DNA from: Ginglymostoma cirratum
Taxonomy: Eukaryota
Assembly (NCBI GenBank): GCA_024137785.1
Contig: JAHRHZ010000022.1
Span: forward strand, 32,275,660-32,339,659
DNA: 64,000 bases
Direction of reading: 5' to 3'
Within the stretch, counting starts at the first letter, position 1; every line of letters begins with the position of its first letter. The translations under genes were made by a program, and so were the position numbers. The notes below the pieces were generated by a model that was not told the origin of the DNA, did not search any database, and was given only the letters and a program-made list of their open reading frames with translations. This document shows positions 1-64,000 of this stretch, piece by piece.

Positions 1-113
1 GCCCGAAACGTCAAGCTTTCCTGCTCCTATGATGCTGCTTGGCCTGCCGTGTTCATCCAGCCCCACACCTTGTTATCTCGGATTCTCCAGCATCTGCAGT
101 ACCTTTTATCTCT
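1..113 (+). mobile_element. PLE-derived short non-autonomous element (3' part), starting inside its hammerhead motif; cut by the window edge
   Basis: gcccGAAACGTCaagctttcctgctcc...ttggcctg...gttcatccag...ccttgttatctcggattctccagcatctgcagt is the reverse complement of the copies at 5757, 28834 and 46871. Confidence 0.8.
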
Positions 114-639
114 GATTGCCAGAATGGATGCATTTTTTAAAAGAAAAGGCGTGGAAATTGTCCATGATCTACTGTGTAGTATTTCCTGGACCAGCAAAAG
201 CACATATTGCTAACTGGAGAGTTTGCACATGGAAGTTCGTTGTGGTAATCACATTGTGTTGCAGAATTTTAATTATGACAAATTTTATTATTTTAAATAA
301 TTATTCCTTAAACATTTTTTTTCCAGCAGGACATCTTGTATATTAAGAAAAAAAATCTTCTCATCTTTTGTGTACTTTACGTGTCTTAGTTTCGGTGTTT
401 GGAACCTATCCAATTGACTTGCATTGTAAAATTTGTTCACAGATGTGAGGTTTTCCAAAAACGTAATATCTGAAAATGGCGGCTCTTTGTTGTGTGACAA
501 AATTTCTCTCAACTCCTGTCAGTATTGTGTCCAGATTGGGAATTACAAACATCATAATATATCTGGTGCGAGGTTTTCTCGAGTCAAATATTGCAGGAGG
601 TAGCCACCCCATAGGTTGCTAGGAATAAAGAAGCTCGTA

Positions 640-1260
640 AAATAAGCTGGGCACCCGTTGAAGGACAGGTCAGATCATGAAAGACAAGTGTAGACAAGGG
701 ATCATTTGTGGAACTGATTTTTCTATTGTGTTGAAACTGTGTTTAAAATCTGTGATGCAGGGAAGGATAATTAGTTAACAATCTTATGACAAGGGACCAT
801 CTTGCACAGAGCAAGATAAATTTCAACATTGTGCGCGTGAGTGGGAAGGTAGATACAAATGAAGTTTTTAAGTAATTCAAAAGACAGACAGTGGAAATAA
901 GGTACAAAAAAAAATCTGTTCCAATGCAAAAATAAGTAAATAGCCCAAAAAGGCTCAGGCATCACATGTGTAGTTAAGCATCCATGGTGCACAAGTAAGG
1001 TTAGCGACCGTGTCAAGGTAAAAGGAAAGATTTGCACAAATACATGGAAAGATTTAAACCTAGTGAACTGGGGGAGCTAGAAACAGCAACAAAAGAATAC
1101 AGAGAAAGTAGTCAGTGATGTCAAAGAGGAAGATGGGAAAAACCTGCAAAGATATCAAAGCTCAGTTTTTAAAAAATGTATCAATGTATTACAGAACAGA
1201 ATTGATAAGAAAAACATGATTGCAGGCAAGAACCGTCCAAACAACATCCCAACTCTACTG
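640..1260 (+). mobile_element. Degenerate CR1 LINE fragment (endonuclease-RT linker region)
   Basis: A-rich coding-like text with catccatggtgcacaagtaaggttagc (HPWxT) and aaaaacctgcaaagatatcaaa (KxLAKDIK-like); many indels. Confidence 0.5.
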
Positions 1261-1289
1261 CAACATGCATTGAAAACCAAAGGAAATAC

Positions 1290-1570
1290 CAGAAAAACTG
1301 GGTAGATTTTAAGAAATGTCTTAAAATGGGAAATGAGGTGGAGAAAGGGGAGATTTAGGGAGGGAATTCTAGAGTCTTGCAGTTCAGCAAATGAAGATGC
1401 AACTGCCAATATTGCAGCAATCAAAATCCAGGATCCTGAAGAGGCCAGAATTGAAGGAGTGCAGAAATCTTACATGGCTGTATGATTGGAGGGATCTATG
1501 AAAAATAGGGAGGAGCAAGGTCATGAAAGAATTTGGAAACACTGCGAATTTTTGACGTGATGCGTTGCTT
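1290..1570 (-). mobile_element. L2-like LINE 3' fragment
   Basis: gatttagggagggaattctagag...gaagaggccagaattgaaggagtgcag...agggaggagcaaggtcatgaaagaatttg is the reverse complement of the L2 3' region seen at ~16100-16450 and ~47860-48060. Confidence 0.6.
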
Positions 1571-1779
1571 AATCTGAACGCAGTGCATACGATTAATATA
1601 AAACAGCGTTTGGAAAAAAAAAATCATGGAGGATGAAATTTGGAGAAGGCAAATGCTGCAGAACTAGAAAGAAGTGACAACACGAGGCTTTCAATAGACT
1701 GATCTTCTCTGGCTTTGCACAGAAGTTAAGAGCAAGTAGAGATTTCAGGAACAGAAGGATGAAAGGGTGGGAGGTAATC

Positions 1780-1995
1780 TAGTGTTTAAGCTGGTCCAGT
1801 GATGACCATGCAAATGCCGATTGTTGTAAAACCCATCTGGTTCACTAACGTCCTTTTAGGAAAGGAAATCTGCCACCTTACCTGGTCTGGTCTACTTGTG
1901 ACTTCAGACCCACTGTCATGTGGTTGACTCTTAACTCCTCTTGGCCAGTTAAGGATGTGCAATAAATGCTCAATGCCTGTTTGCCATGAATAAGT
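1780..1995 (+). mobile_element. SINE fragment with LINE-derived 3' tail
   Basis: gattgttgtaaaacccatctggttcactaacgtccttttagggaaaggaaatctgcc...; ends ggatgtgcaataaatgct...ccatgaataa, a tail shared with 16200-16320 and 47500-47575. Confidence 0.65.
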
Positions 1996-2704
1996 TTTTA
2001 CAAACAGGCAGTGACACTCTGCAGCTTTGTCATCAAGTCATACGTTCACTCCTTATTTTCACGTTTCCATTTTTAAGTTCCTTTGCCACCATTTATAATA
2101 GAAACTGCCTATGTAAACTTGTCACATTGTAATTAAACCCTCCCTGGTATTACATCATTTCGGATTGTGGAGTGTAATTACAGCATAGCAGGTATTCGTT
2201 TGGATTCAAAATGAAATGTTTCAGTATTATTCTGTAGTCCTTTGCACAAACTAAGGCAGTACTTTGTTCACTACCAACAGAGCATCCTTGATGCCAGAAG
2301 CTTGAGGACTTCTCACTCATAGCATGATGGTGGGGAAAATAATGGGAAATATAACTGATAACATTTTCCTGTAATTTACACACCGTAGTGTCTTCAAGCA
2401 CATTCGGTCAAACAAAATGTACATACTCCATTGCCTTCCAATGGAAATGCTAACATTAACAACTGGCAGCAGCTGAGCCGATGGGCTCAGTTTCCAGGAA
2501 GTCTCCTCTGTATGTCACTGGAATCAAAACAAGGAAATTTTATATCTTCACTTGGTCATTTAGTGAGACATTGAAGACAATTAAACTACATTCTGCCATA
2601 AAGCTTTACAGGTGCCAAGACCAATACGCCAGAGGCAAAGATTTGATAATATAAAAACCACAACATTCAGCAATGTATCTTATTGTATATCAGTTACTTG
2701 GACT

Positions 2705-2941
2705 GGTGTTCGGTTCGCTCAGTTAGCTGGATGGCTGCTGTGTAATGCAGTGTGATGCCAACAGAGGTTCACTTTCCATCCTTGCTGAGGTCACCGTGAA
2801 GGCCCCACCTTCTCAACCTCACCCCTTGCCCATGTTTGAGGTGTGGTGACCCTCAGGTTAAACCACCACCGGTTTTCCTTTACACTTGCTCTCGCACTCT
2901 CTCCCTCAGGTCCTCAGGACCTATGGTGACTTTACCTTTAT
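2705..2941 (+). mobile_element. tRNA-derived SINE (family A, copy 1)
   Basis: A-box-like tcgctcagttagctgg, B-box-like ggttcactttcc, body ccctcaggttaaaccaccacc, tail ctatggtgactttaccttta; second copy inverted at 41243-41460. Confidence 0.7.
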
Positions 2942-4329
2942 GACTGAGACATACCTTCTTTAAAGAAGTCAGTTGTTCCACAGTGCTCATTAAATCAATT
3001 TTCTCGCCAAGTTTTCTGAAATCGTTGGCCAGGGTAAACTGGGGATAATAACATGTGGTGATCCTGATGGATGAAACTCATGCTTTAAGTTAATATGCTT
3101 TAGATTATTACTGAATATATTTAGGTTTGGGTAAACCATAAAGATTGCTGCTGTTGAAAAATAGTACCCTCTGTTCTGTTTTGCTCGCTTCCTGAGTCCT
3201 GCGTCTGATTTTCTGTAGCTCAACATAAGCGCACACATGCTTTAAATTGATACGGTGAAAACCCTGATTCTCTTTGAAGACATTGTCATTAGTTCAGCAG
3301 CTTCTCCTTCAGGCTTCCACCTGCGTGGTAGGCAAACAATATCGTGACAAACTTGGGTTAGTTTGACTTTAAGACAAATAAGTGCTCTTAAGTTTTTGCA
3401 CAAATAATTATTTTGTGAGGAAAAAAAACGTGAAGTATTAGTCAGCTGTCCTCTATTACTTGAAAAGGTGAACTTCATTGACTGAAATTAACAGAGCTCT
3501 GCAAAATTGAAGCTATGGAAAAGCTGAATTGGTTATTCATTCTTGGGATCTCGGTGTTTTATTTGTTCAGTACATGTATGAGTCAATTGTTTTTCATAAT
3601 TATTACTGAATAAATGTAGTTCTACCATAAGTTCTTAATTGTCATTAGGAACTGGGGTACCTTGCGATTGTTATTAAGTACCATCACATTACTGTTAGGT
3701 ATTATTTTTCTCCAAACTAAACTTCAGGGGAAACATTTAATTTTAGGTTCTTACAGCAGCTTAAAATTGGAATATTCCAATGAACAACTTAAGATTGCAG
3801 ATGAATTTATGCCATTTATTTAAAATAGATGTTAAAAAAATCTGGTAGTGCTCCCTCCAAATACTGTACAGTTTACTTACCACTTCGACAGATCAAACAA
3901 ATGAGCAGAAAGAAAATGGTTGGCTGATCCCTAAGTGGGAGAACACTGTTCATGATTAGTTCTCACAGACTCTATGATTGGGGTGTTACATCTATTTGGT
4001 GTTGGGGATTAGGTGTCAATAGTGAAGCTGTAATTATAATTCATTTCTACATAAAAGAAGATGATGATGAACCTTCTCCCTGATGTGTAGTCATCTTTGA
4101 AGTAGTGGTGTTCTCACTATAGTGTTAAGTAGTTTACATGCAGATTGATGTGTTTATAAAACGTATACATGTGTGACTTGGAGGTGATAGTACTCTCATA
4201 ACAGTACAGCTCTTTGTGCTTCTCAACTGTTTCAAGTAAAGGACAGAGGGAGCTAAAATCAAAATAAGCTGTGAGCTGCAGCAGACTATTGTGTACCTTC
4301 TGAACATTTTGTGCTGGCAATGGAGGCAT

Positions 4330-5420
4330 ATGGCTGAATTCAGTAAGGGGCACCAAAACAAGCAAGCTGCTATTTCCTGGATAATGTCACACACCCCTGA
4401 GAGTTGTGGTTGTACTCCATCTGGTTAAATGGGTGAATATCCCATTGTATTCCTGATAACAAGCATCAGGAATGGTGGTGTGGTTTTGACTGGGGAGGTG
4501 AGGAAGTGAGTGCTTGTGACAGTACTCTGCCCTTGTCTATTTGCCAATACGTAGACATAATCCAGTTAGGTTCTGACCAATGGTGGCCCCAAAGAGATCG
4601 ATGCATACAGTTCTATGACAGTGATGCTGTGGAAGAGTTCAAAGACGTATGAATGGCCTTACAATAATTTGACATGGTCATTCATTAGCAATTAAATATT
4701 ACCTGCCATTTGTCAAGCGAAGTTTGTATGTTGTTCAGTTCCTTCTGCCAACTGGCATTTATTTTTCCAAAATTATCAACAGAGTGAAATACTGGAATTG
4801 ACAGTAAACAACCTCACGACTGACCTTAAGACAGGACCAAGGTCATTGATAAAGCAGTTAGAAATGGCTGTGCCAAGAACACTTCTGTAAAGAATGGCTG
4901 TGGCAATATTCTGGGTTGCATTCATTGGACATATCCATCTTCCGTTTGTGGGCCTCCCGACACAGGAATGTTTTCTAGGAATTTTGGACCTATATTCAAT
5001 TAAGATTTGCCTGGTTTTAAGGACAGCTCCTCTCAACATTCCCTGCCAGTCAGCCATTGTAACACTGAATTGAATCAAAGCTGTGATGCGCTTTGGAACA
5101 TAGCGCCTCTTGCAGAATCTAAGCTGAGCATCACTGAGCAGGTTATTGGTGAATGACAGTCACTTAATAGCACAATTGGTGACTCTTTTCAACACTTTAT
5201 TGATGATTAGGAAAGAGCTGATATGGCAGTAATTTGTTCACGTTAGATTAATCCTATTTTTAATGGACAGGACATACCTGGATAGTCCTCCATATTGTTG
5301 CCTAGAATTTCACTGCCATTGTCATTGTCATTACTACAGCAGGCTAGAATGCGGAGCAGATAGCTTAAATGTATTGGTTTTCAGTGTTACAGTTGATTGG
5401 TTGTCATGGTTCATGTCATC
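4330..5420 (-). mobile_element. Degenerate CR1-group LINE RT fragment (probably the same family as 46240-47575)
   Basis: Minus ORF 4776-5078 contains RSVLGTAISNCFINDL (QGSVLGPxxFxxFINDL RT motif). Confidence 0.7.
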
Positions 5421-5756
5421 TCTATCCTGGTAAGACCTTCATAAAAAAATAAAACTTCAAATCATCTGCGGGAAATCATTTGAGAGCTTTTCCTGTACAA
5501 TGGTTTCAAAATATGCTCAGGGTCTTGTTTGACATCCAACTATATTGTTTGTTGGAAATGTTCCGGCAGGTCAGGTCACTGATTACTGTTCTCTAAATCA
5601 ATGTTTGTGTTATGCCAATCAGGAGATCTGTCAGGTAGTGCACTCCATCCAGGTATCTGTCAGCTTTTTAGCTCTTCCAATGCCACCATAAACCTGCTGT
5701 CCACAAATTCTCAGGGTTTTTTTTGCCATTTTAGTTTATAAACAAATGTGCTAGAG

Positions 5757-6040
5757 ACACGATAACAAGGTGTAGAGCTGGCTGAACACAGCAGGCCAAG
5801 CAGCATCAGAGGAGCAGGAAAGCTGACGTTTCGGGCCTAGACTCTTCTTCAGAAATGGGGGAGGGGAAGGGGGTTCTGAAATAAATAGGGAGAGAAGGGG
5901 AGGCGGATAGAGGATGGATAGAGGAGAGGATAGGTGGACAGGAGGCAGACAAGTCGAAGAGGCGGGGATGGAGCCAGTAAAGGTGAGTGTAGGTAGGGGG
6001 GTGGGGAGGGGATAGGTCAGTCCAGGGAGGACGGACAGGA
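5757..6040 (-). mobile_element. PLE-derived element: 3' UTR with hammerhead motif plus pyrimidine-rich tract
   Basis: Near-identical to 28834 and 46871 copies over ~95 bp. The following G/A-rich tract resembles the reverse complement of the C/T-rich 3' UTR of the PLE relic at ~45760-45980. Confidence 0.8.
5825..5852 (-). ncRNA. Minimal type I hammerhead ribozyme core (PLE type)
   Basis: Minus strand CUGAAGA-A-GAGU-CUAG-GCCC-GAAAC-GUC; one mismatch in helix II; helix I weak. Confidence 0.6.
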
Positions 6041-6494
6041 TGACTGGTTCTTGGAATAGGTTGCTCCGAAGGCAGTCGGGTTGTTAAGAAAAAGTTGGTA
6101 GGGTTTTAATTGAGACTTTAGAAATGGGCAATGCTGGAAGAATGGTTCAGATATGTTTTGCAAGCCAAATAAAATGACCCACTATGTGTAATCGTGACAT
6201 ATTTGATCACGTTGCATCATTATTCAAATGTTGTAAATGTTTGTATTACATGAGTCAGACCTTGGTTATCATTACTGTGAAATAAAGAAGCTATTGATTC
6301 ACAAGAGGCCTTGTTTGGTCCACCTTCAGAAATATCGAAGTCTTCATGCAGCCCACATTTTAAAAGCAAGTGGTGGGAGTCCACTATCGAAGCAGGACAA
6401 TGACATTGCTTAGGGATGCAGATGCTGTGAAGTATCAATGACGAAGCTCAATTTGTAACAGCTGCAATTTATTTTATTGCTAAATCTCTGGGTG

Positions 6495-7110
6495 ATACCA
6501 TGTCCGGAGTACTACGTACAGTATTGATCTCTATATTTAGAAAGGATGTAAATACATTCGAAACAGTTCAGAGAAGGTTTACTGCAGTAAAGCCTGTAAT
6601 GACAAATTTCCTTAAGAGGAATGGTTGGACAGGCTGTGTTGGTTTAAGTGGGAATTTTAGAGCAAGAAGTAACTTGATTGAAACATATAAGATCCTGAGA
6701 GGTGGTAGGATGTAGAATGCATATTTCATCTTGGGGGAGAACCTAGTATCTGGGTCATTTTTTAAAAAATAAGTGATCACCCATTTATAATAGGGATGAG
6801 GAGATCTTTAGAACTCTCTCTTCCTCGACAGTGAAGCAGAGCCTTTGAATACATTTAATGCAAAGGTAGATCCTTATTAGAAAGAGGTGAAGATCATCAG
6901 GTAAAATTAAAGCAAAATACCGTGGATGCTAGAAACCTGAAATAAAGACAAAGTGCTTGATAAACTCAGCAGGTCAGGTTCATGTTTAGAATCTGATACG
7001 ACTTCTTCAGGACAGTTATCAAGGATGTAGAGTAATCAAGGTCAGCCATGATCTAATTGAATAGAAAAGCAGGCTTGAAGAGTCGAATGGTCTGCTGCTG
7101 CTCTCAGTTC
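6495..7110 (+). mobile_element. CR1 LINE 3' end
   Basis: ORF 6500-6715 RKDVNTFETVQRRFT...LIETYKILRG; tail aggcttgaagagtcgaatggtctgctgctgctc; interrupted at ~6905-7010. Confidence 0.85.
6905..7010 (-). mobile_element. Related PLE-derived short element nested in the CR1 tail
   Basis: aaagcaaaataccgtggatgctagaaacctgaaataaa...aaactcagcaggtcagg...gacttcttcag, same architecture as the 11213, 46668 and 62333 copies. Confidence 0.6.
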
Positions 7111-7311
7111 GGAAGTTTCTCCATTATGCTCGTTGTGAACAGGGAACCAAGTTTCATTTTCTTTCTATGGGTCAACCCCCTGAAAATCTACAGCCTACAA
7201 AGTAAGACAGAACTAAAGTTTCAAAACATAACTCGATTTGCTGTTCATGAGTAGAATTCAAGAGTTCACCAGTTGCCAGCTGCTGCAGTAGCACTGTGGA
7301 ATATCATGATC

Positions 7312-7333
7312 GTGTGTGCGTGTGTGTGTGTGT
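7312..7333. repeat. (TG)n microsatellite, imperfect
   Basis: gtgtgtgcgtgtgtgtgtgtgt. Confidence 0.9.
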
Positions 7334-8096
7334 AGCACAAAAAATTTTGTCTCACTTATTAAAATTTAATTTTCTAAAAACCTCTCTGTTTATAATTAAA
7401 AATCCAGTAATTCTTACAATTTTTCTGCCAGGGAGGAACCAGGAATTTGCAGGCAGCTGCCACATTGCAAAGAGTAAAAAAAAATTGCATTATTCACATA
7501 CCTATTTGCATCATCTGACTTTAATAGGATAACTAATTGCACACACAGATTTTGCGCAATTAGATAAATGAAAAATTCATTTCTGCCACTTATCGACTCC
7601 AGTTATAAACATAAGTAAATGCTGCTGTTGTTATAAATTAGAAATAGAGATAAGCCTTCGAAGCACGCAGACTGTGCAATGTTTATACCGTATTCAGTTC
7701 ACCGTGGTTTATTGATGTGTACATCAGGGTAATTCTCACACAATGTAGTAATGGCCTTTGTATTTGTCGTTCCAACATGTGAAGAAGTTGATGTTAGCAG
7801 CTCAATTGTTGCTGATTAAGAAAGAAGATATTCTGCAGCTTGGTAAACATTGAGACTGAATTTTTTAAAAAAGTATTTGTTCATGACTTTCTCCCTATGT
7901 AAAGCAGCTATCCAATACTTTACCTTACAGATTAACCGTCTGGTCAGGATTCTGGTAGGTCCCCAAAGCAGTTGGCTGAAAGATCAATGGAAATTGGTTG
8001 TGTGGTCTCATCTAAACAATTAGCAGGATTTGCTTGGATTAGCTGTACCTATGAAGGTACCTTGCTCAATGGGGTGATGTCAATTTTGATCCAGTA

Positions 8097-8250
8097 AAGA
8101 AACCAAAATGCTGTGAATATTGATAATCTGAAAAAAAAAAATCAGAATACTGGCAATACTGAGCTGGATGAGAAGCATCCATGAAGAGGGAGAAGATTTA
8201 ATGTTTCACATTGATTGATAGATTTTCTTCTGGTTTGTGCTGCCTACTAT
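8097..8250 (-). mobile_element. Highly degenerate PLE-derived short element
   Basis: aaccaaaatgctgtgaatattgataatctgaaaa...cagaatactggcaatactgagc...gcatccatgaagag...ttaatgtttca resembles the 6905 and 46668 copies. Confidence 0.45.
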
Positions 8251-10861
8251 GCTGGTGGCAGATCTCGGGTACTTTTCCTGAAAGCCTGGAAGAGAGCAGG
8301 TGGGTAGTTATTGTTGGATGTGGAGTTGGAGGGGCCTGATAGTGGCTGGAAAGACTCCATTTACAGACCCTGCAGAATCAGGGGAATATTCCTGCATCCT
8401 CGGACTCCAGAGTAAGGTGTCTCTTCAGACAAAAATCTCAGAAAGCCACCATTGGTGGCCACTGAAGAATCCCAAAAGTTGAAGGTCCATTGGTAGCTAC
8501 GCTTTGGAATCTATCAAAGAACTCATTTACCTTTTTGCTCGGTTTTTAAGGGCGAAATGCTTGTTGTGGGAATTCACTTTGGACACCTAAGAACTGGGCC
8601 CCTTGAATTTCGAATTGAGACAATTGTGAAAGTAGAATAGACCATGCCGTCCCATAGCAGTGGTGGACTTTGAACACATTTATGGCCACAAAAATGACAC
8701 AACACTTAACAATTTACACCCCAGTTGAGTTTAATACTCCGTTCCTAGGTTTCCACATTCATGGTAATGCAAAATGTACTATTAAGATCTGCCCTCGGCT
8801 CTCGTATTACAGTGGGTGTTTTTTTGTCGAGCCCAATAAACTCTGAAAGCACAGCAGAAAAGATGACGAGGAGAATTAAGTAAAAATGGCTTCTAATGCT
8901 TTAAAAGAGACATCTATCCTCCAAATTAACCCATAATGCTATAAAGTAGGATAGAGAAGCTGTCCAACCCAGTTTAATTTGATCACTTAAACTGTTACTG
9001 AGGTTTGTGATAATGGCTTTTAGAAAAAAAAAATGGTGATCATTCGATGCACTTAGATGTGAAATACAATGCTGATGATTCTTCATGTAAAACTGTCCAA
9101 CTATGCACTTGAATCACCACATCTGTCATTTACATCACATCACAGTGGACACATGTTCGTTCATACGTAAAGCACTCAGCCAACCAACTCATTCATCCAT
9201 ACAGTAAATGAATAAATAACACGATACCACTCAGTTTGTGTTATGACATGAAGGGTTATATATTACAAATGAATTTTAATATGGTATCTGTTATTTTAGT
9301 TGATATTTCCTCTTCAGGATACTATTTCATTGTAGCTGATTTGACTGACTTACTAAAGATAATTTTAACTTTGGTTAATGTATAAAGTGACCACATTCAA
9401 TCTGCCTGTCAATGGAAGTGAAGGTCAAGAGGAATGTATAGCAGATGGCTAATTTGATTTTTGCCCTTTATAAACAATATCATCTCAACTTAAAATACCC
9501 CCATTGATGTTTTCAGTTGTATTGTGATTTGTTCCTTTTTTGCTACAGCCCAAGTATACTCATTCCAATGTAGTGCAAAAATATGGTAAAACAAAAACTT
9601 GCAGCACTCTGGGTCTGTTTTAATCTTTTTAGCAGAGGAGACTGAATTTCTCAAGTGCTACGTAATGCAGGCTGTCTAAACATGTACGCTTCATTGCATA
9701 TGTCGCCACAGAGTCAAAACATCCAGTATATACTGTCTTAACACTGGCCTTGGCTATTTTTTTGTGATTTCAAATTCATTCTATACTGCACAACAAGTAC
9801 TTACAGGATTCATCTGTTCTGATTTGGATTGCACACTCCTTTTCTCATTTAGAACAGCATTGTGGTGCTGGTCAAATAGTGAAAGCTGTTGGACACAGGT
9901 GCTAACCTATTCATTTCACCTGCCACGATCCATAGATTGTACTGTCGTGAGTATGCCTTGCTCCGTTCTCGCTTGGGAAATATTGGACTCAGCATTTTCA
10001 ATATGCCAAAATGTGAGATTGAAGCTGCAGTTCATCCTGTAAGCACCATCCATACATCGGTAAATTCTTCCCTCTGACACTTCCTCTTGATTTGTAGGAC
10101 AGTAACTTCTTACATTTGTTCAAGTGGGAATCTGTTAACACCAGTACTGTCATTACAAACTTGACACTTTCCCCCTCAAGATGTAATATCATCACTTCTC
10201 CTCCTATTTTTTTTTTTTCTCTATCTGGCCCACTGCTTCAATCACTGTCAGAATCACAGGGAAGCATTCCCCAAAGCAACTTCCTTCCTTAAGCATAAAC
10301 AAGATAACCGAGCAGAATAGCACAAATCCTTGAGAATGTTGTCATACGTGTTGTTTCAAAAACATGTCTTGCCTGTTACTATTTGTCCGTCAAGTTTAAT
10401 AAAATAAAACTATACAATTTAATTGGCAAACTTTACTCCTGCCCCTACTGCGCTCTACAGAAGTGGTTGAAATGGGGGGAGAAACATGCTGCTGTGCAGG
10501 CTTGATTTTTGGTTGCTATGAAAATGAAATCCTGAGAACACAACAGTTCATCAACAACATGAAATATAACTGTATATTTTGAATATCATTTCTTTGTCAG
10601 AACTACTGAAAGGCAACTACTCAAAATGTTCATCTATATTTTCTTCTGTCTAGTTTATTTATTTTTAATATACTATTTATTTCTAGATGTTTTCGGTCAC
10701 ACACCAATGTATGTGTGCATCAACTTTTTCAGAGTATATTAGAAAATAATTGCAACTAGATATTGAATGTCACTGATTTCAGTGGATGCCTGAATGCTCA
10801 GTGATGGTCAGAGTTCAGGGAGTGCTGAGGTGGGATAAGGTCGGTAGCTGAGGTGGGATGG

Positions 10862-11183
10862 GGGCAGCACAGTAGCACAGTGGTTAGCACTGCGACCTCA
10901 CAGTACCAGGGACCCAGGTTCAATTCCACACTCGGCTGACTGTCTGTCTGGAGTTTGCACATCCTCCCCATGTCTGCATGGGTTTCCTCCAGGTGATCCA
11001 GTTTCTTCCCACAGTCCAAGGATGTGCAGGTTAGGTGGATTGGCCATGCTGAATTGCCCATAGTGTTCAGGGATGTGTAGATTAGGTGGTTTGTAGGGCA
11101 TTGGGTCTGGTTGGGATGCTCTGAGGGTCAGTGTGGACTTGTTAGGCCAGAGGGCCTGTTTCCACACTGTAGGGATTCTGTGA
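10862..11183 (+). mobile_element. HE1-type (V-SINE) shark tRNA-derived SINE
   Basis: A box tagcacagtgg 10873-10883, B box ggttcaattcc 10917-10927, central tgggtttcctcc...ttcttcccacagtccaaggatgtgcaggttaggtggattggccatgct, CR1-like tail ggcctgtttccacactgtagggattctgtga. Confidence 0.9.
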
Positions 11184-11212
11184 TAAGGTCATGGGCCATC
11201 TATTTCAATTTT

Positions 11213-11356
11213 GGAAGAAAAAATCAGAGTTAACACTTCGGGTCCAGAAACGTTTACTGATTTTTGTCTTCACGGATGCTGCCAGACCTGCTGAGCTTTT
11301 CCAGCAACTTCTGTTTTTTTTCCTGATTTACTGCGACCGCAGTTCTTTCGTTTGTC
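11213..11356 (+). mobile_element. PLE-derived short element with collapsed palindromic centre and probable 11-bp TSD
   Basis: aaatcagagttaacacttcgggtccagaaacgtttactgattt...gatgctgccagacctgctgagcttttccagc; atttcaatttt at 11202-11212 and 11357-11367. Confidence 0.7.
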
Positions 11357-14300
11357 ATTTCAATTTTTGCCCTATTATCATCACAATTCTGCCAGACAGA
11401 GGGAGTTAAAACAATCACAAAAGTGTCGCTGCAACTGCACATGTCTGCTGGATGATGTTTCTTTACAGTGTGGCCAAAATGTCACAAGGGCAAAGGGACC
11501 AATAGATCTGTTAAAATTTCACGTTCAATAAACTGACAAATCAAGAATCTGCTCACGAATACGTACACAAATTTTGGAGTTTCTTAAAAATCGCATTCTC
11601 AAAGAAGTATTCATTCCTTCATCTATTTTTTAATAACCTTGGCATTGGCTATTTAGTTTTTCATTCACTGTGTCCACTTTCCTTAAAATATATTGTTTTA
11701 TAATCCGATTTTAAAATAAGTCATTCTGAAGAAATTTCAAAACTCAAAGACTTTATTTTTCTCTTTCCATCCATTCGTTACAAATGTATGGAATTGTAGG
11801 TTAGAGAAGACAGGGACTTTTTAAAAAAAATTATCTACCTCTCAAAGCACCTGGCTTTGCGGTGTTAGTCCAAGTTGAAACTTTAGGTAGTCTCTGCCTA
11901 AGAGCTTCACATGCTGCCTGTAGTCCCTTGTTTTTCCCTGGCAGATGTGGACAAATTCTGCCTGAAGTAGATTATGTTTAATAGCAGAGTAACCGCACCA
12001 GTCCCTCCCATCTTCTGTTCCTAGATTTCCATCCAGTTGACACCTAAGAAGAGGATTGACTCAATAAAAATGAAATTAAAATCGATACCCAAGAGGAGAG
12101 ACACTGAAAGAGTGGATTAGCTTCAGAAAACCGACTGGATATAGAAAGAAAATCACAAGATAGCAGACAGATATATGGATAATACAGAGAGTTTTACTTT
12201 TATTTTAAAATCAGTAATACCAAATAAGTAATTTGTCAAATGTAGAGTTTCTACTGCAACTCACTTAATCCTCACTAGCACCCATTTGGTGATTATTGTA
12301 TGAGCCCTTACATTAATTATAGAATAGTTATTGAACATTTGTCTATCATTGTCGATGGCAATCTCTAAGATCAGGCTTTCAGATTTCCTGTTTATTTCAA
12401 TATGAATCTAGTTGCACAAAGCACCAATAATGTTGTAAAACTGTAGAGTTCGGAGGAGTATATATAATGTCAGTGATGAACCTTAAAAGTCTTCCTGCCA
12501 TGCTACAAATAACTGCCGGGGTTATGGTGATATAATTGTGCCTGGTTGAATGTTTAATGATTTCAGGCTCCCTTCAACTTACATTGTGTTATATTCCTTC
12601 TGAAATGGTTTGTAGATTGTGTGAGAAAGGTTTGTTTTGTCTATGAATTTAAAGACAGCTAAATTAGTGTGACCACTTTATCTTTAGCGATGAATGATGA
12701 ATGCTAAATTTAATTAGGAACAGCTTACCACTCAGCAAGTCTTAAAGGAAGAGCTCTCTGCAAAAGACATTTTCAAAACTGAGAGAACATGTAGTCTTAA
12801 ACCTCACCAAGGAGAAAAATCGCTCTGGTTACTGATGTTCATGCGTTCAAGAGCACACAAGTATGAGATGTTTGCAATGTTGTACCCGTAGTGACCGGAA
12901 CAAGTTTGTTCCCAAAGAGGGAACATGTAGAGAAGTGACTGTTGATAAAATAGAAACTCAGATACTGAATATGAGAGATGGGGAAGATCGGGAAAATTGT
13001 CTGTATAGTTTTGATGCTGAGTAGAAATTGATGCAGAATATGGTCTAAAATTTAAATTCTACCCTGGTTCTTCAAGAAATGTTGCAAAAGAAAAAATTCT
13101 ATCATTAATTCATAGTAGCCTATACCGCCAAGGAGACGAGTGAGGGCTGCCCAGTTTTCAAATAAACATCTTTGTTTCATTAAATTCATTGTAGTCTGTG
13201 GGCATTTTCCTTGGATGATGTGTTACACTATTACGTGAACAAAATAGTTAAATTGTTGCACGAGTACTATGTACAAAAAATCAGGTGTACAAGCCTCAGT
13301 GTCTTAGGGCTGTGAAAGATCGTTTCTGTACGTGATTTGTATTTTTGAAGCAGATTAAAGTCTTATCTTCAAAGTCAACCCACATTAATGGAAATAGGAA
13401 AACTATTTCCTTCCTTACTGAAATGATTTATCATATTACAAGGCTTTCTATAACAGTAGCAAAGTGCTGTGTTTTAATGTTTTCCTTTTCCAATTGTTCA
13501 CAGTTGGAACTTTCAGTATAATCTATTTTGTTTTTACAAATATTTACAACTATGCTTACAGTGCCAGCACTTTTCACTTGAAGCCATTTAGGATGCAATT
13601 CCTAGAGAAGAAATTAATTTGAAAATAGGACAGTTGAAATGCTTGGAGGTCCAGGTAATGTTTGAATACTGTCAGTGGTGACACAATAGGCGATGGCAAT
13701 GCCCCCTTTTCTGTGTTAATTGAAGCATTATCGGATCCTTCCAGCACCGAAATGTAAGCAATTAAAATGAAATTGCTACTACTTTTGTTTAGGTGTTGAG
13801 TAGTCAACACATGAGCTTTATTTCTAGAGGAAAAGAAAGGACCACTTCATGAAAAGTGGTTGGCAATTATTTGAACACACGGTGTCACAACATGAATTGT
13901 GTCAAAACAAGTCAGCTTGTGGATTCTGGTGAAAATGTACGTAGTTCTTTCTCCTTTTTATTCAAACTGAATAAACACCATTTGATGACAGATGTTTTGT
14001 GGTACCTCATGGGCACAGAGTTATAATATTCCATTCTTGTTACAAGTAATTAATGAACATTTTTAGAGCCTACATTTTTGAACAACTTGGTTTAAAACAG
14101 TTTTCTTATGTCATTGTTCAGTACTCCTGATCTTCTCATGGCTGTTTACACATGAAATAGTATTTTTTTCTATTAGTGTGAGGAACTATCCAGTGCCACT
14201 CATAAAAAATTGGTCTAGTTTGCAACAGCTAGAAGTAATAACTCTCACCTTCACAAAGAAACAGAGATGGTGTGGGACTCAATATTGTCAGTGTATTGTT

Positions 14301-14994
14301 GACCAGCTCCGAGTTGCCCAGGATGTTGCAGGGAAAACCAGTGGGAGGAAGCAATGGTTGAAGATGTGGCATGATCCTTTAAATAATGGCTTTTCTTCTT
14401 CTGTCTTACAAAAAGCTTGAGTCACACTCAGTTAGTGGTTTGTCTATAAAATAAAATCTCTGTTTTCTAAGCAGACCTTCCAGGGTCTTCACTGCTCAAG
14501 AATTAATTCCAGAATCTGGGTTTCCCCATTATACTCTTCAGATCAAGGCAAAGATTTACATTGTAAATCAATCCAATGAAAACAGTCCCGCATTAAAACC
14601 TGGTCTGGCCAGTGACTGAAAGATCACGTGGGCAGACAGCACCTGCTTTGAGACAATAGCTTAGGCGTTGGGACGGCAAGGGGAAACAGGAACTTTCCTT
14701 GACAGGTCTGGAGAACACTCATTTTCTTTCTCAACCACAAGAAGAACTGAAACATCCTCTTAGCTTGGGAAGTTGGCAGCTCCTGCGTCAGATCAGCTGC
14801 CATGGAATTCCACACTGTGAGAATTCCCCTCATGTACAATTGCATTTAAACTCACGCTCTTATCATACATTGTTCTGTTCGTGTTCTGTTTGCAGGGCCC
14901 TTTCCCTTAGCCTGATCTACGTGCTTGAGAATTGAAAACCTAATGGTCATGAGAGACCTTGATGAAATCTGAAAGTACATCGTGGCTAGTTCTG

Positions 14995-15105
14995 ATCATT
15001 TGAACTGATGATGAATCACGGGACTTGAAACGTTAGCTCTGCTTTCTTCCCATAGATGCTGCCAGACCTGAATTTCGCCAGCAATTTCTGTTCTTGTTTC
15101 AAATA
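14995..15105 (+). mobile_element. PLE-derived short element with decayed hammerhead core
   Basis: CTGATGA 15005-15011 ... GAAACGTT 15027-15034, followed by gatgctgccagacctg...ccagcaatttctgtt. Confidence 0.7.
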
Positions 15106-15494
15106 TTGCAATACTTATTTGTGTGGTAGGCAGAGAATCCTTCCGGCATTCAGTGAGTGGCAAATAACAGTTGTATTATTGCTATATCCCTAGCAACATG
15201 AAACAGCTAGTTTCACCTATTTGCTCAAAGTCTTTGTAACACTGTACCTTTCCAGTGTAATCGAGGGTGGCAGGGATGTGAATGGTGTGAAGCTTGGGTA
15301 CATGGTGACCTTAAGTCAGTTTGTGAGCTGCACACGATGAACAACGATCTGATTGAAGTAGCCATTATTCTGATGGGTCTGCATGATCTTGACATCAAGC
15401 TTGCCTGGTGTCCGAATGGCTTGAGTCTATTTATGAGATTACCGCGGAGGTCAATCATAAATTAGTCGTATTTTGAGGCCTTGACTTAAGCAGT

Positions 15495-16580
15495 CTCACA
15501 GCAATATCTCCAGTGTCCTCCAGGGATCTCTCCCGGTTCCCCTCCTATTTGTCATCTACACATTTCCCCTTGGCAATGACAATGGAAGGGAAAGCTTTAA
15601 TTTTCACCTAATATGCTGTCGATAACCAGCTCTACCTCACTACCACCTTTCTCAACTCCTCCAATGCTGTGCAATTATCTGACATCCACTATCAGATGAG
15701 CAGAGATTTCCGTCAATTAAGCATTGGGAAGACTGAAGCTTATGCTCCTGGTATCTGCTCCCTCGCTACTCAGTTCATCATTCTCCCTGGCAATCCGTCT
15801 GAGATTAAAGATGTCTGTCTGCAACCTTGGTGTCACGTTTGATCCTGAGATAAGCTTATGACCTTGTATCATGTCATTGCTAAGATCAGTTCACTCCACC
15901 TCTGTAACAATGCCTATTTTTGCCCCTGCCTTGGCTGATTACTACCAAAACCCACCTTTTTTTAGGTATGAGTGCTTAACTACACTCCTAGCTGGTTTCC
16001 TCCATCCTAGTCTCTATAAATTTGAGTTCATCTTGTGTTCTGTTGCCTGTCACTTAACTAGCAGCAGGTAAAATTTGCCTTTTATCCTTGTGCTGAACGA
16101 CCTATATTGGTTCTGGGTCAGGCAGCATCTTGTTTTAAAACCCTCTTATTTTCATGTCCCACCATGTCTTGCTCCCACTGTTCTTCTGTACTCTCCTCCA
16201 GCTGGACTGCAGTGGTTCAAAGGCAGCAGCTCACCATCACCTTCTCAAGGCCAACTGGGTCGTGCAATAAATTCTGGCCAGCCAGTGATGCCCATGTCCC
16301 ACGAATGAATAAACAAAAAAACTACTGAAGTATTAGCATGCGCCTAATTCTGGCTTCCAGTTTTAATTGCTGCACCATTGTTTGCCATACCTTCAGTTGA
16401 CTAGACCAAAAGCTCAAGTTCCCTCTGTTGACCTTGCCACCTCACTGCCTCACATTTTTCTTTTAAGATACGCCTACCTCTTTGACCACACTTTGCGTCT
16501 CTCCTTATGCATTTTGGTGTCGTGCATTGTTTGATAATGGCCCTGTGAAGAGCCTCTGGATGGTTTATTCTGTTGTTGTG
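15495..16580 (+). mobile_element. L2-clade LINE RT and 3' end, degenerate
   Basis: gtcctccagggatct (VxQGS), ctcctatttgtcatctac (LLFVIY), tatgctgtcgataaccagctctacctc (YAxDxQLYL), caattaagcattgggaagactgaa (QLxIGKTE), tail ccctgtgaagagcctctggatg. Confidence 0.85.
16200..16322 (+). mobile_element. 5'-truncated LINE 3' tail inserted in the L2
   Basis: ggactgcagtggttcaaaggcagcagctcaccatcaccttctcaagg...gcaataaattctggccagccagtgatgcccatgtcccacgaatgaataaacaaaaaa matches the tail at 47465-47575. Confidence 0.75.
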
Positions 16581-17864
16581 ATTAGGTTAACTGTGAGTTT
16601 GTGAATGGCAGACATTTTGTTTGACTAACTTTTATGACCCTTCCCTGTTCTGTCTGCGAAGTCGTTGGCTTCCACTAGACAGTTTCTCATTGGGGTTACC
16701 CTGACTAGAGTGTTACTTTGTAGAGAATGGGTCAAAATCTCTGTCTGTAGTTCTGCACTGTAATGCACGTGACATTATCTAAGCACAACTTTAGCACGTT
16801 GAGCTTTTGCCATGTCTGAAGTAGTGCTGTTAAAAATTATCCAGAAGTTTGGCTGCAGTGTAGAAGTGTGGACCTGCTGAGGTTTGCAGCTTGATTTTGG
16901 GAATAGTCTGCCAGAAACTTGAAGCGAAATTGATCCCTCGTCTGTGTCAGACACGATCCAAAGCTTTTGGATGCATCTGGCAAAATGTTAATAGCTGGGA
17001 CGCACCTGCTGGTAGGAAACAAAAACAAGAAGTGCTCTAGTCATCAATTCCTCAAAGAAGGAGAGGGAGATCAGTGAAATTAGTAATTCCCTCATTAACA
17101 CAGATGGGCTTCTTTTTTTTTGCTGCTATCGAAAGAAAGGGTATTAGCTGTTAAGCCATAGGTACTGGGGAGCTGAGATGCTCCTGGCGATTATGTTTTG
17201 GGCATGATTTGTCGTCTTGAGCAGAATACAAATCTTTGAGTTCGAGGGTAGCAATAATCATTAAGGCAAACATTTCAAGCTGACAAAAAGCTCACTAGGC
17301 TCATTATCCTATTAGTTCCATTTTGTCCTGTGGTGCAGATAATGCTGCTTTCTCTTGATTTTACCTTGTGGAATGATTGCATGTTCGACTTTTGGTGGCG
17401 GGAAAAGTTTTACACTTCTTAATGATGGGAAACTGGGGAAATTGCACGATGCACTGAACACAGGGGAGGTTTTGAAGCGCTGAAAAAAAATTGCAATTCG
17501 TGTAGTCAAGTAGAGCAACAGAACTATACCTCGCAACTGCAGACATTAGCCTGACCTCCAATAATTGGAAAACTAATGGAATGAGGAATCTGTCGTAGAA
17601 TGAAAGAGCAGCAGGATGAAAATAACTTAATAAGGAACAGCAAGTGCATCCACAGAAGGGGTAGACCTTGCCAGCTATGCTTAAAGTGATAATGAAAATT
17701 GACAGCCGAAAGCTCTAAGATGTGTACCTCCAAAATGGCACTGATAAAAACAAAACACACAGAGCTTATATACAAATGAAAGTCAGGTATTACTAACTGG
17801 TGTTAGTTTTAAAGAAATGCCAGCTGAATAAAACAAGACAAGGCACTTCAAAGAAGCATAATTG

Positions 17865-18010
17865 GACATTGAACAGTGGGCAGAGAAGAGTCTGGGGTGA
17901 TGATCAAATTTAGGGCAAACTTAATAACTTTGAGGAGGTTTTGACAGTGGGTAAGTGATAGAAAGACACAGAGGGTTAGGAAAAAGTTCCAGACAGAGGT
18001 TACTAATAGA
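17865..18010 (-). mobile_element. Short L2-like fragment
   Basis: tttgaggaggttttgacag...agagggttaggaaaaagttccagacagagg resembles 1310-1380. Confidence 0.45.
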
Positions 18011-18039
18011 AGGACCGTTGCATTTTTGCAGTACAATTC

Positions 18040-18290
18040 CTGCACTCTTAAAACAGTTCACAGCCAATCATTTGAAGTATATTCACTGTTAAAGGCACAA
18101 CAAGCATATCATTATTCCTGTTGTAGTGTATGCAAGGGCAGCAGTCAGTTTAAAAAATGATTTAAGAAAAATAGTTAAATAACTGGGAAAATGATTCATC
18201 GAATTAATATGGCCCAAAGATAAATTATTGATCAGCACACAGAGTAAATGTTACTGCTCTTTGTCCCATTAGAAATGGAATCAGCATTTC
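18040..18290 (-). mobile_element. Degenerate DeuSINE/SacSINE1-like fragment
   Basis: cacagccaatcatttgaagta...cactgtt...ggcagcagtcagttt...gataaattattgatcagcacac...ctgctcttt is reverse-complementary to 37800-37980. Confidence 0.5.
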
Positions 18291-18321
18291 TGGAGCTCCT
18301 TATTGATGAATCAAGAACAGA

Positions 18322-18850
18322 AGAGCATAAGAAAGGAAAGCCAGAAGAGAACAATTAGCTCACTGAAGCTGCTGTGCCATTCAGTAGCATGAGGGCTGAT
18401 CTGATTGTGGACTCAGTTCTACTTTCCTACCTGACTCCTTGTAATCAACAACTACTTTATGGATGAAAAATCGGTGTAACTCAGCTTTGACTATGTTCAA
18501 ACACAGAGCATCCACTGCTCTCTGTGGAAGTGAATTCCAAAATTGACAACCCTCTGACAGAATAAATTCCTGCTTATTTCTGTCATAAATGGGAGACCCC
18601 TAATTGTGAAGTTATGCTCCCTCGTTTTGATTTCCCCCATGAGGAGAAACCTGCCCTCAGCATTTATTCTGTCAAGCTGCATCATTGGATGTTTCAAACA
18701 AATCACTTAATCCTTCTAAACTCCAATGAGTATATAGGCCCGGCCCTGCCCTGCTGATCCTTGCCTTCTAAGGCACTCTTTTCATTTCAGGAATCAACTG
18801 ACCACTGAGCTGGCTCCGATGCAAACATACCACTCCGTAAATAAACCAAG
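18322..18850 (-). mobile_element. CR1 LINE 3' end
   Basis: Minus ORF 18497-18706 LDRINAEGRFLLMGEIKTREHNFTIRG...RNLFCQRVVN; terminal cataagaaaggaaagccag. Confidence 0.85.
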
Positions 18851-18957
18851 CGGGTGTGGGAAAGTCACCAGAGTGGGACACTGGAAATAGCTCCCCTTCT
18901 AAATTTACCAGGAATGGTTCTTGAACGTGCAACTTTGAGTCTCAAATCGGAGTGTTT

Positions 18958-19299
18958 TCATAGAATCCCTACAGTGTGGAAGCAGGCCATTCAGCCCATC
19001 AAGTCTACACCAGCCCCCTGAAGAGCACCCAACCCCTACCCTATAGCCCTGCATATCCCATGGCTAACCCACCGAGCCTGCACATCCCTAGACACTATGG
19101 ACAATTTAGCATGGCCAATCCACCTAACCTGCACATCTTTGGACTGTGGGAGGAAACCGGAGCACCCGGAGGAAACCCACACAGACACGGGGGAGAATTG
19201 GGCAAACTCCACACAGTCACCCGAGGCTGGAATTGAACCGGAGTATGTGGTGCTGTGAGGCGACAGTGCTAGCCACTGTGCCATCCTGAAGTGCTGCCC
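18958..19299 (-). mobile_element. HE1-type (V-SINE) shark tRNA-derived SINE
   Basis: Reverse complement of the 10862 family: minus strand ggcacagtggctagcactg...ggttcaattccagcctcgggtgac; tail read on plus as catagaatccctacagtgtggaagcaggccattc. Confidence 0.9.
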
Positions 19300-20479
19300 A
19301 TTCACGTTCCTTTTTATATCTAAATAAATCAATAACTTGATTGTGCAACTCTAATGCAAGGTGGTTAAATTTGCAGATGGCTCCAAATCATTGGCATTGA
19401 TTTTTGGATGGAGAAGTCAACATCCCTGTAAGGATGGCTTAATTGGTTTTCAAGCTGCCTTAATAGACAACAGTTAGGTTCAATATGAGTTTGGTTGATG
19501 TAAATAAAAATCAGTGGGATAAATGAAGAACAGGGCTTGCCAAAATGGTGATTGAAAGATCCATTGATTCACTGCTCACAGTGGCCACATAGTACAGTTA
19601 GGCACAGGATGAACTACAACCAACATGAACTGATGGTTAATCAACAGAAGTTACAATGATTTCTGAAGTACGCTAACTCAGATTGCATTTTGAATTCTTG
19701 AGATACTTTACACAAAACAAAATGTTGTGATTGGAAGAGATGTAAAATCTTTTTTAAATGGTCAATCTGCTAACAACTGGTGAATTGTCCATCTAAACAC
19801 CGTAATGAACCTTCGAACCTCACCTTTGGCCTGTTGGCCAGGTTAAACTCCGCCTGTGCAAACTGAAGGTGAAGACAGTTTGTGGAGTAAAATAAATGCA
19901 CTAACAGCATTGCTAGGTAGAACAAGTGTACCTCTGCCTGCTCCATAAAGGTTACTTTCTTGCCTGCCTCTGAAACGGCTTCGATCCAAAGATCTCCATG
20001 TGGAGTCCGGGATTAGGAGTCGCACACTCCCATTAATGCTGTGGGAGGGTTTTCTCTACTGAGGAGAAAAGCCCAAAAGTGTATAAACGCTAGCTTAGCG
20101 AGGGGTTCTGTTTCGATAACTAAAGTGAGTCATTCACTGTGTTTGATGTCTTTAAGTAGTAAAAAATGATTTCAATATACTGTTCTAACTCCTGTGTTCT
20201 CTTGTGCCAGTGTTTATTTGGACAAGATGAAGAGACGTGCAGCATTATGAAGTAGCTGTTGTTGATAGTTTAATGGTCTGATTTGATACTTTGACAGAGA
20301 TTAGTAGTATTTTTCACATGGAGATTTGTGAATTTTTTTTTCTCTTCCCTGTGAGTTACAAACCTGCCATTGTACATGACCAGTGAGCCTTTTAATGACA
20401 TTGAGCATACAGAGTGAATGGGCATGTGTTAGCATTGATTTGGTGTGGATGATATGAAGGACAATGGGAGAATGTCGGA

Positions 20480-21678
20480 ACATGAGTCATTATGGAAGCA
20501 GAATAGATTCATAGAATTCTTTGAGGAGGTAACAAACAAGATGGATAAAGGCGAATCAGTGGATGTAATATATATTTAGATTTTCAGAAAGGATTTTATA
20601 AGTTGTCAAATGTTTGGCTACTTAAGATAAGAGCCCATGGTGTTATGAGCATGGATAGAGGATTGGCAAATGAATAGAAGACAAAGAATTGGGATAGGGG
20701 AGGCATTTTCAACCTGTGACTCTTAGAGTGCCGCAGGGATCAGTGCTGGAGCTACAATTACTTACAATTTGTATTAATCACTTGGCTGGGGAAAGCGAAT
20801 GTACTGTTGCGGATGACATAAAAATAGGTGGGAAGACAATGGTGAGGATGACGCAAAGTTTGCTCGAGGATATAGACAGGTTAAGTGAATGGACGAAAAC
20901 TTGGCTCATTGAATATAATGTCGGAAATTGTGAGGCCATGCACTTTGGAAGATTTCGAGGAGCTGAATATTCTTTAAATGGAGAAAAGACTGCAGAATGG
21001 AGGGATTAGGGCATCCTCGTGCATAAATGACCAAAGCTAGCATACAAATTCAGCAGGTAATAATGAGGGTAAATACAATGTTTGCCTTTATTTCAAAGGG
21101 AATGAAGTATAAGAATATGAAAGTCTTGTAAAAATTGTGCAAGACACTGGTCAGACTACAGCTGCAACACTGAACAGTTTGGACCTCTTAATTAAGGAAA
21201 GATATACAGTCATCGGAGGCAGTCCAGAGAAGGTTCATTGATCAAAAGATAAGGAAGCACTGCCTTACAAGGAGTGATTTGAGCCTGTACTCATAGGAGT
21301 TTAGAAGAATGAGAGGCAACCTTATTGAAATAGGGAACATTCACGAGGGACTTGACAGGATAGATGCAAAATGGTAATTTCCCTTCGTAGGAGAGTCTTG
21401 AAGCACTGAACATAATGTCAGACTAAGAGGTTGCCCACATTTATTGGAGACGAGGGGTTATTTCTTCCCTCGGAGTCATGAATTTGTGGAATTCATTAAT
21501 GCACGTGGTTGTAGAGGTAGCAGATTTTTAGATAGTAAGGGAATCGAGCATTATGGGGAAAAGACAAGAAAGTAGAGTTGAGGATCATCAAATTAGCTAT
21601 GAGCTATTAGCCTTTGGTTGAACAGACTCGATGGGCTGAATGGCTTGCTTCTGTTCCTGTATCTTTTGATTTTATGAC
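20480..21678 (+). mobile_element. CR1 LINE RT domain and 3' UTR, 5'-truncated, degenerate
   Basis: EFFEEVT..MDKGESVDVIY, LDFQK, VPQGSVL, ADDIKIGG, DIDRLSEW, gtccagagaaggttc (VQRRF); tail gactcgatgggctgaatggcttgcttctgttcctgtatc. Confidence 0.9.
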
Positions 21679-22420
21679 CTTGGGTGGCATGCATAAGACC
21701 TTTTGAACTTGCTGTCAAGGTTCCTGAATCCAGCCTATAGCTAATGAATCCTCAGAGGGGCCGTGAACCACATGTCGTCAGTGAAGTTGGCCCAACTTCA
21801 CAGAAATAGTGGTTGGGGTGGGAAGGTCGGGGGCAAGAAGATACCTCCTCCCACAATGGAGTCAGCTCGGTTGGGAGTGCCAGGTGCTAACACACTGAGT
21901 GAATTCTTTATTGCCTGCAGATGGGAATCCAGGTATTGACTGTAATTTTTAAATGGATCCAAGCCGTTCAGACTCTTCAAAAATCCTGGCCTTTACTTCC
22001 TTAACTACTCCTGTGGCTGGTTCTAGAACTTCCCTCCCAATCAACTCCCACCATGAAAGGGAATCATGTTTGTCAATCATGTTGACCTCCAGGCAGAATC
22101 CTGTAGAAAATGTAGTTTTGTTTGGTGGGACTTCAGAACGATTGAAATTCCTCTGCCACTACAACATTCCTTACAAAACCCACCCCTGTCAGGATTGGGG
22201 CAGGATGTATAGTTTCAGTCAGAAGGATCATGTAAGGCAACTTTAGCTAGATCCTTATTGTTGTCGAGATAAACTATAAGACTTGACTAGGTAACCTGGT
22301 ACTGCTTATCCGAGAAAAACAAAACACTGGAGCAGGAATCTTTTATGTTTGTGTTTATATTTACATATATACATACACAATGTAATTATATGAAGAAAGT
22401 AATGTACTGGCAGATACGTA

Positions 22421-25400
22421 CCATAAGAAAAAGGTGCAGGTGTAGGACGTTCTGCCCTGCATTCTATAAGATCATGGCTGATCTGTCCCAGGACTCAGCT
22501 CCTCTTTTGTGCCAGCTCTTCACAGCTCTCAAATCCTCTAATTCAAAAATCTAGCTACTTCCCCTTTAAATATGTTCAATGATCTCGCCTTGCCAACTCT
22601 TGGGGAGAATTCCGGACATTCATTATCCTCCGAGAGGAGGAATTCCTTTGCACCTCAGTTCTAATAAATGCCCTTTCTTCTGTATCTATGTTCCCCTAGT
22701 TTGAGATGCCCTCGACATTGACCCTGTCCAGCCCACTCAGAATCATGCATGTTTCGGTAAGATTACCCATCTTTCTTCTCAACTCTAATGAATAAAAGTC
22801 TAACCTGTTTGACCATTCTAAATGTCGGCTCCTTCATCTCAGGAATCAGCTTTGTGAGTCTCTTTTGAACAGCCTTCAATGCAGATTTTGTCTTTTGTGC
22901 GTTAACCAATCCTCAATCAATTATTCTCAATACTGCAAGCACTATCTTCTGTAATAGCCGTTTTCTGTGGCACTTTTGAGTATCTTCTGGAAATCCAAAT
23001 GCAGTATATCTAAAAACTCCCCTTTATCTTTATAGAACTCTCGCAAATTTGTCAAAATGGATTTCCCTGTCATAAAATAATATTGACTCTGCTTTGCTGG
23101 ATTAAGCTTTTCTGAATGTCCTGCTGTTTCTTCTTTAAGAATGGATTCCAGTGTTTTTTTTTTAATGACAGATGGTATGCTAACTGGCCTATAGTTTTCT
23201 GTTTTCTTTCTCTCTCCCCTCCTGAACAGGGCATCACATTAAAGGCTTTCTAATCCAATGGAACCCTTCTGGAATCCAGGGAGTTCTGAAATATTTTGAC
23301 CCAAAGCCTCCGCTACCTCTGCAGCCAATTTCTGTTTAAACCCTGGATGCAGGCCATCAGTCCCATTAGTTCGTCAAATATTTTGCCCCTTGTGATAGAG
23401 ACTGTTCAAAGGTTTTCCTCCCACAAGTACCTTTGATTATCTAACATTTTTGGCAAGCGTTCAGTACTGTCTGCTGTGAAGCCTGATGCAAATCATTGGT
23501 TTAACTCATTTGTCATTTCTCTGTTTCCAATTCGCAATTCGCATCATCCAGGAGTTTCACACTCGCTTTAGCTGCTTTTGTTTTATATACCAGTAGAAGC
23601 TCTTGCCATTTGTTTTTATATTTCTCATCGATTTACTTCCATAACACATTTTCTCCCCTTTTTAATAACTTCTTAGCCATTCGTTGTTAGTATCTTTTAA
23701 AAAAAAAACTTCCAATCCCCTGGCCCGCTAGTAATTTTTGTCACTTTTTATGCCTTACTTTTTAATTGTATATTCTCCTTGACCACCTTTGTTGACTATA
23801 GATGGTTCATTCTTCCTGTTGAGCCCTTTTTGACTGGAGTGAATCTTTGCTGACTGTTCTGCGATATCTGCTTAGTGGCTGCCACTGCTCGTCTATTGTC
23901 TTTCCCCTTAGTGTATTTTTTCAATCTGCTTTAGATAACTCTTTGTTTTTTTCCCCACATACCTTTGCAATTTCCCTTATTTAAGTAGAAGACACTAGCT
24001 TGAGACCTGAATTACTCTCTTTCAAACTGAGTTTGAAATTCTACCATGTTGTGATCACCAGCTCCTAAAGTATCCGTAACTATAACACTTCTTAATCCTT
24101 CCTCATTACCCGTTACTAGATGTAAAATAACATGCTCCTGGATAGGTTCGGCAATGTACTGCTCTAAGAATAACCCCTGATGCATTGTACACATTTGCCT
24201 TCCATGTTACCCTGACCTATATGATTTTGTCCAATGTGCAGATTAATGGCACCATGACAACTGTGGTGTCTTTCTTGCAAGCATCCATTTATCCTGATGT
24301 ATACTTTATCCTATAGTCAGGCAACTTCTTGGGGTGTCCTGTAGATGACTGCCACCTGTGACTTCTTGCCCTTGTTATTTCGGATTTCCACCCAAACTGA
24401 TTCTACTGCACAATGTTTGCACCTCTATCCCGAGTCACCACCACACTGATATTTTCCTCATTGATGCACCTGCACCGCCCCCACCCACCACCTCCTGTTT
24501 GCGTATTCTTCCAGAATATTAAATACCCTTGAATTTTTGGTCACCCTGTTATCACATCTCTGTAATAGCTGTCAGGTCATCTTGGTTTGTCTTTATTTGT
24601 GTCAGCAACTCATCAGTGTTCCCTCAAATGCCGAGTGCATTCAGAGAGTGTTCCGTTTTGACTTTTGACTTATTTGTTCTAGTTCTATTTTCTGCTGCAC
24701 TCTTCTGCTTATATGTTTTACCACTCTTGATGACACTTTAATTACCAATTGCCTCTGCACTTGTTTTCTCCTTGATTTTTTTTTAAAGTGCCCTCCAATT
24801 GAACTCTCCCATCCATTAATTAGTCTACAAAACCAGTCTACAACCCTGTCTACAACCCTAGTTATCTAGTTCGTCCGGGCACTGGTCCCAGCATTGTTCA
24901 AATGAAGCTTATGCCAATGGAACAGCTGTCTGTCATTCCCTACACTGGGACCAGTGTCCTGTGAGTCAGAACCCATTTTTATATTTTCCACACCAATCTT
25001 TGAGCTATGACTTACCTCTCTAATTCTTCAATCCAATTTATACGTCATTCAGGTGGTAATCCTGAAATTATTACCTTCGTAGTTCTGCTCTTTAATTAGC
25101 CTGAGCTTCTTGAAATCCCTTCGAGGAAATTCTTTCCTTGACTTATCTATGTCTTTGGTATCCCCATGGATCGGGGCAACTGGATCATTTCCCTCCCACT
25201 CCAGGTTCCTGTTCACCCCTGAAGATATGTCCTAAAACTTGGCATCAGATCGGCAATACAGCCTTCAAACTCTGTCTTTGCTGCAGTGAACAGTATCTGT
25301 TCCCCTACTGTTAATACATTTCTCCTGCTACATCTCAAATGGTGCTCTGTACCGTGGTGTTTCTGTCAGTTCATGCACCTTCCTGCACCCTGTGTCTTTG

Positions 25401-25740
25401 TTTGCAGTGAGAGCAAGAATTTTGTACCTGTTGGTCAAGGGCACTGGCTGAGGCTTCTCTAAAGTTAAGCTCTAGATGCCAATTTACATGCCATTCCCTC
25501 CTGTTCCTGACCAAGGACAATAGCTCACTGCTGTTGCCCTTCACATACAGGTCTGCTGCTCCGGTGTGCTTCACAAATGACGCTGACCTGCCGTGCACTG
25601 CTCCAAGTCTCAATACAACAATGGAAGAGGCCACACATTCAAAGTTTGATTCAGCAAGCTTATGCAAAAGTGATCCATTTTCACTCCAGTGGTGTTCAAA
25701 CTTGGCATGGATTTCCAAAAATCTGTTTCATGCCTGAACC
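22421..25740 (-). mobile_element. CR1 LINE retaining ORF1 (esterase type), endonuclease and part of RT; internally deleted and degenerate
   Basis: 3' tail at 22421 (cataagaaaaaggtgcagg...gatcatggctgatc); minus ORF 24012-24194 FLEQYIAEP...ILHLV...DTLGAGDHNMVEF (APE endonuclease); ORF1 ggtaatcctgaaattattacc = VIISGL on minus ~25055-25075. Confidence 0.85.
24823..24860. repeat. Short tandem triplication (~12-13 bp unit gtctacaaccct) within the CR1
   Basis: gtctacaaaacca gtctacaaccct gtctacaaccct. Confidence 0.8.
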
Positions 25741-26544
25741 CTGGAGGTGAACAAGAAATAGCTGCAATGAGATGGTAGGGAATGAAATCAAACAAACCAA
25801 AACACCCACTCGCAAACCTATCAGAATTGTATGGTGCATATACTGCATCTCTCAAACAATTCACTCGATTGAATTGTTTTCTTTTGCAGGTTAAGTTCAC
25901 TGTAATACAGCAGGAAGATAGTGCAACTGCTGTTGGATCAGTTCAGTGATATTTAGATGATCTGCCACCATTTGGGTGTGGGGGTCGGGGAGAGGGTGGT
26001 GGGAAACCAGGGGAGTTGATGATCTTTCTGCCTGAAGTAACTAAATTGGAGTGTCAGATGCCAGAATTACATTTTATTTCTAATATGTTGGCCTGCCGAC
26101 TTGGTGCGTACTGAACTAAATCCAGTGAATGTAAATGACACCATATTCTCAACTAGAGCAGCTACTTTGTAAGAGATTAAACATGCAATCACACCTACTC
26201 AAAGCTTTTTTAAAAATTTTCACACTGTTTTTATTTTGTATATGAAAAGAGAAATCTGCATTTCTTGTTTGCAAAAATTATTAAAAGAACCAGTGTTTTG
26301 GGGAAAATATAGCTTTTAATGCTTCAGAAACTCTTCAGCATGATTTGAATGCAAGTGGCTTGAAGTGATAAATGTGCTTGCTCCGCTTCTCCTAATGACT
26401 GTATCTCATATGTTACTAACTTGATGGCCAGGGCACATAATATGCTAAATACTTCATATGTTGCTATCCGTAGGAAGCTGGTCTCTTCGCATGTACTGCG
26501 TGGACACAAGCCATTGTCTTTTTAATATTCGCCCATGAGTAACC

Positions 26545-27380
26545 ATCACAGATTGACAAAATTGTTGCAGCACAGGAGGGTGTGGTTCTGCATTAAATGA
26601 GCAGTTCAGGTGCTGCCATTTTCCCATTTTCTGCCTGTAGTCCTGTGCGTTCTTCTTGTCAAATAAAAGCCTTATTCTTTTCTCAATGCCTAGACTGAAC
26701 CTGCTTCCACCACATTCTCAGGCATGGCATCCCAGTCCATATCCACATGCTGCACAAAAATGTTTTCTCGTCGTATCTCTTTTTTTTTTGCTGCTTTTAC
26801 CACTATGTTTAAATATCTTGCTCTCGATCTTTTCTCGAGAGGGAACAGCTTCTCCCTACCTACTCTTTCCACATGCTTTGTGATTTTTGAATAGTGAACC
26901 TTCTCTGAACTGCCTGCAATGAAATGATATATTTATTTAAAGAATTGCTCACAGTACTCCAGATGTTGTCTCACCAGCACATTGTACAGTTGCAGTAGGG
27001 CTTCCCTATTCTTGTACACCAACCCCCTTGTCATAAGCGCTAAACATTCCTTTAGTCTGATTGCCCGCTGCACCTGAGTGCTAACTTTGCTGAGCTTAAT
27101 GCACAAGTACTCCCAAGTTCCATTTTTGTGTTGCAGCTTTCTGCAATTTTCATTCATGTTCTTTTGTTCTCTCTTCCAAAATGAACAATGTCAAATTTTC
27201 CCACATCATACACCATATGCCAATTCTTGCCCGTTTATTTTGCCTGTCAGTGTTTCTTGTGAATTGTTGGCATCCCTCTTGCAACTTGCATCTATCCTTG
27301 ACTGCAAATTAGGCTTTAGTATATTCACTTCCTTCCTCCAAGTCATTAATGGATGTTGTAAAGAGTTTCATCTTAACCAT
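26545..27380 (-). mobile_element. CR1 LINE RT C-terminus and 3' end
   Basis: Minus ORFs 26690-26872 (RVGREKLFPL) and 26933-27157 (RGLVYKNREALLQLYNVLVRQHLEYCEQF). Confidence 0.85.
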
Positions 27381-27384
27381 TCTT

Positions 27385-30300
27385 TGTCCAAGGAAAGGTC
27401 TCCTAACTTTTTCAAACAATCTTCACAGTTTGGTTTCATAGATGAGGACTATCTTCTTATGAATCTTTTGTGCACCCTCTCCAACAAAATGTGGATTTAG
27501 AGCAGCAGCAGGCCATTGGTTCGTTGAACCTTCTGCGCATTTCTTAAGATCATGGCTGACCTGTTTGTGTTCTGAAAGGCACACTTCCATTTATCTTCAG
27601 TAACTTTTCATTCCTTGCCGAACAAGAATCCTCCTCAGTCCTAAAAATCTTCAATGATCCTACTTCTACTGCCTTCTGAGGCAGAGAGTTCCAAAGTCCC
27701 TCAACCCTCTGAGACACAAATATTCCCCTCATCTCAGTCCTAAAAGGGTGGCCCCTAAAAGTCCTCCCTGAAGTGCAGTGCGTAGAACTGAATGCAAGTC
27801 TCCAGCAAAGACTAAACTAGCATCCTGTGCAAGTAATAGCAACACCTTGTTCTTGTACTGTATGTCCCTGTTAATAACATCCCAAATACTATATACTATA
27901 CTAATTGCTCTCTGTCCATAACTTATGTTCATCTATGCCAAGGTTCCTCTATTGTTCTTGCTGCAAAATGAATCACTTTGCATTGAACTTCATCTGCAAT
28001 TGTCTGTGCATTACATCAACTTGTCAATATCCTTTTCAAATTCTACACTGCTCTCCTTACAGTTGAGTGTTCTGAAGTTCGGTGTCTTCTGCAAATTTTG
28101 AAATTGTGCCCTGTAGGTCAAGGTCGAGGTCATCATTATTGAAACATGATTTTCCCTGAAGAAATACCTGCTGACATTTTTGTTAATCCACCCTTGTCAA
28201 TACGCCAGTTAATTGTGTGCCATATTGTTGGTTCTGGAAGCCCCATTCTTACAAAATTTACATTAACTGGCCTGCAGTTTCTGGGTTTATCCTAGTGCCT
28301 TTTTATTTTGAGTTGTAATGTTTGCAAATCTCCAATCCCATGGCATCACCTCTGAATCTGAGAAAGGCTGAAAAATTGCGGCTGGTTCTTCTTTAATTTC
28401 TACTCTACCTTACCTCAATATCCTTTGAATGCATCTCCTCTGGTTCTGGTACCTTGTCTTCTTTAACTATAGACAGCTTTTCCAATACCAGCTCCTTATT
28501 GATTGTAAACCATTCTCATGTCTAACTGTCCTCCTCTTTCACTATGGCTGGAATAGCATCATCTTCCTTACTAAAGACATTTTGCAAAGTATTTGTTTTT
28601 AATACCACAGTTATGCCCTCTGACTCCATGTGTAAATCCCCTCTTCGTTCCTATTTGTCTCTATTCCCCTTTTCATCACTCTCTTTTTATACACTTAGGG
28701 GAGACATTGCAATTCTCTTTTTTATTGACTGCCTGTTTTTCCTAACTCTCATTGTTTGCTTCTTTCACTTGTATTTCTGCCTCTTCTTTGAACTTCCAAT
28801 ATTCAGCCTGGTTCTCATCTGTATTTTCTACCTGAGATAGTAGGAACTGCAGATGCTGGAGAATCCGAGATAACAAGGCGTGGGGCTGGATGAACACAGC
28901 AGGCCAAGCAGCATCAGAGGAGCAGGAAAGCTGACGTTTCGGGCCTAGACCCTTCTTCCGGCTCTACACCTTGTTGTCCTTGTATTTTCTGCCTTATGGG
29001 TATCATAAAAACACTTATTCCTCTTTAACTCAATTTCTATCTCTTTTGTCATGCATGGAGCTCTGACTTTGTTTACCGTACCTTTTTCTTTCGAGGCCTT
29101 GACAGTGCCTGAATTATCTTGTTCCTTAAAAGTAAACCATTGGTCAATTATAATGTTTCCTGTCGACTTTTGACTGCGATATTTATTTGGTCCAGATCCA
29201 TTCTTACCTCCCTGAAGTTTTAATTTCTCTAGTAAAGTATTCTTACTCTAGATATTTCTGTTTTGTCCTTTTCCACAGTGAACCTAAATCTCATTACACA
29301 ATGATCACTGGCTTCTACATGTTCTCCAATTGACATTTGTTCCACTTCATTCCCAAGGATGAGGTCTAGCAGTGCCTCCTTTCTTATTTAAGCACATGGG
29401 TGCCAAACTTCTTCCTGGTTACATTCTAGAAACTCTTGCTCCTCAGCCCCCTGTCCATTGTTCCTATACCAGCCTCTATTCGGATAATTCAAGTCTTACA
29501 CTACCTTTTGCACGTCTGTTGCATGGCATTGTTCTGCCAATTATTTTCTTCTACGTCCTTCCCACTGGTGATCTACGCACAACACTGACCAATTACACGT
29601 TATTCATGATGTAGCTGTCGCCAGATAGACATTCTTGTCCTTTTTGGGATATCCTCACTCTCCAGTACTCCAATGACCTTAATACTGCCACCTGTCCCTT
29701 TTTTGTTCCTCTCCCTGAACACTTTGTATCCAGGAATATGTAAACCCAACCCTCCCTTTCTTTGAGGCAAGTCTCTGTAACAGACACAACATTGTGTTTT
29801 CACCTGACAATCTGCAACTATAACTCACCAATCTTATTTATCACACGCCATGAATTCCCGTACATGTGCAGCCACCCTGATTTAGATCTTATTCATTTCT
29901 CCTGACTCTGATTCCACCCTATTGACTTAGTATTCTTTTAATTCTAGTGCTGTCTATCCTTACCAGTATTTTGTGCACCTTGGTACTGGGGGTCTTTATT
30001 CAGATCTTCCCGATAGCTCTACCAAAATGCCTCACGAGGAGCCTGGCGCAGTGCTATTCGGATGCAACTGGTCTGCCCTGTAACAGTCTAATCTACCCCA
30101 GAGCCAGTCCCAACAAACTGAAGCCCTCTTTTCTACGCTACCTTTACAGCTACATGTTCACCTGCTTTCTTCACATATTGCTATACTCACTTGTGGCACT
30201 GGGATAATCTGAAGATTACTACTTTTTAATACTGCTTGCTAATTTCCACCCTATTTTGAGCGCAGGATCACATCTTTCTTTTTGCCTGTGTCATCTGTAC

Positions 30301-30900
30301 CAGTGTGGACCAGGATGTTGGCTGCTCCCGCCAGTATAGGGTGTTCTGCAGCTGCTCAGTGATAACCTTGAACTGGCTCCTAGATTCATGTCTGTGGCTA
30401 CAGAAACACCTGTCTACTCCCCTAACTATCAGATTCCCCACCCCGACTTCACTTCCCGTTTTCCCTCCACCCTCTTATGTCTGAGCCACCTGTGGTGCTG
30501 TTGACTTGGCTTTGGAGGGACTCCCAGGTAAGCCATCATATTCAGAAAAGAATACAGGTTGAAGAGTAGGGTGCACTTCTAAACTACCTGCCTTTTCCTT
30601 TTTGACTTCTTGGTGGCCGCCAGCTCCCCTTCTCTTCCTGCATACCCTAAAATTGCACGGTAACCAGATCCAAAAATGAAGTTTTCAACTGCAGTGATGC
30701 CAGCTGAGCTCAAGCTGCTGAAACTGAAGGCATTTCCTGTACAGATGGCTATCTGGAACATGGAAACTGTTCTGGCATTCCCACATAGCACAGAATGTGT
30801 ACTGTAGAGGTCAGAGCAACTCTGCAGTTTCTTTATTTATTAACATTGCTCCTACTAACAAACCAGTAAAGTTTATCAATCCTACTGAACCGTGCTATGC
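27385..30900 (-). mobile_element. CR1 LINE(s): long degenerate copy with RT, endonuclease and ORF1, plus a separate CR1 3' fragment at ~27495-27760
   Basis: Minus ORF 27550-27732 FVSQRVEGLWNSLPQKAVE; 29593-29803 VTETCLKE..GW / LHIPGYKVFR (endonuclease N-terminus); ORF1 remnants ~30050-30800 (ggataatctgaagattact = VIFRLS-like). Confidence 0.8.
28834..28980. mobile_element. PLE-derived short element (long left arm, truncated inverted right arm) inserted in CR1 with 14-bp TSD
   Basis: Starts gagatagtaggaactgcagatgctggagaatccgagataacaagg; ends with the inverted tip gctctacaccttgttgtcc; flanked by tgtattttctacct 28820-28833 and tgtattttctgcct 28981-28994. Confidence 0.88.
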
Positions 30901-31874
30901 AATAAATTACTAATATTGATAAATCCTACTGACACATTTACTCGCAGTAATCTCCCCAGTATCAATTTAAACCACTGCCCCAATTACACAGGGGAAAAAA
31001 AACTTAAAACTCACCAACTACTCATCTACCCATTCACTTTAGTCATGCTTTCAGTCTTCAGATCTTGTCCTGCTGTTGGACTCTGGCTGTTTCTCTTGGT
31101 CTACTCTTTTTATCTTAAGGGTCAAAACTGCACCTCCTCCTTTACAAATTCGTATTCCGTGACAGACCGCTGTCTTCCTGCATTCTTACCGTGTGCAAGA
31201 CCCAATATTGTTACTGATTGAAGTTTAACAGAGGTAAATGAGCACTGCTGGCTTGAGAAACCAGTTCAAACCAGCTACCTAATTATCTAACTGTAGCAAT
31301 CTCTCCAGGAGCTTGTTTATCTCTAACAAAGACAGGAAGAAACTTTAACAGTACATTGTGGTTAAATGCTAAATGCAAATGAGACCAAATTTTAAAGAGA
31401 GGTTAATTTTTTAAAGTTCACTCACTCACCACATTCCCAAGCTTACACTCTATATGTCGCAATTGGAAATATTTGCAAGTTTTGGGGACTTTGGTGCAGT
31501 GGAATTTCTTCTCAACTCTGATACTTCCTGATTGCATCCAAAATTCTCATTCAGACATGTTGGTGTATTGTGGACGCTTCCTAAACTTCCTACTGCTACT
31601 GAGAAACCTGGTTCAGCAAGAAAAAGGTAGCGTTGCAATGTGCCAGTACAGCACCTTACCAAACTGGAAGTTGAGGTGTTGTGCCAGCCGAATTGCCTGA
31701 AATCGTTAAACCAGCCAATGGTTTGCTGCTTTTATTAATGGCAATTTAGAGGGGAGTTTGATCTTTCCCGTAGAAATTGAGCCCACTTTGTCAGCCTCAA
31801 AACAGGGCTTATGGTACATGCAATTGTACAGTAAAATGGCACCAATGGGATATCAGATCGATAATAGCATTGCG

Positions 31875-32490
31875 TTCAGCCCAACTCTCTCATTAATATT
31901 CATGTGAAAGAGCATTCATAACTGAACTTGTACATTAACTTCACTTTTTCTGCACAATCTCTACATTCATTATTTCCTTTACTACCCGAAAAATCCATCT
32001 GAGAAATAAATATCTTCATCAAATGAGCATCCACAGTCTTCCTCAATAGAGAATTCCAAAGACTGTCAATCCTTTGAAGACATTTCTCCTCATCACCAGT
32101 CCTAAATGATTGACCCCTTATCCTGAGACTGTGAACTTTAGTTCTAGATACTGTGCCAGGGGAGCAACCGCTCAGCATCTGCCCGATAAAACTCTCAAGA
32201 AACTTGAATTATTTTGGTCAGATCACCTTTCATTTTTTTGAAATTCTGGAGGATATACTTGCAGCTAAACAACCTCATCCCAAAGGATAGTGCTCTCACT
32301 GCAAAATCAATCTTGTGAATCTTTTATGTGTGCTCTAAGGCTAGTATATCCTGCCTTGGTTAAGGAATCCAAGCTGTACATAATCTTCAAGTGCAGTCTC
32401 ACCGAAACCAAACATAATTGTAGTGAGACTTCCTGATGCTTGAGTTGCAACTTCTAAATAAAATCTAACGTCATTACCGTACAAACAACA
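31875..32490 (-). mobile_element. CR1 LINE 3' end
   Basis: Minus ORF 31900-32178 SRTKVHSLRIRGQSFRT...LWNSLLRKTVDA. Confidence 0.8.
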
Positions 32491-32754
32491 AATGCAGGTT
32501 CACTGGTTCCCACTTTGTGAAATTTTGAATGTAAGAATGAAATACAATCCAGTAGAAACTGGACCCCACAGCAAATTCCTCCCATAACTATCCAAATAGG
32601 GAGGTCCTTCACCAAGACAGCTGCAGTAATGTTATGGCTCAGATTCAATTCAATTGAACATTAAATAATTGTAAAAAATATGAATTGTAAATTGTGGAGG
32701 AATTAAAAATGCGGTTGTTCATACATGCAAATTTGTGCAGACTGTAAAGAAAGG

Positions 32755-32900
32755 AGGAAGTTGGAATTCATGTCATCCCCAAGTGTTTTTTACTTATGAA
32801 GTGAAGTCGTGATCTGCACAGCCAGATTGTTAAAGTAGGACCAGATAATCAGTTTTTCATGCTGTTATCTCAGGGAGGAATGCTGGCCAGGCCACATGTG
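32755..32900 (-). mobile_element. DeuSINE-like fragment
   Basis: gtcatccccaagtgtttt...ctgcacagccagat...gaccagataatcagtttt...gggaggaatgctggccagg. Confidence 0.5.
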
Positions 32901-33169
32901 TTTACTGAATTCTTTGATTTAATGCTTTTACAAGTGAATCAGTTTGCATCAGCCTAATATTGCGATTAAAATCATAAGGCCCCATTGGCGGGAGGGAAAT
33001 TTCCTTGGGCCACATTCACTCTCTTGGTAGAGTCATAGCGGATAACACATCAGATAAATTACGTTGTTGAAAAAGTTCAACCAGATTTCATAAATATGTG
33101 GTATGCCACTAAATCATTCATAGCACGCTCCTTAGCATCGGATCATTCGGTTCACATGAGCCGTTGGGA

Positions 33170-35668
33170 GAGAGCACGTTGCGAGTAAGACACAGTCAGT
33201 GTGTGTGTATTTTTGGGAATTTGGAGCACAGTGGGGAATTTGGTGCAGAGGGAGGGAGCGCTTTTTGCCATTTGCTTTTTTTTTTGTGGTTTATGTAAGA
33301 GCGATATTCTGTGGTAATGAGGACCAAGGAGTAAGGGCCCGAGATTAATTGATTTTACCGAATATGATACATCTTCCTAAAGGTTTAATTTGAAGGGATA
33401 AGTCACGGCAGAGTGCTAGTTTGCCCTTCCTGCTCTACGTAAGAAGTGCGGCAAATTGCTAGTGCCAGGGGTCAGCATGTGTGCAGGAGGTGTCTCCAGC
33501 AGCAGCTTTTGGAAGCTTAAGGTTTGGAGCTGGACTTGCTGGCTGGGGACACAGTGGAGCATCTGTGAGGTATTTTGATGGCTGCTGGCCAGCTGAGACT
33601 CCACATGCAGGAGGGGAATGGGTGACCACCAGGCAGAGCAAGAGCACTATTCAGGCAGTGCAAGAGTCTCCTGTGGCTATTCCCCTGCAAAGCAGATCTC
33701 CTGTTGAAGGGAATGGCCTCTCAGGGAAAGCAGCAACAGCCATATTCATTGCACTAAGGTTGGCTCTGCTTCACAGGAGAATAATAAGTGTGGTAATGCA
33801 ATAGCTCTTGGGGATTCAATTTAAGGGAAAAGACAGGCATTTCTGTAGCGGCAAACAAGACTCGAAGGTGGTGCCAGGGTCAAGCATGTGTCAGACCAGC
33901 TACAGGACAAACTGTGTAGGGAGGGTGAACAGCCAGTGGCCATTGGTATAAAACACATAGGCTTTTAAAAAAAAAAGGAATGAAATCCTGAAAGCAGAAC
34001 AGAGAGAGTTAGGAAATAAATTGGAAAGTAGTACCTCAAAGGTAGTGATCTCAGGATTACTACCAGTGCCACATGCTAGATAGAATAGAAGTAGCAGGAT
34101 ATATCAGATGAACATACAGCTGATGAGGTGGTGAAAGGAGGAATGTTTCAGATTCTCCTTGTTGGGATCAGCACAAACTCGGCTGGTAACACGTGGGCAG
34201 GACTGCAACTGATCTCCCGGGGGAATATTTGCTCGAGTGGTTAGGGAAGCTTGAAGCTGAAATGGAAGGGGCCTAGGAACCTATTGAGGGAGTCAGAGGA
34301 AGGAGAATCAGGGACAAGAACAAAAGACAGAAGGGGGAATAGGAAAAGTGATGGACCCAGAAATCAAGGGTCAGGATCAAACAGGGTTGCAGTGAAAAAT
34401 AATGGGAACGGAATGAGTAATGTTAAAAAGACAAGCCTCAAGGCTTTGTGCCTTAAATTTAGAGTATTTGCAATAAAGTGGATTAATTAATTGCGCAACT
34501 AGATGAAAACATGGATGATATGGTCAGTATTGTAGAGACATGAGTGACCAGAGATGGGAACTGATTATCCAGGGGTTTTCAGTATTTGGGAGGAAAAGGC
34601 AATAGAGTGGCTAAAGAGGAAATTAGCACAGTTGTGAAGAAGTATGTTAGTTCTGATGATGTAGAATTTGTGTGAGTCCATTATAAAAAGTTTAACGGCC
34701 GAGCACTTCGAAAACCATGGCAGGATCAGACTGAGTCAGCATGGATTTACGAAAGGGAAATCGTGCTTGACAGATCTACTGCAATTCTTTTTGAGGATGG
34801 AACTTGTGGAGTTGGAGATGGGGAACCAGTGGATGTGGTTTATTTAGACTTTTAGAAATCTTTCGACAGAGTCCCATGTAAGAAACTAGCTTGAAAAATG
34901 AAAGCATACAGGATTGGGGGTCATGTGTTGGGATTGATTGATAGAAAACTGATTGTTTTCTGTCTGTCAAAGAGTAGGGAGAAGCAGCTTTTTCTGTGAA
35001 CGGCAGGCAGTTACTAGTGGGCTAGCACAGGGATCCGTGTTAGGACTCCAACAACTCCCAACATGTATTCATGATTTGGATGAAGGAACTACATGTAATA
35101 TTTCCAAATTTGCAGATGATACAAAGCTAAGTGGGTGGGTGAGCTGTGAATGCACAGATGCTTCAATGTGATCTGAGGAAGGATGCTCTTGCTGTTGAAA
35201 GTGCAGTGGAAGTTTACTAGACTGATTTCTGAGATGGCAGGGCTGACTTCTGAGGAGAGACTGATTTGCTCTGGATTCTATTAACTGGAGTTTAAGGAAA
35301 TGAGGGGCATTTCATAGAAACATATAAGATTCTAACAGGACTAGGCTGGAAAATGCCGGGAAGATGTTTCCAGTAGTGGAGGAGTCCAGAACCGGTGGTC
35401 ACAGTCTAAAGGTACAGGGTCAACAATTTAGGACTGAGACGAGGATAAACTTCTTCACCCAGAGAGTGGTGAGCCTGTGGAATTCATTACAACAGAATGG
35501 TCAAAATGTTCTATGTATTCGAGAAGGAGTTGGACTAAACTGATCAAAGAATAAGGGGGATAAAGCAGGAACAGACTTATGAGTTGAATGATCGACCATG
35601 ATCATAATGAATAGTGCAGCGGGGCCAAAAGGACCACTCGTGCTCCTATTTTCTCAGTTTCTATGATT
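33170..35668 (+). mobile_element. CR1 LINE with 5' UTR, esterase-type ORF1 and internally deleted ORF2
   Basis: ORF1: GDS at 33810-33818 (LGDSI..G.DRHFC), VVISGLLPVPHA 34042-34077; endonuclease start LKALCL ~34437; jump at ~34680 to RT QHGFTKGKSCLTDLLQFF, QGSVLG, KFADDTKL; 3' tail ccactcgtgctcctattttctcagtttctatg. Confidence 0.9.
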
Positions 35669-37621
35669 CATTACAGTGCCAATTGTGTCGGTGGATTTGA
35701 TCAATTTAGTTTAAAGAAATGAAGGAAAAAGGTAGGAGGGAAATACATTTAAAAGTTCAGTTTGCCACCGATAATTGGTGAAAGGTTTGCATTTCAACTT
35801 CTGAATAAGCCATAGTATAGCAGATGGGTCTGCTGAAGATCTCCTATTGTTCCCTGACTGTAGTCATTAGGAGCCAAAAGAGGCGCAAATTGACTAAGTG
35901 AACTGTAGCACAGACAACTCAGTTAATTCACTTCTGTTAAACAAGGTATTATTTCCAAAATACATTGTGCCGCAAAATAGACTGCAGTAAATAATATGTT
36001 TCGGGTGTATGCATATTGGAATAGCAACTGAATTCTGTTCATTTCGAGTTATGCCAGCTCTGTCAGCCAGAAAAGAAAAAGCACTAAATGTGAATACAAT
36101 CACTAATCAGTCCATGCGAGAGCCTTCAAATTTTGTAATGGCAGCAGACAAACACTAATTACAACAGCACAACTTCAAGAGAAAACTGTTTTCCTGATCC
36201 CAAAAAATATTTTCTCAGCAAATTTTAGGTCAGAAGACTAGAGTGGAACGTTGATGTTCATGACTGGTTGTGAATTTCCTCGTGTGGAAATTTGCTTTAG
36301 CTATTCTCAACCGTCCTTGCCTTCATACTGCTTGGAATGAAAGAGGAGTCAAGGTTTGGAACCCAGACTTATTCCCTTTGTTACATAAAATCTTGGCCTG
36401 CTGTTGAGATGTTTGAAACAGATGTACTGCAGTGCGCCTGTCAGGTCTAACTAGATAGGCGAATTTTTTGAAAATGTTCAACTGCGTGCTGCCAGTCTGA
36501 ACCTAGAATTGCACAGAGGTCAATTTGTGATCTTCTTGAAAGAAAAGCTAACTCAATAAATCAACATGTAGCAGGTCCCAGATCTCCAGGTTATGGTAGA
36601 AAGGGACTATATCGATTAAATTATTATAGCAGAGTTTATGTGCAAATGGTGCATTCCTGAATCACCCTGTTGACATTAAGGGTCACATTGGAATTTTCAG
36701 TACTTTTACAGAAATATTGAATGAATGAGTGAACTAATTAAATAAATGATTCTATAAACTCGAGGCACGTTTTCAGAAGGCTTGGAATTATTCTTAAGTA
36801 GCTATAAGCTGCCCAGGAGGTGCCTTAATAACAAACTATTTTTTTATTTTTGATCATGGTCAGAAAACTAAGAAGCTTTATTCTTTAATACTGTAGTGTT
36901 ATTCAAATACCACCAGGTGCTGCCAATGTCTAGGAGAGCTCTTTCAGTACTTTCAAGAGGTAGTGAGGTACAAAGATGCAACAAAAAGTAACATAATGAA
37001 GCATTTAATTAATTTACAAAGTTAAGAACAAAGACTCTTGGCAAGGATTAGTGCAGCAGGCAACATAAAATGCATAAGGACAAAACATGACTACAATTTT
37101 CTTATCACAGATTTATTCCAATAACAATTAGAGATATGAACTGCAAAATATGTAGTATGTATGAACATAAACCCCTGCTGGGCATCAGTGAAAGAGATTG
37201 AGTTGTTTAATTGCATCTATTTAAGGTGTACTCTCACATTCAAATTTAATTTATTATAATTATTTATTTCATGAAGCAGGCATGAGTCAAGTAATTAAAT
37301 TAAAGCTTCGCCTAGAGGTTATCTTGAGAGTTTGAGTACTTTCGATCATTTTCATAGAGAAGGAATGACAGAAGCAATTTCACTGCAGCAACTTCATAAA
37401 TGTGTTAGGTTAACACCATACCTTCAGTTAAGATTTTAACAAGCAGAACAGAAATTGTGCTCATTTATTCCGAAGGGAAGCCCCATAAGAGAGTCTTTTT
37501 TAACTGCTCTACTTGATGGTTCATTCAACATTATCAATTCACTTTAAAATGAGTGAAATTATGTGTAATTCCTCTAAATCTTACAAGAACTGGCTATTCC
37601 AAAGTTGATTATTCATGTATT

Positions 37622-38030
37622 GAACGTCAGCCTTGACTTAATAGCAACAATCTTGCATCAGGGCCAAAGATTATTGGTGGATGCTCAGTCCAGGGCTTAA
37701 ACAAAAGTTTAAATCGGCACTTCATTGTTGATTGTTAGAGTTGTTACCTTTTTGGCGAAGTCATTAAACCAATATCCAGATTGTCCTCTCAAGTAAAGAG
37801 CACGTGATGCCTTTTGAAGAAGAGTAGGAACATTGTTATCATGGTAATCATTTATCTCTGTGCTCATGCTCGTAAAAACCATTTTATGCTATGGCTGTTT
37901 TGGGGACCTTGCTATGTACAAATTGGCTGCAGTTCTTCCCTGTATTACATTTTGAAAGAACTTCTTCAGCTGTTAAATGAATTGAGATACCATGAGGTCA
38001 CGGAAGGCAGTATGTAAATACAATTTTTTT
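37622..38030 (+). mobile_element. DeuSINE/SacSINE1-like SINE, degenerate but near full length
   Basis: Deu-domain-like cattaaaccaatatccagattgtcctctcaagt...ttttgaagaagagtagg...ggctgtttttggggaccttgctatgtacaaattggctgc; tail gaggtcacggaaggcagtatgtaaatacaa. Confidence 0.7.
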
Positions 38031-39439
38031 AAATTTTCTATTCATCAATTCTAGTTATTACATGAAAAGTCATGCTTCACAAGCTTTCATGATAAACTTC
38101 ACCACCACAGCAAAAGCAACACACTTCAAGTCAGGAAGTAGGCCCGATGTCTGCACGGAGAGATAGTGTTTAAAAACTAATAAATAAATACCTAATTCAT
38201 TTGGCTTTGTGGACCTCTCTAATACATTTGATGAAAGTCTTCAAATGTTTCCTTTTCAAGTTTCCCTGTTTCAAAATGTGTATTTATATCGCCTAACTTC
38301 TGAAATTTTCTGGTTGATCTCCATGTGAGGTGGAATGTTTAGAACGGTCGGTTGCCATAGTTACTTAGGAAGACTTTTTTTGCTCATTTCCTGCCGTTTG
38401 CCACATAGATATTGTTTGGAAATTATAGCATTATCCCTAATAGACATTTGCAGGTTCACAAGGTGAAAAATAATCCCGATGTTCCTTGCTGTAATTATGA
38501 GTCCATGCTTTCATGGCACTTTGTGGAAGTAATTATACGTCCGCACTGTGCTATGAATGAATTGCCGAAGTAATGTTAGATTTGTTTCACAATTAAGGGC
38601 GGATGAGAGAGGCAGAACTTGTGTAGTGTGTTCAGGCATGGTGAGCGTAAAGGCCACACAGTCATCAAGTTAATCTAATCAATGGTGGATTGAGCAATGC
38701 TGTGATGTGGTTTTATCCGTCTGAATTTAATGTAAATTCTGTTACAGCAGCACTGCCTGATATGCCTGCAGCTTTGTTCTGATCAGCAGAAAACCCTTCA
38801 GTAACAGTTCAGTGAAGCAGCACAAGCCCACTAAATTGATATTAGAAGTCCGGATGCTAATGTTTTTATTCACATGAAATAGAAAACTGACTAATTTTAC
38901 CATCTTTCAGTTAAAAACATGGCATAGCTTCATTTAAACTTCATATTTGAGCAAAATTCTTTATATTTTCCAGAATATATTTTAAACAGAATGTGGTTCA
39001 TGAAAGGAACACTTGACGCGTACTTATGTCCAAAAGGTGGCTTGTTTGTTTGTTGACATTTCATAATCACTTGTTTTAACGTGCTAAATCTATGTGAGCA
39101 CGACCCACAACAATGAATATTCAAATCAGCATAATGATGTGTGCTCGGAATAAAAAAAATCTGATTTTCTGATCTGCTCTTGTGACTTAAACCAAAATTC
39201 CACTGCTTAGAAATTAAAGGCCTGACTTTCCATTTGGTTACATACAGACAGTCAATCACGAGTGACCAGAACACTATGTTCGACTCTCTGTCACATCAGG
39301 TGTAACAGTGTCACCACAACACTTTGCCTGTTGTATTGAGCTGTTTTTATGGCAATAAATTTTGAGAATTTATATTTTCAAGTGTAGGAACTTTTTTCCA
39401 GTTGTCCACGTCGCCCCTGTTGATCAATTCACTGTCCCA

Positions 39440-39720
39440 GACAGACAGGATTGTAAGGATCACACGCCTGAGTTTAGTCGCCAGGTTGTGTTGAGATCAG
39501 AGCCTACGCCTATGAGAGAAGCATCACAGTTATTACCGACCTCGGCTGTTGAGCTAAAGAGGGAATAAAAATCTGCCATTTCCCTCCACTGAAAGCTCAT
39601 CATTATTCATTGCTGGCAAATATATCCGTACAGATCTCCGGTGAGGACAGTGCTGGACTGGGGCATCACTCATAATCAAATAGGCTGTCAAAACTCCCTG
39701 TTGTGCCTCATTCCTCGGAA
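39440..39720 (+). mobile_element. Old SINE-like repeat (family B, copy 1)
   Basis: acctcggc...gtgaggacagtgctggactg...aatcaaataggctgtcaaaactccctgttgtgcctca shares motifs with 44160-44440. Confidence 0.45.
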
Positions 39721-41242
39721 GCAATCACCTTGGGAGAGCAACCAGGATGTAGGTGGTCACAACAGAACCAATCCCCAGTAAGAATCACCATTGTCAGAAA
39801 AGGGAAAAACAAGTAATGGTCTTATCACAAATTCCAAAAGAATGCATTTTACTCTTTAACAGAAGCAATAAAACAACAAAAATTGTGAGATCTTGCCCTC
39901 CAACTATCAGCGTTACCAACTTAATGGGAAGTCAATTATAATGCCTCCTCTAAGGCCTTTCACCAATGATGCGTTTTGTAAACAGATTTAATTTGTTTGT
40001 GTTTTATAAGCCTTCCTTAAAAATCTTCATTCTTGCTATTTAAATATTGTAAAGTTATTCTCTCAAGTGAAGAAATAAACCTAATCTCAGTTTTTGGCAG
40101 TGGCCTCTGACTTAAACGGATTAGTTGATTAAGCAGTGAGAACAGTGAACGTGTTTACTGATGGTTTCTGCCGTGTTTATCCTTACGGACTGAATTCCAG
40201 AGTATATAATAGCCATAACATTGTGAAAGACTTTGTATGAGTTAAAACTTGTTCAAATAACTCCCTGAGCTATTTTAACGCAACCAAATCTGTATGTGAA
40301 AATCAGTAGAGCCTGTTAGATGGAATTAAGATGAATTTCTGAATTCTTGCTCATGAAATACCAGGCAGTATTTCCATGGTTTCCCATTCCATCGTTGTGG
40401 TGAGGCAGTTATTCTGTGTGGGTAAGGACTTGAAAAAGTTGCCGCATAGTGGTACGTTACCACATAAGCACTTTGTTACCTTAAAATGAATTGCATCCAG
40501 TTTTTCAACCTTGGAGGAAGATACTGTGACTTGCCGTTGTACTGGCAACTTGCAACATGGAGTCATGAGTTACTTTTTTTTTTGAAAGCAAGCTTGTATT
40601 ATGTTGTACCTTGTTATATCGTTAAAACATTTCAAACCACTTCGGATCCTTTCGGAGTGTAGAAAGTTTTGCGTGATGAATGCGCACTCCGTTCTGCTTC
40701 AATATTGCCTCATCTATGATATTAACCCAAGGGAGATAAGTTAGCCAATTTACCAGAAAATCCCTTTCTCTCCTTTTGGTGATATAGGATGCATTAGAAC
40801 ATAGACAGCCGTCTCATATGGGTTGGATTTGGCTACCAAGACAAGGAGCTCAATTTGGGAAATTGCCCAACTTGCTGCACTGGCCTTGATAAAAGGTACT
40901 CCAAATTAGCGATTATTTTCTTTCAACAGAGGTCAGGAATAGAGGCACAATAGGACTATTGCCACCACTGACCCTGGAAACAGAGCATAGCCTACCTGGG
41001 CACTTGCCTGTCCCGTCAGAAAGCCTGTCGCAGTCCTCTACGACTTTGTCCAAGTTGCTTTAAAAGTTGTTAGCCCTGTAACCTATGCTCCTCTTATCTA
41101 CTCACTCCCAACACACCTCTGTTGCCGGAGACAACGTGTGGTATTCCACCTATCCCTCTTAATGGCCCTTCATATCCTGAATACCACGTCCGTAGCTACT
41201 CGCACCATGTCCAGATGGAAACAAATAAACTTCTAACATTAT

Positions 41243-41460
41243 AAAGTGAAGGTAAAGTCACCATAGTCATCTCAGACCACAGGGCTGCTGTCTAATTTGA
41301 GACAGAGACAACTGGTAGTGGTTTAACCTGAAGCTCACTGTGCCTCTGTCAAGGGGAAGAGGTTGAGAAGGAGAATCTCAGCCAGTGCAGGAATTGAACC
41401 TATGCTGTTGGTGTCGTTCTGCAATACTAACCAGGATCCGGCCAGCGAACTAACTAACAA
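41243..41460 (-). mobile_element. tRNA-derived SINE (family A, copy 2)
   Basis: aaggtaaagtcaccatag, gtggtttaacctgaag, gaggttgagaagg and B box read on plus as ggaattgaacc: reverse complement of 2705-2941. Confidence 0.75.
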
Positions 41461-44159
41461 GACAGTACAATATAACACAGCTCTCAATTCTACACACTTC
41501 ATAGCGGGAGGGAGAAAAACGTCTCACTCCCAAAACCAATTGAAAACTTTTCCAACTTCTCATAAAAATAAACAAACTTCTAGTCAGATCCCACATCAAC
41601 TACAGCTGCTTCTTTAATGGTCTCTTTAAGCTGTCACTCAATCCTAAACTTCCAACCCCCTGCTGAGACAATTACAGCTTTGAAACTTAACCAAACATTC
41701 ATAATGGAATAATGATGGCCCTTGAGGAATTATCAACAAAGATTTTTATCTAAATTTCAGGAAGGGACCTGCTTATTCATGTCGATCAAAGCAGCCCAGC
41801 AGAGTTGTTTTATCTTTAATTGACAGCTGAAGCTTGTTTTATTTTAAAATGTGAAGAGCAAGGTGGAAACTTAGATCATAACAGCCATGCAGACCTTATC
41901 TGCACTTCAGGAGCATTTACATCTACTCCTTCAGTTCATGGCTGTCACATTGTGTGTTAATGCCCTCGCAACAGCCAAAATGAGATGTATTTGAGTGTTG
42001 CACTGAGTTCAAATGGCCCTGCTGTGTTTGGGTATCCATTCCTGTGTAAACATGCCCAAGCCCCTTTTCCCCTTTCTGATAGACATTGGATGCGTTGGAA
42101 ATGGGGGCTGGACTTCTGCATCCTGGTGCTGCCCATTATTTTTAGTTTTGTTTCAAATGTCTTGGGAAACCTTCTGAAATTGGCAAAATCCTATCGGTTC
42201 TTTTTAAAAATCTAATTGGAAGCAGAACAATGCAGCGTTCCTGCACTGGAATACCAACAGAATTTATACCTCCTGAGGTCGATATTGATAAATTCACAAC
42301 ATGCTGATCGAAAGGGTTACGTGTGACCAAATGAGTAAGCTGATGCAGGTGATAACGTAATAGGGCTAATAGTGATATCGGCCTTCAGCGACTGGTGCTA
42401 ATTTCAGGGATTGGTGATATTGGTACTGAAGCCAGAGTATACCACATTATTGGTGCTGCAGTATCAAGAGGTTTTTAGTTTTAGGTTTTCAACAGCAAGC
42501 TGACATTGTATATCTTATTTATACATTTTGCATTCTCAGGACTATTGCACGAAAGCCACGACAGTCCTTTTTCCAGTGATCACGTTGTCAATTTCAGGTC
42601 AGCTTGAGAATTATAAATTGAGCAGACCAATAATTTCAATGTAATTTGATTGATTCGGGGAAAGGTAACTACAATAAAATGCAAATTACTTTGAAACACC
42701 AAGAGCTTGAGAACAAAATAATTGCCATCAGTGATGCTGCTGTTATAAGCTTTTGATAATATTTGGTCACTAGAAAGACGCAGAAGGCATATCATGGATG
42801 ATAATCCTCTGCAGAAAATATGCATTTGCAGCAGTTAGTGATGCTAGTGCAATATGTTTGGTTTTAATCACAAATTTATTTTTAATGTCTGCCCCCCAAT
42901 AATACGATCCAAACAATCTGTCCTAAATGAGTCTTGCATACAGGGAAATCTTTACCTGAGAAACTAGAGCTATGGATCCAAAGATGTCACAAGTGATGCA
43001 TAATGGGTTTCTGCCCGTCACTGGTTCTGTGTGCATTCAGAATCTGTGGTATAAAACACATTCAAAAACAGAGATTTGATTTAATTTAAACAACAATTGA
43101 GGAATGAACAAGATAATTAAATCATTATACTTTGCATGATAAAGCTAAAAAAATTAAATAAAGTGTCGAATAAGCAAGTTTACTCGTACTGTATTCCAGT
43201 GATGTGTATTTATTGGAGGTTTTTGTAGTTTAGTTTGAATCAGTTATTTGGCACTCCATTTCAAAACATGAAAATTAACCCAAAGTTTATGTTGTTTATT
43301 GTTTGGAATCAAATAAATAGATAGCAATCCAAAACTAGTACACTGTGCACTTCAGTCAATTGAAAATCTGAATAAAGATCAACAGGCTATATCTCATTCA
43401 GTGCAGAGGTTTGGGATTTTGCTAGCCAGTAAGTGATTCCCAGTGGATGTTTCTTGATGAAAGGAGCATGAATGTACAGCATTAAACATTGCTGGTTAAG
43501 TCAGAAATTACTTTGGCTACTGGGCATTTCTTAGAATTTTGAAGAGCATAAAATTTCATCTCAGTATCAAAGCTTTGATATGGCCTATGAGTAGCAATCA
43601 CAGAATTAAAAGTGTGGAAAGAGTTGATAAAACTCAAAGCATTAAAATTAAGGAGCCGCAAAATTAAATTGAGTCCATGATAATAGGAAAGTCTGTGGCA
43701 ACATTCGATCCTCGCACTGTGACGTTCTTATTTTGCTCAAGGAAATTTTTAACATAGTCTTTCTTTAACCATTTTCTTTATATTTCCAGCACATTATGCC
43801 ATTGTTCACCGCACAAGTATAACTGGACAAATGTTCATAGTGTAGCAATACTGGTTTCAAAGCATTATGGTCAATTATTCCAGGCATGCTGCATTTTCAT
43901 TGTGTGATGCCTTTATTCATACTCGTCGGTATTTTTAAATTATATTTCTGAAGCTGTGTTTCCATCTATTGCAAATCAGTTGAAGATTTTAACAGACTGT
44001 TTAAAATTGTGTATGAGTTTTGGAAATGTCATTACATTGATATGAAAGTAAGCTTCTAAATGGCTAAGAATGGTTGTAAAATCCACAAAAATGCATGCCT
44101 TCAGAGTTCACTTCAGGAGCCGTTCTTCGTCAGAATCAAAAAATGCCTAGAAAATACTT

Positions 44160-44440
44160 CTGACAGACCAGGGTATCACAAATTCAAACCTTAATCTGTG
44201 CTAAATTGGCTGGTCTGAGAAGTGTTGCCTGCAGTAATGTTGTAACTCACCTCAGCAGGTCCTTAGTGAGACATAATCCTCAACCCATGTCCACACTCTT
44301 GCATTTCACGGGATGAATCAGCTTTGAAAGCCTTCACAATTGAATAGCCTGCTGATGTTCCACTGTCTTGCCTCAGTTCGCAAATGAAAAATGGACCTGA
44401 GAGCGAGGCGTTGGAGAGCTGCCAGCGTCTATGTGTAGCA
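44160..44440 (+). mobile_element. Old SINE-like repeat (family B, copy 2)
   Basis: cagaccagggtatcacaaattcaaacc...tctgtgctaaattggctggtct...acctcagc...caattgaatagcctgctgatgttccactgtcttgcctca. Confidence 0.45.
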
Positions 44441-44524
44441 CTTTTAAGAAATCACTCACCTACAGAACAGCAATGTGGAAAGTACTGATGCGGTGCACCA
44501 ATTCAGTACAGGATACACAATCGG

Positions 44525-44882
44525 CTGCAACCAATACACACTCATCCTTGCGCAGTATCACACTCTCAGTCCAGGGCAGCAATAGTGTTATGATTGCTGA
44601 TGACTCCAGTCCAATAACATACATGCACATCCTCAAATTCAATGCAGTGACATTCACATAATCCGGTGCAACAAGAGATTCGTGATGCAAAGTGGCAATG
44701 GGCTTGTAGTCCAATTCGGCAATAAACTCATGGCCTAATGAAGCAATAGATTGTTAGAATCACATAACACGTACACACATTTCCTTGAATTAAATGCAGT
44801 AATGTCCACATGATCCAGGGGCAGCAACATACTTTGGATCCAGTATGCAGAGTAATCTTGGGATCCAGAGCAGCAACATGTC
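44525..44882. repeat. Degenerate tandem repeat, 3-4 partial units
   Basis: Recurring tccag(g)ggcagcaa / tccggtgcaacaa at ~44570, 44662, 44814, 44865, and aacatacatgcacatcctcaaattcaatgcagtgacattcacataatcc vs aacacgtacacacatttccttgaattaaatgcagtaatgtccacatgatcc. Confidence 0.75.
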
Positions 44883-45523
44883 AGCAGGTGGTGGTTGAAG
44901 ATTGCATTCAAATTTGTGTCACAAACCTGGCTCTTACCCATCTACCTCTGGATTTTACTTTGCAATTTCGGCTGTGTCGGGCAACTTGTTTGTTAGTGAC
45001 AGTTTGTCAAATCATATCCATTGAATTACAAGCGAGAGTTTATAAGTCACCAGTGGGTTTCCTGGGCTTTCTGAAAAATTTCAGTGGAAACAAGGTAAGA
45101 ACACAATGGGTAACTGAAGATCAGCAGTAGGCAACAAATCCATATCCATCTTTGCGACAAATCTTCAGTCAGGTTTGCCTCTCTGTCACAACACTGAAAT
45201 GGTCTGATTCGAGACCTCCAAGTGACTTTCAGTATATCTGTGATGCGCTATAACTTTTTTCGCTTCTTGTCTACTGTGAATCCTTTGACATCGAAGGACG
45301 AATGAGGAGAGACATGGAAGACTGAGTGACACTGACTTTGCATGGTTCTACTTTTACCGACTTAGCAATGAATTCTCTTCCCCTTCACCATCATTACCCC
45401 TTGGCCGTATCTCACTCCGCATCAACATATCCTCAGGTTCAGTATCTGAAGACTTATAAGGTTTCAAGTATTCACCTGTACTGACAAATACATGTACCTC
45501 TTCTAATCCCTCCATTATTTCTG

Positions 45524-46058
45524 AAAGATAGTAAGAACTACAGGTGCTAGAGTCAGTCAGTCACTCTGAGAAGGAAAGAAATGCAGATGCAGAACTGCGC
45601 CCACCCCACCCTCCCACTCCCTGGGTGACATGTCCATTTTGAACCTCCTCTGGTGCCACAGTGACGCCACACGCAAACTAGAGGAACAACACCTCATATT
45701 CTACCTCGAGAGCCCATAGCCCGATGGCCTCAACATAGAATTCATTCGTTTCAAAATCTCTCCACCCCTGTCCTCATCCCATGTCCAACCCCCCCTCTCA
45801 ACCCTGCCTCCTCGACCTGACACTACCCGTCCGTCTTCTTCCCAACCTATCCCCCTCTCCCTTCCCACTCATCAATCTCCACTACCCCTACGTGCATCCA
45901 TCTGTCGCCATCCCACCTACCTTCCCACAGCCCCCGCTCCTCTTCCCTCTGTTTATTTCCCCACTCCCTTCCCCTCCCTAGTCCTGATGAAGGGTTTAAA
46001 CTTTCCTGCTCCTCTGATGCTGCCTGACCTGCTGTGTTCCTCCAGCCCCTCACTGTAT
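45524..46058 (+). mobile_element. 5'-truncated Penelope-like element with inverted 5' tip and perfect 17-bp TSD
   Basis: TSD tccctccattatttctg 45507-45523 and 46059-46075; GIY-YIG C-terminal remnant; C/T-rich 3' UTR; gtcCTGATGAaggg hammerhead half at 45981-45994; ends gatgctgcctgacctgctgtgttcctccagc. Confidence 0.9.
45612..45743 (+). pseudogene. C-terminus of PLE RT/GIY-YIG ORF (one in-frame stop)
   Basis: SHSLGDMSILNLLWCHSDATRKLEEQHLIFYLESP*PDGLNIEF resembles the typical vertebrate PLE ending R..EE..I..L....P.GLN. Confidence 0.8.
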
Positions 46059-46667
46059 TCCCTCCATTATTTCTGTACTTTAAGACTGCTTTCATGAGAT
46101 CCAGTCCTGGATGAGACAAATTAAACATTGGGACTATCAAAGGCGTTGTAGTAACCCCCCACCAGAGACTTTGTTCCATTACCACGCATTCTGTATGTTC
46201 AAACTTTGCACTTCCACTGCGCTTTACTCTTGATCCGACATTGTCACGTGTTGAATCTAACTTTGAAATTCCGGCATTTACTCACCCATAAACTGTTTAT
46301 AGATGTACAGTTTGGATTCTACCAGGTTCCAGGCCTCGTTCCAGCCTCAGTGCAAACATGGACAAGAGCTAAACTTGAAAGTCAAGATGTGAGTGACTTA
46401 CCTTGACATCAGGATAGAATTTGACGGAGTAAGGCAGCAAGGAGTCCTAGCAAAATTTAAACCAATGGAAAATGGGTGAACATGCTTCATTGGTTGGAGC
46501 AACACTTATCACAAATGAAGCTAGTCAGGTTGGTGAAGATCAAGGACGACACTACAGGGTGGCCTTTGCGTAATTATCCTAAACCACCGTAACCTGTTGC
46601 GTTATCAATGACCATTTAAATATAAGGTGGGGCTAGTGACCAGAAACTGAACTGGAACAGCAATATG

Positions 46668-46761
46668 CATAAACAGAAATTGTTGGAGGAGCTCAGCAGG
46701 TCAGGCAGGTGTGGAGAGACAAACCAAAGTTAACATTTTGAACCCATGATTTTCCTTCAGG
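46668..46761 (-). mobile_element. PLE-derived short element nested in LINE
   Basis: aaacagaaattgttggaggagctcagcaggtcaggcag...gtggagagacaaaccaaagttaacattttga...ttccttcag. Confidence 0.65.
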
Positions 46762-46973
46762 TACTGTGGCCAGATGAGCAGGTCAGAGGCTGGGAATTCT
46801 TTGGTGAGTAACTCCCCTCCTGACCCTCCCAGAGCCTGTCTGTCATTCACAAGAGATAAGTCAAAATTGTTTCAGAGATAGTAGGAACTGCAGATGCTGG
46901 AGAATCTGAGGTAATAAGGTGTCGAGCTGTATGAACACAGCAGGCCAAGCAGCATCAGAGGAGCAAGAAAGCT

Positions 46974-47001
46974 GACGTTTCGGGTCTAGACCCTTCTTCA
47001 G
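46974..47001 (-). ncRNA. Minimal type I hammerhead ribozyme core, intact
   Basis: Minus strand CUGAAGA-A-GGGU-CUAG-ACCC-GAAAC-GUC: full catalytic core, perfect helix II, loop-less ACGU helix III. Confidence 0.7.
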
Positions 47002-47005
47002 AAAT

Positions 47006-47033
47006 CTGAAGATGGGCGTAGACCGGAAATGTC
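47006..47033 (+). ncRNA. Hammerhead core on the opposite arm, partly decayed
   Basis: CUGAAGA-U-GGGC-GUAG-ACCG-GAAAU-GUC. Confidence 0.5.
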
Positions 47034-47599
47034 AAGCTTTCTTGCTCCTCTGATGCTACTTGGCCTGCTGCGTTCATCCAGCTCTACACCTTGTTACCTC
47101 AGTCAAAAATGTGATGGGATGCTCTCCAATTTCCTTGATGAGTGCAGCAGCAACAATGTTCAAGGGGCTTGCCAACATCCAGGATAAAGCACGGTGCTTC
47201 GTTGACACCTCATCCACCACCTTAAGCATTCACTATGTCCATCATTGGCTCACAGTGGCAGCAATGATATACCAAATGGATCGTGGCAACTAGCCAAAGC
47301 TCCTTCAATCACACCTTCCAAAACTATGAACTTCAACACCAAGAAGGACAAGGGCAGCACTTGCATGGGAACATCGTAATTGGCAGACTCCTCTCCAAGT
47401 CACACCCTGTTTCTTCACCATCACTCAGACTCAGCAACAGCATTGTGGGTATACTTATACTTCCTGGACTGCAGCAGTTCCCAAAGATGGCTCCCTCCAA
47501 TATGAGGGATGAGCACCAAATGCTGGCCTTGCCAATGATGCTGACATCCCATGAAGGAATAAGGAGGGAAAAAAAAGAAAGCAAAGCTTGTAAACCTCA

Positions 47600-48085
47600 G
47601 ACCTCTACATTATTCTTCTGAACCCCACTTGCATAATCTCATCTTTCCTTGTCATTGTTGAAACTCTTGTCCATGCCCTCAGCATTTACTGCTAGGTTCA
47701 TGTGAATACTCTTCTGTTGAGCCTCCCACCCTCTCTCCGTCTTGGATTAAATCTATATATTTAAAAAAAAAAGTTCCTCTGTCCTAACCCACACCAGTTC
47801 CAGATTATTCATTAACCCTTTGCCCGTAGGCATTGGAACTGCTCTTGTTCCCTCAACACCTCCAATTTAAATTTCTTATTCGGGTTTTCTAATCCACATC
47901 CTCATAACTCATACCTCTGTGTATTTCTCTATCTCCACAACACTTCAAGAATCCTCTGCTGATCCTCAATTTTGACTCCTCGTGCATCCTTGTACACCAC
48001 TCTTGGCAGCTATGTCTTCAGTCATTTAAGCTGGGTTTTATTTCGTCAATCTTTCAGCTCCTGTTCTCTCACTTAAGATGCTCTT
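47600..48085 (+). mobile_element. L2-like LINE 3' fragment
   Basis: ttgaaactcttgtccatgcc, cctctgtcctaacccacacc, tttaaatttcttatt, cctcaattttgactcctcgtgcatcc parallel 15940-16450. Confidence 0.65.
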
Positions 48086-48189
48086 CTCTCCACAGCAGCC
48101 TTTGGTAAGTTGGCAGGTGGAAATGCTTTGTCCCAGGCCTGGCTTCAACCCAATCATATTTAACAATTACCGATTGCTGTTCGTGAAGC

Positions 48190-49065
48190 AGTACTGCCTT
48201 TCAGCCTTTGTGTTGCACCATTATCGGATCAAGTGATACTACGTCTTCATTAGACATTTCTCGTTGGTCATCTCCTTCAGGTTGAGGTTGGCCAGATAGT
48301 GGCTGTTGATATCTGAAAGGAAAAATGCCAAAGGAAAGTGGTGGAGTGAGCTAAGTGGGACGGAAGTTTAGTTGAAGTGGAACTGAGAGGATATCCTCCG
48401 ATCTGTAAAGAATGAGGGTGAAGTGAAATTCAAGAGGATGCACAACGACAAAACATATTGCCATCCTAAATATTCTCGATGACACTGAATGTAATGGCCC
48501 ACGTATCTCCTGGCCATGTAATGTGGAGCACAGTTTCCTCCAAACAGCTCCAGGGATGCCAGTATGCCTGAGCCCACCAATTCTCAGCTGCTTTGTGTGG
48601 GTAATAAATGACCTTGACCTGCAAGAGAAAGGAAAAGAAATAAGTGTTGTCAGACGTTTGGACAATGGACCATGTCTGGCAGTATGTGGAAGCTGAGAGT
48701 GGTGGTTCTTAGGAATGCAGCAAAATATCTACGCATTTAGCGTGAGTCCAGATTGCTAAAGGATGAGTGATTGGGACTTGGTATGTTTAGCAGTGTGAAG
48801 CTGGTGCTGTGATGAGCAGAGGACATTATTTGAAGATGTGTAACTGACCTTGACAACTCTCTTGATATTATTGAAAATTTTCTGGCACTGTTGCTATGAC
48901 CTTGGGTCCAGACTCTTGGAGATGGCTTCTGTGACTGACTGCTTCCTTCAGAGAATATGCTTTGGGAGGCCCAAAGCCTTCTGTCAAAAAAATAACCTTT
49001 CTCCTCCCATCAGCCACCTGCGCTAAAGCCATCAGAGAACCTTGGAATCTTCTTCCTCTCTAGCC
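48190..49065 (-). pseudogene. Harbinger/PIF transposon Myb/SANT-like (trihelix) DNA-binding gene relic, three exons
   Basis: Exon 1 ERKKIPRFSD (PRFSD 49045-49031)..GRRKVIF..SLDPRS*QQCQKIFNNIKRVVK|gtcagt (donor after 48849); acceptor tttcttttcctttctcttgcag|exon 2 from 48618 VKV...QLRIGG...LEETVL; acceptor tttttcctttcag|exon 3 from 48312, acidic EGDDQREMSNEDVVSLD. Confidence 0.75.
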
Positions 49066-51559
49066 TACTACTCCATTGTAGCCTTCTTCCTCTCCTCAGA
49101 GTTTCTGAGACTGTTCCAGCTACTGTAAACCTGTGGGCACCACCCCTTTGAAGGATACCTCTAATATGTTCCTGGGCCACCCACTGATCAAAGAGTCAGT
49201 AGCGGTACATTTTGCACTGGGTTGCAAGCTGCACTCCTGTTGATGAGCAAGTCACACAACGTTTGTGCTCTGTCTGCTCCATTTGGCTAGAAGCAGATTC
49301 ATTATGTATCATAATTCCAAAGCCCGAAAATGGATCCTTTCCAATTTTTGTCGGTATTCTCACATTTACTTTATAACATGCCCTCAAATGTAAACAATCA
49401 TTTTTGAATGGTTCAGTTTATTTACCTAAAATTCAAGTCTTTTGGATTGAAAATATATGAGTAAGTAAAGGTGATTGTTGGCTTTTTTTCTGGCACTATT
49501 GCTGTTGTCCTTGACAATTGGCTTCTGTGGCCACCTGTATACCAATGCGTGTATGGTCTAAATTGATCTCCATGCTAATCTAACAAATTGCATTGACTTC
49601 TGTGCAGGTGAGTAAAACAAATCCAACATGTGTGAATGCTACAGTGCGAGCAGTGAGCCCAAACTACATGCTGCACGTGTGGACAAGCAAATACCAGAGC
49701 ACAGTTTTCCCTAAGCCTAACCCCTGATCAAGAAATAACCAACTGGATCAGAATTACCATTTTAATCAAGAGGCACGAACTCGGCAAGGAATCAAGGAAT
49801 TTGCATCTCTCTTGTTTTACTCACTCACACCTGCATTCAAACTTTACTTGCTGGAGGTGAAATATTACCCGTGGAGTGTTGATTTTGAAAAAGACAGGAG
49901 CTAGCTTTGGAATACACAAATGAATCAAGTTTCTGTAACCTGTATGGAGCAATGAAGGTGAGAGAAAGTAACCTGGACTGATAAAAGCCAGGATATTGAA
50001 AGTTTTCTGTCCCTCTTTCAATCTTAGAAACAAATGCTGGTGAAAAAGCAACTTCACAAAGCCCAATGTTCACTGAGAAAGCAAGGTTTTCTGCAATTTC
50101 ACCCTCCTGAGGAAACAGGACGACAGCTAAACCGTTGAATCATGTTTCATTCTTGCAAATCAAGGACTGTCAAAACTTCAAACTGCAACGTCTGTACCTT
50201 TCTTTGTCTTTCGACACCTTTTTTAAAATTTTTAAAAAGAAATTGTTCCCGTTTGAAAGATAAGAAAACTGTGCTGTTTTTCAGTCAAGAAAACCTTTGG
50301 AATTGGTTCTCTTTCATTTTGGATCTGGTTAACTCAGTTTAATTGAAATGTATTAGCTACATGTTTCTAAAAAAAAATCAAAAATATTTGTTGCAAACAA
50401 CTGAAGAGGTTAAAAATACCAGCGGAGCCGATAGCCTCACCTCTTCTGGCCATTACACAATATTACAGCGATGGTAAATTGTGTCTGTTTAATGCTAATG
50501 AAACAACAATAATCTAGAGGCGTATATTTTAACCGAAAGGAAATGGTGAAAGTCTATGAGAGATATTGAGAATTCTTCAAATTGCATAAATGCTTTGCTC
50601 TATTATTGGCTCAGCCATCACTGAGGTGTGATGAGCACTGTTCTGGTATTCTCTTTACACACAACATGCCTCTGTGGTTATTCATCTTTTGGCTTTCTTG
50701 ATTACTTTCAGCCACCCATTCACACAAACCAAACACAAGCCCCAGGAGTAAAGCAGCAGTCTGCCACATGTAGGAATCTTTGACAGTGTGTTCCCCCTGA
50801 ATTTTTGACAGGACAATTGCAGGGTGAGCTGAAGCTGGCAATGTAGAATTATGGTGTATAACTCAGTGCTATTTTTGCACTGCACTTCAGACCTTGTCCT
50901 TTCTGTACTTTATCCTTCACCTGCCCCTTTGTACTCAGCAGAATAGCGATATTTGCCCTGTGATGAGCTCCCACTCAGCAGTTTGTTAATTGAAATGGGA
51001 AGTGACAGACTCCGTGAAGGAAAATCTACTTGCTGGACAACATGTATTACACCATCTGAACATTACTGTACTCACTGCAACAGTTTGCACTGTGCCGAGA
51101 AATACGTATTGATCTGCCTGAGTTTAATTTGATCAGGATAGAGACCTTTTATTACAGTCTTTTCCTTGCAACATTATATAAGATATGAGATCAAGAACTG
51201 TGCTGATGAATTTGGATTTGCAGGAATGCTGCAGTTGCTTAATTGAGATAAGGAAAGGCAAGGGTACCAGAAGGATAATTAATAAACAAATTAATGACTT
51301 TCTCCGTACCTTTTATCAGAATATAACAAAAAACAGCTGTACCAATAACTAAGGTTTAACTAGGGTTTAAAAATAAACTTAACCTAGAGAGGTTTGCTGC
51401 ATTCTGTCAAAAGTACAAAAGCACAGTGAAGATAATTAATCCTTTCGTTAGATACTCCTTCTTAGCAAAGCAACATTTTGACCACCAACAGAGCTGTCAA
51501 TGATTCCACTCGGTAATGTGCTACTGTGTGTGGGTAATGTCAATACACAACCAACCCAC

Positions 51560-52340
51560 TGCAATTTGCAAGTCTCTTCCTTGTTTGTTTGAATGGGAAC
51601 TGGTGGTTGGGAATTTAAATGTGACTTCAATCATTTCATCTTCTTGTGTGAGCAGATCGAGAGCCAAATTGTGGCTTTTGTGTTCCACCGCAAGATGCAT
51701 TGGGGGGGTGGGGGTCGACATATTCCTGTACATTCCACTTGTACAGGATGTCAAGGTTCTTTGAAAGCAGTTTTTGGCCTTTTCTGTGGGGGAGAAACAA
51801 TGAAACAAAGCAGGATTGTTATGAGCATCTAGACACACCAAAGAACTGCACCGTGAAATACCAGGATAGTTTTCCAATCTTCTTGCTTACAGTTCACAAG
51901 CCACGCCATTCACAGTAGGATATGAGATGTGTGTGTGAGATGAAACCAATTGTTATGCTAGTGGGACGATGATTTCTTCCAAGAACCATCGTTACAATAT
52001 AATGGCTGAACAATAAGACAGTGACTTTTTTTTTGTGACGCTCGGTGTTCCCCTGTGGGGATCTTTTCCTCAATAATACCAGGTAGTCGGCAGCTAAACA
52101 GCATGAAAACTAAACGTGCAGCTTAGCGCTATTGATCTTTGAAAATTTGATCATTGGGCCTAGCGATGACATTGCAGGCTCTGATTTTTCAGGCCATAAA
52201 CAGCTGCATGAATGTCGAAGCTGGATGATACGCATCCGACCCTCCCTGTGTCACTTTCCCTTGATCCCCATGTGAATAGACCTCTGCAGAGCAAATTGAG
52301 TGCGCTGGAAAATAGGGCTGCCAAATTGACTGAGTGTAGG
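51560..52340 (-). pseudogene. Highly decayed Harbinger (HARBI1-like) DDE transposase
   Basis: Collinear weak motifs on minus: ALNLLCRGLF (ALNFxxxGSFQ), YPTVNGVACE (xHSxNVQxVCD), NYPGISR (RYPGSxHD), KNCFQ..LD (KxRFRCLD), SHNLAL (LHNLAL), then acidic QEDE. Confidence 0.5.
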
Positions 52341-52615
52341 TCATGTTACAGCTGAAAATTTGTTTCACCACAAATACCTATTTAATGGTTTACCTATGGG
52401 CACGCTGCTACATTCGTGCTTCATGAGCCAACCACTACAGGGATGAGCATTGCTTGTTTAAATTATTGCAATATTAACATCACTAAACCATTGACTGTTT
52501 AAAGCACAAGATTCTGTTGAAGAGAGTCCAAATAATTCTTCTTGCAGTTTGAACAATAACTTTCAAAAGTCAATAGAAATGTCTGCCATGAAGTCACAGT
52601 TTATTCTCTTGCATT

Positions 52616-53310
52616 GATCATAAGAAATAGAAACCAGTGCAGGCCATTTGCCTCCTCAAACTTGCCCGACATTCAATAGAATCATGACTGATCCGACATT
52701 TGTAATGTCCACTTTCCTTCATTTTCCCCTAACCTTTGATTCCCCTACTGATCAATAATCTCACCCCCCACAGCTCTCTGTGGCAAGGAGTTCCAAGGAT
52801 TCACAAAATTCACCTTATCTCAGCATTAAATTGGTGCCCCTTTATCCTGAGAGTACTCCCAGTAGGCCTAGACTTCCCCATGAGGGGAAACAACATCTCA
52901 GCATTTATCCTATCAAGCCCCTTAAAATCTCACATGTTTCAATGAGGTCACCTCACATTCTTCTAAACTGCAGTGAGTAGAGTCCCAATCTGCTTAGCCA
53001 TGGCTTATAAGACAGTCACTCCATACCAGGGATCATCCCAGTAAACCTTCTCTGAACTGCCTGAAATGATATCTTTCCTTTAATAAGGGAGTCAAAACTG
53101 CTCACAGTCCTGCTGTGATGTGGTCTCATCATCACCTTGTACAGTTACAGTAAGACTTCCCTACTCTTATACTCCAATCCCATTGAAATAAGAGTCGACA
53201 TTCCATTAGCCTTCCTGATCATCTGCTGCACCTATATGCTAGCTTTCTGCGTTTCGTGCATAAGTATCCCTTTGGGTTGCATCTTTCAGCAGTTTTTCTT
53301 TGAACGTTTC
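52616..53310 (-). mobile_element. CR1 LINE 3' end
   Basis: cataagaaatagaaaccagtgcaggccatttg...gatcatgactgatc tail; gtaaaccttctctgaactgcc (AVQRRFT on minus). Confidence 0.88.
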
Positions 53311-53827
53311 TGAATTTCTTGCCTCTCTGTTTTTTTGTTTCTTTTCCCTGTGTCTTGTTTGCTGAAATTCACTAAGGTAAAACTTGATCCTTTGCTTCCT
53401 AATGATTTCAAGAAGGCGAAAATCAGACGGGTTCCACATTGGGAACCAATCTATTCTCGTACATTATTTTACAAATGATGACAGTGAAACGTTTCCCATT
53501 GTTTAGTCTCTGTTTATTGGTTTGGAATGATATGGGTGGCTTCATCGGTAGGAACCGAACACTTCCATGTGCCCTAAAGTTTTCTAGCATCCTTGTGGTT
53601 CTGAAGAGTTGAAATAGTTGTCTGTTCTTTATGGTTATGTCATGGTTTGAGCCATCTCAAAGTGAAAGTGAAATACATTTGATGCAGCGGGGGATTCAGG
53701 CCGGGAACATACTGCATGTTCAATGGAGACATTTAAGAGTGTATTAGTTCATTAATTACTAGGAAATAATGGGCAGAATTCTGAGAAAATGTCGGGCGAT
53801 AGCTGCTTGTTGGAAGTTTTTGAGGAG

Positions 53828-54425
53828 ATTTGTAGCTCGGGTTGTGGATGAGGGTGTAGACTCGCTCGCTGAGCCGGTGTGTTTGGATGCAGACGTCTCG
53901 TCACCCTGCTAGGTAACATCGTCAGTGCGCCTCCAGTGAGGCGTTGGTGTTCTGTCCCGCTTGTAATTTATATGCCTCGGTTCGCTGGGGTGGTTGGTAT
54001 CACTTCCGGTTCTGTTTTTGAGTGGTTTGTATATCGGGTCCAGTTTAATGTGTTTATTGACGGAGTTCCGGTTGGAATACCAGGCCTCCAGGAATATCTT
54101 GGCATGTCTCTGTTTGGCTTGTGCTATTATGGATGGGGTGTCCCAGTTGAATTTGTGTCCTCCTTTGCCCATGTGTATTGAGACCAGTGAGAATCGGTCA
54201 TCTCTCTTTTTGGCCAGTTGGTGTTTGTGTATCCTTTATTGCCAGTTTTGTTCCAGTTTGGCCTATGTAATGTTTCTCACAAACCTTGCATAGTATTTTG
54301 TATATTGCGATAGTTGTATTGGTTGTGGGTTTGGGATCTTTTATGTTCGTTAGTAGCTATCGCAGGATTGTTGTTGATACCTAGGGGTCTGAGTAGTCTT
54401 CTGGTCATCTCCATGTCTCTGATGT
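53828..54425 (-). mobile_element. 5'-truncated Penelope-like element (second, distinct family) with GIY-YIG domain and 3' hammerhead
   Basis: Minus translation IRDMEMTRRLLRPLGI / KDP...AIYKILCKVCEKHYIGQTG (YIGQTG 54269-54252) / HQLA...GHKFNWD..IIAQAKQRHAKIFLEAWYSNRNSVNKHIKLDPIY; frameshifted. Confidence 0.9.
53889..53928 (-). ncRNA. Type I hammerhead ribozyme of the PLE 3' repeat, with one core substitution
   Basis: Minus strand GCA-CUGACGA-U-GUUACC-UAGCAG-GGUGAC-GAGAC-GUC-UGC: helix I GCA/UGC, 6-bp helix II, GAAA changed to GAGA. Confidence 0.7.
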
Positions 54426-55204
54426 CAGTGTTGAGTTGATGGCAGAATGACCTGCTTCTACACTGTAACAGTTCTGTGATCTGCTTTATGAGAAAGGGAC
54501 TGCTTCGTCTGACTAGACTGGAGTTGAATCTTACCAGAAATGTCATTTTTGTTGCATTTCATTGGAGGATTTCTCTGCACGAACCCAAGCACATTTTCTC
54601 ACGTTATCTTCGCACTGTTGCCTTATTTCCTATGTGCCACACCCTTTATGATATCCCGGCCATCACATCCTCCCACTCACCACAGGTGGAGGTACTGCCC
54701 ACTGCTGGGACCTCCTGGGATTCCTGGTGTCAGTGCCATCTTCAGAGCCCCGCTGTGTACCCGGTCAAGTCTGCAGCCACCATATAGTTAACCTTATTTG
54801 TCCTGGACAAACCAGACAGAGGGGAATTGGCATCTCGCTTTGCCAATAGGGCCTTCAGGCTCCTGGGGGACAGGTTGTGTGTGCTGAGACGTTGGTGACT
54901 GATGGAGACCCAGATGAACAAGTGGTGAGCTGGAGCCACCAGACTACCACTCTGACTTGCCCGTTGGGAATCATCACCATTTATTTGCCATCCGGAGAGT
55001 GGCAGAATGGGAAACTGCATATCAGTTGAGGTGAGCTGTTGTAATAATGAGGTTGTTAGTCATGCAAATAGGCCTTTTAGCAATGTCTAGCAAGAATCCC
55101 ATCATAACATTCAACACGTGGTTGGAAATGAAGCCATTTGCTATCGACAGCAGGAGACCCTTTGCTGCTGATCACACACAGTTCTTTCAACTTTGTCACT
55201 AACG

Positions 55205-55575
55205 TTGCTGTCGTTCAGGGGCTAGGAAGATTCTGCATTGTGTGAATTCAGAAGCAGTCCTGTTTTAGGCCTCAAGAATAATTCGCTGTTCTTATAGATT
55301 AGAATATGAATTTTATAATTCATTTGACGTATTATTGTTGCAATTTAGAGGACAAGGAATTCACCTTGAAAAATGTTAATATTGACTGTGGACGTGTGCG
55401 CAGATTATGAGCTGGAATTTGAAGTTTGAAGTGGGTAGAGGGAATGAGGAAGTTTCCTGGTTCAGCACACCCATCTTGGGAGAAAGTGCCTGAGGAGATG
55501 TGATTTATGTTGCAGGAGCAGGAAGTGAAGTGGTGAACCGTGCTGGGTAAAAAGTCTGTCCTGATTCCCTGGGAC
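55205..55575 (+). pseudogene. Highly decayed Harbinger (HARBI1-like) DDE transposase, second trace
   Basis: Collinear VQG (55213), GIH..NVNIDCGRVRR (GFHSLNVQxVCDxxxR), RKFPGSAH (55447-55470; RFPGSxHD), LGKKSVLIPW (55543; LGDxGYxLxxW). Confidence 0.55.
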
Positions 55576-56339
55576 TTAGTTTCAGTTGTTTTATTCAGTA
55601 GTAGGCCCTTGCCTCTCATATCGCCGCCTATTCCCTTGTGCGCTATCCACACCAACTAATGTAAATCCATGTCCCCCACTCATCTCCAAAGCACACGTAC
55701 AGTCCATGCAAGCGACTGCTTCTCTTCATCTACCTCCAGTGGTCCCTCAGACCCTTCATGCCAAAGCTTAGCACTGCCATGCCAATTCGCCCAATGTGCA
55801 CTCCGCACAGAACAGTCAATCCTGTAATAATGATGGGAAATGGGAAATGGCTGAGAAAAATGCAAAAACATGAAATATGTCCTTTGGCTGAGAGCCCAGG
55901 CTTCCATTTGCTTGTTGAAACAGATACAGACGAAGAAAAATATTGCTCAGTCGATACTTTTTCTTTGTTATTTTTATCTATTTTGTTAAATGATACAATA
56001 TTTTCTGAAACAAAATAAAGATGTCAAGTGCTTATATTTTTTGCTACCAGCAATTTAAAGTTCCAGTTGATTGACACTCATGGGGTTGTAGAAAGAGCAG
56101 TTATTTACGAAATTTAGAAATGGCTGGTTGTAATAATATTTTCCTCAAGGGCCATCATTACTATAGGCTTCATTGGTTCTTCACATGGTATGAGGAGCCA
56201 TTGTGGGTGGGGGGTCATGAGGTAGGAGAGAGAGGATGTGTACAATGCTATTTGGATGAATGCAGTCATTAGTTAGTGTGGGGTGGCATTGATGAGACTT
56301 TCTGGAAGTTATCTTTCGAAAAACTTCTGAATCCAAATT

Positions 56340-56374
56340 ATGGCTCATGACTCCTCTGAGGTGTCATGAGCCAT
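56340..56374. repeat. Near-perfect 35-bp inverted repeat
   Basis: ATGGCTCATGAC-t-CCTC-t-GAGG-t-GTCATGAGCCAT. Confidence 0.9.
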
Positions 56375-59300
56375 TAATCATCCTGAACTTGGCTGAACAC
56401 CGTAAGAATTGCAGGCTGTCAGGAGATGCCTACGCTTGCATTAGAACCAACAAGTTTAGGTGTGTCGAGCGCAGGCTTGCTGTCTGCACCTTTCTCATTC
56501 ACTGTCAAAAATGAGGAACACCAGGACCGAGGGAGAGAATTCTGAATTTGGTACCTAGTCGGTCGTCATATCTAGTTATACAGTTATTTGCCTGAGGCAA
56601 CCGGTAAAATATTATATTGCAAAGGACGCCATTGTGCCAACATGTGTCCTGGAAGTGTGGATGTGCTCTCTTTGTCCATGAAAGATATAATAACATCACC
56701 TACCATTTAAAAATGAATGCAGTTCCACTGTCATATTTATTAACCGTTGGCCTCACCAGTGCTTTAATTTTATAGATGTTTGCCAAATGCGATCAGGTTA
56801 ATCAGTTCTGTGTTACTTGTGAATGCAACTTACAAGAAGCATTTCTTTACTATCCAAAACAGAGCTATGTTGTATCGAATACAGACATTTTTAAAAAGAG
56901 ATTTTTCAAATCCTACAAAGGCTGCACATTCAAAATATTCACAGGCTCCCAGCTCCTGACTAAAGCTCATAACCTATTCCTATCAACCCCTCCCCTTCTC
57001 AAACAAATCCATTATTTTCTGTGGAAACCGTGTTTTGAATTCTGTCAAATATATGCAATAGTCATTGAGTCTGCAATGCAACTGCTCGCCTGCATGCTTT
57101 TAAATAGCCTGAACTTTGTAACGATAAAGAAATCAGACAGGGTGATGTGTTATTAGCTGATGATTTCACCAGTAAATTACAGTTTTCTTGCATAATGTTG
57201 TTGATTTGCACTGTGTTACTTGGTGAAAATACGATGACCTCTTTGAAAATAGTGATGAAAAGCAATGCAATTTATTAAAGGCAACCCAAAAAAAAGTGCA
57301 ATTAACATGCTATCAAGCAAAACTGGCACAACTGATGTAAATAAAGTCAACAATAAATTAAGGTAATTTCCTTCGGCCGGAGCTATCTATTTGCCAGGTT
57401 CTCGAGAGTCATTTGCGAAGGTGCCTTTGTACGTGTTAGCTTTCGGTGCATTCATCACCTGTTGAAAAATAATGTAATTTGATGCTCTACTATTCAACAA
57501 AACAGAACAACACACACATTCGATAAATCAGGACAACACAAGTGATTCATGGTTTTGATTCTATTTGAAAGAGGAAAAAGTAATGTTAGTTTACAGCATC
57601 TTCTGTCAAATAAAATGTGTGCTGTGCAAGTGGGATTTCAGATGCCTTTAAAATCTAGACTGTTTAGTTCAGTACACAATTCCTCTGAAGTCAAGATGCT
57701 GCAATCCTGCTGAAGTAAGTTGGAACCCTTCTTGTAAGTCTATTTTTGGGGATGCTGCAAGAGAAATTGCTACTGAGAGATGTTTCATGTTTTCTCTGTT
57801 TATAGAAGAACTTATCAATACTTCTTATAATGAAAACTGTACAGTAGTCAAAATTCACTAGCCGGCATGTTATGCAATGAAAAAATAAGTGTGGATATTA
57901 CCGTGTCTCATCCTTTACTTGAGGACAGAATTTCTGGTTGATTTGTTCAGAAATGCAAGTTACTTCAGTTCTTTTTAGCTAGTTGGCAGCAACCCAAGTT
58001 AAAAAGTTCTTTGACTTTTCAAGTTGCAATTTTGTTGAAATAAAAATCAGAATAAAGAGACTTCAAAAGGTTTTATTTTGATTTTCCTACTATTTTGAGT
58101 ATATTAATGTCTTCCATTTCACGACAGTTAAAAGCATTTCCCATGTCTTACTGGAATTAGAATGTAACCTTAACGAAACCTGCTGACCACAAATACTGTA
58201 TCAGTTTCATTTCAACCATCAAATGGAAAATTGCAAGTAATACATCTTACTTTTGACAATATAATTGATTTTCTATTGATTTACTTGACATCTGATGTTA
58301 TCCTAATTCTGTTATTGAGCTTAATGCCAGATATTGTCAGAATATTTTTAAAAAAAGAAGAATGAAAGCAGTCGTTTTGTTAGGAAAATGAGATTGGCAG
58401 CGTTCCTCTTTCCTTGAAATTGCTTCACCATAGTGATAGCATCCAAGATATCACACTGTATCTCTACATCATTTTCAAATCTGTTATTAATTTTATTTTT
58501 ATTCACGACTACTGTGAAGCTGTGCCGTAGGTTATTCAGTGCTGCCTTTTGTTCTGTAAATGTGTGTGCTCTGAGGTCATGTGTACAAGTCTCACTAACT
58601 GAAGAATTTATATTGAAGATCATAACATGGGTGTTACTGCTTAGTGAATTGTTTCTGTCATCTGTGTTTGCAAAAGGTCACCACCTCAGATTGTGAATCA
58701 AATCTGGAGCAACCCACAACTGCAACCGTATATTTTTCGCATCAGAAAAAATATTTTGCTTTAAGCAAAATGGTGATAGTTTTGCTTGTCAACCATCACA
58801 ATCCACGTTTCTGGTCCTTTTTATTTTTGGGTTAATTCAGCCCCTTTGTCGAGCAAATAGTATTTTGGATTATGCAAGCGTTGTTATCTTTGTTTTTCTT
58901 GCATCTGAATAATATATTTTATTGCCATGGTAAATGTTCAAATGTACGCTTGCCGGCCTGTAGTGGCTAATTAACTGATGATAACAAGGCATAGATGCCC
59001 TCTTTCTTTTCACAGGCAATCATATACATGACAGTTCTTTTATCTCCAGACAAAATTGACATGCCTCTCGACCCTCCTCTCTTTGCAATTTGTGTGTTGG
59101 CGTGTGATGATGTCTTTACAAGAATGTTAATTTTTTTGTGGCATGTAACCAGATATAATTGACTCCATGGACTCCAAAAGAATAACACTACATGTGACGA
59201 GTAGATTAGACAGGACCTTTTACCTTTCCCATTGAAAACAGAACAGCCTCTTTTGAGGCTTTCAGAAAACTATTTAGATCACTTATTTTTGAACAATATA

Positions 59301-62300
59301 ACTAACAATCTTCCAAGTAGTGAAATTAATTTTCCTTTGCCCTGAAAACTTCCCGTGACATCTGTCTTTTTTTTAAAATAGCATTTTTCTAAGTTGTTTC
59401 GAGACATTGACTAGTTGAGACAAATATTAATAGAAATAAGGCGTTATACATTTTAAATTATTGCAATATATTAGTCGTAAGTTGACAAAATACACTGTAA
59501 GCAGATTGTTTCCTTTTTTGGGACGTCTGAAAATAGATACACTTTTAAACAGATACAAATTACACCAGATTAATTTATAAGGTGATTCTTTAATCTGTGT
59601 CCTTAATAAAATTGCTTTTCATAATGTTCTGAATTAATTGTTCGTTATTACAGTGCTTAAGTTATTCCATTTCCTACGGCTTTATAAAAATAAAAAAAAC
59701 ATAATGTAACAAAAGTTAAATGTTACTGAAGAAAATATGTAAATATATTGAAGGGTTACATTGTCCAAGCAATACTGTAAAAATCCTGTCTAAAATATTA
59801 AATGGCCTCTCCAGCTTCTGAAATCTGTTGAATAAGCTCAAATTCTCAATTTGTTTAATGTGTGTTCATAAATCTATCAAGATTTATGGAAAAAAAACCC
59901 CAGAAAAGTGCTACTATTGAGTGTGCAGGTTACTGCATCTACACAAATAGTTTCACAAAATTTTGAAATTTTCCGTCAATTCGTAGTATTATTTCCCAGA
60001 CTACCTATTTGCTGCGAGTAAAGAAGCCAGGTTATTTAAAAGGATGGCATTTTTATAAATTATGTAAGTACATCAATCATTTAAATATTGAACTGTAATC
60101 TAGTATAAATGTCTGATATAAATGCATTATTGTAGTGTGTGTTATCCCTTATTGGGTTTCAAATGTCTTTGTTTTTACCCACTTAATTTGACCGAATATT
60201 AAGGAAGTTGTTCTTTTGCTGTCTTCATGTTGAACTTCTCCCTAAGGAATGAATTAAGCATATCCACATGGAGAGAAGCAATGCATGCAGTTTGAAGATA
60301 AACAAAGAAACTTAATTTGTATAAAGTAGTGAATTCTCCAGAATTTGTCCTGCCATGTTCTTCATTTGACAATAAATAAGCATGATCAGAAAATTAGAAT
60401 TAGGACTGAAATTTACCTTCTTCCTATAATTTTGACTGTATTTAATTGGGAAATGCAAAAGACTAATTTGCACAACAGGATGATGGAAAATATTCTTCAT
60501 TTCATGGTAGTGAACTCTCTTCACCAACAGTCAAAGCAAAAATAATAGTTAAATAATCTGTGTCGATACATTTCATGTTACCCCTGTTCTGGTCTTTGAA
60601 TGGTCCAAGCTTTTTCTGCAATCGCTTCCCTCGGGAATTGTGAATAATTTATTATTTGTGGCTTTCAGTTGCAGGTAATGATAATTTTCCTTATTTAAGA
60701 CTTAATAGAATTTGTTTTTTCCTGCTGCCAAGATCAGCTATGCCTACTCTTTGATAAATACTCTAATTGGTGTGCAACATAGTCACGTAAAACTACATGG
60801 CACAATTTAAATCATCCTTTATATGTCTAAAAATATTTTCCCTTGTAAGTCTTAAGATGTATAATGCATGGATTGTAACACTGATATCTTAAAGGCTAAA
60901 CCTGCAATCATTCTCCTTAGAGGATATTCCCATATCTCCATGTACAATTAATTTGCCTGGTGCCGTTTGAAATAATTATTAAATATATCAGCATAATGTG
61001 GGAAATTTTTAATGACTGTTTAAAATTTTTATTATGCTGTGTCAAACATTTACCAGAAGTAAATGACTCAACTGAATAAGAAAATAACATATTGAATGAG
61101 TACACATTTGGCCTCAACATTTGAAAGCACACCAGCTATTCTCTTTTCAATTTTCTCTTGTTTGATGGTATACTGTTATGACGTCTTGATATATGGCATT
61201 AGTATTTTGAAGTGAGATTCTATGAAAATCTTTCACTTATCTTTTTGAACCTATTGGCTTTTCTGTGTACAAATCACTAATGAAGCTATTTGTCAAAAGT
61301 AATTGGTGGCAATAAAAATAATTTGGACTAGTTACCTCATTTGATAGCCAACATCTTCACGAAATGTAAGTTTAACATTGGTCCACTTACTATTTATATA
61401 TTGATATTAATGTAATGAAATAGGAGATTAAATGTTATAATTGCTCTGTACCCAATAAGTTGGAAGTTTGATCGAAGCTATTATCCATTGTATTTCTATT
61501 GACTTTTTTGAACATTACTGGAATGAAATACAAAAATTGAATGAACTTTAGGAATTATTTAAAATAATTTAATTTATTCAGTTCATTTAAAAACATTTCC
61601 TGTGCCGGAACACTGGAAGAATCATTTTCTTTTTTAATCCTACTTCAGATGTATCAAGCAAACTGCTGATGAAAATTCCAAATAATTTGCTGATGCTTAT
61701 AAAAGGGAATTAAAAAACACAAAGCATTGAGGTTCATTTTCCTACTTCTTTCCATCTATTGTTGTAAGAATACTTTCGCTGTTGGTAGATCTCGGTTTCT
61801 CTTTTGCCTGACTAGGAAGTGCTAAATACCATAAGCATTGCAGATTTCAGAGATCAGCTACAGTACCCAATTGTACAAAGAGGGTAAATCGACCTGGTTC
61901 AGATGATAACAAGTTTCCTAATAGAGTTGCAAGGTTCAGTCATTCTTTCAAATAAATCATTTTGATGAGGACAGAAAAAGCCCATGAGTTAAATTAGAAA
62001 TAGAAATATCAATAAGTCGAATAGTAAATTAATCAGATGTCATTTCCTGTTAAAGTATAAAACATTTAGGCCAAAGTCCACATGACGAATAATGACATTG
62101 CTCCACACAACGCATCCATGCCAGTGGATTAGCTGATATTTAAGGCAGGGTTCATGACTCCAAACTCAGGCTTAAATATGGGTTAGAGGTTCTCACTGCG
62201 GGGAGATGGTCACTTACCTGCGATTCTCCCCGAATTGCACTTCTGTACTCCTCATACTGCCTCTGGAAAAATAGTCCAGTAGTGCCAAGGCATTGTGGAA

Positions 62301-62332
62301 TGGTGTGTCAGCCAGCTCTGCAAAATATTGTG

Positions 62333-62411
62333 AACGTAAACAAAATTGCTGGAAAAGCTCAGCAGTTAGCGTTTCGGGTCCGGTGACCCTTCCTCGGAAC
62401 TGAGAACAGAA
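62333..62411 (-). mobile_element. Minimal (79 bp) PLE-derived insertion with hammerhead-like motif and 15-bp TSD
   Basis: Minus strand CCGAGGA-A-GGGUC-ACCG-GACCC-GAAAC-GCU (62397-62368); TSD ctgcaaaatattgtg 62318-62332 / ctgcaaaacattgtg 62412-62426. Confidence 0.8.
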
Positions 62412-63414
62412 CTGCAAAACATTGTGTCTACCTCTCTCCGTTCCTGACTCCAGTGAGTGCTTACACCCAGTCTTTAGTCTTTGTTCATGTAGAATATATA
62501 TTCCCATGTATTTTGCTAAATATTGATGCACTTTTGGCCTCAGGAACGTATTTAAATCTGAGTGGTACATTTTAAGAAGTACAAAATAGTCATCTGGAAA
62601 TCAATTAAAAATGAAGGATTTTTTTTTCTGTATGTTTGGAAGTGGAAGTAGCTGAAAGTAGCTGAATCCTGTCGCCCTCTCCCCCTCCAGCAGGATTATG
62701 GTCTGGGCAGAAAGATCCACAGTTGACCTTCCTGATCCACCATGAAGGATCAGTTAACGGCCTCATCACAGCTGGTATGGTGACATGAACTTGTCACCAT
62801 GTGGCTTATCTGACGGTGTGGGCAGCTATCACGTTAGTCTAAGAAGGTGTCCTTCAAAAAGAGACTGGACATGAGGCAGAGGATGCGAGAGGAAGCTGGT
62901 CTTCACTCTTGCTTCCAAACGTGCCTGGTCCTCCTTGTCTTATGACCTCTTACATGCGCAACACCTGTTCTAGGCCTTCCCTAGAAGGGTCTGTTGCTGA
63001 CTGTCCAGCCGTCTGACCAGTCTCCTCTTACTCAACAAGATTCTGCCTGTCGTCTTGATTCAGTATTGCATCTCAAAGGAAGCTGTTAAACCTGCACCTT
63101 CTATCTATTAGTTAAAAATAGCCCTCATATATAACAGCTGATTTCTGTCATTGTCAATTTTTGGGTGTTTGTCACTATTCTCTGTTCTGAAGTAACTTGT
63201 ATAATCCGCAAGGAGATGGGAATCAAAGAATGGAACATCTCCTCTTGTTTACCAGTGTGGAACATATCAACCCTGCAGATTGTTTAGCCATTCACTTAGA
63301 CTACTCTGAGATGTTACGGTCTTTGTTAAATCAGACTTTGTAAACTTGTTGGACTCACAAATGGTCGCACTAAAATCTACCAAGGGAAGTTTGCAAGGGA
63401 AATCGAGTGGAAAA

Positions 63415-63995
63415 AGTAAGCAAGATTTTTTACAGTTCTGTAGGGTCATGGTGATTATCACATTTGAAGTACTGTGTATAGTTTTAGTCTCCTTGCTTAA
63501 CAAAGGGTGTGTACAATTGCATTTCAAAAACAGTTCATATTCTTGGATGAAGGGATTGCCTTGTGAGGAAAGGTTGGATAGGGGGAGCCTATATTCATTG
63601 AAGTTTTGAAGAGTAAGAGGTGAGCTTGTATAAGATGCTAATGCAGATGGACAGGGTGGGTATTGAAAGGATGTTTTACCTGGTGCAAGGCATTAAAACC
63701 AGCAGATACAGTTTAAAAGTAAGTGGTCTCCTATTTGAGATGGAGACGGGGAGAATTTTCTGTTCAAAGTGTTATCCAGGGAAGAAAAATCTACGTACTA
63801 AAAACAGTGGAGGCAGGGTCCTTGAATATTTTTAAGGCCTGTTTCAAATGCTTGATGAGGAGAAGGGGAAGTTAGTAGACAGGAAATTAGAGTTAAGGTC
63901 ACAATCAGATTCATCATGATTCTATCAATTGGGACAGCAGGTCTGAAGGACTGAATGGCCTGCTTCTACTCCTAAGTTATATGTTTACATTGTAT
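63415..63995 (+). mobile_element. CR1 LINE 3' end
   Basis: ORFs 63346-63609 (MKGLPCEERLDRGSLYSLKF) and 63620-63835 (YKML..MDRVGIERMF); tail ggactgaatggcctgcttctactcctaagttatatg. Confidence 0.88.
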
Positions 63996-64000
63996 GTTTA

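Follow-up and report, generated by a model that had tools for sequence, protein, structure and literature searches.

The window, i.e., the whole 64,000-nt stretch of Ginglymostoma cirratum DNA that was analyzed, carries at 46871..47102 an insertion of an endonuclease-bearing (EN+) Penelope-like element (PLE). Its main part is a palindrome composed of a first arm (46906-47002, 97 bp), the spacer AA and a mirror arm (47005-47102, 98 bp). The fold-back with arms of about 97 bp and a 2-nt spacer, described in the initial annotation, is real, as its minus-strand fold reaches -160.6 kcal/mol (z = -19.7) and 0 of 200 shuffles were equally stable. The arms differ in 11 of 98 columns (10 substitutions and 1 indel). 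Arm 1 is a pLTR segment with the element's sense on the minus strand, and its cDNA end AGAAAT extends to 47005, which is the common stop of the family. Arm 2, on the plus strand, is the inverted pLTR segment without a tail, and the two meet in the head-to-head joint CAGA-AA-TCTG (47003..47006). The span 46871..47102 was originally regarded as the fold-back itself; the palindrome lies inside it, but its first 35 bp (46871..46905, minus strand) are outside the palindrome and represent the Penelope "tail". This tail is found in arm 1 only and is placed between two classes of reverse-transcription (RT) starts, at the second of which arm 2 ends.

The insertion is flanked on the plus strand by a target duplication, AGTCAAAATTGT on the left (46859..46870) and AGTCAAAAATGT on the right (47101..47112), whose form is AGTCAAAA(T/A)TGT. 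The 12-bp duplication reported earlier is present, but with 11 of the 12 bases identical. The final 2 bases of arm 2 overlap the right duplication. The last 8 bases of the left duplication, AAAATTGT, equal the element's own continuation, TTAAAATTG-TTTCAG, and therefore the single mismatch may be derived from the element.

Both strands of the palindrome contain a hammerhead core of the form CUGANGA...GAAA...UH, which also occurs in 249 of 322 motifs of the family, although the search pattern was biased toward it. On the minus strand (47001-46974, with the predicted cut between 46974 and 46973), the core CUGAAGA-A-GGGU-CUAG-ACCC-GAAAC-GUC is complete, stem II has 4-5 bp and helix III is the palindrome ACGU. 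The plus-strand motif (47006-47033) shows G-G and C-A mismatches in stem II, with the pair G10.1-C11.1 lost, and AUGU instead of ACGU, with the helix III palindrome lost; these two features are thus confined to the minus strand. An intact minus-strand core with a decayed mirror copy, as first annotated, is confirmed. As a ribozyme, on the other hand, the minus-strand motif is intact in its core alone, since stem I is formed by U-A and U-G and then interrupted by a U-C mismatch, i.e., helix I has 2 bp at the cut site, where minimal type I hammerheads have 4-6. Among 120 read-through motifs of the family, the third stem I pair is formed in 38% and the fifth in 0%. An older family of the same genome (L275-L304) keeps a stem I of 4-5 bp (AGUC/GACU), most of which the present, younger family has lost. 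The Rfam scan of the window (E <= 1) gave no hammerhead, and its three matches are chance hairpins.

The identification of the element as the terminal repeat of a PLE, bearing a minimal type I hammerhead motif, is upheld. As in the metazoan PLE hammerheads of Cervera and De la Pena (2014, PMC4209133), there is an extra base between A9 and G10.1, a G10.1-C11.1 pair and a palindromic helix III; unlike them, stem II has 4-5 bp rather than 6-8. The available text of the same source reports a 2-bp helix I in Penelope of D. virilis, pairs of hammerheads on opposite strands 100-700 bp apart, and no in vitro cleavage by single minimal PLE hammerheads. The earlier suggestion that a read-through RNA would bury the ribozyme agrees with the computed folds, in which the probability of stem II is 0.00 in the full hairpin versus 0.45 in a single arm. 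The ribozyme motifs of this locus are likely dead passengers and are predicted not to cleave. No function is indicated for this copy of the palindrome.

The search of the genome (4.36 Gb) showed that the locus is one decayed copy among thousands. The 40 candidates scored all align to most of the palindrome's length at 85-100%. A 30-mer of the arm has 92,294 exact matches and the unfolded continuation of the arm occurs 9,601 times. Beyond the 35-bp tail the element continues into the N-terminus of an ORF, in partial tandems; the repeat is found directly upstream in 21 of 29 N-terminus loci, with lengths from 19 to >1,450 bp, which is the arrangement of a partial tandem (pLTR). The coding domains are met in longer genomic copies and not in the stub at 46871..47102. 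In detail, three of the five scanned fragments carry an RT and/or GIY-YIG signal: GIY-YIG is above the Pfam cut-off in one (E 3.7e-5, 24.4 bits, cut-off 22.6) and below it in one further fragment, and RVT_1 is present in two, below the cut-off (E 0.0015-0.0035). The longer copies also include a YIDD motif, an RT upstream of the EN in one 419-aa frame and, in their translations, the Cys-rich RT-EN linker CNRRKCYTC. A Zn-finger-like Cys motif in this linker is described as a feature of Neptune/Nematis (PMC8557442), and the family is, judged from its sequence, probably Neptune. A literature search on shark PLEs returned no relevant paper.

Palindromes centered at the same spot number 2,176 genome-wide. 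A self-propagating palindromic mini-element with a master copy, MITE-like or retrozyme-like, would account for the exact centre CAGA-AA-TCTG being seen 31 times and in 11 of the best 30 loci, including the locus studied. However, these are 31 of 2,176 near-centre palindromes, 47 of the 50 centres listed are distinct, and arm lengths form a continuum to >2 kb. Moreover, among copies that share this centre, the subfamily alleles of both arms vary and the ends are not the same. As centres differ and a shared centre is found in copies of different subfamilies, a master hairpin is absent, and the palindromic master subfamily, which the initial annotation had set against its own reading, is already largely refuted; we regard a mini-element as highly improbable. 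The one-sided tail, the variable centres and lengths and the target duplications of 10-19 bp do not agree with a MITE or fold-back DNA transposon. Non-LTR retrozymes, defined in the available part of bioRxiv 10.64898/2026.07.22.740005, consist of units repeated head to tail, every unit having its own type I hammerhead, unlike the head-to-head pair found here.

In order to describe the usual layout, the first 100 anchor matches on contig C1 were taken; they fall in 78 stretches with 130 insertions, of which 36 were left out due to masked bases nearby. The remaining 94 comprise 45 inverted pairs, 47 single arms and 2 others, but the true share of inverted copies is lower because pairs offer the anchor two chances to match. 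Arm starts are bimodal and 35 nt apart, at reference positions 1-8 in 69 and 33-44 in 73 of 164 arms. One tail arm and one tail-less arm are combined in 42 of the 45 pairs, and pairs with two tails are absent (0/45). This one-of-each rule differs from a 50% expectation with p = 9e-10, and single arms are divided almost equally (23 with tail, 24 tail-less, n = 47). A target duplication of 10-19 bp is found in 31 of 45 pairs, 10 of 47 singles and 0 of 135 shuffled flank pairs; its lower frequency at singles looks as if the unextended target end were often trimmed. A tail arm with an inverted tail-less arm and a 10-19 bp duplication is the routine product of the family, and the locus is not special in this respect. 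Among 53 pairs, the tail arm is longer in 15, the tail-less arm in 24, and 14 are within 10 nt. A tail arm that is always shorter, as for a trailing RT on the same RNA, was not seen (15 vs 24, p = 0.2).

The joints between the arms were determined in 33 short pairs. Inserted bases, often locally copied, are present in 23 of them (some may be alignment ends in diverged arms), 9 show microhomologies and 1 is blunt. Such locally copied insertions resemble end-joining by polymerase theta. A mirror arm produced by fold-back should be contained in its template arm. In the 24 of 53 pairs with the shorter tail arm, each arm includes bases that the other does not have. These two results leave the earlier proposal that the second arm was templated from the first unsupported. 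The general form of that proposal is self-priming, in which a single strand of cDNA or antisense RNA folds back and serves as primer for the mirror arm, and the tail is removed from one end by the endonuclease. It was put forward for head-to-head junctions by Arkhipova et al. (2013, PMC3846280), the tail has been ascribed to endonuclease resolution (PMC8557442), and it would account directly for variants shared by the arms and for the 9 microhomologous joints. On the contrary, the 24 mutually non-contained pairs require trimming as an addition, 23 of 33 joints have insertions, tail-less singles start where tail-less mirror arms start, the arms of some pairs differ by lineage, and two start sites have been demonstrated in vitro (PMC11167929). 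Self-priming is considered unlikely.

The locus is probably a dead, 5′-truncated, head-to-head insertion, likely made by twin priming on one RNA. The endonuclease would make a staggered cut, with nicks about 12-15 bp apart, and both 3′ ends would prime reverse transcription, the one at the outer start, giving the tail, and the other 35 nt inward, giving the tail-less arm. Usually both would use the same RNA, or RNAs transcribed from a single source copy, which would explain the shared variants. Synthesis of both cDNAs would then proceed to the end of the uncut template, whose 5′ terminus likely lies 4 nt upstream of the hammerhead core. Host end-joining would fuse the two cDNA ends, and the arms would afterwards decay, mostly independently. 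That nearly every pair joins one start of each class suggests a single RNA served by two active sites. In LINE-1 twin priming, both ends of a staggered cut also prime cDNA and produce an inversion; the two L1 cDNAs cover different parts of the RNA, unlike the cDNAs of this family, which overlap almost fully and result in an inverted duplication.

The three variants which had been described as private to the two arms are indeed absent from the copies at 1, 5757 and 28834. Two of them are nearly private, as gagcaAg is carried by 2.7% of arms and gagGtaa by 405 arms against 15,120 with the alternative (about 2.7%); tagAcc, however, is a common subfamily allele, found in both arms of 17 of 44 pairs. 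Genome-wide, gagcaAg is located in both arms of 10 palindromes (1.6 expected), in one arm of 98 and in neither arm of 2,093. The chance that arm 2 shares at least two of the five rare changes of arm 1 is about 0.007. The two rare variants occur together in 7 arms with about 11 expected, and on this count G41+A96 was rejected as a subfamily haplotype. An A/G asymmetry between arms among the 30 best matches is a selection effect (genome-wide 51 vs 47).

Arm-to-arm identity within a copy exceeds identity between copies, as the initial annotation had proposed to examine. The non-CpG difference in 45 pairs is 7.5% within copies versus 11.2% when permuted, with a minimum of 9.5% in 1,000 permutations. 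In 68 pairs (positions 45-140), the arms share rare variants at 0.152 (permuted 0.021), mid-frequency variants at 0.634 (0.111) and common variants at 0.757 (0.328), while CpG transitions are shared at 0.235 versus 0.195, which is not significant. In the coding parts of long arms, shared changes are synonymous in 21 of 36 cases against 51 of 165 arm-private changes (p = 0.0035), the neutral synonymous expectation being 30% and the frame assignment being imperfect near the frameshifts of the reference itself. Shared changes which are also found in other copies show the same pattern (18/28 versus 55/175 private, p = 0.001), and those confined to one pair include 8 synonymous and 8 not (p = 0.17). 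Because shared changes are enriched for synonymous ones, most of the sharing was inherited from source elements under selection. The sharing of such lineage variants also indicates that the arms usually come from one template. Judged from the DNA, one RNA or two RNAs of one locus would fit alike.

Alternatively, two cDNAs from unrelated RNAs could have been joined and the arms homogenized later by gene conversion or hairpin mismatch repair, and later homogenization had been offered beside templating in the initial annotation. It could explain why the two rare variants of the locus do not form a subfamily haplotype, and also the CpG sharing of long arms (0.325 versus 0.202, permuted maximum 0.324), although this excess fits diverged source copies as well as some conversion. 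Its role as the main cause is disfavored by the synonymous enrichment given above. In addition, shared changes are spread along the arms, CpG decay of short arms is shared at chance level, and the arms of the locus still differ at 11 columns that are interleaved with shared sites. Overall, this origin is very unlikely. For gagcaAg and gagGtaa at the locus, conversion may have acted, given the weak pair-only signal (8 to 8) and the long-arm CpG sharing.

Different lineages within one pair are also met, since 12 of the 68 pairs differ at two or more of nine diagnostic sites. In the tree of four long pairs, three are formed by sister arms and the arms of the fourth (L123) are not grouped. The tail-less arms of L121:936-2755 and L123:2138-4781, which are 28 kb apart, group together with support 0.98 and end at 1250 and 1248; either both derive from the same truncated source, or two RNAs took part in a single event. 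One of the 12 differing pairs, L041:1418-2208, was rejected as a two-RNA event because its short arm has its own duplication. It consists of two insertions of different subfamilies that share a target site and are both flanked by the same duplication, and it mimics an inverted pair.

The ends of 145 unmasked arms (a few counted twice from overlapping loci) include 56 at reference positions 130-139, with the mode at 135; no arm ends at 140-151. At the ribozyme cut (site 104), these arms show no accumulation of cDNA ends, a result that indicates an uncut template RNA and nothing more; an apparent cluster at the cut was due to masked bases and disappeared in unmasked arms. The sense strand at the stop reads CCA(+1)TTTC, which is initiator-like, and the predicted start is the A of AUUUCUGAAG. 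TATA boxes and initiators have consensus motifs and a typical spacing. Here a TATA-like 7-mer starts at -31 in 93 of 131 read-through copies (TATTTAT in 90, one mismatch in the others). The -31 spacing is kept in the older family over a different spacer. Of the 30 copies listed for that family, 20 end at the same position, many of them with mirror arms (one copy belongs to the young family and two are duplicates). In the older family, the 4 nt that immediately follow the likely start make up the 5′ strand of stem I; cleavage would therefore take away the cap together with 32 nt. The available texts report internal or pLTR promoters for Penelope (PMC2377424; PMC3846280), with TATA and Inr in the pLTR of rotifer Penelope (PMC3846280). 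Arms often stop at what is, from these sequence features, likely the transcription start and not at the ribozyme cut.

The common stop might instead be a pause of the RT before a C-rich run of the RNA, a change that would alter only the run-off step of the twin-priming scheme. The stop immediately precedes CCCCCUUCCCCUCCCCC and long cDNAs pass it. No cap signature is shown by the counts of the next base (C 843, A 212, T 1,113), where C and T can come from the mirror arm as well. Against a pause stand the TATA-like box at -31 with the initiator-like motif, the spacing kept in the older family over a different spacer, and the TATA and Inr of the rotifer pLTR (PMC3846280), by which a pause becomes a possible but rather doubtful explanation. 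Among full-length copies that reach position 130, 13 of 15 read past the stop, compared with 46 of 102 ordinary arms. The stop is therefore not a hard end for all templates, and for full-length copies a strand jump, circular RNA or longer transcripts must be added to a start at this site. For the locus itself, no RNA is on record as carrying it. In four runs presumed to be RNA, the family is represented by contigs whose loose ends coincide with the genomic ends, and a start would not be visible in them. In a run of a second organism (X3, L209:1511-1647), loose ends fall on the same positions of the family, and a related species may have both the family and its stop.

Chances are about even for a more specific reading, namely that the palindromes are a genome-wide record of Penelope insertion by a dimer on one RNA, with both ends of the staggered cut primed at the two starts that bound the tail, near the 5′ end of the RNA, and with strong-stop cDNAs ending at a cap site defined by TATA and Inr and placed 4 nt ahead of the ribozyme core. 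According to the accessible part of Frangieh et al. (2024, PMC11167929), the protein of Poseidon PAc from Anolis carolinensis is a predicted dimer that nicks and extends both strands in vitro, with two RT starts flanking the tail and mainly uncut RNA as template, and its hammerhead is near the ORF start; the present family is similar in the two starts, the probable nicking and extension of both strands, the probably uncut template and the position of the hammerhead. Unlike PAc, it has the Cys-rich linker CNRRKCYTC, as described for Neptune, and in the text available the PAc study does not derive the inverted copy from double priming. The layout is already in print for PLEs: the tail is described in PMC8557442 and PMC11167929, and Pen2a_Av and its relatives (PMC3846280, with the overall scheme given by Craig et al. 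2021, PMC8557442) share with the shark family a head-to-head inverted 5′-truncated copy with target duplication, a 30-40 bp tail at one end, a pLTR leading into the ORF start and TATA/Inr in the pLTR. Unlike Pen2a_Av, both arms here are reduced to about 100-135 bp in thousands of copies, and the data favor twin priming over the self-priming proposed in 2013. If the dimer and strong-stop reading is true, inverted pLTRs would be explained by it instead of by the published self-priming model; for longer copies, it would require a strand jump or a circle made by the ribozyme.

The family, more than the locus, is of importance as a natural experiment on PLE insertion. The making of inverted PLE copies is called undefined in the available text of PMC8557442. 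None of the open-access papers listed in the literature searches derives the inverted PLE copy from twin priming or mentions a strong-stop cDNA for PLEs. What is added here are the tests of arm variants, the allele counts across the genome and the -31 spacing. The one-tail/one-tail-less rule, the variants shared through the template and the fixed stop lead to predictions that are directly testable in the existing PAc in vitro system. The large load of hairpins may also be a source of dsRNA.

Other copies in the window show the same elements of structure. The copy near 28834 (28820-28995), apparently single, is a lopsided inverted insertion whose tail arm has 125 bp and whose mirror arm has about 17 bp, with a target duplication of 14 bp, TGTATTTTCT(A/G)CCT. 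Between 5761 and about 6040, a tail-less arm continues beyond the common stop into the G-rich body. Older Penelope-like stubs are located at 45940-46075, 46684-46762 and 6960-7015; the stub near 45980 has lost part of the hammerhead and keeps TGTTTAT about 30 nt before the initiator-like CTAGTCC. Elsewhere in the genome, identical centres about 450-550 bp apart (C2:23584784/23585328, C4:11798354/11798847, C12:30893472/30893919 and C100:7572770/7573293) represent local duplications or assembly artefacts.
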